Below, in pieces: positions 1-64,000 of a DNA stretch of 64,000 nucleotides; the first letter of the stretch is position 1, and each line of letters begins with the position of its first letter. Made by a program: the position numbers and the translations under genes. Source of the stretch: Nitrospirota bacterium (lineage in GTDB: Bacteria > Nitrospirota > UBA9217); contig CAVUCU010000005.1 in NCBI GenBank assembly GCA_963740085.1, forward strand, positions 32,001 to 96,000. Direction: 5' to 3'. Below the pieces are notes generated by a model that did no database searches, was not told where the DNA came from, and saw only the letters and a program-made list of their open reading frames with translations.

Positions 1-8479: not shown

Positions 8480-10084
8480 TTACGATCTCGCGAAAAACGC
8501 GGCGTGGTTGGAGGTAAAAAGCGGAGGATCCTTTTTCAGGATCGCCGAGACAGCGGGATGTTTTTTAAATTCAACGTCGAGGAACCTTCGCACCGCTCTT
8601 CGGTCCCATTGGTGAGGGTGCTTAAAGGACGTATAGAGCGACAGGTCTCCTTCGTAGAACTGTTCGGTCTCATGCTCTCTCGCTTCCTGTCCGCACACCG
8701 GCATATTGAACACTGCCAGGTTCAGGAAAGTGATCGCTTCATGATGAGCAGCAACGAATTCGAGCGTCTTTCGCGCCTCGCTTATCGTCTCAGCCGGAGT
8801 GCCGAAGAGAAGATAAACATACGCGGCGATCCCGGCTGCGTGAAGATTTTTCAACACCTGCGACGCTGTCGCGAGGTCGATACCCTTCCGCAACCTGTCA
8901 AGCACCCCCTGATCGCCTGATTCCAGCCCAAGCTTCAGCATCCTGCATCCCGATCGTTTGAGCTGCTTGCAATAATCACCGTCGGTGAGCTCTTTGCCGA
9001 TCCTCGCGAAACCGTACCACGGGACTCCGGGGGGATCTTTCGCGAGCGCATGCATGAGTGCGGGATTGACCGCATTGTCGAGCAGATGGACCAGGACAGG
9101 ACCTGTTTTCTCAATCAGCGATCTGAGATCGGTCATCGCCAGATCCGCGGGAACCGGGATATACGGATTGTTCTCCGCTGTCTCCGGACAGAAGGAGCAT
9201 TTACGGAAGGAGCATCCGCTCGACCCGCTGTAGGGAAGAATGAATCCCGGGGACAGGTACTCCTCACGAGGCAGGGATCCATAATCAGGCGTAACGTGCT
9301 CATGCCCGCTTCCTTTGATGCCAAGCAGTTCGAGCAGCGGCCCCTCCCCCGGCCCGGCGATAAGGTGATCAACAAGACCGCCAAACGGGTTCTTCCATAC
9401 CGGCCCTTTCATCCAGGAGGTCACCAGGCCGCCGCCGAGGGCGATCTTCAAGCCGGGGAACTCGCGCCTGATATAGCCGATCATGGCGAACGTGGTAAGG
9501 GCCTGGCTCAGATAATTCAGAGAAAAACCAATTAATGGCGATGATTTTTTTTCTCCATTCCATGCCTCATGTATCGCTTCGCGCCCTTGGCGTCGAAGCC
9601 TGCCCCCGAATTCCTCAATCGGGGGCGGTGAAAAGGTTTTCTCAAGGATTTCCGGCAGACGTCTGCTGAACCAGGGATAAAACGGATCCCGTTCCGGGTG
9701 CTCGGCGGCGATGATCAGGTCACTGCTCCGCACGGGAGAAAGCTCTTGATGGTGATAATCCGCCAGGCCGAGGATCGCATGGAACTCCCTGACAGAGGCC
9801 TCCAGCACGCGGTTCACGTCTTTTACGGCCCTGCTGTAATGGTCGGGATTGCGGTAGGTTCGCGGGTCACGGAGTGCGGCGAGATTGGAGGAAATATTTT
9901 TAACCGCCCGCCGGGTCCAGGTATCGGACGCGGTCTGCGGCTTCTGCATGAGAGAGAGAATTCCCTCGAGATTCGCGTCCAGGACCATGCAGGATATTCC
10001 CTGCGCATTAAGCGCGCCCGCAAGTTTCGCTATGCCCGCGGGAGGCTCACACGGTTTTGCTGCAGGAGGAAAGATAAGGAGCAT
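8480..10084 (-). CDS. B12-binding-domain-type radical SAM protein
   Basis: GCSFRKCSFC cysteine motif, IALGGG and GLESG; N-terminal LLIFPP...PPAGIAKL. Confidence 0.85.
   Translation of the reverse strand: MLLIFPPAAKPCEPPAGIAKLAGALNAQGISCMVLDANLEGILSLMQKPQTASDTWTRRAVKNISSNLAALRDPRTYRNPDHYSRAVKDVNRVLEASVREFHAILGLADYHHQELSPVRSSDLIIAAEHPERDPFYPWFSRRLPEILEKTFSPPPIEEFGGRLRRQGREAIHEAWNGEKKSSPLIGFSLNYLSQALTTFAMIGYIRREFPGLKIALGGGLVTSWMKGPVWKNPFGGLVDHLIAGPGEGPLLELLGIKGSGHEHVTPDYGSLPREEYLSPGFILPYSGSSGCSFRKCSFCPETAENNPYIPVPADLAMTDLRSLIEKTGPVLVHLLDNAVNPALMHALAKDPPGVPWYGFARIGKELTDGDYCKQLKRSGCRMLKLGLESGDQGVLDRLRKGIDLATASQVLKNLHAAGIAAYVYLLFGTPAETISEARKTLEFVAAHHEAITFLNLAVFNMPVCGQEAREHETEQFYEGDLSLYTSFKHPHQWDRRAVRRFLDVEFKKHPAVSAILKKDPPLFTSNHAAFFARS
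9599..9628. repeat. GC-rich palindrome inside the radical SAM coding sequence
   Basis: GCCCCCGA-attcctcaa-TCGGGGGC, 8-bp perfect stem. Confidence 0.55.
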
Positions 10085-10157
10085 GTGGCATTATGCCGGA
10101 TGAGGGATGCGATATCAAGAGCATTCGAGATCCGACAGATCCGACGGATCTTATGAA

Positions 10158-11462
10158 TTACTTCCTCTTCGACTCGATCAACGCCTGGACAGGTTTGAGG
10201 CTGTAGGGGCTTCCATGTTCTATTGCCGTGAGCACCGTGCCTCCGCCGGTGAAAAAGTAGTAGCTCGCATTGTCCATCACCGAAAGATAAAGGCCCGGCA
10301 GGAGGTTCTTGAATTCCTGGAGGGTATCCCCGCCTCCGTACATTTTCATGGCATCGCGGTTGAGATCGATGGTGTTGTCGAGCGCCTGGGAACCGGAAGA
10401 AAAGTGCGGGGTGTACCCCATGACGGCGTTCACGAAGATCGTCTTTGCCGTGCCGATGGCGTCGGCAACGGTCTTTTCCTCGAATGACCGGGGGTCGATG
10501 TCCAGGACGTACCCGTACGAATCACCGGACTTAAAATCATGAAGAGAGATGGTCCGGTACTTGCCTTCGATCCTGCCGTCGATGATGTCCGATTCCACGA
10601 CAAAGGGAAGCTCGACGATCTTCTTCTGGACGCGGTCCTTTTCAACCAGTTCCTGCGCAAGCGCGCAGTCCTCTTCCAGAACGCCCTTGATCCGCACCCC
10701 GTATTTTGCGCAGAGATACGTGTTGTAAATGACGCCGCCGAGAACGAGACGGTCCACCTTTTCATAAAGGGCGGTGAGCGGCTTTATCTTGGTGTCGTAC
10801 TTCGATCCTGCGACCACGGCGAGGAAGGGCCGCTCGGGTCTCATGACCCCCTCGAGGTGCACGATCTCCTGCTGCAGCAGGAAACCCGCATAGGACGGCA
10901 AATGCCGGGTGATGTCGACCGTGGAGGCATGGGGCTGCCAAGAGCCGAACGCATCGTTCACGTAGATATCCGCGAGGCCGGCAAGCTGGAGCGCAAAACG
11001 CTCCCGGAGCTCGCCCTCAGCCTCCTCCCCGAGGAACCACCGCGTGTTCGGAAGATAGATCCCCCCGATCTTCCGTTCTTTCAGCTCCCTGACGGCAAGG
11101 TTGATGGACGTGTCGATCCCCGTAATGCCCCGCACCGGGTCCGGGGGAAATTTCGGGACATACAATTTTGAATGGAGCTTCTGTTCAAGATAGCGAACGA
11201 TGGGCTCAACGGACTCCTCGGGTCTGCAGGTTATCGTTCCCGTCTTTTTGTCTTTCGGCCTCCCCACATGGGTCATCATAATAGGTCTGCCGCCGCGCTC
11301 GACAATGTGAAAGAGTGTCCCGATAGTACGGTCGATCCGATAGGGGTCGCGTATCTCGCCTCCCTTTACAACATTGTGATCGAACCGGACGAGGACAACC
11401 TTCCCGTCAAGGTTGGCATCCTGGATCAGCGGCAAATCAGCGTGTAATGGCCTGCTCAGCAT
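10158..11462 (-). CDS. pgk: Phosphoglycerate kinase, divergent second copy
   Basis: GKVVLVRFDHNV, THVGRPK, YVNDAFG..HAS, GGGDT and FTGGG motifs. Confidence 0.85.
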   Translation of the reverse strand: MLSRPLHADLPLIQDANLDGKVVLVRFDHNVVKGGEIRDPYRIDRTIGTLFHIVERGGRPIMMTHVGRPKDKKTGTITCRPEESVEPIVRYLEQKLHSKLYVPKFPPDPVRGITGIDTSINLAVRELKERKIGGIYLPNTRWFLGEEAEGELRERFALQLAGLADIYVNDAFGSWQPHASTVDITRHLPSYAGFLLQQEIVHLEGVMRPERPFLAVVAGSKYDTKIKPLTALYEKVDRLVLGGVIYNTYLCAKYGVRIKGVLEEDCALAQELVEKDRVQKKIVELPFVVESDIIDGRIEGKYRTISLHDFKSGDSYGYVLDIDPRSFEEKTVADAIGTAKTIFVNAVMGYTPHFSSGSQALDNTIDLNRDAMKMYGGGDTLQEFKNLLPGLYLSVMDNASYYFFTGGGTVLTAIEHGSPYSLKPVQALIESKRK

Positions 11463-11583
11463 AGTGGACCGCCTTTATCACATTCGGGAATGAACGACAA
11501 CCGTATTATAGCACATTGAAAAAACCGACAGTCAATAAAGAACCAAATTCTTTTCAAAGAGAAAAGGAAAAACTCAAGGCGTT

Positions 11584-11663
11584 ATCACGAATGCCACGAA
11601 CAGGGCGAATTAAACGAATAAACTTTTCTTCGTGCTGTTCGTATAATTCGTGCCATTCGTGGT
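11584..11663. repeat. 9-nt-period palindromic intergenic element
   Basis: CGAA at 11588/11597/11606/11615 mirrored by TTCG at 11629/11638/11647/11656. Confidence 0.7.
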
Positions 11664-11692
11664 TACTCTTTTGGGGGCAGGAAGGAATTGCA

Positions 11693-13252
11693 TCAATGCG
11701 CCGGCGGCGGTCCGCCCGCAGACGCTTTTGACCATTTCATGATGAACACCAGCGGAATAACGCTAAGGATAAGGAAACAGATCAAAAGGAACGCATCGGT
11801 GAATGCGAGGGTAGTCGACTGCCTTACCAGCTCCCGGTACATCATGCCGTCCGCGCCCGCAGGCGGCAAACCCTTCTGACTTAAGAACCCTGCCATCTTT
11901 TCATGGGCGATCTGGTACGCCGGATCAAAGGGCGACAGATGTTCCACCAGACGCGTCTGGTGGAGCTGCGCCCTGCGCGAAAGGATCGTCGTGGTCATGG
12001 CGATGCCCACGCTTCCACCGAGATTCCTGAGCAGGTTATACACCGAGGTCGCTTCGGTCATATGCTCTTTCGGGATATGCGATAGCGTGAGCGTGGTGAG
12101 CGGGATAAAGGTCATGCCCATGCCGAACCCGAGGAAGACCCGCGGCCAGACAAAGGTCCAGAAATCCGTCGTGAGGTTGAAACGCGACATCATGTACGTG
12201 CTGAGCGCGCACACGCACATGCCGGTAACGAGAAACCTTTTCGGGTTCACCTTGCCGATGAACTTCCCCACGAACGGCATGGCGAACATGGTGGCGATGC
12301 CTCCCGGACCGAGCACGAGACCGGCGTAGAACGACGTGTAGCCCATGATCGTCTGCAAATAGATAGGCAGCAGAACGATGCTGCCGAAGAGGTTCAGGAA
12401 AACGAAGAACATCACCACGGAGCCGCTCGTGAACGTCCGGTCCTTGAACAGTTTCAGGTTGACGATGGGGGTCTCCGAATAATACTCGTTGATCACCAGA
12501 AGCGTGAGGCAGACCGCCGCGATGATGCCGAAGGTAATGATCAGGTTGGACGAGAACCAGTCATCACTCTCGCCCTTATCGAGCATGAACTGGAGCGCGC
12601 CCAGGCCTACGGCAAGGAACAAGAGGCCCCAGTAGTCGACCTTCATCTTCTGCCGCTTCATATACGGCGGGTCCTCGATCACGATAATGTTCATAATGAT
12701 CGAGAGGATGCCGATCGGAATATTGATGTAGAAGATCCAGCGCCAGGACCAGTTGTCCGTGATCCAGCCGCCGAGAAGCGGGCCCACAATGGGGCCCAGC
12801 ATGGCGCCCATACCGAAGATGGCCATGGCAACGCCGTGTTTTTCCCGGGGGAAACTTTCGAGCAGGATGGACTGGCTTATCGGCACCAGCCCGCCTCCGC
12901 CGATCCCCTGGAGTATCCTGAAGAACACCAGGCTCTGGAGGCTCCAGGCCGAGCCGCACATGAAGGAGCTGAAGGTGAAGAGGGCGATCGAGGCGATCTG
13001 GTAATTTTTCCTGCCGATGAGCTTGGCGAGCCAGCCCGCCATGGGGATCACGATGGCGTTCGAGACGAGGTAGGCGGTGATGGTCCAGGTGGCTTCGTCG
13101 ATGCCCGCTGAGAGCGAGCCCCTGATGTGGTTGAGCGAGACATTTACGATCGAGGTGTCGATGATCTCGATCAGGGTCGGAAGCATGACGGTGAATGCGA
13201 TGAGGCCGAGGCCCCGGGTTTTTGTAGTTTGACTCATTACTGATGCCTGCAC
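11693..13252 (-). CDS. emrB: DHA2 (EmrB/QacA) MFS efflux permease
   Basis: IDTSIVNVSL, WTITAYL, RILQGIGGG, GPLLGGWITDNWSWRWIFYINIPIG; start may be 13237. Confidence 0.92.
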   Translation of the reverse strand: MQASVMSQTTKTRGLGLIAFTVMLPTLIEIIDTSIVNVSLNHIRGSLSAGIDEATWTITAYLVSNAIVIPMAGWLAKLIGRKNYQIASIALFTFSSFMCGSAWSLQSLVFFRILQGIGGGGLVPISQSILLESFPREKHGVAMAIFGMGAMLGPIVGPLLGGWITDNWSWRWIFYINIPIGILSIIMNIIVIEDPPYMKRQKMKVDYWGLLFLAVGLGALQFMLDKGESDDWFSSNLIITFGIIAAVCLTLLVINEYYSETPIVNLKLFKDRTFTSGSVVMFFVFLNLFGSIVLLPIYLQTIMGYTSFYAGLVLGPGGIATMFAMPFVGKFIGKVNPKRFLVTGMCVCALSTYMMSRFNLTTDFWTFVWPRVFLGFGMGMTFIPLTTLTLSHIPKEHMTEATSVYNLLRNLGGSVGIAMTTTILSRRAQLHQTRLVEHLSPFDPAYQIAHEKMAGFLSQKGLPPAGADGMMYRELVRQSTTLAFTDAFLLICFLILSVIPLVFIMKWSKASAGGPPPAH

Positions 13253-13372
13253 TCTTGATGAAGGACCAATAGGAAGAAGGAGACCAGATGATCATTCATT
13301 GCGTTCTCGAGAACAATAGAAAATCCTTATCTATTTTTATTATCTCTCGTCCCTCATCCTGAGTCTCTCTCT

Positions 13373-14377
13373 TTATTTCGCGATCACCGTGGGCTCAACG
13401 GACATGCCGATGCGGAGGACATGGTCCTTGTCCGTTCCCTCGTCGAGCACGATCTTGACCGGGATTCGCTGCACGACCTTCACGTAGTTGCCCGTGGCGT
13501 TCTCGGCCGGAAAGAGCGAGAAGCTCACGCCCGTGCCCGCCATAATGCTGTCCACTTTGCCGGAGAACTTCTTCCCGGGATAGGAATCCACCGCAAGCTC
13601 CACCCTCTGGCCGGGCCGGATGTTTTCCATCTGGGTCTCCTTGAAATTTGCCGTGACCCAGATATCCTTGAGCGCCACCACGGCCATGAGCGGCTGGCCG
13701 GGCTGGATCTGGTTTCCGGTCTGGACCGATTTTCTCGTGACGTATCCGTCCACGGGTGCGTAGATTTTCGTGTATTCGTAATTGAGCTCGGCAAGGGCCG
13801 CTGTCGCCTGTTTCTGCATGATCGTCGAGGCCTGGGTCAGCTTCTGCGCCTCCGCCTGGCGGAGCTGCTCCTCGGCCGCCTTCACCTGGGCCACGGCCAC
13901 TTCATAACCCGTCATGGCCCGGTCATAGCGGTCCCGGGGGAGGACTTCCTTCTGATAGAGCGCCTCGGAGCGGTTTTTTTCGAGCTCAGCCAGCCTGAGG
14001 TGTGCGTTCTGGAGTTCGAGGTTCACTTTAGCGGCGTCGATCTTGGTCACGGCCTCGGACAATTTCGCCTTTTCCGCGCCCACGACGGATGAGGCTTCGC
14101 GAAGCCTTACCGCATAATCGGCCGGGTCGATCTCAACGAGGAGGTCTCCCTTTTTGACGGACTGGTTGTCGTTGACGGATACCACCTTCACCGTCCCATA
14201 GATCTTCGCCGCAATGGTATGGATATTGCCATCGATGAAAGCGTCATCGGTCGAGACGTGAGTTTTCCGGTATCCTGAATAAAAATAGCCCGCGATCAGC
14301 CCGACAAGGACCACGACCCCGACGATCATGAAGGCTTTCTTCTTTTTCTGGTTATTCCCTGTTTGTTCTTCTGCCAT
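13373..14377 (-). CDS. emrA: EmrA/HlyD family membrane fusion protein
   Basis: STDDAFIDG, ANFKETQ, PAENATGNYVKVVQRIPVKI. Confidence 0.92.
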   Translation of the reverse strand: MAEEQTGNNQKKKKAFMIVGVVVLVGLIAGYFYSGYRKTHVSTDDAFIDGNIHTIAAKIYGTVKVVSVNDNQSVKKGDLLVEIDPADYAVRLREASSVVGAEKAKLSEAVTKIDAAKVNLELQNAHLRLAELEKNRSEALYQKEVLPRDRYDRAMTGYEVAVAQVKAAEEQLRQAEAQKLTQASTIMQKQATAALAELNYEYTKIYAPVDGYVTRKSVQTGNQIQPGQPLMAVVALKDIWVTANFKETQMENIRPGQRVELAVDSYPGKKFSGKVDSIMAGTGVSFSLFPAENATGNYVKVVQRIPVKIVLDEGTDKDHVLRIGMSVEPTVIAK

Positions 14378-14410
14378 GCTGTGCTCCTTACAATTCGAGG
14401 GAAATTCCAA

Positions 14411-14500
14411 CCTCGATCTTCTAAATTCTAGATAATTTCAAAATTCGAATTTTGGAACATTAAATATTGTTTAGGATTTCGAGCTTGGGATTTGGGTATT
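14411..14500. repeat. AT-rich ~7-nt-period imperfect palindrome (TCGA/AATT..TTTAGGATTTCGA type)
   Basis: Same motif family as 54675-54770 and 56877-56975. Confidence 0.5.
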
Positions 14501-14504
14501 AATC

Positions 14505-15815
14505 TTAATTCCCATACATGCTCACCATGTCCTTGCCAGCCGCGTTGAGGAGGACGGCCTCCGCCCGCTTGAATCCGTACAGCGACTTCCAGGAATTCGA
14601 TTCCGCCGTTGTCAAAAGCGTCACGGCGTCGAGCACCTCGGTTGCCGTGCCCACGCCTTCCCTGTACCGGAGACGCTGGAGTCTCAGGTTCTCCTCCGCC
14701 TGGGCAACCGCGGTCTTCGTGACCTCGATTTTTTGGGCCGAGCTCTGCAGATCGAGGTAGGCAGCCTTAACCTCCAGGCGGATGCCGTCCAGCAGCTTAT
14801 CCCGTGAAAGTCTGAGCGACCGCAGCTCCGCCCTTGCCAGAGCCGCCCGGGAACGGCTCGCGCCGCCGGAAGAAAGATTGATGTTCACGCCGGCAATGGC
14901 CGACCAGTTGTCCTGATGGACCATGTACCTGTTCTCCGAATATTCATACCCGCCGGAAACGTAGAAGGTCGGCAAATACTCCGCCTGCGCGGTCTTAACG
15001 TTCTGTTCTTTCGCCGCGATGGCCGCATCCATCTCCTTGAGCAGCGCCCGTGATGCCTCCGCGCTGATCCACGCGTCTTCGAGCGTCATACCCGCCGACG
15101 GGCTGGCCCTGATCTCATCAGGCTGAATCGCATCATTCAATGGTTTTAAAAGTATACTGTTGAGCTTCGATTCCCGCAGCGACCGGAGGTTCTCCGCGGT
15201 CAGGAGCCGCTGGCGCGAGTCTGCAAGTGTAACGGTCGCCTGTAGCACTTCGTTCTTGGTGACAACGCCGGCACCATACCGGGCTTCCGTATCTTTTTTG
15301 TGGGCTTCGTACTGCTGCACTTCCTCCCTGGCGACCTGAAGCAGCTTTTCGGATTCCAAGAGGTCCAGATACATGGTGATAAAATCCAGGGCCGCCTGGT
15401 TCTTCGATCGGTCGGTCCCGATCTCACGGGCCTTTAATCCGTTCTGCGCCGCATCGATCGATGAAGATGTTTTGCCGAAGTCGTAAAGAAGTTGCGTGGC
15501 CCTCACTCCGTAGGTCAGGAATTGATCCTGCGATACGGGGATCGAATTCGTCGAAGCCCCGGGAATACTAAACGGGAGTTTGGACTCGGGCTGATAGCGG
15601 AGCCATGTCTCACGGCCGTAGAGGTCAACCCAGGGCAACCAGGGGGAACGTGCGAGAGAGACCGTTGCCCGCGCCACGTCCTCATCAGACCGGGCAATGG
15701 TGACATCCCGTCCCGTCTCGGTGACGATCTTCAGACCCTCCTCCAGTGAAAGCGCGTGGGCAGTGAACGGAGAGAGGGCCAGGAAAAGGGCAAGGACAAG
15801 TTGTAATCGTTTCAT
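14505..15815 (-). CDS. TolC family outer-membrane efflux protein
   Basis: Signal peptide from MKRLQLVL; LSLEEGL, TQLLYDFG and RYREGVGTATEVLDA repeats; clustered with emrAB. Confidence 0.9.
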   Translation of the reverse strand: MKRLQLVLALFLALSPFTAHALSLEEGLKIVTETGRDVTIARSDEDVARATVSLARSPWLPWVDLYGRETWLRYQPESKLPFSIPGASTNSIPVSQDQFLTYGVRATQLLYDFGKTSSSIDAAQNGLKAREIGTDRSKNQAALDFITMYLDLLESEKLLQVAREEVQQYEAHKKDTEARYGAGVVTKNEVLQATVTLADSRQRLLTAENLRSLRESKLNSILLKPLNDAIQPDEIRASPSAGMTLEDAWISAEASRALLKEMDAAIAAKEQNVKTAQAEYLPTFYVSGGYEYSENRYMVHQDNWSAIAGVNINLSSGGASRSRAALARAELRSLRLSRDKLLDGIRLEVKAAYLDLQSSAQKIEVTKTAVAQAEENLRLQRLRYREGVGTATEVLDAVTLLTTAESNSWKSLYGFKRAEAVLLNAAGKDMVSMYGN

Positions 15816-16138
15816 GACAATACCTCGGGAACGGCTTCTGCAAGAATGTAAGTAAGCACTATAGTACACGAAAATAATAAAAAGTGAAGCGGTTTTTCGG
15901 CGCCTCATGAACAGGTTGTTTCCTGGACCTTTCTTTGCGCCTTTGCGGCTTTGTATGTAATAGAGCTGAGCTGTTCCGCTTTTTTTTCTCTCGTGCGGAA
16001 CTTCTCCCCTCTTTGAACCGAAATGGCAATTGACAAGTTTAGAGGAATGTCCTACATTACAGTTTGAAAGCTGCGCGAAACCAGACCCCTGGCCATAGAA
16101 GGACCGGAACTTTATCAGCACTAGTCGTCTCATTGAAT

Positions 16139-17326
16139 ATGAAAAGAGCAATCCTGACAACCATCGCCGTTCTCTCCCTGTTCGCCTGCGCCAAACCGCC
16201 GGTTCCCGTGACGAGGCCGGAAGAATCCCTGGTGCGCCTGTCGCCATGGCAATCGGTCTCGGCTCGTGACGACGCCGAATTCAAAGACATCGCCCTTGCA
16301 GTGCATCAAAGCCTGGAGTATTATAAAAAGATTTCCCAGAACACGGTGTTCTTCCTGGGGCCCGATAGAGCCAGCTCCCTCGACATGGCCCTGACGCTGC
16401 AGAACTTTCTCCTGATCATCGAGAATGATTCACTCACCTATGATCAGAAGGTGGATCGCATCAGGAAGGATTTTGTCTTTTACCGCGCCGTTGGGTCGAA
16501 CAACACCGGCAAGGTGCTCTTCACGGGCTACTACGAACCGCTTCTTTCCTGCCGCGTCACGAGAGATGATACCTTTCGCTATCCATTGTATCGAAGGCCT
16601 GATGACATCATCGAAGTGGATCTCTCCCAATTCGGCAACGGATTCCCGAAGAGCAAGCTCTTCGGGAGGCTTGACAACAGGAAGGTCGTCCCCTATTACT
16701 CCCGCGAGGAGATCGACCAGAAGAAGGTCCTTGCCGGAAAGGACCTGGAGATCCTGTGGTGCTCCGATCTCGTGGATATCTATGTGCTCCAGGTGCAGGG
16801 GTCGGGCAAGGTGGACCTGGGGGACGGAACCATCCTGAGCGTGCTGTACGACGGCGCGAACGGCCGGCCCTACAAGAGCATCGGAAAATATTTGATCGAT
16901 ACCGGAGCCATGACAAAAGAGAACATGTCCATGCAGGCGATACGGGAGTACCTGCGGACCCATCCCGATAAACTCAGGGGGGTCCTGAACGAGAATCCCA
17001 GCTACGTATTCTTCCGCCTCGGCTCAGGACCGTCGCTCGGCAATATCAGCGTTCCCCTTACGCCGGGCCGCTCCATAGCTACGGACAGTAAATTGTTCCC
17101 CAAAGGCGCTCTGGGCTTTATTTCGGCGCAGAAGCCGGTGATTGAAAACGGCGCGATCAAGGCATGGGTGCCGTTCACCCGGTTCGTCCTGAACCAGGAT
17201 ACCGGCGGCGCGATCAAGGGGCCGGGCAGGGCCGATGTGTTCTTCGGTTTCGGTCCGGATGCGGAATTAACCGCAGGAAACTTCCAGCATGAAGGGGAGC
17301 TGTACTTTTTGATGAGGAAAAAGTAA
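16139..17326 (+). CDS. mltA: Membrane-bound lytic murein transglycosylase A
   Basis: Lipobox LFAC; FTGYYEP, LQVQGSG, NPSYVFF, QDTGGAIKGPGRADVFFG. Confidence 0.92.
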   Translation: MKRAILTTIAVLSLFACAKPPVPVTRPEESLVRLSPWQSVSARDDAEFKDIALAVHQSLEYYKKISQNTVFFLGPDRASSLDMALTLQNFLLIIENDSLTYDQKVDRIRKDFVFYRAVGSNNTGKVLFTGYYEPLLSCRVTRDDTFRYPLYRRPDDIIEVDLSQFGNGFPKSKLFGRLDNRKVVPYYSREEIDQKKVLAGKDLEILWCSDLVDIYVLQVQGSGKVDLGDGTILSVLYDGANGRPYKSIGKYLIDTGAMTKENMSMQAIREYLRTHPDKLRGVLNENPSYVFFRLGSGPSLGNISVPLTPGRSIATDSKLFPKGALGFISAQKPVIENGAIKAWVPFTRFVLNQDTGGAIKGPGRADVFFGFGPDAELTAGNFQHEGELYFLMRKK

Positions 17327-17474
17327 ATAAATAAAAACAAGGTAGAAATATCTCACCCTTTTGAAGGACGCGGGTTGTTCCGATTTGATGAAATCAGTCT
17401 CTAGGTCGTCAAAGGTGCCGATAATTTCCCTGTCACTGTCGGTCATGTTTATTTCCAGCCGACCTGCGAACCCG

Positions 17475-17500
17475 ATCTTAAAGTCTGACCCCGTATGCCT
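17475..17500 (+). repeat. Solo copy of the Y1-transposase terminal repeat
   Basis: atcttaaagtctgaccccgtatgcct is 24/26 identical to 38408-38433. Confidence 0.7.
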
Positions 17501-17524
17501 GTGCCGCCACGACTTGTATCTCGA

Positions 17525-17896
17525 TTAACGGTTTCCTCCGTCATTGCAGTTGATTTGCTTCAACGAACCGTCTTTTACCCAATAGGGTTCTTTTCCGTCC
17601 GGGAACTTTATCTTCAGCGTCTTAAATTCGACTGATCTCTCCAAAACCTGAACCGTGATGCCGCCGGTAAGCCGCAGCACTGTCCCGCTCTTCAAGAGGT
17701 CTGCAAGCTTGTCCTTGTTGCCTTCCTCCTGGAAACGGGTCGCGGCATTTAAAGTCTCCTGGGTAGAAGCGGCCAAAGCGCCTTCCTTCGTGTTGTAAAA
17801 TTCGTCGACCTGGCATGCAGACGCGAACTGATGCGCCGCTAACGCCGCAGCGGCGCAAACCACAAATAATATAATGACTCCTGTTGTTCTATTCAT
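17525..17896 (-). CDS. Exported hypothetical protein, possibly with an SH3-like C-terminal domain
   Basis: Signal peptide; RBS ggagg; C-terminal VQVLER...KIKFPDG...YWV. Confidence 0.65.
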   Translation of the reverse strand: MNRTTGVIILFVVCAAAALAAHQFASACQVDEFYNTKEGALAASTQETLNAATRFQEEGNKDKLADLLKSGTVLRLTGGITVQVLERSVEFKTLKIKFPDGKEPYWVKDGSLKQINCNDGGNR

Positions 17897-17921
17897 CCTT
17901 GCCCTCCAATTATCACCGTGT

Positions 17922-18890
17922 TTATTTCAGGAAGTCACCGAAGATATGTTTTCCGTGCTCCAGCACCTGTAGAAGCTGATACATTTCCCCATTTCCGTTG
18001 GCGGGGTTCTTGTTCCGCCATTTCTCCAGATGCTCCCGGGAGCAAAAGAAGTTCATGAAGGGGCAAAAGGTCTTTGCGGTGCATCCGCAATCCTTTCGGC
18101 TGCTGACGAATTCAACTACGCCTTCCGGAATGCAGGAGGCGATTTTACCGTCCTTCATTTCGATCTTCATTTCGCGCTCACACTCAGGGCACCGGGACCG
18201 GACGGCAATATCTTCGTGCAGCATAAAATGGATGCCCAGTGCGTCTGTAGCGCACAGTGCGTATATCTCATGCCCGTCCTGAAAAAGTACTTTGTGGCGG
18301 GTCGCTTTTGCTGAAAAGGGATACGCGGATACGATCTCGTCTCCCTCTTTCGTCAGGATGTCAGCCTTATGCAGTCTTTCAACGAGCCGGTGGGCTGATT
18401 CGATCGACGGAAGCTTCAGGGCCTCGGCGATGTTTCTCCCGGATGGAGCCTTCCCGGTCCTGGCGAATTCCCTCAGAATGTATTTGCGCACATCATCTTC
18501 TTCGGTGCTTAGCTGCGCCTCCGCCAGTCTGCCTCTTACCGTTTCGCCGATCTTGTCCATGAGACTTTTCACCGGGGATTGAGCTCCGCCGCAATTTATT
18601 TCTCTCATTGTTTTTCGCAAGGTATCCACTGACGGCACATTTGCGAGTCTGCCCGACTCGTCCTGAAACATCCTTCAGGAAAACCCGATGATCCCCGACG
18701 GCTGCAATTCTTTGCCGTTGATGAAGACGGAAGGCGACCCGCTGAGCTTGAGTTCCGTCGCTTTTTCGTCTCTGATCCGGTGCATACCCACTTTGGCCCG
18801 AATCTGTTCGGATTCCAGGGCGCGTGCGATATTTTCTTTTAACGCTTCCTCTGAGCCGCATCCCTGTGATATATAACAGTCGATCTTCAC
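17922..18890 (-). CDS. Probable selenoprotein: thioredoxin-like (DUF2703-like) domain with Sec at UGA 18675-18677, fused to organomercurial lyase MerB-like domain
   Basis: ORFs 18675-18890 and 17922-18671 are in frame, joined by TGA-AGG-ATG (GFS-U-R-M-F). A SECIS-like hairpin follows. MerB motifs SAYPFS, YALCATDALG, CPEC and FCPFMNFF. Confidence 0.75.
18644..18660 (-). promoter_or_regulatory. Putative bacterial SECIS hairpin
   Basis: CGAGUC-GGGCA-GACUCG; the G-first apical loop starts 20 nt after the UGA. Confidence 0.6.
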
Positions 18891-19247
18891 ACCCTTCTCC
18901 CTTGCTGGTTTGGATTATGTATGGATCCTTGTTGATCTCATCCTTGGTCGAATCCGGAAACATTAAACTGCTGGCCCCGGATCAAGAAGCCGTATGTCTC
19001 GTGTGTCACTCTCTCAGTATCCCCAGTAAGGACCGGTGCCGAGGCTGGAGAGGAGTAATTCCCGTTATCAATCTTGCAAAAGACGACCACCTTATTGCAG
19101 ACGAATCAGTCTTTTACCTGAGCAGGGATTTGTTTTGGCCGGGCCTGTTGTAGCAGGCCAGCTCCCGTCGCTCAATACCGAGAAACGATGGTCGGGGGAG
19201 GAGAAAAAGCATCGGGCTCATCGATCTTGTGTCAGTCCAATGAGTCG

Positions 19248-19823
19248 TTACACCGGCGCCGGCCTGCTGATCAGCGACAGAAACTCCTGCCTTGTCGCGG
19301 GGTTCGTCCGGAAGACCCCGAGCAGCGCCGAGGTGACGAACATGGAGTTCTGTTTCTGCACGCCCCGCATCATCATGCAGAGGTGGCGCGCTTCGATCGT
19401 CACGCCAACGCCGTCGGCGTTGATCGAATCCTTGACCGCGTAGGCGATCTGCTCAGTCAGCCTTTCCTGGATCTGGAGCCTTCTCGCGAACAGGTCGACG
19501 AGCCGGGCAAGCTTGCTGATGCCGAAGATGCGTCCTCTCGGGATGTACCCGATATGACAGCGGCCGTAGAACGGCAGGAGATGATGTTCGCACAGGCTGT
19601 AAAGCTCGATGTCCTTGACCACGACCATGCTGGTCGTTTCCTGCGCGAAGCAGGCTTTGTTGATCAGTGTCTGCATGTCGGTTTTGTAGCCGGACGTCAG
19701 GAACGCAAGCGACGCGGCAACGCGTTTCGGCGTGTTCGCGAGCCCTTCCCGCTCCGGATCCTCACCGATCTCGACCAGCAACTCTCTTACCAGCTTTTCG
19801 ATCCGCTCACTGTTCCCGTTCAT
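19248..19823 (-). CDS. folE: GTP cyclohydrolase I
   Basis: [44 protein letters not shown]. Confidence 0.95.
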
Positions 19824-20334
19824 GGAGGATTTCCTTTCGTATGCGTTCCGTGTAGTTCTCGAGCGGCGTCATGCCCGTTCGCGGCTGCGCCAAAACCGCC
19901 GCGCTGATGTCCAAACCCGACCCCGGCAGGACCAGTCCGGGCGCCAGCTCCTGGAGAGGGATCGCGAGGAACGGATGGCGCAGGATATCGGGGTCCGGAA
20001 GCGTGAGGTCCTCCGTTGTCATCACGAGATCATCGTAGATGACCAGGTCGAGGTCGATGGTGCGCGCAGCGAATCTGTCCGTGCCCCGCGTCCTGCCGAG
20101 TTCGCTCTCGATGCGACGCAGCAGCTGGAACTTCAGGTCCCGGGGCGCAAGGTCCGTTTCGATCTCAACGACGCAGTTGTAATACGACGGCTGGCCCTCG
20201 CGTCCGACGGGTTCCGTACGGTAGACCGTGGAGATCGCCTTGACCCGCGCCGTTTCCGTCAGCCGGAGGATGGCGCTCCGCACATTGATCTCCGGGGCTA
20301 TGTTCGATCCGATGCCTACGAAGGCCCGCGTCAT
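19807..20334 (-). CDS. folK: 2-amino-4-hydroxy-6-hydroxymethyldihydropteridine diphosphokinase
   Basis: GIGSNI, IESELGR and RTIDLD motifs. Confidence 0.92.
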
Positions 20335-20693
20335 GACCGGTCTGTTCGCTGCCGGACGATCTCTATCCCGACGCTCCTGGCGAACCTGAGCGCACCGGGT
20401 TTTTCGACCCTTACCGTCGCTTCTTTTACCGACGGATTCCCAAGGCAGATATCGGCCACAGCCTGCGCCAGGGACTCAACGAGCTGGAACTGCGAGCTTT
20501 CCGCCATGCTCAGGATCTGCTTGTTCAGGGCCCGGTAGTCAACGGAATCTTCGAGCCGGTCGCTCCTGCCGGCCTTTCGAAGATCCACCGAGAGCGCCAG
20601 GTTGATCAGCACGTCCTGCTTGTCTCGCCGTTCCTCGTCGCGAACACCGATGATGCATCGTACGAGAAGATCACTGATCAGAATGCGGTCCAT
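20331..20693 (-). CDS. folB: Dihydroneopterin aldolase / epimerase (FolB/FolX family)
   Basis: IIGVRDEER, SVDY, LVESLA, VEKPGALRFA. Confidence 0.88.
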   Translation of the reverse strand: MDRILISDLLVRCIIGVRDEERRDKQDVLINLALSVDLRKAGRSDRLEDSVDYRALNKQILSMAESSQFQLVESLAQAVADICLGNPSVKEATVRVEKPGALRFARSVGIEIVRQRTDRS

Positions 20694-21459
20694 GCTCCTC
20701 CTCCCCGAGGTGCCTGCCTCCGTCCACATAGAGGATCTGGCCGGTCACATAATCGCTTTTGAGCAGGTAAAGGACCGCGGCCGCGATGTCCCGCGGCCCC
20801 CCGTGTTTCTTGAGGGGGACGCTCTTCGCCAGCCCGTCAAGATATTCCTCATCCTTTCCCTGGGGCGGGAGGATGAGGCCGGGCGCGACCCCGTTCACCG
20901 TGAATCCGGGTGCGAACTCCAGCGCACACATCGTCGTAAGCGTCGAGAGCATCTTTTTGCTCAGGACATACGCCATGTGGGCCCGGTCGTAGCCAATGAT
21001 GCGCGTGTCGAGCAGGTTGACGATCTTGCCGCGGTCCGCAAGCCTCGCGAACTCGCGGGAAAGGACGAATGGCGCCCATGCGTTCACGTGCAGGTGCCGC
21101 GTCACATCACCGAAGCCGACATCCATGGGTGTGTTCGGGAGAAAGATGGATGCGTTATTGATGAGGAAATCGAGGGAGCCCGCCGCCTTGAACGACTGCG
21201 CGACCAGGGATTCGTACTCTTCGGGCTTTTCCAGGTCAGCGAGGACTTGCCAGGATTTCACGCCGCAATCCACCACCTCGCTGCATACTTTCGCGGCTTC
21301 TCTTTCCAGGGCACGGCGGTCATGCACAACGACATGCACGCCCGCTTCGGCAAGCTCGATGGCGATGGCCCGGCCTATCCTTTTGCCCGCGCCGGTGACC
21401 AGGGCGATCTTTCCCGGCAGGTCATCAGAAACACCGCGCTCAGGCACGTGACTTGTCAT
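20671..21459 (-). CDS. SDR, pteridine reductase-like (FolM/PTR1 type)
   Basis: TGAGKRIG, NNASIF, YVLSK and VNGVAPG motifs; located in the fol cluster. Confidence 0.85.
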   Translation of the reverse strand: MTSHVPERGVSDDLPGKIALVTGAGKRIGRAIAIELAEAGVHVVVHDRRALEREAAKVCSEVVDCGVKSWQVLADLEKPEEYESLVAQSFKAAGSLDFLINNASIFLPNTPMDVGFGDVTRHLHVNAWAPFVLSREFARLADRGKIVNLLDTRIIGYDRAHMAYVLSKKMLSTLTTMCALEFAPGFTVNGVAPGLILPPQGKDEEYLDGLAKSVPLKKHGGPRDIAAAVLYLLKSDYVTGQILYVDGGRHLGEEEHGPHSDQ

Positions 21460-21800
21460 GCGGCTCGCCCGATCCGCTGTTGCTCCGCCCGATCGATCTT
21501 TGCCGCCACGATAAAGTCGTTCAGCGACAGGCCGTTGATCTTGTGCGTTGACAGGGTCAATTTTACCTTGTTGTACGAGATGAACAGGTCAGGATGATGG
21601 TCCTGCTCGTTCGCGATCGCAGCGACGCTGTTCACAAATTCCATGGCCTGTTTAAAATCCTTGAAACGCAGCTCTTTTTCGATCGTGCCTTCTCCCATTG
21701 ACCACTGAGGGATCTCGTGAAGGAGCTCCTCCGCCTCATGTCGCGGCAGCGGACTTGTCCCTTTCAATATGGGTTTTGCCGTTTGTTCCACCAGCTTCAT
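21456..21800 (-). CDS. phhB: Pterin-4-alpha-carbinolamine dehydratase
   Basis: FKDF, EQDHHPD, THKINGLSLNDFIVAAKID. Confidence 0.9.
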   Translation of the reverse strand: MKLVEQTAKPILKGTSPLPRHEAEELLHEIPQWSMGEGTIEKELRFKDFKQAMEFVNSVAAIANEQDHHPDLFISYNKVKLTLSTHKINGLSLNDFIVAAKIDRAEQQRIGRAA

Positions 21801-21818
21801 AGCGACTCCTCATCCCCT

Positions 21819-23024
21819 TTACCGGATCATTCCCCGCAGACTCTCTTTTGTCACAAGCGCCCCGGCCCGGATCACGGTACGCGCGATCTCCACCTTCTCC
21901 CATACATTACACATCATCATGCCGCGGACCTTTCCGTCCTTGAGGTAATAGATCACGCCCGTATCGTTCTCCTTTTGCCAGTCGGCAAAGGTCTCAAGCT
22001 GCGCGTCCACCTCTCCTACCGCCTCGTACCCGAATTCGAAGAGGTCGGAGAAAAAGTAGGGCATATAGTCGTACGGCTTGTGCGCGCCGGCCATGTTCAG
22101 GCCCGCCCACTTGCCCTGGTTCAGGGCATTGTCCCAGTGCTCGACGCGCGTTTGCTTCCCGAGGACCTTGTAGGGGAATAACGCGATGTCGCCCGCGGCA
22201 TAGATGTCGGGAAGCGACGCCTGAAGATACTCGTCGACGATGACCCCGTTGGCTGTCTGCAGGCCCGCGCGCCGGGGAAGATCGAGCGAAGGCGCGACGC
22301 CGATGCCCACGATCACCATATCGGATTCAATTTTTTTCCCGCTCGCGGTGTGAGTGATGAACCGGCTTCCCTGCCTGGAAAAAGCGGAAGGTTTCTCATT
22401 GGTCAGGACCTTTATCCCGCGCGAAAGGAACTGGTCCAGGAGCGCCCTCCCCAGGTATTCAGGAAAGACCCTGTTCACGAGGTAGCTGTCGGGAAAGATC
22501 ATGGTAACGTCGATCTTATTCATGGCCAAGGCCGCCGCGATCTCGGAGCCGATGAACCCACCGCCGATGACGACCGCCTCTTTCCCCTCAGTGGAATCTC
22601 TCCGTACCTTCAGGTAATCGTCCACTGTACGGAAGTAACAGATCCCGTCGAGATCCCCGCCGGGAATGGGCAGTGTGCGCGGCACACCCCCTGTAGCGAG
22701 CAGAAGCTTCTGAAACCGGAATTCCCTGCCAATGCTGGTCGTGACCTTCTTCCGTTTCGGGTCAAGCGCAGTGACCATGGCCCCCTGTACCAGCATTACT
22801 CCATTTTGATCATAGAAATTCTGATCATGGAGAAAAATGTCCTCAACCTTCTTTTTGCCGAACCAGAGTTTTTTCGTGAGCGGTGGACGATCATAGGGAA
22901 GGTGCCTTTCGGCGCCGATGAGCAGAATGGCCCCCTCTGTATCGTGCTCACGGATCCCTTCCACGGCGGACGCTCCCGCAAGCCCTCCGCCGACGATGAT
23001 GTATTCGTACGACTGGTCTCCCAT
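21819..23024 (-). CDS. NAD(P)/FAD-dependent oxidoreductase (ferredoxin reductase-like)
   Basis: GGGLAG, PYDRPPL, LLLATG, GGGFIGSE, YAAGD, RVEHW, PYFFSD. Confidence 0.9.
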   Translation of the reverse strand: MGDQSYEYIIVGGGLAGASAVEGIREHDTEGAILLIGAERHLPYDRPPLTKKLWFGKKKVEDIFLHDQNFYDQNGVMLVQGAMVTALDPKRKKVTTSIGREFRFQKLLLATGGVPRTLPIPGGDLDGICYFRTVDDYLKVRRDSTEGKEAVVIGGGFIGSEIAAALAMNKIDVTMIFPDSYLVNRVFPEYLGRALLDQFLSRGIKVLTNEKPSAFSRQGSRFITHTASGKKIESDMVIVGIGVAPSLDLPRRAGLQTANGVIVDEYLQASLPDIYAAGDIALFPYKVLGKQTRVEHWDNALNQGKWAGLNMAGAHKPYDYMPYFFSDLFEFGYEAVGEVDAQLETFADWQKENDTGVIYYLKDGKVRGMMMCNVWEKVEIARTVIRAGALVTKESLRGMIR

Positions 23025-23156
23025 TTTAAAACCTCCTCACGAGAACCTGCGGCTCACCGACGCCGGCTTGCAGCATGTTCAAAAGAACGATGCCTCGTTT
23101 TAAGTATAGCACAGGCCGATGGCTCTGTTGAATCTCGGAAATGAAAGCGAGCCGAA

Positions 23157-23193
23157 GAAAAAACGCCCTCCCCTTGTCGGGGAAAGCGTTTTG
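23157..23193 (-). terminator. Probable intrinsic terminator of the MalT-like gene
   Basis: AAACGC..TCCCC/GGGGA..GCGTTT stem with an adjacent A-run. Confidence 0.5.
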
Positions 23194-23239
23194 CGTGAAT
23201 TTCAATCAGGGTTTTAAAGTGACTTGTGGTAGATATCCC

Positions 23240-26200
23240 TTATCCTCCGATGATCCTCCGATACAGCTTTTTCGTCTGCTCCTCCGGTTCAAGATCAACG
23301 TCCCTGCTCAGGGCGCGTTCGCATCGTTCATAGGTCCGGATCGCCTCGCCGCGCCGGGCGTCCGAATGGTAACGGGTCATGAGCCAGCAGCACGCCTTCT
23401 CGTTGCAGGGGTCCGCGGAGAACATCCTCTCGTAGAACCGGAGCGTCCTGTCCCGGTCGCCGGAAGACTCTGCGATCACGGCCGCGTCCTCGAGCGCCCG
23501 CAGGTACCGGATGCGCAGGCGGTCCCGCATCGGCGCGGCCCAGTCGCTGTAAAGGTCTTCTGGCAAAAAGTCTCCTTCATAAAGATCGAATGCCTTCTCG
23601 TATTCTCCCGCAATATCTTCAGATTTCTGACTTGACCTCATGCGGTCTGTTGTGTCCAGATGGTAAAGCAACTGTCCGACATCGGTCCGAACCAGGTCCT
23701 TGTTCAACATGAGGACGCCGTCATTGTAAAGAATACAGGAAGCGGATTTACCCGGAACGTTCTTTGGCTCCAGCACCTTCCGCGCCCGGTGGAGCATGCT
23801 GTTGAATGCCGGTCCGAGCGTGTCGGGATCCGTGTTCGGCCAGAGCGCCTCCAGGGCACTGTCGCGCGACACGGCATATCCGTCCTGGGCAGCGAGCAGC
23901 TTGACGAATTGTTTTGCCCTCCTGCTTTTCCACTCGGAATCCCGCACCGGGACCTTTCCCCGCATCGCCCTGAAGCCCCCGAGACAGTTAATTTCGAGGA
24001 ACGGCGTTGTGCTCGAACGGGTCTGGTTATCGATCAGCCGGGAACAATAGTCAAGGCAGATGCCGTGCGCGAGCGCGGCATTCGCCAACTCAGCCAGTTC
24101 CACGGCATTGAACAGGGCATAGTAGGTGAACCCCCGCTCCCGGCCGATTGAAAATCCTTCACGCAGGTGCTTGCGCGCGGAATCCGTTTTCTTCATGATC
24201 CCATAGAGCCGCGCCAGCACGAGATGCGCATTCGCCTCTTGTTGCGCGGCCTTGATCTGCTGAAGCATCTTGACGGCAGTGAGCAGCTCCTTTTGTGCCT
24301 GAAGATATTTTTTAAGCTTCACGTGGATCGCGCCGCTCGCGATAAGGTAGATCGCGTGGAACAGCTTGCTTCCTGATTGCGTCCGTATTGCCAGGGCATA
24401 GTCCGATTCTTTCTTTGCCTGGTCAAGCCTGCCCTGGAACAGATAGGCGATCGCGAGCAGATGGGCAGCGGACGCGCTGAAAAAGGCGTTTTGTGATTCT
24501 TCGCCTTTGCGTTTGCACTCCGTGAGCAGGAGCACGGCGCCCGGGTAATCTCCCTGGGCGATCTTGAGCCATCCGCCGATGTCAAGGGAGAGGAAAATCA
24601 TCGACTCGAGTGCGTGGCTGTCCGCAAGGTCCCTGCACTGGTCAAGTCGTTTCTGAGCTTCGGCAAAGTCCCCTGCGAACAGAGAGGTCATGGCCGCAAC
24701 CAGGAGGAGCGCCGCATGGCCTCCGGCCTCATCGGGGATGGAGGCGTTCGCCTCGAGGCCTTTGGCGACCGTCTCCCTGGCAAGGAGGAAATCTCCCTGG
24801 TAAAGCGCGCAGGGCGTTAAGTAAATGGCGGTGGTGATGTGATAAAAATGGTCGCCCTGCTTCCGGAACAGTGCGAGTGCTTGCCTGAGCGCGTCCGAGG
24901 CCTGCTGAAGCCTGCCGATGAAGAACCACGCCATGCCCATGGCAAGGAGCAGCCTCGCCCGCGCCCCGGGGGAAGCTCGTCGGTTCTGTTTGAGGAGGGC
25001 CTGGGCCAGCGCCGCGTCGCGCCCCATGCGCGTGAAGTCGCCGCCCGTGTGGAAGCATGCCTCGATAATGCCGCACAGGGAATACATCAGTCCCGAGGTC
25101 CGGTTGAAGGAGGTCTTGCCGGCCCGGAAGCCCTTGAACGCGAGATCAAAGAACGTGAGGGCCGTTCGGGAATCCGTGAACCGGCATGCCACGGCACGGG
25201 TGAACAGGAACCACGGCCGGTTCCCGTATTCGAGCGGAAGCGTCTCGATCCACCGGATGAGCGTCCCCGTCTGGCCGCGAGCGATCATCTCCTCGCCGCA
25301 GACCTCTATCTGTTTGATGGCCTGATCGAATTGTCCCGAGGAAAGCGAAAGATCGATGCTCCGTACCAGGTCTCCGCTATTTCTGAAGAAGGCCGCCGCA
25401 CGGGAGTACAGTCTTTTCACCTCCGCAGGCCTGGTCTGGGCGATCAGTTTTTTTCGGAGAAACTCGCGGAAGAGCGCGTGGTAGCGGATCACGAGGGTAT
25501 CATCATCCAGTGCCGTGACGAACAGGTTCCTGTCCCGAAGGTCCTTTACCATCGCTGCAATGGACATCCTGCCCGATGACGCCGTGCGCGGCAGGCCGGT
25601 CAGCAGTTGGATGAGTGGAACGGGAATAAAGTCGACGATCGAGGTCTGGAGCAGGAACCGCTGCATTGCCTGCGGAAGGTGCGCAAAAACTTCCTGCGCG
25701 AGGTAGTCGAAGACGTGGGTCCGGAACCCCGCTGCGCGCCGGTCGATGAGCGCCAGTGCCCGCGCCCCCGGTGCGAGGGTGGAAAGATATTCGTGCATCA
25801 GCACGAGACCGGCCGGCCAGCCTTCCGCCGTGCCGTTGATAAGCGCCGCCTCGTTCGGGGAGATATGCATGCTGAAGACGATGCTGAACAGGTCCTGGAC
25901 CTCGCTGTCGGTGAATTTGAGGTCATCGCCGCTCAGCTCTCCCACGGACTGCGTTGCGCGAAGCTTCGCGATGTCCAGTTCCGGCCGCACCCGGGAAATG
26001 ATCATGAACCGGACGTGGGGCGGCGTGCGGTCGATCAACTGTTTTATGAGGTGCTGGAGAACGGGCGAGGTGGCGGTGTAATCGTCGAATACGAGCAGGC
26101 CGGGATCCGGGATGTTCCCGAACACCTGTTCGATCCAGGTGCCGATGTCCTGGCGGATTCCGTTGATGCCGTAGCGGTTCAGCGGTATGGCCGGGACCGC

Positions 26201-26476
26201 GGGAACCTTCCCGGGCCAGGCGCGCTGGATCGCCATGCCCAGCGCTGACAGGAAGACCGCGGGGTTGTCGTCCTCCTGGTCCATGGTATACCACACCGAG
26301 GGCGTAGTGAGCGACTGGACATATCCCGCCGCCAGCGTGCTCTTCCCCTGGCCTGCCTGAGCATGGATGATCACCAGCTTTTTGTCTTCCCATTCCAGGA
26401 GTTTGTTCGTGAGCCGTTCACGCTCGAGTATATGGGCGGGCTTTGGCGGGAGAAACTTGGTAAGGTTCATGCGCAT
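23240..26476 (-). CDS. MalT-like STAND ATPase-TPR regulator with C-terminal SARP/BTAD domain
   Basis: AQAGQGKSTL Walker A, EGWPAG, FDYLAQEVF, YHALFREFL, TPR repeats; C-terminal LGGF...LWP...YEGDFLPEDLYSDW. Confidence 0.88.
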   Translation of the reverse strand: MRMNLTKFLPPKPAHILERERLTNKLLEWEDKKLVIIHAQAGQGKSTLAAGYVQSLTTPSVWYTMDQEDDNPAVFLSALGMAIQRAWPGKVPAVPAIPLNRYGINGIRQDIGTWIEQVFGNIPDPGLLVFDDYTATSPVLQHLIKQLIDRTPPHVRFMIISRVRPELDIAKLRATQSVGELSGDDLKFTDSEVQDLFSIVFSMHISPNEAALINGTAEGWPAGLVLMHEYLSTLAPGARALALIDRRAAGFRTHVFDYLAQEVFAHLPQAMQRFLLQTSIVDFIPVPLIQLLTGLPRTASSGRMSIAAMVKDLRDRNLFVTALDDDTLVIRYHALFREFLRKKLIAQTRPAEVKRLYSRAAAFFRNSGDLVRSIDLSLSSGQFDQAIKQIEVCGEEMIARGQTGTLIRWIETLPLEYGNRPWFLFTRAVACRFTDSRTALTFFDLAFKGFRAGKTSFNRTSGLMYSLCGIIEACFHTGGDFTRMGRDAALAQALLKQNRRASPGARARLLLAMGMAWFFIGRLQQASDALRQALALFRKQGDHFYHITTAIYLTPCALYQGDFLLARETVAKGLEANASIPDEAGGHAALLLVAAMTSLFAGDFAEAQKRLDQCRDLADSHALESMIFLSLDIGGWLKIAQGDYPGAVLLLTECKRKGEESQNAFFSASAAHLLAIAYLFQGRLDQAKKESDYALAIRTQSGSKLFHAIYLIASGAIHVKLKKYLQAQKELLTAVKMLQQIKAAQQEANAHLVLARLYGIMKKTDSARKHLREGFSIGRERGFTYYALFNAVELAELANAALAHGICLDYCSRLIDNQTRSSTTPFLEINCLGGFRAMRGKVPVRDSEWKSRRAKQFVKLLAAQDGYAVSRDSALEALWPNTDPDTLGPAFNSMLHRARKVLEPKNVPGKSASCILYNDGVLMLNKDLVRTDVGQLLYHLDTTDRMRSSQKSEDIAGEYEKAFDLYEGDFLPEDLYSDWAAPMRDRLRIRYLRALEDAAVIAESSGDRDRTLRFYERMFSADPCNEKACCWLMTRYHSDARRGEAIRTYERCERALSRDVDLEPEEQTKKLYRRIIGG

Positions 26477-26713
26477 ACCCCCTGTCAGGTTTAATGCGTA
26501 AATGAATCGTGGGAGAAAAACAGCAAAAGTATAGAGACGTTTATTAAATAAATCAACAGAAATTATTCATATATTGCTATTACGTCGGGTGGGGGCATCC
26601 CTTGACAATGCGCCGTGCAGCACCTACACTTTACTTACCCATAAATTTCTGTCAGAATGGGAACATAATTTTCCGCAGTAGCCTATGAAAGGAAAGCGGC
26701 CACTGAGGACTTC

Positions 26714-26812
26714 CGCAGAGGACGCGGAGAAAAGCTCAACATATCTTCTGTGCTAATACCAGGACCCCAAAGGTCTTGATTTAACTCTGCGTCCTCCGCG
26801 TGCTCTGCGAGA
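26714..26812. repeat. 9-nt-period palindromic element (CGCAGAGGA type)
   Basis: cgcagaggacgcggaga ... ctctgcgtcctccgcgtgctctgcg. Confidence 0.65.
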
Positions 26813-26869
26813 GACGCCCTTTTGATTCCGTCTTGTCCGGGCTGCCGTATACGAGAGAAGGAGGAACCT

Positions 26870-29326
26870 GTGGATATCAAGAACCGTGAGGTACCGGCAG
26901 CCGAACTCAGACCCGCGTGCGATCCGGCGGAATTTCCCTTTACGACCACTGCCGAACTGCCGCTCAGGGACGAGGTCATCGGCCAGACGCGGGCAGTGAA
27001 GGCGATCGAGTTCGGCATCTCCATCCGCAATCACGGGTACAACATCTTCGTGTCCGGCGTCCCGGGCACGGGCCGGAACTCCATTACCGGATCCATCGTC
27101 AAGCGGATCTCCCTGGACCAGCCGGTTCCCGATGACTGGTGCTACATCAACAACTTCAAGGAAGCCGACCGGCCGCGCGCGATCAAACTGCCGCCGGGCA
27201 GGGGCCGTGAGTTCAGGAACGACGTCGAGAAGTTCATCGGGTTCATGCAGAGTGAGATCCCCAAGGTCTTCGAATCCAAGGAATATGAAGAACAGAAATC
27301 GCGCATCGTGGACGAGGCGGAGAAGGCCAAGGAGGTCCTGTTTGCCGAGGCCGGCAAGAGCGCTCTCGAACTGGGGTTTCAGCTGACCATCACCCGCACC
27401 GGCATCGTCAAGGTTCCGATGTGGAAGGGCAAGCCGCTGACGCCCCAGGAGCTCGGATCCCTCTCATCCGATCAGCGGCACGAGCTTGAGGAACATGAGA
27501 AAAAGGTTGACGAGGAGATACGCGATTTTCTGTCCAAGGCGCGCCTGCTGGAGAAAGCGGCGCACGAAAAGGTACATGAGCTCAACCGGCACGTCGCGCA
27601 TTTTTCCATGGGACACCAGCTCGACGACCTGAAGGAGAAGTACCGCGTCAATCCCCGCATTCCGGAGTATCTCGCGGAGGTCGAGGAAGACGTCCTGAAT
27701 AATCTGCGTGAGTTTCTGGGCCAGACGCCGGAACTGCAGTTCCCGATCGAGGGCATGGACAAGGCGAGCTTCCTCGAGCGCTACAAGGTGAACGTGATCG
27801 TGGACAACGCCGGGACCAAAGGAGGTCCGGTCATCGAGGAAGCCAATCCGACGTACAACAACCTCATTGGCCGCATCGAGCGCAAGGCGCGGTTCGGCGC
27901 TCTCTTCACGAACTTCACTATGATCCGGTCGGGCTCGCTGCTCCAGGCGAACGGCGGCTTCCTGATCCTGAACGCCCTCGACGTGCTGCGCAATCCTTTC
28001 TCCTGGGACGCGATCAAGCGGGTCATCAAAAAAAGCGAGGTGAAGGTCGAGGATCTGGCCGAGCTCTACGGCATTACGACCGGCGGCCTCAAGGCCGAAC
28101 CCATCCCGGTCTCGCTCAAGCTTATCTTGCTCGGCAGCCCCTCGCTCTATTACCTCCTCTACTACTATGACGAAGACTTCAGGGACCTCTTCAAGGTCAA
28201 GTCCGACTTCGACACGCAAACCGCCGGCTCCGGAGATGAAAAGATGCGGTATGCGAACTTCGTCGGCGCAATGGTGAAAAAGGACGGCCTTCTCCCCTTT
28301 GACCGGATCGCGGTCGCCTGCGTCGTGGACCATGCCGTGCGTCTTGCCGGCAAACAGAACAAGCTTTCGCTTCGTTTCAGCGAACTGTCGGACCTGGTGC
28401 GCGAGTCGTCGTACTGGGCGGCACAGGCGGGAAGCAGCGTGGTAATGGCCGGGCATGTGGAGAAGGCTCTGGAAGAAAAGGTTTACCGGGCAAATTTGAT
28501 CGACGAGCGAATCCAGGAGCTGTTCGCCGAGGGAACGCTGATGGTCGACGTCTCGGGCTCCGCGATCGCGCAGGTGAACGGGCTGTCCGTGTACGATATC
28601 GGCAATTTTTTCTTCGGCAAACCCTCACGCATCACCAGCCGGGTCTACCTCGGCAAGGCGGGGGTCATCAACATCGAGCGCGAAGCCAAGCTCTCGGGCC
28701 GCATCTACAACAAGGGCGTGCTCATCCTCTCGGGCTATCTCGGAGGCGCCTACGCCCAGGACAAGACACTTTCGGTCTCGGCGACCATTGCCTTTGAGCA
28801 GAGCTACGGCGAGGTGGAGGGCGACAGCGCCTCGGCCGCGGAGGCTGTCGCGCTCATCTCAGGCATCGCCGAGGCGCCGGTAAAGCAGAACATCGCCATC
28901 ACCGGCTCGATCAACCAGAAGGGCGAGATCCAGCCGATCGGCGGGGTGAATGAAAAGATCGAAGGCTTCTTTGCCGTATGCAGGAACCGCGGACTGACAG
29001 GAGACCAGGGCGTTATCATTCCGGAACTGAACAGGAAGAACCTGATGCTCAGGAAGGAAGTCGTGGACGCGGTGAAGGACGGCAAATTCCGGATCTATGC
29101 GATCAAGACCGTGAATGACGCGCTGGAGATCCTGACAGGACTTCCCGCGGGCGACCGCAATGAGGATGGCGCCTGGCCCGAGGGGTCGATCAACTTCCTG
29201 GTGGACAAACGGCTCAGGGAAATGTCGAAGAAGCTGAAGGCCGACGATAAGGGCGAGGAGAAAAAGGAGAAGAAGGAAGAGAACAACGAGCAGGTTCCGA
29301 AGAAGACCCCGCAGCCGGAAGAGTAG
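26870..29326 (+). CDS. Lon-like AAA protease (LonC/LonB type)
   Basis: GTG start after RBS ggagg; IGQTRA, GSLLQANGG; catalytic GDSAS and GGVNEKIEGF. Confidence 0.9.
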   Translation: MDIKNREVPAAELRPACDPAEFPFTTTAELPLRDEVIGQTRAVKAIEFGISIRNHGYNIFVSGVPGTGRNSITGSIVKRISLDQPVPDDWCYINNFKEADRPRAIKLPPGRGREFRNDVEKFIGFMQSEIPKVFESKEYEEQKSRIVDEAEKAKEVLFAEAGKSALELGFQLTITRTGIVKVPMWKGKPLTPQELGSLSSDQRHELEEHEKKVDEEIRDFLSKARLLEKAAHEKVHELNRHVAHFSMGHQLDDLKEKYRVNPRIPEYLAEVEEDVLNNLREFLGQTPELQFPIEGMDKASFLERYKVNVIVDNAGTKGGPVIEEANPTYNNLIGRIERKARFGALFTNFTMIRSGSLLQANGGFLILNALDVLRNPFSWDAIKRVIKKSEVKVEDLAELYGITTGGLKAEPIPVSLKLILLGSPSLYYLLYYYDEDFRDLFKVKSDFDTQTAGSGDEKMRYANFVGAMVKKDGLLPFDRIAVACVVDHAVRLAGKQNKLSLRFSELSDLVRESSYWAAQAGSSVVMAGHVEKALEEKVYRANLIDERIQELFAEGTLMVDVSGSAIAQVNGLSVYDIGNFFFGKPSRITSRVYLGKAGVINIEREAKLSGRIYNKGVLILSGYLGGAYAQDKTLSVSATIAFEQSYGEVEGDSASAAEAVALISGIAEAPVKQNIAITGSINQKGEIQPIGGVNEKIEGFFAVCRNRGLTGDQGVIIPELNRKNLMLRKEVVDAVKDGKFRIYAIKTVNDALEILTGLPAGDRNEDGAWPEGSINFLVDKRLREMSKKLKADDKGEEKKEKKEENNEQVPKKTPQPEE

Positions 29327-29561
29327 AATTGTTTGACAACTATGCTGGCGCGCGTGCTTGTTCCATTCAGGTTGGATTGTACATATGCTGGCTTGTGGAT
29401 GAAGTGCGAACTTCCCTACATCCTGCAATGCCAATATTGTGACGAGGGTAAAGAATTCAGGTAATATCATGCATTCTCCCGGCGATTGCGAAACGCTGGG
29501 AGAATTCGCGCGTGAGCGTCGGTTTTTAGACAGCTCGGGACCTAAACGGTTAGGATCAACT

Positions 29562-29593
29562 TGTCGGGTTTCGCTTTACTCAACCCGACCTAC
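29562..29593 (-). repeat. GTAG-type REP sequence
   Basis: Minus strand GTAG-GTCGGGTT-gagtaaagcga-AACCCGAC-a. Confidence 0.6.
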
Positions 29594-29889
29594 GAAACTA
29601 CCCCTTACCCGACTATTGTCGTTGCATACACCGGTTGTGGGCCGCGATATTTTCCTTCCGCATCACTATGCCTGTCCGCAAGCGCCGCAATTATCCATTC
29701 TGGAGTCTCCATATCCTTTTTCATTATGCGAAAGGCGCAGATCATGATGAAAAGAGAGCACCTTTCTTGACAATATCTAATATCGAGATATACTGAATAT
29801 AATGACTGTTTTGGAAGCGCGGCATTTCGAGTAATCCACGTAGCTTCACTCCGGAAACAATGGCAACGAGATGAGGAAAGGAGGAACTC

Positions 29890-30420
29890 ATGCGACCATT
29901 CACGTCAGAAGCGGCAGAACAGGTCATCAGCCTTCTATGCTACAGCAGGACCGACGACAGGTATCATTACGGCCCTCGCGGGAAACCTACTACATGCGCG
30001 GGGGCATTCCGGCTTGCCGTAACCGTGAAGGCAGGCTCTCCTCCACAGCTGGTGCTATCCGACATCTATGATCCGTCCAGGTATCGAACGATAACCGTCG
30101 CGGACGCGGTGCAGCAGGGCGTCCTCGATCCGTCATGGGAAGATTTTGCCACAAAGCTCTATCTCAACGACCAGGACATTCTCTATATGTGCCTGATGAG
30201 CCGCGTAGAGCCGGTTCCTTTACGGCTTAACGATGTCGAGCGGGTGAAGTCCTACCGGGATCAGCACAATGACAAGGCCAGGTCCGTCAAGTGCACCTAC
30301 ATGCCCCATCTCCCTCGATCCAATGTTCACATGCGGTCCGTTTCCGGGAAAGCCGGAGGCGGACCCGGGAAACAGGACATGACGGGCGTGCACCAGCGCA
30401 AGAGGGCCAAGGCTTCATAG
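29890..30420 (+). CDS. Hypothetical protein
   Basis: Strong RBS aaggagg, 176 codons, no recognisable motif. Confidence 0.6.
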   Translation: MRPFTSEAAEQVISLLCYSRTDDRYHYGPRGKPTTCAGAFRLAVTVKAGSPPQLVLSDIYDPSRYRTITVADAVQQGVLDPSWEDFATKLYLNDQDILYMCLMSRVEPVPLRLNDVERVKSYRDQHNDKARSVKCTYMPHLPRSNVHMRSVSGKAGGGPGKQDMTGVHQRKRAKAS

Positions 30421-31000
30421 CTGTTCACAGGTACAGGAAGGTCTTGTGCACTGCATGTTTCAATCGTAATTCATCATTTTCGATCGATCCGGGCCGTCAT
30501 GAGGTGCACCTGCAAATATGGAATGATGAAGGTACAAAAATAGTGCGGATTATGGGTTGATAATTGCACATAATGATAGTGGGTGTAAGCCAGCAGCACA
30601 TTGCATCTCGGGTCAGGATTTTGCGAATAATCTCTTCGAGCACTGCAATCTTGTCGGCCCACTCCTTCAGATCTTTGTCAATCACGACGAGCGATGTATG
30701 GTGGCGTCCTCGACTACCAACACCGTCCCCTCTCTTAATTCCCATGTCTGTGACACTTCTCCCACCTCCTTCATAACCGAATAAGAACATTTTATCCAAT
30801 AGCACCTCTCTACGCATTTCAATTGGAATTCGTCACTTCGCCTAAGACCCTGTCCTTCACAGACCTCCTACTATTATGCACTTTGGTTAAAACAAAAAAC
30901 GATCAATTACCGGTTGAAACATACTGAGTTCTTCTAGACGAAAAAGCAGCATGCATCCCGATAACCAAAACATCCCCAATAATGTATTCTTGTTTTATTC

Positions 31001-31882
31001 TCACATTGACATTGACATAGCGCGCATCACGAAATAGAGCGCCCCGGCAAAGAACATGCCCAGCAGGACGCCAAAAACCTCCAGCCAGAGCAGATGCGAT
31101 CTTATATTCTCTTCAATAATGTCACGTACCTTTGATGGTGCATACGTCGCAAGCTTGTCGGCGACCATGCCTTTTATATCAAGGTTGTCGAAGAACAGTT
31201 GCGCAATGGATCTGTCCGTATGGTAATGGCGGAGGACAAGCTCGTTGTTCGGCCTGAACAGGAAATCCTCGAGCGTACCGACCTTTTGATTGGTCCTGAG
31301 GATCATCTCCTTTGACACCCGCAACCGGTCTATTCTCTCCTGGAGCTCCCCTACGATTGCATCAGTCATCTCGTCATATTCTTTGATGCGCGTGACGTTC
31401 AGGAACTTTCCGAGAAATCCAAGCTTCGTCTTGAGCGCGTCTCTGATCTCGTCATGGACCTTCTGCGATAGCAGGTATTCACGGACATCGTCACGGAACT
31501 CATCGATCACGTTATTGATGATTTCCTCGGCCTTATCGTTATTGACCGGTTTGAGCAGCTTTTTCATTTCAGCCTGGAGCATCTCGCTGTTCACCAGGTG
31601 TGTTTCTACCGTCCTCGCGAGGGAACGTATGATATCCTTGTGCTTTTTGAGCAAAACACCGGATCCCGGCAGGAACGACTTCTTTTCAAAGAGCATCGTA
31701 ATGGCTATCTTGTTTGTGATGCCGCCTATGAACCCGCCCAGCAATACCTGTATCAAGAGAGCCTGGTAAGGGTAGGTATTGCCGGACAGCGATGCTATCA
31801 GCGCAAGCACCAAGCAGGCAAATACGATGAGGATCAGCCAGGGCGCTATGAGATCTGTCATCCTGGGTTTTCTATCGCTCAT
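31001..31882 (-). CDS. DUF445 family membrane protein
   Basis: GGFIGGITNKIAITMLF and C-terminal HLLWLEVFGVLLG. Confidence 0.8.
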   Translation of the reverse strand: MSDRKPRMTDLIAPWLILIVFACLVLALIASLSGNTYPYQALLIQVLLGGFIGGITNKIAITMLFEKKSFLPGSGVLLKKHKDIIRSLARTVETHLVNSEMLQAEMKKLLKPVNNDKAEEIINNVIDEFRDDVREYLLSQKVHDEIRDALKTKLGFLGKFLNVTRIKEYDEMTDAIVGELQERIDRLRVSKEMILRTNQKVGTLEDFLFRPNNELVLRHYHTDRSIAQLFFDNLDIKGMVADKLATYAPSKVRDIIEENIRSHLLWLEVFGVLLGMFFAGALYFVMRAMSMSM

Positions 31883-32598
31883 GAGGCACCTTCTCTACTG
31901 GGGTAAAACGCAATTTCTAATCCTGCTTTCCCTTAACTGAGTTGCAGGTTCAGTTAGGCATAGCGCAATCCAACGGCCATTGCGGTTTCACCCTGTCGTG
32001 AATACTGTCGGATTTCGTTATACTTAACTTACCTCACCTGTCAGATAACAGTTTGTCTCCTGCAGCTCTTCCTTTAGACTCATGTATCACAACTTTAGGA
32101 ATATATCTGCAGGGTCATTTATCAGTAGTGTGACCTACACCTACTACTATGGATTTCGATTAGTCATAAAAATTAACGATTACGGGTCGAAATATGTATG
32201 CCAGTAATGATTCGACTTGTTCCCATAATGCTCATTCTGGGAAAAGGTTGGCGACATCACGGGTGGGATAAATCTCCTCCTTCGGGGTCTTCAGTTCCCA
32301 GAACACTCATTTTGGGATATTCTATTTCAAACTTGGACAATCAATATTGGCATTGTTAGTTTCTACATATGATAAGTAGGTTCCAAAAGGTGCAACCACC
32401 GCATAAAAGGAAGAAAACTTGATGGTATGGTTACAACCGCGATTCGTCACTTCGATTGTGAATCTGTACCTCTATGGTGCACCTACTTCTGTGGATTGTT
32501 CACTATTCGGAACTATTAACAAATTCCGATTGTAAGATGCATCTGAACTGTTGTCGGTATATACATCGCAATGTTTGTGCTCGACCAGCGTACCACCT

Positions 32599-35457
32599 TT
32601 ATCTGTCCAGCATTTCCCTCACCTTCTTCAGGAGCGCCTGTGGCGACATCGGTTTAATTATCATGGCCGAGCCTGTTTCGATCAAGTCCTTCTCTCGAAG
32701 CATATCCAGCGAATATCCGCTTACAAAGAGCACCGGGACCGCGGGCATCACCTTCCTGATCTCTTCATAAGCCTCTCTGCCGCTCTTCTTCGGCATCATA
32801 ATGTCGAATAGAAGCAGCTGAATTCTGTCCTTGTTTTCCATGAATTTCGTCACTGCCTCTGCTCCGTCATTCGCCTGAATAACGGTATAGCCCATTTGCT
32901 CAAGAACAACTACATTTAAATTCCGCATGTTCACATCATCCTCTGCCAAAAGGATTGTTCCCGTGCCGCCTTTTTGATATTCAACTTCCAGTGTCTTCCG
33001 CCTTTCCACTGCCGAGGCTTTGATCAGCGGGAGATAGATCCGGAAGGTCGTGCCTTTGCCCGGTTCACTGTATACGTTTATGAAACCCTCATTCTGTTTG
33101 AGAATGCCGTACACCATGGCCAACCCGAGCCCTGTTCCCTTGCCGACCTCCTTGGTCGTGAAAAAAGGCTCAAATATATTTTTCCTTGTTTCCTCGTTCA
33201 TCCCCACGCCAGTGTCGGTGGCAGAGATCATGGCATAGGTTCCCGGCTTCCCATACCCGTGGGCCGACACAAACCCGCTATCCATTTTCATAATCGATGT
33301 TTCGATCATGAATGAACCGCCATGCGGCATTGCATCCCGCGCATTCGTTGCAAGATTCATCATTACCTGCTCCAACTGGCCTGCGTCGGCCATGACGGTC
33401 AATTCACCCCCAGCAAGGGCCAAGCGGACCGCAACATCCTCACCGATAATCCGAATGAGAAATTTCTCTACTTTTTTGAGTATGCTATGCAGGTCAACAG
33501 GTTTACGGTCAATGATCTGCTTGCGGCTGAAGGTAAGAAGACTCTGGGTGAGTGAGGCAGCGCGGTCTGCTGACTCCAGCATGTGTTCTATATTCAGCCG
33601 TAAAGGATCGTCCTTCGGCATTTTCATGAGCGTAATGTGTCCGTAGCCGATGATGGCGGACAGGATATTATTGAAATCGTGGGCAATGCCTCCGGCAAGC
33701 GTACCAATGCTCTCCATCTTTTGAGCATGGCGAAGCTGGCTCTCCAAGGCTCTTTTTTCCGTTATGTCGTTGATGACCTCGATGACGGATTGTACTTCAC
33801 CGGATGGACTCTTCATCGCGTATGTCCTTACCTCCACCTGTCTCTGTTTGCCTTTATCATCCGTATGCGTGTGGACAGCAAGACCCGGCTCTCCTGTCTC
33901 GAATGTGCTTTTGCACGCGCAAACATGTCCGGGTTCATGGCATGGCTGTGTTGCATGATGCGATATCTCGTAACAATGTTTTCCAATAATATGCCCCAGC
34001 GATTCCCCTGCTTGCTCGCAGTACGCACGGTTGGCCGATAGTATGCGATAATCGCTATCAATCACCACAAATGCCTGATCAACGCTGGCAAGAATGTCCT
34101 CAATGAACTTTTCGGATTTTCGCAGCGTCTCTTCCGCCCGTTTGCGCTCGGTAATGTCACGGAAGATACCGACGAGGTACTGCTTTCCGCCCAACGTCAC
34201 CGAGGTGGCATTGATGTCCGCGTAAAAGACCGAGCCATCCTTTCTCAACATCGGGGCCTCAGATGCAAGCAAAATCTCGCCGCGCAGCTGTTTTTCAAAG
34301 AGCTCCCGGATGGCGGGCAGGTCCTCTTTCGGGTGAATATCATCAACACGCAGACCAACGATCTCATCGCGGGTATATCCAAGCATGATGCACATGGATT
34401 TATTTGCCTCAATATGCCTCTTGGTCTCCGCGTCGGCAATCATGATCCCGTCGATCGCATTTTCGAATATGGACCGGAACTTTTCCTCGCTTTCCCGCAG
34501 ACTCTCTTCACTTCGTTGACGTCCTTCGATGGAGCGGAGCAGTTCCCCGTTAATTCTGAGAATTGATTTATACCGCCAGAATGCCATGACGAAGAAGACG
34601 ATAATTAGGACAAGTCCGCTGACTGTAAGTATTCTATTGCGCGTCCAGTACGGTACCGGCACGCCGTACCATTTGCGATAAATCTGCTCATATTCGGCGC
34701 TTCCAGTAAAGCTATGCAGGGCATTGTTCAAGCGTCCAAGTAATTGCACGTTTCCCTTGCGTACCACCAAACATCTTTCCTGCTCCGCAAAGGGCTTTCC
34801 GATCTTCTTGATGCGGTCTTCCAGTCGGGCTTCCCGCACATTTTTTTGAATTTGGGTTTCCTCTCCGGCGAATATATCAATTTCCCCAGCGAGAAGGCTG
34901 AAAATTCCTTCCAGATAAGAACCATCAATAGAGAGATTCACGCCTGGCTTGTTTTTTAGTTGCTCGTAGGATAGACTGCCTTTGACAACGCCTACAGTGT
35001 GCCCTCGAGGTGCGGTATCGGGATTAATCTGGCTTTCAGAACGGACAAAATAGGAAAGGTAGGCTACATCTATCGGGGAACTGAATAGTAATATCTTTTC
35101 ACGTTCCGCGCTCTTGAGCAGAACGGTAATATCCGCCTCGCCGGTCTCTACCGAAGTTATCAACGCCGGCCAACCGGGTTCACAAATATATCTAAGCTCC
35201 AATCCCGCACGAGTGGCCACGCTATTGATAATATCCACCGCGAATCCGGAGGGCTTGTCGGTATTTTTGTCCCAAAAATTAACCGGCGAATAGGTACAAT
35301 GGATAACCACTGTCGCCTTTTCAGGCGCTATCTGCTTATTAGAAGATTCAGCCCATGATAAAGAGACGCAGGCTAAGACTATGGAAAAGATAATGATAAT
35401 AGGTACCAAAAACTTCCTAATTGGGCGCTTGGAATCAGGCAAGCTAACCTCCTTCAA
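32599..35457 (-). CDS. Hybrid histidine kinase: periplasmic solute-binding domain, 2 PAS, HisKA/HATPase, receiver
   Basis: GFAVDI periplasmic domain, DITERK, QKMESIGTLAGGIAHDFNN, FEPFFTTKEVGKGTGLGL, C-terminal receiver. Confidence 0.92.
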   Translation of the reverse strand: MKEVSLPDSKRPIRKFLVPIIIIFSIVLACVSLSWAESSNKQIAPEKATVVIHCTYSPVNFWDKNTDKPSGFAVDIINSVATRAGLELRYICEPGWPALITSVETGEADITVLLKSAEREKILLFSSPIDVAYLSYFVRSESQINPDTAPRGHTVGVVKGSLSYEQLKNKPGVNLSIDGSYLEGIFSLLAGEIDIFAGEETQIQKNVREARLEDRIKKIGKPFAEQERCLVVRKGNVQLLGRLNNALHSFTGSAEYEQIYRKWYGVPVPYWTRNRILTVSGLVLIIVFFVMAFWRYKSILRINGELLRSIEGRQRSEESLRESEEKFRSIFENAIDGIMIADAETKRHIEANKSMCIMLGYTRDEIVGLRVDDIHPKEDLPAIRELFEKQLRGEILLASEAPMLRKDGSVFYADINATSVTLGGKQYLVGIFRDITERKRAEETLRKSEKFIEDILASVDQAFVVIDSDYRILSANRAYCEQAGESLGHIIGKHCYEISHHATQPCHEPGHVCACKSTFETGEPGLAVHTHTDDKGKQRQVEVRTYAMKSPSGEVQSVIEVINDITEKRALESQLRHAQKMESIGTLAGGIAHDFNNILSAIIGYGHITLMKMPKDDPLRLNIEHMLESADRAASLTQSLLTFSRKQIIDRKPVDLHSILKKVEKFLIRIIGEDVAVRLALAGGELTVMADAGQLEQVMMNLATNARDAMPHGGSFMIETSIMKMDSGFVSAHGYGKPGTYAMISATDTGVGMNEETRKNIFEPFFTTKEVGKGTGLGLAMVYGILKQNEGFINVYSEPGKGTTFRIYLPLIKASAVERRKTLEVEYQKGGTGTILLAEDDVNMRNLNVVVLEQMGYTVIQANDGAEAVTKFMENKDRIQLLLFDIMMPKKSGREAYEEIRKVMPAVPVLFVSGYSLDMLREKDLIETGSAMIIKPMSPQALLKKVREMLDR

Positions 35458-35830
35458 AACAAGAGCGTTGTTTGCTCTTGGAAATGACTATTTTATACTT
35501 TGTAAGTTGTGGGACAACGACCCCATTGACACATGACGTTATGTTAAGGAGAAGCAGGAACATTAAGGGTTAGACGGAACATTTCAATCTCCCTCACGGA
35601 GTGATTATAACATAATGGCGCAACGTGCAATGCTTATTCGAGTTGGATCGTAGTCGGATGATAAAGAGATTCAGACATGGGTTCAATAATACCCGAACAT
35701 TACATCCGGACATCTGGTAGATTCGGCGTTTTAGAAGCATCCTCTATAGGGTATTGTACTGGTATTCCAGCAAATACGGAATGTAACTTGATATGTTTCA
35801 ACAAAATGCAACTACAACGAGTACAGTCAA

Positions 35831-37027
35831 CTATGTGCAGCTCACCGATGATGCCAGATATCTCTGTTTGTGTGACAACATGGCAAAAAGCATTCGAGTA
35901 AGTTTATGCATTGTTGCCATGACTGCTTTCTTATAAGGCAATCCAGCTTGTTTCTTTTTCTGGTAATACGCTCGGAATTTATCGTTATTGAGGATCACAT
36001 TTACCGTCATGAGCCAAAGAACACGTCGAAGGTGCCTATTTCCTCTCTTTGAGATTCTGCTCTTTCCCTCGTACTTGCCGGATTGATACACTGTTGGATC
36101 AATCCCTGCGTAGGCAATCAAATGTTTGTGCGTCTCGTAGCTCTCGATTCGTCCTAGCTCAGCCAAAAAAGTGGTACCGGTTCCGTTACCGATGCCTACC
36201 ACGGATGTTACAATCTCCAGGTCTTCGACCATCAGAGAGTTGCAGTAGTCCGTGAGCATGACCGTCAACTCATCTCGACGATCCTCCAGATGGATTAGTG
36301 TCGAGATTTTCCCCCGGAGGATAGTCTCTTTGGCTGGACTGACCGTCCCAACCGAGTTCTTGGCCAGTTTGATGATATCCTCCGCCGTAAAGGTTGATAT
36401 TCTGCTCCCTGAACCTCGTGGCTCCATAGCTTTAGCTATTGCCCGGGGTTTGGCAAGCACAATCAAACGAGCCGAGGGAAACTTCTTCAGAAATTCAAGC
36501 ATGATGCCCGAATAGACGCCGCAGAGCCGCTCAAGCTCAGGAAAGGTCGTCTGCAAGACCCGCTTGATCTCGGTCTTGGTCGCGGAAATCAAATGGCTCA
36601 GCGACTCTCTCTCCCGGGCGAGATCTCGCATATCCTGCATATCCTGGCTGACGGACATCTGAGAAATCTTATCCGTGTGAGCCAGCAGGAACTGGGCGAT
36701 CGTCAGTGCGTCTTTCTTATCGGTCTTGGTCTTCCGGAGCGTAAGTTTGGCAAAGTTCGAAATCAACAGCGGGTTAATGACTACGGCTCGGATGCCCTGA
36801 GACGTGAGATAAGAGAATAGATTGATGTGATAGCAGCCCGTGGACTCCATGCCGACGATGACCGTAGAAACATATGGTTGCTGTGCCATTATCATCTTCA
36901 GCAACTTCGAGAACCCATCACTGTCCATGGTACAATCTTGGGCGAAACAGCGTGTCCCTTTGCCGTCAAGGCCAGCGGCAGAAAAGGACTCTTTGGAAAC
37001 ATCGACGCCAACGGTCAAACTTTCCAT
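35831..37027 (-). CDS. IS110 family recombinase/transposase (DEDD RuvC + Tnp domain)
   Basis: VGVDVSK, GMESTG.YH, KTKTDKKDA, AYAGIDP...QSG, ISKRGNRHLR; RBS ggagg before MESLTV. Confidence 0.95.
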   Translation of the reverse strand: MESLTVGVDVSKESFSAAGLDGKGTRCFAQDCTMDSDGFSKLLKMIMAQQPYVSTVIVGMESTGCYHINLFSYLTSQGIRAVVINPLLISNFAKLTLRKTKTDKKDALTIAQFLLAHTDKISQMSVSQDMQDMRDLARERESLSHLISATKTEIKRVLQTTFPELERLCGVYSGIMLEFLKKFPSARLIVLAKPRAIAKAMEPRGSGSRISTFTAEDIIKLAKNSVGTVSPAKETILRGKISTLIHLEDRRDELTVMLTDYCNSLMVEDLEIVTSVVGIGNGTGTTFLAELGRIESYETHKHLIAYAGIDPTVYQSGKYEGKSRISKRGNRHLRRVLWLMTVNVILNNDKFRAYYQKKKQAGLPYKKAVMATMHKLTRMLFAMLSHKQRYLASSVSCT

Positions 37028-37044
37028 TGATCCCTCCTCCATGC

Positions 37045-37201
37045 AAGATTTAGACAGGCAGGAAACGCCTCCCGACCAATCCTCCATCGTTACCAGGGCT
37101 CTTTGGCCCAATCAACCTATCATGGCTATGGGAGGCAGGGAACAAACTGTACTGAGGGTTCAAGGACCCAGGAAGTAAACTAAGTTCTCCTGCCCTTCTA
37201 T
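37045..37201 (-). ncRNA. IS110 bridge RNA with target-binding and donor-binding loops
   Basis: Closing GGGCAGGA/UCCUGCCU. Arm 1: GAAC/GUUC, internal loop, GGGU/ACCC hairpin. Arm 2: GCCUCCC/GGGAGGC, internal loop, GGGC/GCCC hairpin. Loop sequences match the flanks and ends. Confidence 0.82.
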
Positions 37202-37232
37202 GACATCTATATAGCACAACTAATCGTAGGAG

Positions 37233-37667
37233 GAAGTACTTCTTGCCGTTCGAATATAGCATAGAATGAATATTTCAAGAAGCAATTTACGATTCTAAGA
37301 GCAGCGTATCGATTGGGCTGAGCATAGTGAGCCAACATCTTCTTCAAATTGCGGAAAGCAGCCTCCAACCTCCCGGCTCTCACCGCGTACCTGAATGAAC
37401 TCGTAATAACGACGGCGGCTCGCACTCGATGACCATCGCGCGCCCGGTGCCGGGATGACGAAAGCTCAGAATTGCGGCATGAAGATGGTAGCCCGGGTCG
37501 CCGGGCAAGGCATGTGTATCCGGCAGGGGCAAACCGCCTGCGCCGTACAGAGGATCGCCAACCAGAGGGTGTCCCGAGGATGCCAGGTGAATGCGGATCT
37601 GGTGTGGACGGCCTGTCTCAATTCGGACATCACAGAGGAAGGAATCTTCGCGGCGTTCGATGACGGT
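37233..37667. repeat. 435-bp direct-repeat copy of 44165-44606, containing the 3' end of the RluA-type gene
   Basis: Identical except 2 substitutions and one 7-nt duplication (cagcctc). Confidence 0.9.
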
Positions 37668-37695
37668 ATGGGGTCAGACTTAAAGATTGAGTTAC

Positions 37696-38366
37696 TTATT
37701 CCTTCTTTAAAGCTGCGGCCACAACTTCTATTTCTTTCCAAACATCCTTGCTACTCCGGAGATACACAGTCACAGCCGCGGGGTCTTTCCGCAAATACGC
37801 CGCGATCTCTCGCCCTGTATAACCATATTCCTTCGCTAGAATACTGAAGAGTGGTCGAGCAGTCAAGATATTTGTGGTTCTCTCCATGATCGCAGATCCT
37901 CAAGCGAAACGGCGCACTGCCGAGCAATCTCTCCTGCTAGCCGGGGCAAGACGTCTTCCTGCTTGATTGTTGCTCCGTCGTTCATGAACATCGAGTACTG
38001 TTTTCGTGCTCTGCCTTTGTTCTCGGAAAACATTCTGAGAACAAGGTCGGTGTCAAGCAATTCTGACAGCTCCGTTTTTGTGCCCACGGTCTTGTACCTT
38101 CGGTTATAGTACATGGTATACCTCTGGTTAACGCCCTGAAGGATTTTGGAGAGCGGAATGGCCCTGGTTTCAATCAGAAGGTGCACATGGTTGGACATGA
38201 GTATGTATGCATAGAGATGAAAATGATAGCGTTGTTTGTAGCCGATAAGTATTTCAAGAAATTTACGATAATCGAGGGGATCTTTAAATATCTTCTGCTT
38301 CTGGTTTCCTCTGGTGATTACATGATAAAAGGCGCCTTCGTATTCAATTCGGGGTTTTCTAGCCAT
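37696..38366 (-). pseudogene. REP-associated-type tyrosine transposase with DnaA_C-like HTH tail; internally deleted and frameshifted
   Basis: MARKPR...YHVITRGN and MSNHVHLL HUH motif present. The catalytic YIxxNP segment is absent. HTH tail YTGREIAAYLRKDPAAV lies in a second frame. Confidence 0.8.
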
Positions 38367-38371
38367 GGCAG

Positions 38372-38400
38372 AGGATAGAAAATATCCCGACGGGCGTCAA
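38372..38400 (-). promoter_or_regulatory. Sigma70-like promoter of the Y1 transposase, likely leaderless
   Basis: TTGACG-17-TATCCT, then 5 nt to ATG; the -35 box abuts the inverted repeat. Confidence 0.6.
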
Positions 38401-38486
38401 TAACTCAATCTTTAAGTCTGACCCCGTACGCCTCCGAGGGGCCAGCCACGTTCCAATGATTCGGCAGCGCAAACTTATTTTAATCT

Positions 38487-39532
38487 TTAATCCGACAGAA
38501 ATTCCCCGAGCGATTGAAGCGGTTCGATATGATCACAAAATATTTTAAAGATCGTAAGCATCGGCACGGCGATCAGTGCGCCGACGATTCCCCATAGCCA
38601 TCCCCAGAAGATGAGCCAGACAAAGATGACGACCGGGTTCATTGAAAACCGCGCGCCGAGGACCATTGGAGTTACCAGTTGGGACTGAAGAAGCTCGATG
38701 GAAAGATAAATAATCGGAGCAAGAACTGCTTTTTGCATGTCATCTATAGTCCCCAAGGCGACGATGGTAACGAGCGTAATGCCGACCAGCGGTCCGAGAT
38801 AGGGGATATATATGAGCAAAGCGGCCATTATTCCCCAAAGTACGGGGTCGGCATCCCGACGAGATGCAGTCCCACTACGAGCACGATACCCTCACCGGCG
38901 TTGATCATGGTCACCGTCAACAGGTATCGCGAAATCGTTTTCTCTATCTCATTCACAAACTCCTGCACTTTTTCCTTTTTTTGATTCTGCCGAAAAAGAT
39001 GCATCAGCTTTACGACAAAATGGTCGCCGGAGGCAAGAAGAAAAAAAAGAAGGATGAGAACAAGACCGGTCTTGGTCAAAAAAGCTTTGGCCTCTGAAAG
39101 AAATGTCAAGGTCAGGTTCGGAATTGGGTCTGGAGGTACAGCTTCGGTTTTTTTCTTCTCGCCGGCCCCTGCGGTTTCTTTTAATTCGTCGGCAGTTTTC
39201 ATTGCCTTTTTTATGGGCTTCATGAACCTTTTGGACTTTTGCACTACCTGATGGAACGTCTGAGGCGCCTTCTCGATCCATTCCTGGACAGGATCAGCAA
39301 GCCTCGCCATACCAAACCCGACGATCGCCAGAAACGAGATCAGGACCAGAGCTGAACTTGCCGCCTCGGGAACCTTAATCGTCTTTAACATCCTGACGAT
39401 CGGCCTCAGGAGAAAAGTAAAAAAAAGGGCCAGGATTATAGGAAGGAGTACGGCACGGGCAAAATATGCAGTATAGAAAAGGGCGAGGAGAAACATGCCG
39501 GTAAGGGAAAAGGATAGTAATTTCTGTTTCAC
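38487..39532 (-). CDS. AI-2E family transporter, one frameshift near 38830-38845
   Basis: ORFs 38828-39532 and 38487-38828 join into one PerM-like protein (IPYLGP; WGWLWGIVGALIAVP). Confidence 0.85.
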
Positions 39533-39699
39533 AAGTCACCTCGAAAAAGTGACGAATCCAAGGAGTATTACACATATTACAATCTTAATCATAGAGTGCC
39601 ATGCTACTCACAATTTATTATATCACTTGGTTATAAGGATTTCAGAAAAGCGGATATTTTTAGAGGTGGCCGCGGTCGCAAGAGGGAATCTTCCATAAA

Positions 39700-39888
39700 C
39701 TACTTTAACTTTTTTGGAACTGGCGGCACCTTGGCTCCCTTTGCCCGCGCTTCCGAAAGTCCGATAGCGACCGCTTGTTTTTTGTTTTTTACTTTTACCC
39801 CACTTTTGCCGCTTTTCAGTTCACCTTTCTTAAACCTTTTCATTGCTTCCTCAACCGTTTCCTGTGCCTTCTTACCGTATCTTGCCAT
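39700..39888 (-). CDS. Small basic DUF6496-type protein
   Basis: GELKSGKSG.KVKNKKQAVAIGLSEAR motif; RBS ggagg. Confidence 0.85.
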   Translation of the reverse strand: MARYGKKAQETVEEAMKRFKKGELKSGKSGVKVKNKKQAVAIGLSEARAKGAKVPPVPKKLK

Positions 39889-39977
39889 TTCATCTCCTCC
39901 TTGGTTCTTCATAAGAGTTTTTCTTGTGCAGATTCGGGACATTCTTCTTATTATCGCAAATTATTTCGCTGTCAGGA

Positions 39978-40070
39978 TTACAGAATATGAATGTATCCAC
40001 CGATCGTATATCCGCTTACTAATCCCAGAAGCCACATAATCATAAGAATTACAAAGATCGTCCAAAGCAT
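39978..40070 (-). CDS. lmo0937-family small membrane protein; C-terminus probably corrupted
   Basis: MLWTIFVILMIMWLLGLVSGYTIGGYIHIL; RBS aaggag. Confidence 0.8.
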   Translation of the reverse strand: MLWTIFVILMIMWLLGLVSGYTIGGYIHIL

Positions 40071-40197
40071 AGTATGCTCCTTTTTGAATGAGTGAATTTG
40101 TTCATTCCAAAACAGCCAATTATGAATAAGCGGTGGCTTCTTCAAAAAACAAGGTGGAAAACAGTCGTTTTCCACCTTTGCTTAAATAGAGTCCTTT

Positions 40198-40486
40198 TTA
40201 GTAGCCCGGTTTTCCAGATTTCTCGGCCGCTCCAGGTTCGTCGGTTGGATTCTTAATAACGCCGTCTTCGATCTTGACCTTGTCTCCGACCTTGGTGTCT
40301 TTTACGTCTTGTACATCAACGGTCGTCTCCTTGCCCATATCGTCCTGTATGGTCACCACTTCCTTCGATCCTGGTAACGGAACTGTTAACTCCCATTTTA
40401 TCAGCTCAGGCTGCGAGGCTGAGGCCTGCTAAACTCAGGAGAAATGCCGCGGTCACCAGGACGGTAATAATAGATTTCATCTTCAT
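40198..40486 (-). pseudogene. Small exported OB-fold-like protein, frameshifted
   Basis: RBS ggaggtg; signal peptide MKMKSIITVLVTAAFLLSLAGLSLA; later frame VTIQDDMGKETTVDV...KVGDKVKIEDG. Confidence 0.6.
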
Positions 40487-40532
40487 GTCGGTTCACCTCC
40501 TTTTTTTATCATAAAAAGTTATCAGAGGATGA

Positions 40533-41153
40533 TCAGTACCTGAAGCCGAGATCAATTGTTGCGGTAAATCCGTTCAACTTGACGGGCTGACCTCCGAATT
40601 CCGGCTTGGCCCGGATGTATCTTCCCTCAGCCCCGAGGAAAAAGGTGTCCGAAAAGTTGATGTTCAATCCGACCCCTGCATGGACTCCGTAGGTAACTTT
40701 CGATGAACCGCTGAAGCTTCCGAGATTGCCGCTTACTTCAAGTTTCGTGAAGTAAGCGCCGATCCGACTCGCCGTAGGGCTGGATCGGCCCGAGCGGGAG
40801 AAAGACCTTGGCGCTCGCAAGCACCGGGATGACCTTCAGTTTCGTACTTCCCGGCTCTGCCGCCGGTGAACCCTTGCTCTCAAAGTATCCGGCTCCTAGT
40901 TCAATGCCGAATATGGGTAAGAAGTAATGACCGAACGCGAGCTCTCCATTGAAACCGGTCTTGGTGTCCAAACGACTTGTGCTGCCATTGTTGAAATTGT
41001 CAAGATCGTACGAGTCGCTGGGTGAATAGATCCCTCCCTTGATCACCGTGTAGTTGGAATTTTTTTCCGACGCCGTCTCAGCCCGGGAGGCGGAGGGTGC
41101 AAGAGCGATCAGAACTGCGGACAGAACCAGAGATAGAGCAAAGTGTATTTCAT
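40533..41153 (-). CDS. Small outer-membrane beta-barrel protein, two frameshifts (~41140 and ~40765)
   Basis: Reconstructed signal peptide MKYTFALSLVLSAVLIALAPSASRA; IKGGIYSP; ELGAGYF; C-terminal LGFRY. Confidence 0.8.
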
Positions 41154-41268
41154 GATTACTCCTCCTTTTTTACTTGGAACCCTGTTCCCAAGTATAACCA
41201 CGTTGCAAGGGGCAGGTCACTTAATTTTCAACTATCAACCATTCTGGCTGAGGCCCCGAGGCGCTGCA

Positions 41269-41465
41269 TTAGGCTTTCTTGATATACAAGGCACAGTAGC
41301 CCTCTGGGCTGATCGACCCTCCACGAGCTGACAGGTACCGTCGGCCGTTGGCGTCTTGCCTTGGATGAAGAAGTTGCATTGCTGCATTTCTTATCGCCAT
41401 TCGGCGTGTCTTGGTACTTCGCTACGGCTTTGGTCGATTTTACTGTTGCTGCAAATGCCTTGCCG
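41269..41465 (-). pseudogene. High-potential iron-sulfur protein (HiPIP); two 1-nt deletions, 5' end lost in degraded sequence
   Basis: Reconstructed AFAATVKSTKAVAKYQDTPNGDKKCSxCNFFIQGKTPTADGTCQLVEGSISPEGYCALYIKKA* has four Cys with HiPIP spacing. Confidence 0.75.
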
Positions 41466-43920
41466 CGAAGCGGGCGAGGCGACGCCGCGCGCGCAGCGTG
41501 TGCGACGGGACTGTCGTCTCGCGTGTCCCGTATGGGGCGCCATCTCCGTGTCCGCTCGCGTGGCCGGTCCTCACGCGACGCCCCGGGCGTTCGGTGCGGC
41601 CGCGCCGCTGGGCTCGCGCAGGTGACGATCGCCCGCCCGGTGAGCGCCCGCTGCGATGGCAGAGCGGTCCCCGCTGAGCCGCCGACGCCGGCGGGGTGAC
41701 CCGACCCGCGTGCCGCTCCCGGGCGACTGCCGTCCGAGCTGATTGGGCCGAGACCCGCAGGCGACGACGCCGCTAGACCTTATTCCGCGGCGAGCGGGCG
41801 ACTGTGCGCCCCCCACGCGCCAGCCGCCCCGCCACACCCGCTGGAGACGTTGCGTGACGGCCGCCCACATACCGACCGCCGCGGCCCGCAGGCGGGACGG
41901 TGCGGTGGCGCCGGAGCGGGCCCGGCCGGGCGCGGACGGGCGTGCCGGCCGGGCCCGGACACACCGGAGCGATGAAGAGCAGAGCCGCCGCTTAGTAGCC
42001 GGATATCCGTTGCCATGTTCCGCGCGCGCGGCCCTCCGAGGCGATCCCCGCGCGACGGCGAGCGGCGGCCGGCGCTTGTTGGTCTGAACGGTTCGCGCCC
42101 GCAGAGTGTGCAAGGGGTCCTGCGATGTGCATCCCCCCGATGCCCGGGATGTGCCCCGGCCGGTGCGTTCTACCGATAGAAGCCCTGGCGCGGCCCCGAA
42201 ACAATAGTTCTACCTTAGCCGACACGTGCCAGCCACGTAGGAGCCGACGATAGGCGGCGGCCCAAATAGCAGACACCGGGGAGACGAGGTTCGAATAGCC
42301 GGCATGGAGGGAGAGGGCGGCGGTCCCGGGGCGCCGGGCCGCCGAAGAAAGCGTGGCGCTGAGACGCGGGTGGCATAGGAGACCCCCGGCCCCGGCGCGG
42401 GCCCAGAGCAGACGCAGACCCGCCCGGCCCGTCACACCCGCCGGCCCCCCAGGAGCGGCCGGGGCCCCGGCCGACCCGCCGCCCCGCGCCCCCGGCCGCG
42501 GCGATACCGGGCAGCGCCCGCCGGCCGAGCGGCCTGCCCGGGGAGAACACCGGCGGCCGGCCGCGAGCCGGCAGCGGGCCCGCACCGGCGACCAGGCGGC
42601 CCGGCGGCGGGGCGGCCGAGCGGGACGAGCGCGAGAAGCCGGCCGCGGGCGACGGGGGCGCGGGGCCGGCGACCCGGGCCGAAGACCCCCGGCCCGACGC
42701 GGCCCCCGCGGCCGACGCCGGCCCCGGAGCCCGCCGACGCGGTAGAGAGCCGGTGCCGCCCGGCGGAGAGCCCGCGCCCCCCCCGCCGCGCCGCCGGCGG
42801 CAGGGCAGCGCGCAGAGACGCGCGCCCGGAATAGCGGCGGGCCGGCCCGCCAGAGACCGACCGCCGGCCGCCGGCCCCGGAAGAGCGGCCGCGGCTGACG
42901 TGCCGATGTGGCCGACGCGCCCGGCGAGAGCGCCACCCCCGGGCCGGCGCCGCCGCCGCCCGCGATATACGGTGGCGCGATGCCCGACCGATTGACGGAC
43001 GGGCGGTTGGCCCCCACGGACCCGACGGCGCCGACGATGTCGGCCGAGGAGGCGCGGGCCGAGATGAACCGCCGCCGCCGCACCCTGCCGCCCCCGCGCT
43101 CCGCCGGTCAGTGATACCGAGGCGGTGACCCGCCGGCCGCCCTGGCGAGGCGCCGCGGTCTGACCCGCGCTGCTCCTCAATAGGTGGCGCCTCCGACCTG
43201 GCCGCGGCTCTTCGATCCCCCAGCGGCCGATGGGGAGCTAAACTGCCGGATCCGCGCTGAGCACCGATGGCGCGGGAAGTCAGTACCTGCGCCGGTGCTG
43301 AGGGCGGGCAAAGAGATGCCACGGCCGGTAGCGAGGGTCCCTGAGCCGCCACCCTGGCCGGCCTGGCCGCCACCGATATAATCGATCGGGATGAACCGCC
43401 GCCCCAGGTGGGACCGTCGAACGGATGCCGAGTGGATCGTGACGAGTGCCGATGGTGAGCCGGGAAGTGAGGGGCCAGGGCGCAGGTGAGCCGATATCCC
43501 CGTCGCCAAGAAGATGGCGGGACTCGCCGAAGGCCAGCCCGATAATGGTGCACCGGCCCGAGGGAGATGTACGTCCCGTGAGGCGGATGCCGAGCCCTCT
43601 CCCGAACGCCCACGGCAGACGAGCCGATATCGGGAATGGACGCGGCGCGCTCCCGCCGGGACGGTCAGTGCAAGCACGGAACCCCCCCCCGGGCAGCCGT
43701 GGCAGATAGTGCCTGTTCTCTGTGCCAAGTGCGCGCAGTCGGCCGGGCCAGGGAGTGGGACCACACGGTCACTGCGCCGGTAGCGCGGCTGGATATCTCT
43801 GACCCTGCGATGGGCCATGGCCGAGACTGCAGCCCGCCATACCCTTGGGATGACGCCGAAAGCCTTGTCCGATGATCCAGACCTCCGGCGGCAGGTCGTG
43901 ACTCTTACAGATCCCAGTCG
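41466..43920. other. GC-extreme uninterpretable tract, probably low-quality read sequence
   Basis: Abrupt composition shift; only Arg/Gly/Ala/Pro junk ORFs; bounded by a broken gene and a homopolymer. Confidence 0.7.
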
Positions 43921-44164
<244 letters not shown>

Positions 44165-44606
44165 GAAGTACTTCTTGCCGTTCGAATATAGCATAAAATG
44201 AATATTTCAAGAAGCAATTTACGATTCTAAGAGCAGCGTATCGATTGGGCTGAGCATAGTGAGCCAACATCTTCTTCAAATTGCGGAAAGCAGCCTCCAG
44301 CCTCCAACCTCCCGGCTCTCACCGCGTACCTGGATGAACTCGTAATAACGACGGCGGCTCGCACTCGATGACCATCGCGCGCCCGGTGCCGGGATGACGA
44401 AAGCTCAGAATTGCGGCATGAAGATGGTAGCCCGGGTCGCCGGGCAAGGCATGTGTATCCGGCAGGGGCAAACCGCCTGCGCCGTACAGAGGATCGCCAA
44501 CCAGAGGGTGTCCCGAGGATGCCAGGTGAATGCGGATCTGGTGTGGACGGCCTGTCTCAATTCGGACATCACAGAGGAAGGAATCTTCGCGGCGTTCGAT
44601 GACGGT
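44165..44606. repeat. Second copy of the direct repeat
   Basis: Matches 37233-37667. Confidence 0.9.
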
Positions 44607-45263
44607 CACGTCAGACAAAGCGGATTTGCCTTCTTGGGACGCGGCATGCACCGAGCCGAGCAAGGCGTGCGGCACCGAGCCGATAGGCGTCGAGATCGTC
44701 GTCTCATCCCAATCGGGACGCCCGCTCGCAAGCGCGCGGTAGCGTTTGCCGACCTGCCTTGCCGACCATTGCCGCATCAATTCCGTCCGCGCATGGTCGT
44801 TCCGCGCGCACAATACTATACCGGATGTCCATCGACCCAATCGATGGAGGGGAGCGGCGTCAGGCGCTTGGACCCGCACGAGGTGCAGCAGGGTTGACTG
44901 AAGGAAATTAGCACCGGGAAGCGTTGGCAGTCCCGCCGGCTTGTTCACTGCTATCACGTCATCATCTTCATATAAAATGGGAAATGACCTTGGGGCATCG
45001 GGTTCGATCCACGGCGGCCGCTGCCACGCCAGTGCGCTTCCCGCGCGCAGTACCCTGTCAGCTTGCGCAGGCAGGTCATCGATAAGCACCTGACCGGAGG
45101 CGATGCGGGTTGCCCACTCCGTTGATGATGAGTGACGATAGCGCTTGCTCAGATAAGCCAGCAGCGTCAGGGAATCAGCAGAAGGGCCGAGTCGTTCACG
45201 GTATTCACAGCCTTCGTTAAGGTGAGTATTTGTGGCGGGATGAAGTATCGATTTAGATGTCAT
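44319..45263 (-). CDS. RluA/RluD family RNA pseudouridine synthase-like protein
   Basis: LYEDDD..AVNKPAGL, HRLGRWTSG, TGRPHQIRIHL, GHPLVGDPLY, LHA. The usual catalytic HRLD reads HRLG. Confidence 0.85.
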   Translation of the reverse strand: MTSKSILHPATNTHLNEGCEYRERLGPSADSLTLLAYLSKRYRHSSSTEWATRIASGQVLIDDLPAQADRVLRAGSALAWQRPPWIEPDAPRSFPILYEDDDVIAVNKPAGLPTLPGANFLQSTLLHLVRVQAPDAAPLHRLGRWTSGIVLCARNDHARTELMRQWSARQVGKRYRALASGRPDWDETTISTPIGSVPHALLGSVHAASQEGKSALSDVTVIERREDSFLCDVRIETGRPHQIRIHLASSGHPLVGDPLYGAGGLPLPDTHALPGDPGYHLHAAILSFRHPGTGRAMVIECEPPSLLRVHPGTR

Positions 45264-45444
45264 AACATATCAGGCTTGATTGGCGTTAGTTTGCTATATG
45301 CTTGCCCTTATTATTTGTAATTGCCCTGTTAAACCTTATTTGCTAATGATTGGCCTTGCCAGGAGCTGATGGTTATGCTCAGCATGGATCGATGAGTGGT
45401 ATCGGCAGCGTAGCGGCTTTGCGAAAGGTAATATTGCAGGTCTC

Positions 45445-45961
45445 GTGATTTGAGTATTTAGAGAAGAGTGATAATGTGATGTTGAAGAGATGTTTATGTG
45501 AGATAAGTGTAGAGAAATTATTTTAAGTTTTGAGTGTTGTTTGTTAATTTAATTGATTGATTGAAATTTTTGTTTTTTGTGTTTGTGATATAGAGAGATT
45601 TAATAAGTGGTGAGAAGATATTATAGAATAATGTATTTTTTGTGGAAAGATAAGTTGTTTTTTATGATGTGTTGTAATGATTTTTATAGTTGTGTGTGTT
45701 TGTTTTTATGATGTGAGTGTTGTTATGATATTTTGTTTTTGGTGGAAGAGGATGTTGTTTTGTGAGTATTGATGATTCTTGTTATGCTTTATATGCTATT
45801 AAAAAGAAAGTATGTTTTTTTAAGTTTTTTATGTAGATGTTTTGATGTTTTTTAATGATAGAATGAAAGATTTTGTTTTTTTATTTTTTTGTTGTTTGTG
45901 TGTTGATATGATAAGTATTGTAGGAATTGTTTTTTTAGATGTGTTGATGTGATGTTTTGTA
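45445..45961. other. C-depleted tract (3 C in 517 nt), probably corrupted coding sequence
   Basis: Direct count; replaces the expected 3' part of the upstream PAS gene. Confidence 0.75.
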
Positions 45962-46480
45962 CTGAACATACAAGGGAGGCTTGTCTTTTCCTTTCAGCCT
46001 GCTTCGCAGGACTGACGCGTCTGTTTGAGGAACGCATCGTCGCAGTGGGCGCGAAATATCTGCTGATCGGACATATCCAGGAGAAAGGAGGTGAACGATT
46101 TATTGAGCAACAGGCGTTTGCTGAGTTCAAGAGTCGCTCGCTCTGATTTATTTCGCATATCATACCTGCTCATCAATCGTAAAATAACTGACTGGCGCAA
46201 AATGATACAGGTCGGCATACTGGTCGCGGGAGGCTCGAGCTCTCTTTCGGCTCTGCGCAGCTCCTCGTTCTGCATTTCCAGCTCGATCTGGTGCGTGCTC
46301 AGTTCGGTGATGAGCTGTTTGTATCCTGCTGGGAAAGCTCTTGCAGCTCTCCGTCTGTTCTTTGAGCTTCTTCTGCGCTTTACGGCGAAGAGCGGCGAGA
46401 TCGGAAGTTTCTGAATTTGCTTTTTTCATGGTGTTAGTCTCTATCCTCTTCTCGTCACTCTCCATCGTGACGAGTATCAT
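45962..46480 (-). pseudogene. PAS-domain signalling protein fragment, heavily frameshifted
   Basis: Pieces LRRKAQKKL, (E)MQNEELRRA and YADLYHFAPVSYFTID are typical of PAS kinases that follow CheB/CheR. Confidence 0.65.
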
Positions 46481-46713
46481 TTGCGTCCGACTCGTTCTGA
46501 TTTATCCGCTGGGCGTTCAGCAGCATCTTCCTTCTGCCTATGCTGGACTATGGTCTACGACGAAGTCTCGGAACTGCGCGCTTTTCGTAAGGATCTCCTC
46601 CAGGAGGGTTCTGAGCTCGGGGATGTTCCACTGCTCGCTGCTGAGTTCGTACACCAGCTTCTTCTCGGTCTCTTCCCGAATAGCTGAAGATCTCGTAGAA
46701 CGACTGTCCTACA

Positions 46714-49415
46714 TCACCGGAGGTCCGCATCGAGGACTAGGAGCGGTTCGCGAACGGTGTCACGATCCCCTCGGCATAGGTGAGGGCATCCTGGAGTGCT
46801 GGGCTCGCTTCTGCTCGGTGATATCGATGAAGGTGATGACGATGCTGTTGATGACATTTTCAACCGTGCGGTAGGGCAGGACTCGCGCCAGGAACCAGCG
46901 GCCGTCCACATGCCGGACGCTTTTTTCCTTTGTCTCGAGGGTCCTGACTGTCTCCTCCGCGTCCGCCACGAGATCGGCATAGTCCAGCTTCACGGAGATG
47001 TCGCCCAGGGGCCGTCCGACGTCGGTCTGGATGATGTTTATGAGGTCCGCGAGCGTGGGGGTAAAGCGCTTGATGCGCAGCTTGCTGTCCAGGAATATCG
47101 TTGCGATCAGGGTTTCTCGAGCAGGTTGACGATATCATTGTTTGCATCGGAAAGCTCCTCGATCTTGTTCTGAAGTTCGGTGTTTACCGTGACCAGTTCT
47201 TCGTTCACGGACTGGAGTTCCTCGCGCGAGGTTTCCAGCTCCTCGTTGGTGCTCTGGAGCTCTTCGTTCGAGGATTGCAGCTCTTCGTTCAGCGATTTGA
47301 GCTCCTCGTTCGAGGTCTCCAGTTCTTCAACCGTGGTCTGTAGACGCTCTCTCGTGGACTTAAGCTCGTACTCCATTGCTGAGACGCGTTCGTCCGCTCT
47401 GACCTTTGCGTGTCCCGCCGCCTTTGTCGTAGCCTTTACCGCTTGCTTGTGCCTTTGGGGGACGGCCTGCTCGTTAAATACGACGAGGAGCAGTCCCTGC
47501 AGATGCTCCGGCTGTTTTACGTAACGAACTTCCAGGTTGACGCTCCTGTGGCCTCCGTTCGATCTGATCTGCAGGCCTTCCACGACCACGTCCTTTTTCT
47601 TGTCCAGGGCCTTGCGGATCGCAGTTCTGAGCTCGATACGCAGGCCCTCGCGAGCCATCTCGAGGATGTTGAGCGCGGCCTTGCCCGAGGCCGGCTCCAG
47701 GAACCTGCCGGTGCGGCCGTGGAAAAAGAGGATATCGCCCTTATCGTTCACCATACAGCTGGGAGGCGCGTACTGCTCGATCAGGAGCTTCTCCATGACG
47801 TTGCTGACCGCGACGTTCACCGGCCCCATGCCTTCAGGAACGACATCCTTTCTTGCCCGGCCTGCCGGGGAAACGGGGTAGCGGAGGTCGACCACGGCGG
47901 CCCGGTTGGCATCGATCTTCTTGGCTGAGAAGACCTTCCAGCGTTTATCGAGGACGGAAAAGAAGTCAACAGAGTCTCCCACGGTCTCCGAAGATCCAAG
48001 GAACAGGATGCCTTCAGGATTCAGTGAGTAATGGAACAGGGGCAGCACCTTTTTCTGCAGCGCACTCCCGAGATAGATAAGGAGGTTCCTACAGCTGATC
48101 ATATCCATCTTCGAGAACGGCGGGTCTTTGATGAGGTTCTGTGCGGCGAAGACCACCATTTCCCTGAGATCATCCCTGATCTGATATTGCTGACCCTTCC
48201 TGATGAAGAAACGCGCCAGGCGCACGGGAGACACGTCGACGGTGATGCTCTCGGGGTACAGGCCAGCCCGTGCGATCTCGATGGCCCTGCTGTCGATGTC
48301 GGTGGCGAAGACTTGGATCTTATAATTGACGTTGTGCTCGTGCATTGTTTCCTGCGCGACCATGGCAAGCGAATAGGCCTCTTCTCCGGTGGAACATCCG
48401 GGGACCCAGATGCGCAGGTTGCTGCCGGAGACCTTGTCTTTGAACATACGGGGGAAGGCTTTCGGTTTAGATGCGAACGCCCGGTATCTGAAAAAGCTGT
48501 TACCCTGATCAGCAGGATGGGATCGCATCGGCTCGTATTCATTGTTCCGAAGGTATGAGACATAGTTGTCCAAGGTATCTATCTGGTGGAGCACCATGCG
48601 CTTCTCGATCCTGCGGACGATCGTGTTCAGCTTGTACTGGGAAAAGTCGTGCCCCATCCGGACCTGATCATCGCGAAGATCTTCTGCAGGGCCGGTGGCC
48701 GTGGACCTGAGGCTAATGAGCGGGTGAAGGTGCTCTTCGTGTAGCGCAGCAGGAGTTCGGGCATTTTTTCCGGCGGGAGAATATAATCGACGAGTCCCGT
48801 GGCTATGGCGGAGGCCGGCATGCCGTCATATTTTGCCGTCTTGACCTCCTGGGCCAGCACAAGCCCTCCTTCGCCCTTGATCGCCTGCAGTCCAAGCGTG
48901 CCCTCCGTGCCCGTCCCGGAGAAGATGATGCATATGGCACGCTCTCCCTGGTCCTTTGCAAGGGACCGGAAAAAGAAGTCGATGGGATGGCGGATGCCGT
49001 GGTATGCTGTGGGTTCGAGCAAATTGAGCGTATTGCCCTCGATGTTCATGTCCTGGTTAGGGGGGATGATGTACACGCTGTTCGGCAGGACCCGCATCCC
49101 CTCTTCAGCCTGCGCGACGTTCATGGAGGTATGCCGTTGAAGAAGTTCCGCCATGATGCTCTTGCGGTCCGGCGAAAGGTGGGGGATCAGGACAAAGGAC
49201 ATGCCGCTGTCCGGGGGCATGTGGCTGAAGAACAGTTCCAGCGCCTCGAGTCCGCCTGCGGACGCCCCGATGCCGACAACATAGGGACCGGCCTTCAGCT
49301 GTTGCATTTCTTCATGGGAAGGGAGGGACGGCTTTACCGCGACCCTGGGTCCTTTGGAGGTTTTCTGACCTTGGGAAGAACGACTGGGAGGCGCTTTTTT
49401 CTTTTTTCGTTCCAT
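46714..49415 (-). pseudogene. CheB methylesterase / CheR methyltransferase / coiled-coil / PAS fusion, several frameshifts
   Basis: [53 protein letters not shown] repeats, LPYRT...ITFIDIT. Confidence 0.9.
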
Positions 49416-49495
49416 GTGTCCACTCCTGATGTAGAGAGTCTCGGGCCCGGAGTTTCAACTTGATTTCTCGTATCTACTCAGGTCAAAATCTAATA

Positions 49496-49586
49496 GCCGC
49501 GAAAGAACGCAAGGAACGCAGAATAAATTTAAACCGAAATTATGATTTTTGGCTTTTTCTTTGAGTTCTTTGTGTTCTTTTGCGGC
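49496..49586. repeat. 9-nt-period palindromic element (CGCAAAGAA type)
   Basis: gccgcgaaagaacgcaaggaacgcag ... ctttgagttctttgtgttcttttgcggc. Confidence 0.6.
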
Positions 49587-49619
49587 AAGCCTGAGCAGTT
49601 ACGACTTCTCATCCAAAAA

Positions 49620-50030
49620 CTATCCCATCGGGCCGCTGGATGCATTCATCCACTTCTCCAGCGCTTTCCGTATTTCTACGGCGAAGCGGTCCATATCGAC
49701 TGACTTGTGAAGAAAACCGCTGGCACCGGCATCAAAGCACGCTTCCCTGTCCGATTCCAGGTCTGAATGTGTCACCATGATCACCGGGATGCCGCGGAGA
49801 AGGTCGTCGCTTCGTATCGCCCGCAGGACGTCGAGACCGTCCCGTCCGTGCATTTTCAGGTCGAGAAGCACCAGTGACGGCAGCGGCGCCCCGCCCTTGA
49901 GAATCGCGAAACCCAGTTCGCCGCTGAGCGCGGATTCCGTCCTGATCTCCAACCCGAGCTTTGCAAGGACCATTTGCGTCAGAAGGATATCGTCTTCACA
50001 GTCATCGATGACAAGAAGCTTGTGTTCCAT
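49620..50030 (-). CDS. Single-domain response regulator
   Basis: LVIDD, LLDLKM, GLDVL, GASGFLHK. Confidence 0.88.
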   Translation of the reverse strand: MEHKLLVIDDCEDDILLTQMVLAKLGLEIRTESALSGELGFAILKGGAPLPSLVLLDLKMHGRDGLDVLRAIRSDDLLRGIPVIMVTHSDLESDREACFDAGASGFLHKSVDMDRFAVEIRKALEKWMNASSGPMG

Positions 50031-50118
50031 GGGTCTCCTGAGGGATAGGACTGATCAGCCCTGTTTCTCTCCAATCCTGATTCTCAGTCCTCCGTCCGTC
50101 TCTGCTCGGTCCTCTTCT

Positions 50119-52701
50119 TTACCCAAGCGTGAAGAAAAACACCGCCCCCTTTGCCACTGCCCCCTCCGCCCAGATGCGGCCGCCGTGGCGGTTGACGATG
50201 CGCTGCACCGTGGCCAGGCCGATGCCCAGGCCCGGAAATTCATCTGTCGTATGGAGCCGTTGGAAGGCGCTGAAGAGCTTGCCGGCATAGGTCATGTCAA
50301 AACCCGCGCCATTGTCCTTGATATAGAAAGTAGTCGTCGCGATCTCCGATTCAATTCCGCGTTCGGCGATCCCAAACTCGATCAAGGCTCCTTCGCGCTT
50401 GCCGGTAAACTTCCATGCATTGGAAAAAAGGTTCTCGATCACCACACGCAGCATGACCGGATCACCCTCGGTGATCACGCTTTCCGCGATGACGAACTGC
50501 GTGTCACGGCCGGGTTCGGACTTCTGAAGCTCATTGGCCGCGCTTCTCGCCAACGAACTCAGGTCCACCGGCGCGCGGTTGAGCCCGCCGCGTGTAAGGC
50601 GGGACAGGCTCAGCAATGCATCGATGAGCTGCGTCATGCGCCCGCTGGCGGCGCGCACACGCCGAAAATAATCTTTGCCGACGTCATCCAGCATTCCGAC
50701 ATGCTCTTCTGCGATCGCCCGGCTGAAGCCTTCGATGGTCCGAAGCGGCGCCCTCAGGTCGTGGGACACGGAGTAGGCGAAGGCCTCCAGCTCCTTGTTG
50801 GCCGCGCCGAGCTGGGCTGTGCGCTCGAGTACGCGCTGTTCGAGCTCTCTGTTCAGCTTTTTTATCTCTTCCTCCGCCCGCAGCCGGTTCTTCTCATTGG
50901 CCATGGAATCCAGTGCAAACGACACGTTGTCCGCCAGAGAGGAGAGGAGGCTTGTCTCCTCGTCGGTAAAGAACTGCGGCTTGTCCGAATAGAGGGTAAA
51001 GACGCCTATCACCTCTGACCCGGCGCGGAGGGGAAACGCGGCAGAAGAACGGAACCCATGCCGCATGGCCTTGTCGCGCCAGGGAAGCATGCGCGGATCA
51101 TGCTCTATATCGCTGCAGATGGAAAAGCGCCCTTCGGAAGCCGCCATGCCTGTGGGCCCTCTGCCTTCGGAGACGTCGTTGGAATATATTTTTATTTTTG
51201 CGAGGTAGCCATCTGCATCTCCGTAGCTGGCAACCGGTTTTACCATTTTTGTATCAGGGTCGGTATTGCCGATCCAGGCCATTTTAAATGAACCATCTTC
51301 AACGGCAATGCGACAAACCTGTTCATACAGTTTTTGAGGGTCATGGATGCGGACTATGGCTTCGTTCACCTTGCTGAGAATGGAATACAAACGGTTCAAC
51401 CTGAAGATCCTGTCCTCAGCCTTCAGGCGCTCGGAAACCTCAGCCTGCAACGTATTCACGGTCTTGGCCAGCTCCGCGGTCCTTTCACGGACCCGCACCT
51501 CAAGTTCGTCATGCACCTTTTGGAGCGCATCTTCCGCCTGCTTGCGCTCGGTGATGTCCTCAAAGACCGTCACGAAATACGGCTTCATCGGACTGTATGC
51601 CGAGACAAAAAACCACTTCTTGAGCGCCTCAGAGTACTGCTCGAATCGGATCTCCTTTCCTTCGAGCGCAACCCGTCCGTAGGTGCCTATCCAGTCGGCG
51701 GGGTCATTCTCGATCCCGGGCAATACTTCCCTCACCCCTTTGCCGGTGATATCTTCCCTCTTCAGCCCGGTATGCCTTTCAAAAGAGTTGTTCACTTCAA
51801 GAAAAATATAATCAACGGGCTTTCCCGTCTCGTCCACGACGATTTTGTGGATCGAGAACCCGTCGATCATGTTCTCGAACAGGGATCGGTACCGGGCCTC
51901 GCTCTCCCGAAGCGCCGATTCGCTCTGCTTCAGATTCCTGAACAGAAGGATCGAAGGTTCGACCACACCGGTAACGATGATGGCGCGATAAAGCAGATAA
52001 TAGGAGAGGAGCTCGAAGAAATGCCCCAGCTTATTTGCGAATCCATAAATGCTCACGTAGTGTGTGAATGAAAGCTCCGAAGCCACTGAGCTCAGAAGGG
52101 AGAGGGTCACCAGTCTCAATACACCGTGGTCAAAGAGATTGCGCTTTTGAAGCAAAAGGCTGAGCGATGCCAGGAAGATGAGACAGATGATGTATTCGCT
52201 GGCTATCTTGAACAACGTCAAACCTGCGCCTTCAACATAGCAGACAGGAAACCAGCGTAAAAAGACCGAAACGAGAATAAGAGCGGTAACGAAGAGGTAA
52301 GTCGAAAACATCCCGGTAGTATTCAGTTTTCTTTTAATGAAAAAAGGGGCAAAAAGAAAAGAAAGACTGAACAGATAACGGAACACGATCCAGAGCTGCG
52401 TCGCCAGATTTGCCCCGTACCCGGGGAACACACCGAGACCTTCATAGGCGAGCAAATGGGCCAGGTCGAGGGCGCCGGCGAACAGAGAGGCAATGCCGAT
52501 AAAAAGCAGATAGTGGTTGTCCAGAACTTGACGGGTATTCCAGGCAAGGACGAAGATAACGAAGGCCACGAGGACGCTGAATATCTCGACGAGACTGTGG
52601 AAGAGAAGATAACTGTACAGGCTGCTCGCGTACGTGACGAGCAGGACGCCGGCGCCGATAAAAATCGGAAGCAACTTTATGGAAGACCCGGAATTTTTCA
52701 C
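50119..52701 (-). CDS. Sensor histidine kinase (MASE3-PAS-GAF-HisKA-HATPase)
   Basis: YLLFHSLVE MASE3 start, SHDLRAPL, NAWKF, DNGAGF, FQRLH, GLGIGL. Confidence 0.92.
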   Translation of the reverse strand: MKNSGSSIKLLPIFIGAGVLLVTYASSLYSYLLFHSLVEIFSVLVAFVIFVLAWNTRQVLDNHYLLFIGIASLFAGALDLAHLLAYEGLGVFPGYGANLATQLWIVFRYLFSLSFLFAPFFIKRKLNTTGMFSTYLFVTALILVSVFLRWFPVCYVEGAGLTLFKIASEYIICLIFLASLSLLLQKRNLFDHGVLRLVTLSLLSSVASELSFTHYVSIYGFANKLGHFFELLSYYLLYRAIIVTGVVEPSILLFRNLKQSESALRESEARYRSLFENMIDGFSIHKIVVDETGKPVDYIFLEVNNSFERHTGLKREDITGKGVREVLPGIENDPADWIGTYGRVALEGKEIRFEQYSEALKKWFFVSAYSPMKPYFVTVFEDITERKQAEDALQKVHDELEVRVRERTAELAKTVNTLQAEVSERLKAEDRIFRLNRLYSILSKVNEAIVRIHDPQKLYEQVCRIAVEDGSFKMAWIGNTDPDTKMVKPVASYGDADGYLAKIKIYSNDVSEGRGPTGMAASEGRFSICSDIEHDPRMLPWRDKAMRHGFRSSAAFPLRAGSEVIGVFTLYSDKPQFFTDEETSLLSSLADNVSFALDSMANEKNRLRAEEEIKKLNRELEQRVLERTAQLGAANKELEAFAYSVSHDLRAPLRTIEGFSRAIAEEHVGMLDDVGKDYFRRVRAASGRMTQLIDALLSLSRLTRGGLNRAPVDLSSLARSAANELQKSEPGRDTQFVIAESVITEGDPVMLRVVIENLFSNAWKFTGKREGALIEFGIAERGIESEIATTTFYIKDNGAGFDMTYAGKLFSAFQRLHTTDEFPGLGIGLATVQRIVNRHGGRIWAEGAVAKGAVFFFTLG

Positions 52702-52912
52702 TGTCGTCTCATCGGATGCCGCTCAATTCGGGGGCGAAAAACCCGGTAAGCGATCTCAACCTGCCGTCACTCTGCCAAGTGCAAGTATAATGAATTCCGG
52801 GATGGTCTGCAATGACTTTAAGCGAAAATCGTCTTCCCCCGCGCAGATTTCAAAAAGCAATCTATCCGTTTCGGTACTGTCCCCAATGGCAGATCGATCA
52901 TCCGAGAAACTG

Positions 52913-53680
52913 CTATTCTTTTCTCCTGAACGACAACGCCGCAAGAGTGAGCATGACTATCGAGACTGCGGTTACGACGAAAAGGTCGAGCGGGAGAGCA
53001 AATTCCGGCCCGAGAGGAGGCGTTCCGTTCCGGAGCAGCACATGTTTGAACGCGTCGATGCCATAGGTGAGCGGGTTGATCAGGGTAAGATGCCGGAGCG
53101 CGGACGGCATGGAGGTGACCGGGTACATCGCGCCGGAAAGGAACAGCATCGGCATGACGAGGAAGTTCATGATGATATTGAACCCGTCAAAGGACGTGAG
53201 CCGTACCGCTATCAGGATCCCGAGCGAAGTGATGCAGAATGAGACGAGCAGGGCCACGGCAACGACCTCGATGAACTGCATGAAGGTGATATGAATGCCG
53301 AGGAATGGAATAAGGACCAGAATGATGACGGCCTGGGCGACCGAGATGAGGGTCCCCGAGATGGCCTTTCCGATGACGATCGAGAGCCGCGAGATGGGCG
53401 CGACGAGCATCTCCTTCATGAACCCGAACTCCCGGTCCCACACGATCGAGATGGACGAAAAGATCGATGAGAACAGGATGGTCATGCCGATCATGCCGGG
53501 GAAGATGAACTGGAGATAGGAAAAGCCGGCCTGAGGCCTGATGAGAGAGCCCATGCCGTTCCCGACCACGAACAGCCAGAGCACGGGCCGTGCAAGGGTG
53601 CCGAGGAGGCGGCTCTTTTCGCGGAAGAACTTTTTGAACTCCCGCAAACAGATGACGTATACCGGTCGCCCCTGGATCAT
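52913..53680 (-). CDS. ABC-2 exporter permease (DrrB-like)
   Basis: YLQFIFPG, DREFGFMKEMLVAP, LSGAMYP, NPLTY. Confidence 0.9.
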   Translation of the reverse strand: MIQGRPVYVICLREFKKFFREKSRLLGTLARPVLWLFVVGNGMGSLIRPQAGFSYLQFIFPGMIGMTILFSSIFSSISIVWDREFGFMKEMLVAPISRLSIVIGKAISGTLISVAQAVIILVLIPFLGIHITFMQFIEVVAVALLVSFCITSLGILIAVRLTSFDGFNIIMNFLVMPMLFLSGAMYPVTSMPSALRHLTLINPLTYGIDAFKHVLLRNGTPPLGPEFALPLDLFVVTAVSIVMLTLAALSFRRKE

Positions 53681-54661
53681 CGCTGCGCCCTCCGGTGGCT
53701 GCGCACGAATTCGCGGGTAACTTCCTTGTCGTCCTGAAGAACATCGTCCCTGATGGTCCTGCCGGTGAGCTTCAGAAACACATCATTCAGCGTCGGTTTC
53801 TTAAGACTGACGGATATGGTCTGCATGGGCAGGGAACTCAGCAGCTTCGGTATGAACTCGTCTCCCTTTTCCGCTTCGAGCGCCAGGCCGCCGTTCTCCT
53901 CGCGAGCGGTAATGTGAAAGATCTTCTGTATTTCGTTGATGGCCAGCCTGTTGTCAGCAGTCATGAGATGGATCACGTCGCCGTGCACCATCGCCTTGAG
54001 CCGGGCCGGTGTGTCCAGCGCGATGATCTTCCCGTGATCGATGATGGCGATGCGGTCGCAGTTCTCGGCCTCCTCCATATAGTGTGTGGTCATGAACACG
54101 GTGATCTTCTCTTTTTTCCTGAGCGTGTTGATGAAGTCCCAGATGATATTCCGCGTCTGCGGGTCGAGACCGATGGTCGGCTCGTCCAGGAACAGCACGC
54201 GGGGATAGTGAAGAAGTCCCCGGGCGATCTCGAGGCGGCGCTTCATTCCGCCGGAGAAGTTTTTGATGAGCTCGTGCTTTCTCGCTCTGAAGCTCCACAA
54301 CGCCGAGCATCTCGTCGATCCTCTTCTCGGTGAGCTTTCTGTCGAGGTTGTAGAGGTAGGCGTGGAACTTCAGGTTCTCGTAGGCGGTGAGGCCGGCGTC
54401 CAGCGTGGTGTCCTGAAAGATGAGGCCGATGGATGTCCTCACCCCGTCGGGATTTTTTGCGCAGTCATAGCCGGCGATCTCGCCTGTTCCGGATGAGGGA
54501 GAAAGCAGCGTACAGAGAATATTGATGGTCGTGGTCTTGCCTGCACCGTTCGGGCCGAGGAAACCGAAGACCTCGCCTTCGTTGACCGAGAACGAAATGC
54601 CGCCGACGGCAGTGAATGACTTGAATTGTTTTGAAAGGTTATTGACGGTAATGATGGACAT
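53677..54661 (-). CDS. ABC exporter ATPase (DrrA-like), one frameshift near 54285
   Basis: GPNGAGKTT in one frame; FSGGMKRR, LDEPT and TTHYMEE in the next. Confidence 0.88.
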
Positions 54662-54674
54662 AAAGAGAAATACC

Positions 54675-54770
54675 AATGTCTAAATTCTAAACAAAATTGA
54701 AACCCGAAACCGCAATGTTCAAAACAGCGTTGAATGAATTTAGGATCTCGATATTCGTATTTCGTGCTTG
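54675..54770. repeat. AT-rich periodic imperfect palindrome
   Basis: tctaaattctaaacaa ... tttaggatctcgatattcgtatttcg. Confidence 0.5.
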
Positions 54771-54778
54771 TTTTTAAC

Positions 54779-56401
54779 TTACCACTCCATCCTGTTCTTC
54801 GGCACGTACCATTCCCTGAAGTTATAGAAGATGCCGAGTGGTGCGACCTTGATTCCCTTGAACCTCTTGTGAACGATCGGCGTCGCGTCGGGCACATAAA
54901 GGAACGCATAGGGCTGTTCCTCGGCGAGGATCTCGTGGATGCGATAATAGATCTTTTTGCGCTTTTCCACCTTGAAGGTGCGGCGTCCTTCCACGAGCAA
55001 ACGGTCCACCTCGGCGTTCTTATAGCCGATGAAGTTGTATTCGCCTTTTCTGGTCTTGCTCGAATGCCAGATGTCGTAGAGGTCCGGGTCGCGGCTCATG
55101 CTCCAGCCGAGGATCATCGCGTCGAAGGACCTTTTGTCGATCTGGTCAAGGAACGCCTGCCATTCCATCACGCGGATATTGACCTCTATGCCCACGGCCT
55201 TCAGGTTCTGCTGGATGATCTCCGCGGTGCGGATGCGTTCGCTGTTCCCCTGGTTCGTCATGACCGTAAAGCGGAAGGGTCTGCCGTCTTTATCGAGAAT
55301 GCCGTCATTGTTCGCGTCCTTCCATCCCGCTTCGGCGAGCATCCGGCGCGCCCTCCCGGGATCGTAGTTATAGCTCTTGGCATTCGGGTTATAAGCCCAG
55401 GAAACATCGGAATAGGGACCGGTGCACGGCCTGCCGATGCCGAGGAGCACGCCGTCGATGATGCTTTCCCTGTTGATCGCATACGAGAGCGCCTGGCGAA
55501 CCGCAACTTCACTGAAAAGCGGGTTGTTAAGATTGTAGCCCATGTAGGTGTAGGCATTGGCCGGATAGCGGAACTTGCGGTAATTCTCCTTTATCCTGGG
55601 GGTCTCGCTCTTCCGCAGATACTGAAGCGGGTTCAGGCCCATCATGTCAACACCGCCGGAGAGCAGCTCCTGGAACATGGTGGAGCTGTCGGGGATGACA
55701 CGAAAGATGAACTGGTCTATATTCGGCCTGCCCTCGAAGTAATCGTCATTCGCCGCCAGCACGATCTTTTGCCCGGCGATCCATTCCTTGAACTTGTAGG
55801 GCCCGGTGCCAACGGGGTTCCGGTTGAAGGGGTCGGTGTTGATGTCCTTGCCTGCGAGGAGATGTTTCGGAAGAATGCCCATGCTCCAGCTCTCGAGCGC
55901 AGGGGAAAACGGCTCCTTATAGGTCACCCGAAAGATGTACTTTCCCTTGACCTCGGCCTTGCGTACGTCCATGTACGAGCTGCTGTAGGGCGTAGCCACC
56001 TTCGGGTCGATGAGCCTTTGATAGGTGAAGAGGCAATCCTCGGCCGTGAACTCCACGCCGTCGTGCCACCGCACCCCCTCGCGAAGATGAAAGGTGATGG
56101 TCTTGCCTCTGTTCGTGACCTCCCATTTTTCAGCAAGATCGCCGATGAGCCTGATGTCCTTGTCGTACTTCACCAGACCGTTGAAGAGCAGGTCATTGAT
56201 CGTGCCGGACGCCGCGTCATTCGCGATGACCGGGTTCAGCCGCCGCGCGTCGCCGATCGAACTCTCGACGAGGGTGTTCGGGTTCCGCTCGATCTTCTGA
56301 CTGCAGGAGGGAAGACCACAAAGAGACAATACAAGGATAAACTGCAACAACAGAGGACACGGAGAAAAGCATGCGTTGGATCTTGAGAGAAAAATCGCCA
56401 T
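54779..56401 (-). CDS. Peptide ABC transporter substrate-binding lipoprotein (family 5); start uncertain
   Basis: LNPVIA, GDLAEKW, LREGVRWHDG, PVGTGPYKF, VRQALSYAINR; lipobox-like LPSC. Confidence 0.9.
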   Translation of the reverse strand: MAIFLSRSNACFSPCPLLLQFILVLSLCGLPSCSQKIERNPNTLVESSIGDARRLNPVIANDAASGTINDLLFNGLVKYDKDIRLIGDLAEKWEVTNRGKTITFHLREGVRWHDGVEFTAEDCLFTYQRLIDPKVATPYSSSYMDVRKAEVKGKYIFRVTYKEPFSPALESWSMGILPKHLLAGKDINTDPFNRNPVGTGPYKFKEWIAGQKIVLAANDDYFEGRPNIDQFIFRVIPDSSTMFQELLSGGVDMMGLNPLQYLRKSETPRIKENYRKFRYPANAYTYMGYNLNNPLFSEVAVRQALSYAINRESIIDGVLLGIGRPCTGPYSDVSWAYNPNAKSYNYDPGRARRMLAEAGWKDANNDGILDKDGRPFRFTVMTNQGNSERIRTAEIIQQNLKAVGIEVNIRVMEWQAFLDQIDKRSFDAMILGWSMSRDPDLYDIWHSSKTRKGEYNFIGYKNAEVDRLLVEGRRTFKVEKRKKIYYRIHEILAEEQPYAFLYVPDATPIVHKRFKGIKVAPLGIFYNFREWYVPKNRMEW

Positions 56402-56472
56402 GATATTCTTTTTTCTCTGTGGTCTCTGTGGTGAAAAAAGGTTTTGCATCGTCGTAGACTTTGAAAAACAAA

Positions 56473-56493
56473 GGGGTAGGCAATGCCTACCCC
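56473..56493 (-). terminator. Intrinsic terminator after secG
   Basis: GGGGTAGGCA/TGCCTACCCC inverted repeat with an adjacent A-rich run. Confidence 0.7.
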
Positions 56494-56527
56494 GTGATAT
56501 GCAAATCAGTCGGAAATACGGACGCGC

Positions 56528-56854
56528 CTATTTTGCCGGCGTCGGCGCAGCCGGAACAGGCGGTGCGACCGGCATTAACGGCGCGGTCTGTGCCGGCTGC
56601 TTCACGCCCTCCATGATCGAGCTTCTCTTGGCCGTCGTAAACGCCAGGGTGAGCGAGGTAATCATGAAAATAATGGCCGCCCCTGCAGTGAGCTTGGACA
56701 GGAAGCTTTGCGCGCCCCGGGGGCCGAAGACGGTATTGGAAGCCCCGCCGAAGGCTGCCCCGATGTCGGCGCCCTTCCCCTTCTGCAACAGGACCATGGA
56801 TATTAAAATGGCCGAAACGATTACGTGAAGCGATACCAAAAATACTCGTAGCAT
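56528..56854 (-). CDS. secG: Preprotein translocase subunit SecG
   Basis: VLLQKGKGADIGAAFGG motif; downstream of tpiA. Confidence 0.93.
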   Translation of the reverse strand: MLRVFLVSLHVIVSAILISMVLLQKGKGADIGAAFGGASNTVFGPRGAQSFLSKLTAGAAIIFMITSLTLAFTTAKRSSIMEGVKQPAQTAPLMPVAPPVPAAPTPAK

Positions 56855-56876
56855 TACTACCTCCCTCGAAGTTCCA

Positions 56877-56975
56877 ATATCGAAATCCTAAATCCTGAAC
56901 AAAATCAAATGTTCAAAATGGTCAACTGAAATTTCCGTCATCCGAATTTGTTTGAAATCTCGACATTCGGATTTA
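56877..56975. repeat. AT-rich periodic imperfect palindrome between tpiA and secG
   Basis: aatatcgaaatcctaaatcctgaacaa ... ttgtttgaaatctcgacattcggattt. Confidence 0.55.
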
Positions 56976-56982
56976 ATGCTTG

Positions 56983-57744
56983 TTACTTAAAATTCACCAG
57001 CCCTGCGAACGACTCCGGTTTCAGGCTTGCGCCGCCCACGAGCGCGCCATCGATGTCCGGCTTGGCCATGAGCGTTGATACGTTCTCGGGCGTCACGCTG
57101 CCGCCGTACTGAATGCGGAGCGCGCCGGCGACATCAATGTTGTACATCGAGCTGATCTTCTGCCGGATGAAGGAATGGATATCGTTCGCCTGGTCCGGAG
57201 TGGCGGTCTTGCCGGTACCGATGGCCCAGACCGGTTCGTAGGCTATGACGATCTTCTGCATCTCGGCCGCAGCCACACCCTTGAGTGCGCCAACCACCTG
57301 GCGTTCGATCACCTCATTCGCCTTGCCGGCCTCACGCTCGCTCAGGAGTTCTCCCACGCAGACGATTGGCAGCAACCCCTTGTTCAGGGCCTGCCGGACC
57401 TTCTTGTTCACCGTCTCGTCCGTCTCGCCGAAGAACTGCCGACGTTCACTGTGGCCTATAATAACATACTTGCATCCCAAATCCAACAGCATTTCCGCGG
57501 ATATTTCCCCGGTAAACGCCCCCTTCTCCTCCCAGAACACGTCCTGGGCAGAGAGTGCCATATTCGTTCCTTTGATGGTCTCGGCAACCGCCGGGATCGA
57601 CGTGAACGGCGGGGCAAGCACGATATCCCGGTCTTGGACACCGGAAAGCAGCGGAATGAGCTTGCTCGCGAGATCGCGCGCCTCGGTCGAGGTCTTGTTC
57701 ATCTTCCAATTGCCTGCGATGATCGGTCTTCGTTTTGGATTCAT
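56983..57744 (-). CDS. tpiA: Triosephosphate isomerase
   Basis: AGNWKMNK, GHSERR, AYEPVWAIGTG, LVGGASL. Confidence 0.97.
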   Translation of the reverse strand: MNPKRRPIIAGNWKMNKTSTEARDLASKLIPLLSGVQDRDIVLAPPFTSIPAVAETIKGTNMALSAQDVFWEEKGAFTGEISAEMLLDLGCKYVIIGHSERRQFFGETDETVNKKVRQALNKGLLPIVCVGELLSEREAGKANEVIERQVVGALKGVAAAEMQKIVIAYEPVWAIGTGKTATPDQANDIHSFIRQKISSMYNIDVAGALRIQYGGSVTPENVSTLMAKPDIDGALVGGASLKPESFAGLVNFK

Positions 57745-57759
57745 GAGAAACCCCTTGTC

Positions 57760-57846
57760 TCTCGCAAAAGCGCAGAGGGCGCCGAGAACAGATTGAAGAC
57801 GTTCGTCTCGGGCTTAACTCTCCGCGATCCCAGCGCCTCCGCGAGA
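57760..57846. repeat. 9-nt-period palindromic element between pgk and tpiA
   Basis: tctcgcaaaagcgcagagggcgccgag ... ctccgcgatcccagcgcctccgcgaga. Confidence 0.6.
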
Positions 57847-57856
57847 AAATATTTTT

Positions 57857-59050
57857 TTACTCCTTGTCGTCCGTCAGGGCCGCGAGGCCCGGCAGCACCT
57901 TGCCCTCCAGCAGCTCAAGCGATGCGCCGCCTCCGGTGGAGATGAAGGTGATGCTGTCGGACACGCCTGCCTTGTGCACGGCCACATCGGTATCGCCGCC
58001 GCCCACGATGGTGGTCGCGTATGCGTCAGCGACCGAGCGCGCGATTGCGAAGGTGCCGCGCGAGTAAGCGTCCTTCTCGAACATGCCCATGGGGCCGTTC
58101 CAGATGATGGTCTTGGCGTCCTGGATCGCCTCTGCGAAGAGCCGGGTCGTTGCCGGGCCGATGTCAAGGCCCACCCATCCCTTGGGAATCTCCTGAGACG
58201 TCACGATCTTCGTCGCGGCCCCTTCTTCCACGCTCTCTGCGACAACAAAATCCACCGGCAGGTAGAATTTTACGCCCTTGTCACGAACGCCCTTTCTGAG
58301 GCGCTGTGCCATTTCGAGCATGTCGTCTTCGACGATAGAGTTGCCAACCTCCTGCCCCCGGGCCTTGCTGAAGGTAAACGCCATGGCGCCGCCTACGATG
58401 ATCTTGTCCGCCTTGTTCTGCAAATTTTCGATCACGCCGATCTTGCCAGAGACCTTTGCGCCTCCGAGGATGACCACAAAGGGCCGCACTGGATTGGCGA
58501 CGGTCTTCTGAAGATAATCGATCTCCTTCTTCATGAGAAAACCGGCCACTGATTGCTTTACAAACTTCGTAATCCCGTAGGTGGAGGCATGGGCGCGGTG
58601 GGCGGTGCCAAAGGCATCGTTCACGTAGACATCGGTGAATGCGGCGAGGGCCCTGGAAAATCCCTCGTCGTTCTTCTCTTCCTCGGGATGGAACCGTAGG
58701 TTCTCAAGCAGCAGCACGTCGCCGGGCCGCATGCCCTGGACCAGATGCTCCACATCGGGACCGATGCAGTCCTTGGCGAATTTCACTTCTTTATTCAAGA
58801 GCCGGTTCAGCCGCAGGGCGACCGGCGCAAGGCTGTATTTGGCGCCCGGCTTGCCCTTCGGCCGGCCGAGGTGCGAGGCGAGGATCACCTTGGCGCCGGC
58901 GTCGAGCGCGTAGTTGATCGTCGGCAGAGTCGAGCGGATCCTCGTATCATCCGTGATGTTTCCGTTCTCGTCGAGCGGCACGTTGAAGTCCGCGCGGATG
59001 AAAACTCTCTTGCCCTTCAGGTCGACCTTTTCGATGGTCTTTTTATCCAT
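57857..59050 (-). CDS. pgk: Phosphoglycerate kinase
   Basis: [50 protein letters not shown]. Confidence 0.97.
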
Positions 59051-59077
59051 TTACTCGCTCCGATTGAAATAAAATTT

Positions 59078-59159
59078 TTTTGACACGGATCAAGGCGGAT
59101 TTGACGGCGGATAAAAATCAGGTTTAATCCGGGTTTAAATCCGCTTCTTCCGTGTCAAA
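59078..59159. repeat. CGGAT/ATCCG periodic palindrome between gap and pgk
   Basis: tttgacacggat ... tccgtgtcaaa with repeated CGGAT and TCCG units. Confidence 0.6.
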
Positions 59160-59163
59160 GAAT

Positions 59164-60330
<1,167 letters not shown>

Positions 60331-60333
<3 letters not shown>

Positions 60334-61657
60334 ATCTATCTTATGCATCACCAGCCCCGTCAGAAGCTTGGGATAAAAGTACGTGGCCTTCTGGGGCATG
60401 CGCTCGCCCGCCGTTGCCACATCCTTCACCTCCGTCACCTTCGTGGGGTTCATGAAAAAAACGATGTCTGCGATATTGTCATGGACCCGTCATGTCAGCC
60501 TCTTCAGCATCCTTGACATACTCTATGTTGAGGCCCAGCTTGTGGGTCTGCATTTTGATCCCGAGCAGCTTGTCGATGATCAGGTGATGCAGGATCGACA
60601 CATCGAGCCTCCGGTAGGCTTGCGACTTGCCGGGCAGCAGAACATCCATGTCTGCTTCGTTCCGCAAGGTCAGCACATAGTAGCTGTGCTCTCCCTTTAC
60701 CCTCATCCCGAACACGTGCGCATGGTCGGAACGGTGGGCCATGGTGTCCAGGACCGTCAGCAGATCCTTGGACTCGGACCTCTCGTCGAAATCAATGCGC
60801 TCAATATTGAAGTACTTGTTCAGGTCATCCTCGAACTTCTGTGCGTTGAAGTCCGTGAGGTTGAAGAGGGCACGGTGCGCCGGGAAAATGGTAAGCGCCG
60901 GATCTTCCAGCCGTGCCAGGAACATGGCGACATAATTGAAACCTTCTTCGCCCGTGAATGTGCCCGATGCCTGGCGTCGTTCATTTCTATAATTAAGGGC
61001 CGTATCGTACCGGTGATGGCCGTCGGCAATGAAAATGTACTTGTCCGCCAGCTCGCGGGTAATGGCGGCGATATCGATCTTCTCGTTCAAGGTCCATATG
61101 CGGTGGATCACGCCGTCGCTGTGCTTCACATCGATCTCTGGCGCGCGCGTGACCTTCGCAAGGATGCCTGCTACGTTCCCCGGGGGATCTGAAAAAAGAG
61201 AAAATATCTGGCTGAATGTCGCCTTGCAAGAGCGCAGCAGGTTCAGTCGGTCGGTCTTGGGTCCCGAGAGCGTCGTCTCGTGGGGCTTCACAATGCCCGA
61301 ATTGTAATCCTCGATCCTGACCAGGCAGATAATGCCGCGCAGTTTTTTAACGCCCTTGCCGGCCTCGTATTCCATTTCATAAACATAGAAGGCCGGTTCT
61401 CTGCTTTCTTGCAGAACCGTCGATCGAGACCAGTCTTCCAGAGCAGCAGCTGCCCGGAGATACCGATTGTCCTCGTCGCCGTCAGCGGGGCTCGTAAGCC
61501 CGTATTCGAGCCGGATCACGTTGTAGGGACTTTTTCGGTAAAGTTCCTGCTGTTCAGCCGGGGAGATGATATCATAAGGCGGACAGACGAGAGTTTCAAT
61601 CGCGCCAGCCTTGCTCTGATTATATATAATGCCCCGGAAGGGCGCTATTTTCGCCAT
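60331..61657 (-). CDS. DUF1015 family protein, frameshift near 60485
   Basis: [23 protein letters not shown]; C-terminal [17 protein letters not shown] in the next frame. Confidence 0.88.
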
Positions 61658-61842
61658 TGAGGATGTCCTTACAACCAATTCCAGCTGGAAATATACCTCA
61701 AAAGACTTCTTTTATATCACACCGTCTGTTTTAATGTCAATACCTTTTGCAGGACGAATGGCAGAACCCTGCGCAATTGCAGGAAAAAGTAAATGTTTTC
61801 CGTACCGTTTGCCTGTTTCGGTCCTCTTAGCGTCAGCTTGTA

Positions 61843-64000: not shown

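Follow-up and report, generated by a model that had tools for sequence, protein, structure and literature searches.

The locus studied here raises the question of whether the place at which an IS110-group element sits can be read from an RNA that the element itself encodes. The window, a 64,000-nt stretch of DNA from a Nitrospirota bacterium, carries such an element on its minus strand, running from 37232 to 35825 (1,406 bp with one CT core counted). A sequence-only reading had described it as an apparently intact IS110 bridge recombinase with a guide RNA that is decodable from the site of its own insertion. Our analysis favors, with a probability of roughly 93%, an intact, recently mobile IS110-group insertion sequence with a DEDD/Ser recombinase and a bridge RNA that reads both the target and the element's own joined ends. 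The coordinates of the features are collected in Table 1.

The gene product carries an N-terminal RuvC-like DEDD domain (Pfam DEDD_Tnp_IS110, PF01548; E = 2.6e-37, residues 6–163, full profile length) and a C-terminal Tnp domain (Transposase_20, PF02371; E = 9.5e-25, residues 271–356). Its best match among solved structures is the ISCro4 transposase (PDB 9t56; 1.3e-16), which aligns over both domains but is still distant; the similarity to IS621 is low (phmmer, 7.6e-14) and resides mainly in the Tnp domain. Alignment to the IS621 and ISCro4 PDB chains, with the chain numbering offset by 2, places D9, E61, D103, D106 and S316–G317 on D11, E60, D102, D105 and S241–G242 of IS621. The roles of these IS621 residues are described in PMC11208158, and their counterparts here are candidate catalytic residues. 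Together, the two domains and the aligned residues support the predicted identity of the protein as an IS110-family DEDD/Ser recombinase, as had been proposed from the letters. The 398-aa reading frame and the catalytic residues are intact, in agreement with the earlier description of an apparently intact member. A 426-aa open reading frame beginning at TTG 37111 was rejected as the gene, since relatives align on ATG 37027 behind a GGAGG box and the stretch upstream is conserved RNA.

The boundaries and the CT core are confirmed by a second copy of the element, an empty site, a public contig and the conserved ends. On the minus strand, the left junction reads AAGTACTTC (37241–37233), CT (37232–37231) and then CCTACG, while the right junction passes from the TAG stop codon (35833–35831) through TTGA (35830–35827) and CT (35826–35825) into GTACTCG, leaving a right end of 4 nt past the stop codon. 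The second copy, 100% identical over ~1.4 kb, lies at a separate locus of the window's genome (C7) with the flanks AAAAAGTACTTC-CT / IS / CT-GTAGTC; only AAGTACTTC-CT ... CT-GTA.TC is common to the flanks of the two loci. Another 100%-identical copy, C6, ends at the same bases as the window and C7 copies. Its left flank equals that of the window over at least 1,530 nt (~5.7 kb at 99.4%), and C6 was rejected as a third independent site; it is probably the window locus assembled twice, so the genome holds two independent sites and not three. The orthologous empty site L112, in the same-genus genome G005, reads AAGAAGTACTTC-CT-GAACTCGTTG with one CT, and the public environmental contig X1 joins 35825 to 37233, skipping 35826–37232 with one letter between. 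The sequence-only reading had held that removing the element restores a target with a CT, and had suggested searching for other copies and empty sites; the C7 copy, L112 and X1 agree on the boundaries that it gave. A second copy of the left flank at window position 44165 was discarded as an empty site, as it runs into homopolymer junk. Among relatives, the element ends are nearly invariant (ATAGTTGA-CT and CT-CCTAC). Terminal inverted repeats are absent (ATAGTTGA versus CCTACG), the flanking repeat is the CT dinucleotide without a longer target duplication, and the subterminal inverted repeat around the donor ATA-GTTGA-CT-CC-TAC, which in the IS110 group is short (2–3 bp), is in this one sequence a 2-bp TA/TA at best.

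Table 1 Features of the element and its flanks (positions are those of the window).
Feature	Coordinates	Strand	Details
Complete IS110-group element including both CT core copies	35825..37232	−	Identical copies, contig X1, empty site L112
Element proper, without cores	35827–37230	−	1,404 bp
Left CT core copy	37231..37232	−	Single CT at empty site L112
Right CT core copy	35825..35826	−	ATAGTTGA-CT conserved in relatives
Recombinase gene, 398 aa	35831..37027	−	ATG behind GGAGGAGGG; start codon aligned with relatives
Left end, 203 nt, non-coding, encoding the predicted bridge RNA	37028..37230	−	
Candidate extended −10-like box, TG-n-TATATA	37208..37216	−	17 nt from TTGACT
Predicted bridge RNA body, both guide modules	37060..37205	−	Block conserved in 61 distinct sequences
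Predicted target-binding module	37134..37194	−	Outer stem 37194–37184 with 37143–37134; inner hairpin 37169–37166 with 37159–37156
Left target guide UACUUC + core-binding CU	37170..37177	−	Identical to flank 37238–37231
Right target guide AGUAC + AG	37147..37153	−	Reverse complement of 35826–35820
UU after right target guide	37146–37145	−	Candidate handshake guide for donor ..GA
Predicted donor-binding module	37070..37133	−	Outer stem 37133–37124 with 37077–37070; inner hairpin 37109–37106 with 37099–37096
Left donor guide GUUGA + UU	37110..37116	−	Matches right end GTTGA-CT, U.G wobble at core C
Right donor guide GGAG, then GA	37080..37085	−	GGAG (37085–37082) is the reverse complement of CT-CC
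GA after GGAG	within 37080..37085	−	Candidate handshake guide for target ..TC
Right flank, copy of a dispersed intergenic repeat	35700..35824	−	Target site at its 5′ edge

Re-reading of the minus strand located all four guide words where the sequence-only reading had placed them. The left target word TACTTCCT (37177–37170) is an 8-nt match to the flank, and the right-target match covers 7 nt, the core plus 5. When the 203-nt left end was shuffled 200,000 times at the mononucleotide level, 511 shuffles contained the 8-mer, 2,185 the 7-mer and 5 both words. At 7 nt (with one U.G wobble) and 4 nt, the donor words are too short to be more than weak evidence on their own, and their support comes from the relatives. 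[quoted passage not shown] The loop assignments made here follow this rule and are supported by covariation between guides and flanks among the relatives.

The predicted RNA structure was assessed with an alignment of 60 loci plus the window, from which exact duplicates and five loci that were truncated, misaligned or N-masked (L014, L021, L031, L034 and L037) were excluded. RNAalifold on these 61 sequences recovers both modules as a stem, internal loop and hairpin. The consensus structure has 23 pairs, 11 of them changed on both sides; 98.0% of cells are paired compared with 93.3% in shuffles, none of 500 shuffles reaches the structure result, and slid-alignment controls leave 25–70% of cells paired. 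The target module comprises helices 1 and 2, with compensatory pairs that include columns 59/108 (GC in 31, AU in 25) and 79/88 (UA in 45, CG in 12). The donor module comprises helices 3 to 6, and its compensatory pairs include columns 151/168 (GC in 43, AU in 15) and 152/167 (UA in 39, CG in 21). The minimum-free-energy fold of the left end as a single sequence was not more stable than shuffles (z = −0.35), so it is the alignment, and not the single sequence, that provides evidence of structure. A search of Rfam 15 over 35500–37600 gave no match at E <= 1, a result of little weight, as Rfam may lack a bridge RNA model. Beyond the second module there is a conserved UCCUGCC, which may base-pair with the first stem.

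Natural variation among the relatives ties the loops to their sites. The family alignment held 74 related loci, 6 of 80 having been dropped with less than 263 nt upstream. At left target positions LT −7 to −1 (70 usable loci), 345 matches between guide and flank were counted, against 232 ± 10 after shuffling; at right target positions RT +1 to +5 (62 usable loci), there were 240, against 139 ± 8. In neither case did any of 10,000 shuffles reach the observed count, although the relatives are phylogenetically related and such tests thus overstate independence. Misaligned rows, among them L021, L031 and L053, were retained in these counts and work against the result. The covariation survives when one locus is retained per distinct guide (43 loci for LT, 32 for RT), and the guide columns change with the flanks at LT −1 to −5 and RT +1 to +5. 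In the right target guide, the U after CAG is nearly invariant.

Similar changes are seen in the second loop, where rare variants of donor or core are compensated at six of seven loci. The donor variants GTTAA (L061) and GATGA (L039) are matched by their own guides, CT-TC in L041 is accompanied by GAAG, and CA-CC in L007, L018 and L008 by GGTG; the donor variant of L054 has no compensation in its loop 2 guide. The candidate handshake bases after GGAG were compared with the target in the same manner. The first is complementary to LT −1 in 61 of 69 loci (47.8 in shuffles; 0 of 5,000 reach this), and the second shows a weak signal (40 of 69 versus 33.5, reached by 182 of 5,000). Six loci form a subgroup that does not fit the handshake pattern. 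Covariation in the first loop and compensation in the second uphold the target-loop/donor-loop logic and IS621-type CT core that the sequence-only reading had put forward.

Based on the domains, catalytic residues, boundaries, guide/flank identity, covariation and natural insertion sites observed here, we propose a mechanism for which we infer RNA expression, a circular form, a junction promoter and the chemistry of exchange. The element would excise as a circle, joining its ends as ATAGTTGA-CT-CCTAC. Only on this circle, where the right end TTGA (35830–35827) meets the core, would TTGACT arise, and TTGACT-17-TATATA would then serve as a promoter driving both the RNA and the gene, by analogy with the promoter described at the RE-LE junction of IS621 (PMC11208160, PMC11208158). 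Relatives share the motif T(G/A)TGnTATA, and the −10 box matches at 4 of 6 positions, with A rather than T at the last. A scan for promoters and terminators, which covered the integrated copy, found nothing in the left end. No joint leading from the right end back to the left end was listed in the Logan contigs for X1–X4, a result that bears on the circle in neither direction. Loop 1 of the RNA would read the target and loop 2 the joined ends, with GUUGA-UU pairing with GTTGA-CT and GGAG with CT-CC. Using the CT core as the point of strand exchange, the recombinase–RNA complex would next recombine the circle with a chromosomal TACTTC-CT-GTACT site, after which CT would remain on both sides of the inserted element.

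The target itself lies at the edge of a dispersed repeat, for which BLAST gives more than 15 matches that begin at the core, spread over 7 related genomes, and nhmmer gives 11 in the window's own genome. The repeat has an AT-rich sequence, with a sigma-70-like promoter at its end in relatives. No consensus secondary structure was found for it, nor was a GC-rich stem-loop found beside the target. Rfam assigned no family at threshold to 8 repeat copies from relatives and 10 own-genome sites; the sole match, to c-di-GMP-I-GGC in L099, scored 24.5 bits against a gathering score of 59 and was treated as noise. The open reading frames downstream of 9 own-genome copies are heterogeneous, so the repeat does not act as leader to a single paralogous gene family. 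In public contigs, the left end of the element is joined to site C5:~197360 of the window's own genome (G000), and the right end to a repeat copy at C5:~387998 (occupied in X4). In G000 itself neither site is occupied, and each agrees with the guide. This genome has a single perfect 13-mer target that is free, C1:954358, and it is inside a copy of the same repeat.

These locations bring up an alternative in which the element is a true IS110 member but its site is set mainly by the recombinase recognizing the sequence or shape of the repeat, the RNA match being secondary or historical. At least two insertion sites (that in the window and C5:~387998) fall in repeat copies, as does the only perfect free target; moreover, the target is nearly palindromic (AGTAC..GTACT), and for ISPpu10 a preprint (10.64898/2026.03.19.712850) reports that a stem-loop at the target is a further determinant. 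However, guide columns covary with flanks on both sides of the core, which protein-only recognition does not predict, the flanks of C7 and C5:~197360 are unlike the repeat beyond ~13 nt, and the repeat has no consensus fold. We thus consider it improbable that the repeat mainly sets the site, although a DNA-shape layer may be added on top of RNA guidance.

The chance that the copy is a fossil, its guide/flank match recording a past insertion of an element that no longer moves, is equally slight. The imperfect −10 box fits such a history, but copies identical throughout occupy two independent genome sites, the reading frame and catalytic residues are preserved, and in public contigs the element occupies two further sites, both vacant in G000, and the window site also occurs as an empty allele. 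Least credible of all is that the guide-like words match by chance and belong to a structured 5′ leader whose sole role is to regulate transposase translation. The shortness of the donor words and the potential of UCCUGCC to pair with the first stem would suit a leader of this kind; the rarity of both target words together in shuffles, the strong family-wide covariation with flanks, and the compensation of donor and core changes by loop 2 speak against it. These comparisons favor the reading of an intact, recently mobile element guided by its bridge RNA.

Like IS621 of Escherichia coli, the reference bridge recombinase and a member of the IS110 group, this element couples a RuvC-like DEDD domain with a Tnp domain containing a catalytic Ser-Gly (PMC11208160, PMC11208158). 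As described in those sources, IS621 also has a long left end encoding an RNA with target and donor loops, a CT core that is part of all four pairings, a right donor guide of 4 nt and a −35 box formed at the RE-LE junction, the last being predicted from sequence in the present case. The two differ in protein size (326 aa for IS621, 398 aa here), in host (here an uncultured member of the Nitrospirota), and in the left donor guide, which here pairs with the core C through a U.G wobble. They share a natural target in repeated intergenic sequence, and IS621 targets REP elements. Compared with IS621, the right end is just 4 nt, so that the stop codon, the left donor word and the −35 half overlap, and the right target guide has 7 nt, against 4 nt reported for wild-type IS621. 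The earlier note had singled out this 7-nt match and the 4-nt right end; both are real, and they fall within the range described for the IS110 group (4–7 nt; short right ends).

Insertion at one constant point within a conserved intergenic sequence present in multiple copies is likewise described for ISPpu9 and ISPpu10 of Pseudomonas putida (PMC12288879; 10.64898/2026.03.19.712850), whereas no GC-rich stem-loop was found beside the target in the AT-rich repeat here. The IS1111 group shares the recombinase family and RNA-guided logic (PMC11208160) but differs in its long, RNA-bearing right ends and longer subterminal inverted repeats; with a left end of 203 nt and a right end of 4 nt, the present element belongs to the IS110 group. 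Among the matches listed in a literature search, no paper dealt with IS110 or bridge RNA in Nitrospirota, Thermodesulfovibrionales or Thermodesulfovibrio, which is not proof of an unpublished element; thousands of orthologues are listed in the supplementary tables of PMC11208160.

The element is thus a well-supported but ordinary example of a known bridge-recombinase system. Its mechanism, loop logic, CT core, short right end and preference for a repeated intergenic target have already been described for IS110 elements, and it leaves the understanding of the system unchanged. Its value is that of a clean natural example: from sequence alone, the bridge RNA can be read against the site of its insertion, the ends of the element, an empty allele and several polymorphic insertions. 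It is also a credible candidate orthologue, from an uncultured Nitrospirota member, for collections used in bridge-recombinase engineering. The family alignment offers 61 distinct RNAs, among which target, donor and core have been reprogrammed in nature.

A more tentative idea, which we hold to be somewhat more doubtful than probable, is that this lineage of insertion sequences is a specialized parasite of one dispersed intergenic repeat of ~100 nt, closed in relatives by a strong sigma-70-type promoter, across a Nitrospirota genus or family, all members sitting at the same edge position, ..CTTC-CT-G[T/A]A[C/G]T... If so, the guide variants CTGTAC, CTGAAG, CTGAAA and CTGTAG would track variants of the repeat, with element and landing pad co-diversifying, and each insertion would sever the promoter module of the repeat from the sequence upstream.

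The observation is genuine: the IS110-group insertion sequence at 37232..35825 (minus strand), with its recombinase gene and predicted bridge RNA, is a new example of an already known system. The sequence-only reading had decoded the element and its guides against the insertion site, and this decoding was correct in every particular that could be tested. A right guide of 7 nt and a right end of 4 nt both lie within the described range.

On the minus strand, the left junction reads AAGTACTTC-CT-CCTACG (37241-37225) and the right junction ATAGTTGA-CT-GTACTCG (35834-35818), with 1,404 bp between both CT dinucleotides. The boundaries, and the claim that removing the element restores the target, are supported by three comparisons. 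At L112 in G005, a genome of the same genus, the orthologous site is unoccupied and carries a single CT, GGCAAGAAGTACTTC-CT-GAACTCGTTGAAG. A contig from the public run X1 connects window positions 35825 and 37233 through a single letter and so lacks exactly the element plus one core; because this contig has eight other differences from the window and TT at the expected CT (element's strand), it represents another strain's empty allele rather than proof of excision. Lastly, the genome of the window (G000; 7 contigs, 3.46 Mb) holds three copies of the element, 100% identical, of which the copy on contig C7 lies in DNA unrelated to that around the window copy, and the flanks of these two have nothing in common beyond AAGTACTTC-CT at the left end and CT-GTA.TC at the right. 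The third copy, on C6, has the left flank of the window copy and ends at the contig end; we count it as the window locus assembled twice, not as a separate site.

The C6 contig (15,695 bp) repeats the window left flank and the element at 99.4-99.9% identity, stops at the right end of the element, and also carries a paralogous site, AAGTGCTTTCC-GTACTCC, which has diverged and is empty; either strain variants were assembled redundantly or a segment has been duplicated. Within the window, a second copy of the 435-nt left flank (98% identical) stops exactly at AAGTACTTC and is directly followed by runs of 168 G, 56 A and one T run (43920-44164 and 44165-44606). This stretch looks like an assembly artefact at a repeat boundary, and the contig may therefore be mis-joined at 43920-44606.

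The single ORF contains both IS110 transposase Pfam domains, DEDD_Tnp_IS110 (2.6e-37) and Transposase_20 (9.5e-25), and its only relatives of solved structure are the ISCro4 (1.3e-16) and IS621 (7.6e-14) transposases. Residues D9, E61, D103, D106 and S316-G317 align with D11, E60, D102, D105 and S241-G242 of IS621, the PDB chain numbering being shifted by two in the IS621/ISCro4 residue alignment; in PMC11208158, these IS621 residues are the DEDD motif and the catalytic Ser-Gly.

Features of the element and of the repeat that it occupies
Feature	Coordinates	Strand	Basis
Left end, non-coding, 203 nt	37230-37028	-	sequence reading
Single ORF, 398 aa	37027-35831	-	sequence reading
Right end, TTGA, 4 nt beyond TAG stop of ORF		-	sequence reading
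Left target guide word TACTTCCT	37177-37170	-	sequence reading
Right target guide word AGTACAG	37153-37147	-	sequence reading
Left donor guide word GTTGATT	37116-37110	-	sequence reading
Right donor guide word GGAG	37085-37082	-	sequence reading
Dispersed intergenic repeat, ~100 nt, IS target at 5' edge	window 35700-35824; G000 C1:954344, C1:845531, C1:1182325, C5:387987 and others

All four guide words were confirmed where the earlier decoding had placed them. When the left end was shuffled 200,000 times, 511 of the shuffles contained the 8-mer and 2,185 the 7-mer, with both present in only 5; the target-loop match thus greatly exceeds chance expectation. The words of the donor loop are not long enough to serve as sole evidence. 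A scan of one genome per species found relatives encoded at 277 loci. The 80 kept have amino-acid identities of 47-83%, and Nitrospirota, Thermodesulfovibrionales and 'delta proteobacterium' MAGs supply most of them. Nearly all start with CT-CCTAC and terminate in ATAGTTGA-CT, whose TAG often is the stop codon. The alignment of 61 distinct left-end sequences is good, and RNAalifold gave two modules in which an outer stem leads through an internal loop to an inner hairpin; all four guide words fall within the internal loops. Standard pairs fill 98.0% of cells across the 23 pairs of this structure, versus 93.3% in shuffled and 25-70% in slid controls, and 11 of the 23 change on both sides; none of 500 shuffles reached the observed values. 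The single-sequence fold of the left end was not better than its own shuffles, and an Rfam search of the element returned no family match.

Aligned guide columns were then compared with each locus's own flanks (74 loci aligned). The left target at -7..-1 gave 345 matches against 232 ± 10 for shuffled pairings (70 loci usable) and the right target at +1..+5 gave 240 against 139 ± 8 (62 usable), with 0 of 10,000 shuffles reaching either value, figures that overstate independence since the relatives are kin. The outcome was unchanged with one locus per distinct guide (43 left, 32 right). The left signal is confined to -1 to -5, and right-target +6 and +7 showed no covariation signal in the relatives. 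The donor is nearly invariant, and its rare compensated variants, with those of the core, are a stronger argument than the shuffle figures: the left donor guide matches in L061 (GTTAA-CT) and L039 (GATGA-CT) and does not in L054, GAAG replaces GGAG as right donor guide in L041 (CT-TC), and the right donor guide is GGTG in L007, L018 and L008, whose core is CA, not CT. In these last three loci the 3' guides track the CA core (the right target guide complement being CAG..), and the 5' guides retain ..CU and ..UU despite it.

In 61 of 69 loci the base that follows GGAG complements the final base of the left target (47.8 shuffled; 0 of 5,000 reach), in agreement with the 'handshake' guide of the published description; the second base is weakly supported. 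In six loci (L060, L063, L067, L069, L074, L078) the last two bases of the left target guide before the inner stem are CA, AU after GGAG is unpaired with the last left-target base A, and the handshake rule fails.

The family is the basis for inferring expression, a circle and the chemistry. In such a circle, TTGA of the right end and the core would form TTGACT, placed 17 nt upstream of TGnTATATA (37216-37208) as a putative junction promoter. This arrangement is conserved in the relatives, and a junction promoter of the same type is described for IS621. The integrated copy has CTTCCT at the -35 position, and a promoter scan of it found none at this stretch. The nine bases TAGTTGACT would thus act simultaneously as stop codon, left donor word and -35 box.

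Two further sites come from public contigs. An X1 contig joins the left end to 24 nt identical to G000 C5:~197360, which is unoccupied in G000 (GATTCCTTC-CT-GTACTTA). A contig from run X4 joins the right end to the repeat copy at C5:~387998, where G000 has the empty allele TTCTTC-CT-CTACTC. The X4 allele shares 12 of the 13 differences between this C5 site and the window flank, and since the sole exception is right-target +1, the occupied allele has G there, as the guide requires. All four sites, two in G000 and two from public contigs, fit xxCTTC-CT-GTAxT, with mismatches at left-target -5 and right-target +4. These guide-fitting sites, the identical copies at two loci and the intact gene argue for recent movement. 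At L113 (G018:C14:~318030, in a related genome), TACTTC-CT-CCTACGTTTAATTGTGCTATATAG is followed by unrelated sequence and resembles the isolated left end (30 nt) of a related element, located at a site similar to the target.

IS110 elements are known to target repeated intergenic sequences. Here, the 80-nt stretch that begins exactly at the core and runs rightward from the element has more than 15 occurrences in 7 related genomes; 12 of the 16 right-flank matches retrieved align from the core, and 11 of these 12 share ..CTTC-CT-G[T/A]A.. at that position. A profile built from the repeat copies has 11 matches in G000 and many in relatives. The only perfect free 13-mer target in G000 (~0.1 expected by our own estimate) lies inside the repeat copy at C1:954358, and several of the seven one-mismatch sites fall inside profile matches. 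In relatives the repeat terminates in TTGACA-17-TATAxT. Neither an Rfam match nor a consensus fold was obtained for the dispersed repeat, and its copies precede a heterogeneous set of genes.

Adjoining the element is an IS200-like Y1 transposase ORF (37863-38366, minus strand; PF01797, 6.8e-13), between inverted repeats of 28-29 nt (37666-37694 and 38401-38429); related genomes have the 28-mer at many places with 100% identity, and the module looks REP/RAYT-like or of IS200 type. Downstream of the insertion, 32599-35457 (minus strand) encodes a hybrid sensor kinase of 952 aa, whose domains are SBP_bac_3, PAS, HisKA, HATPase and receiver. The element lies ~370 bp upstream of the kinase start and may influence its expression.
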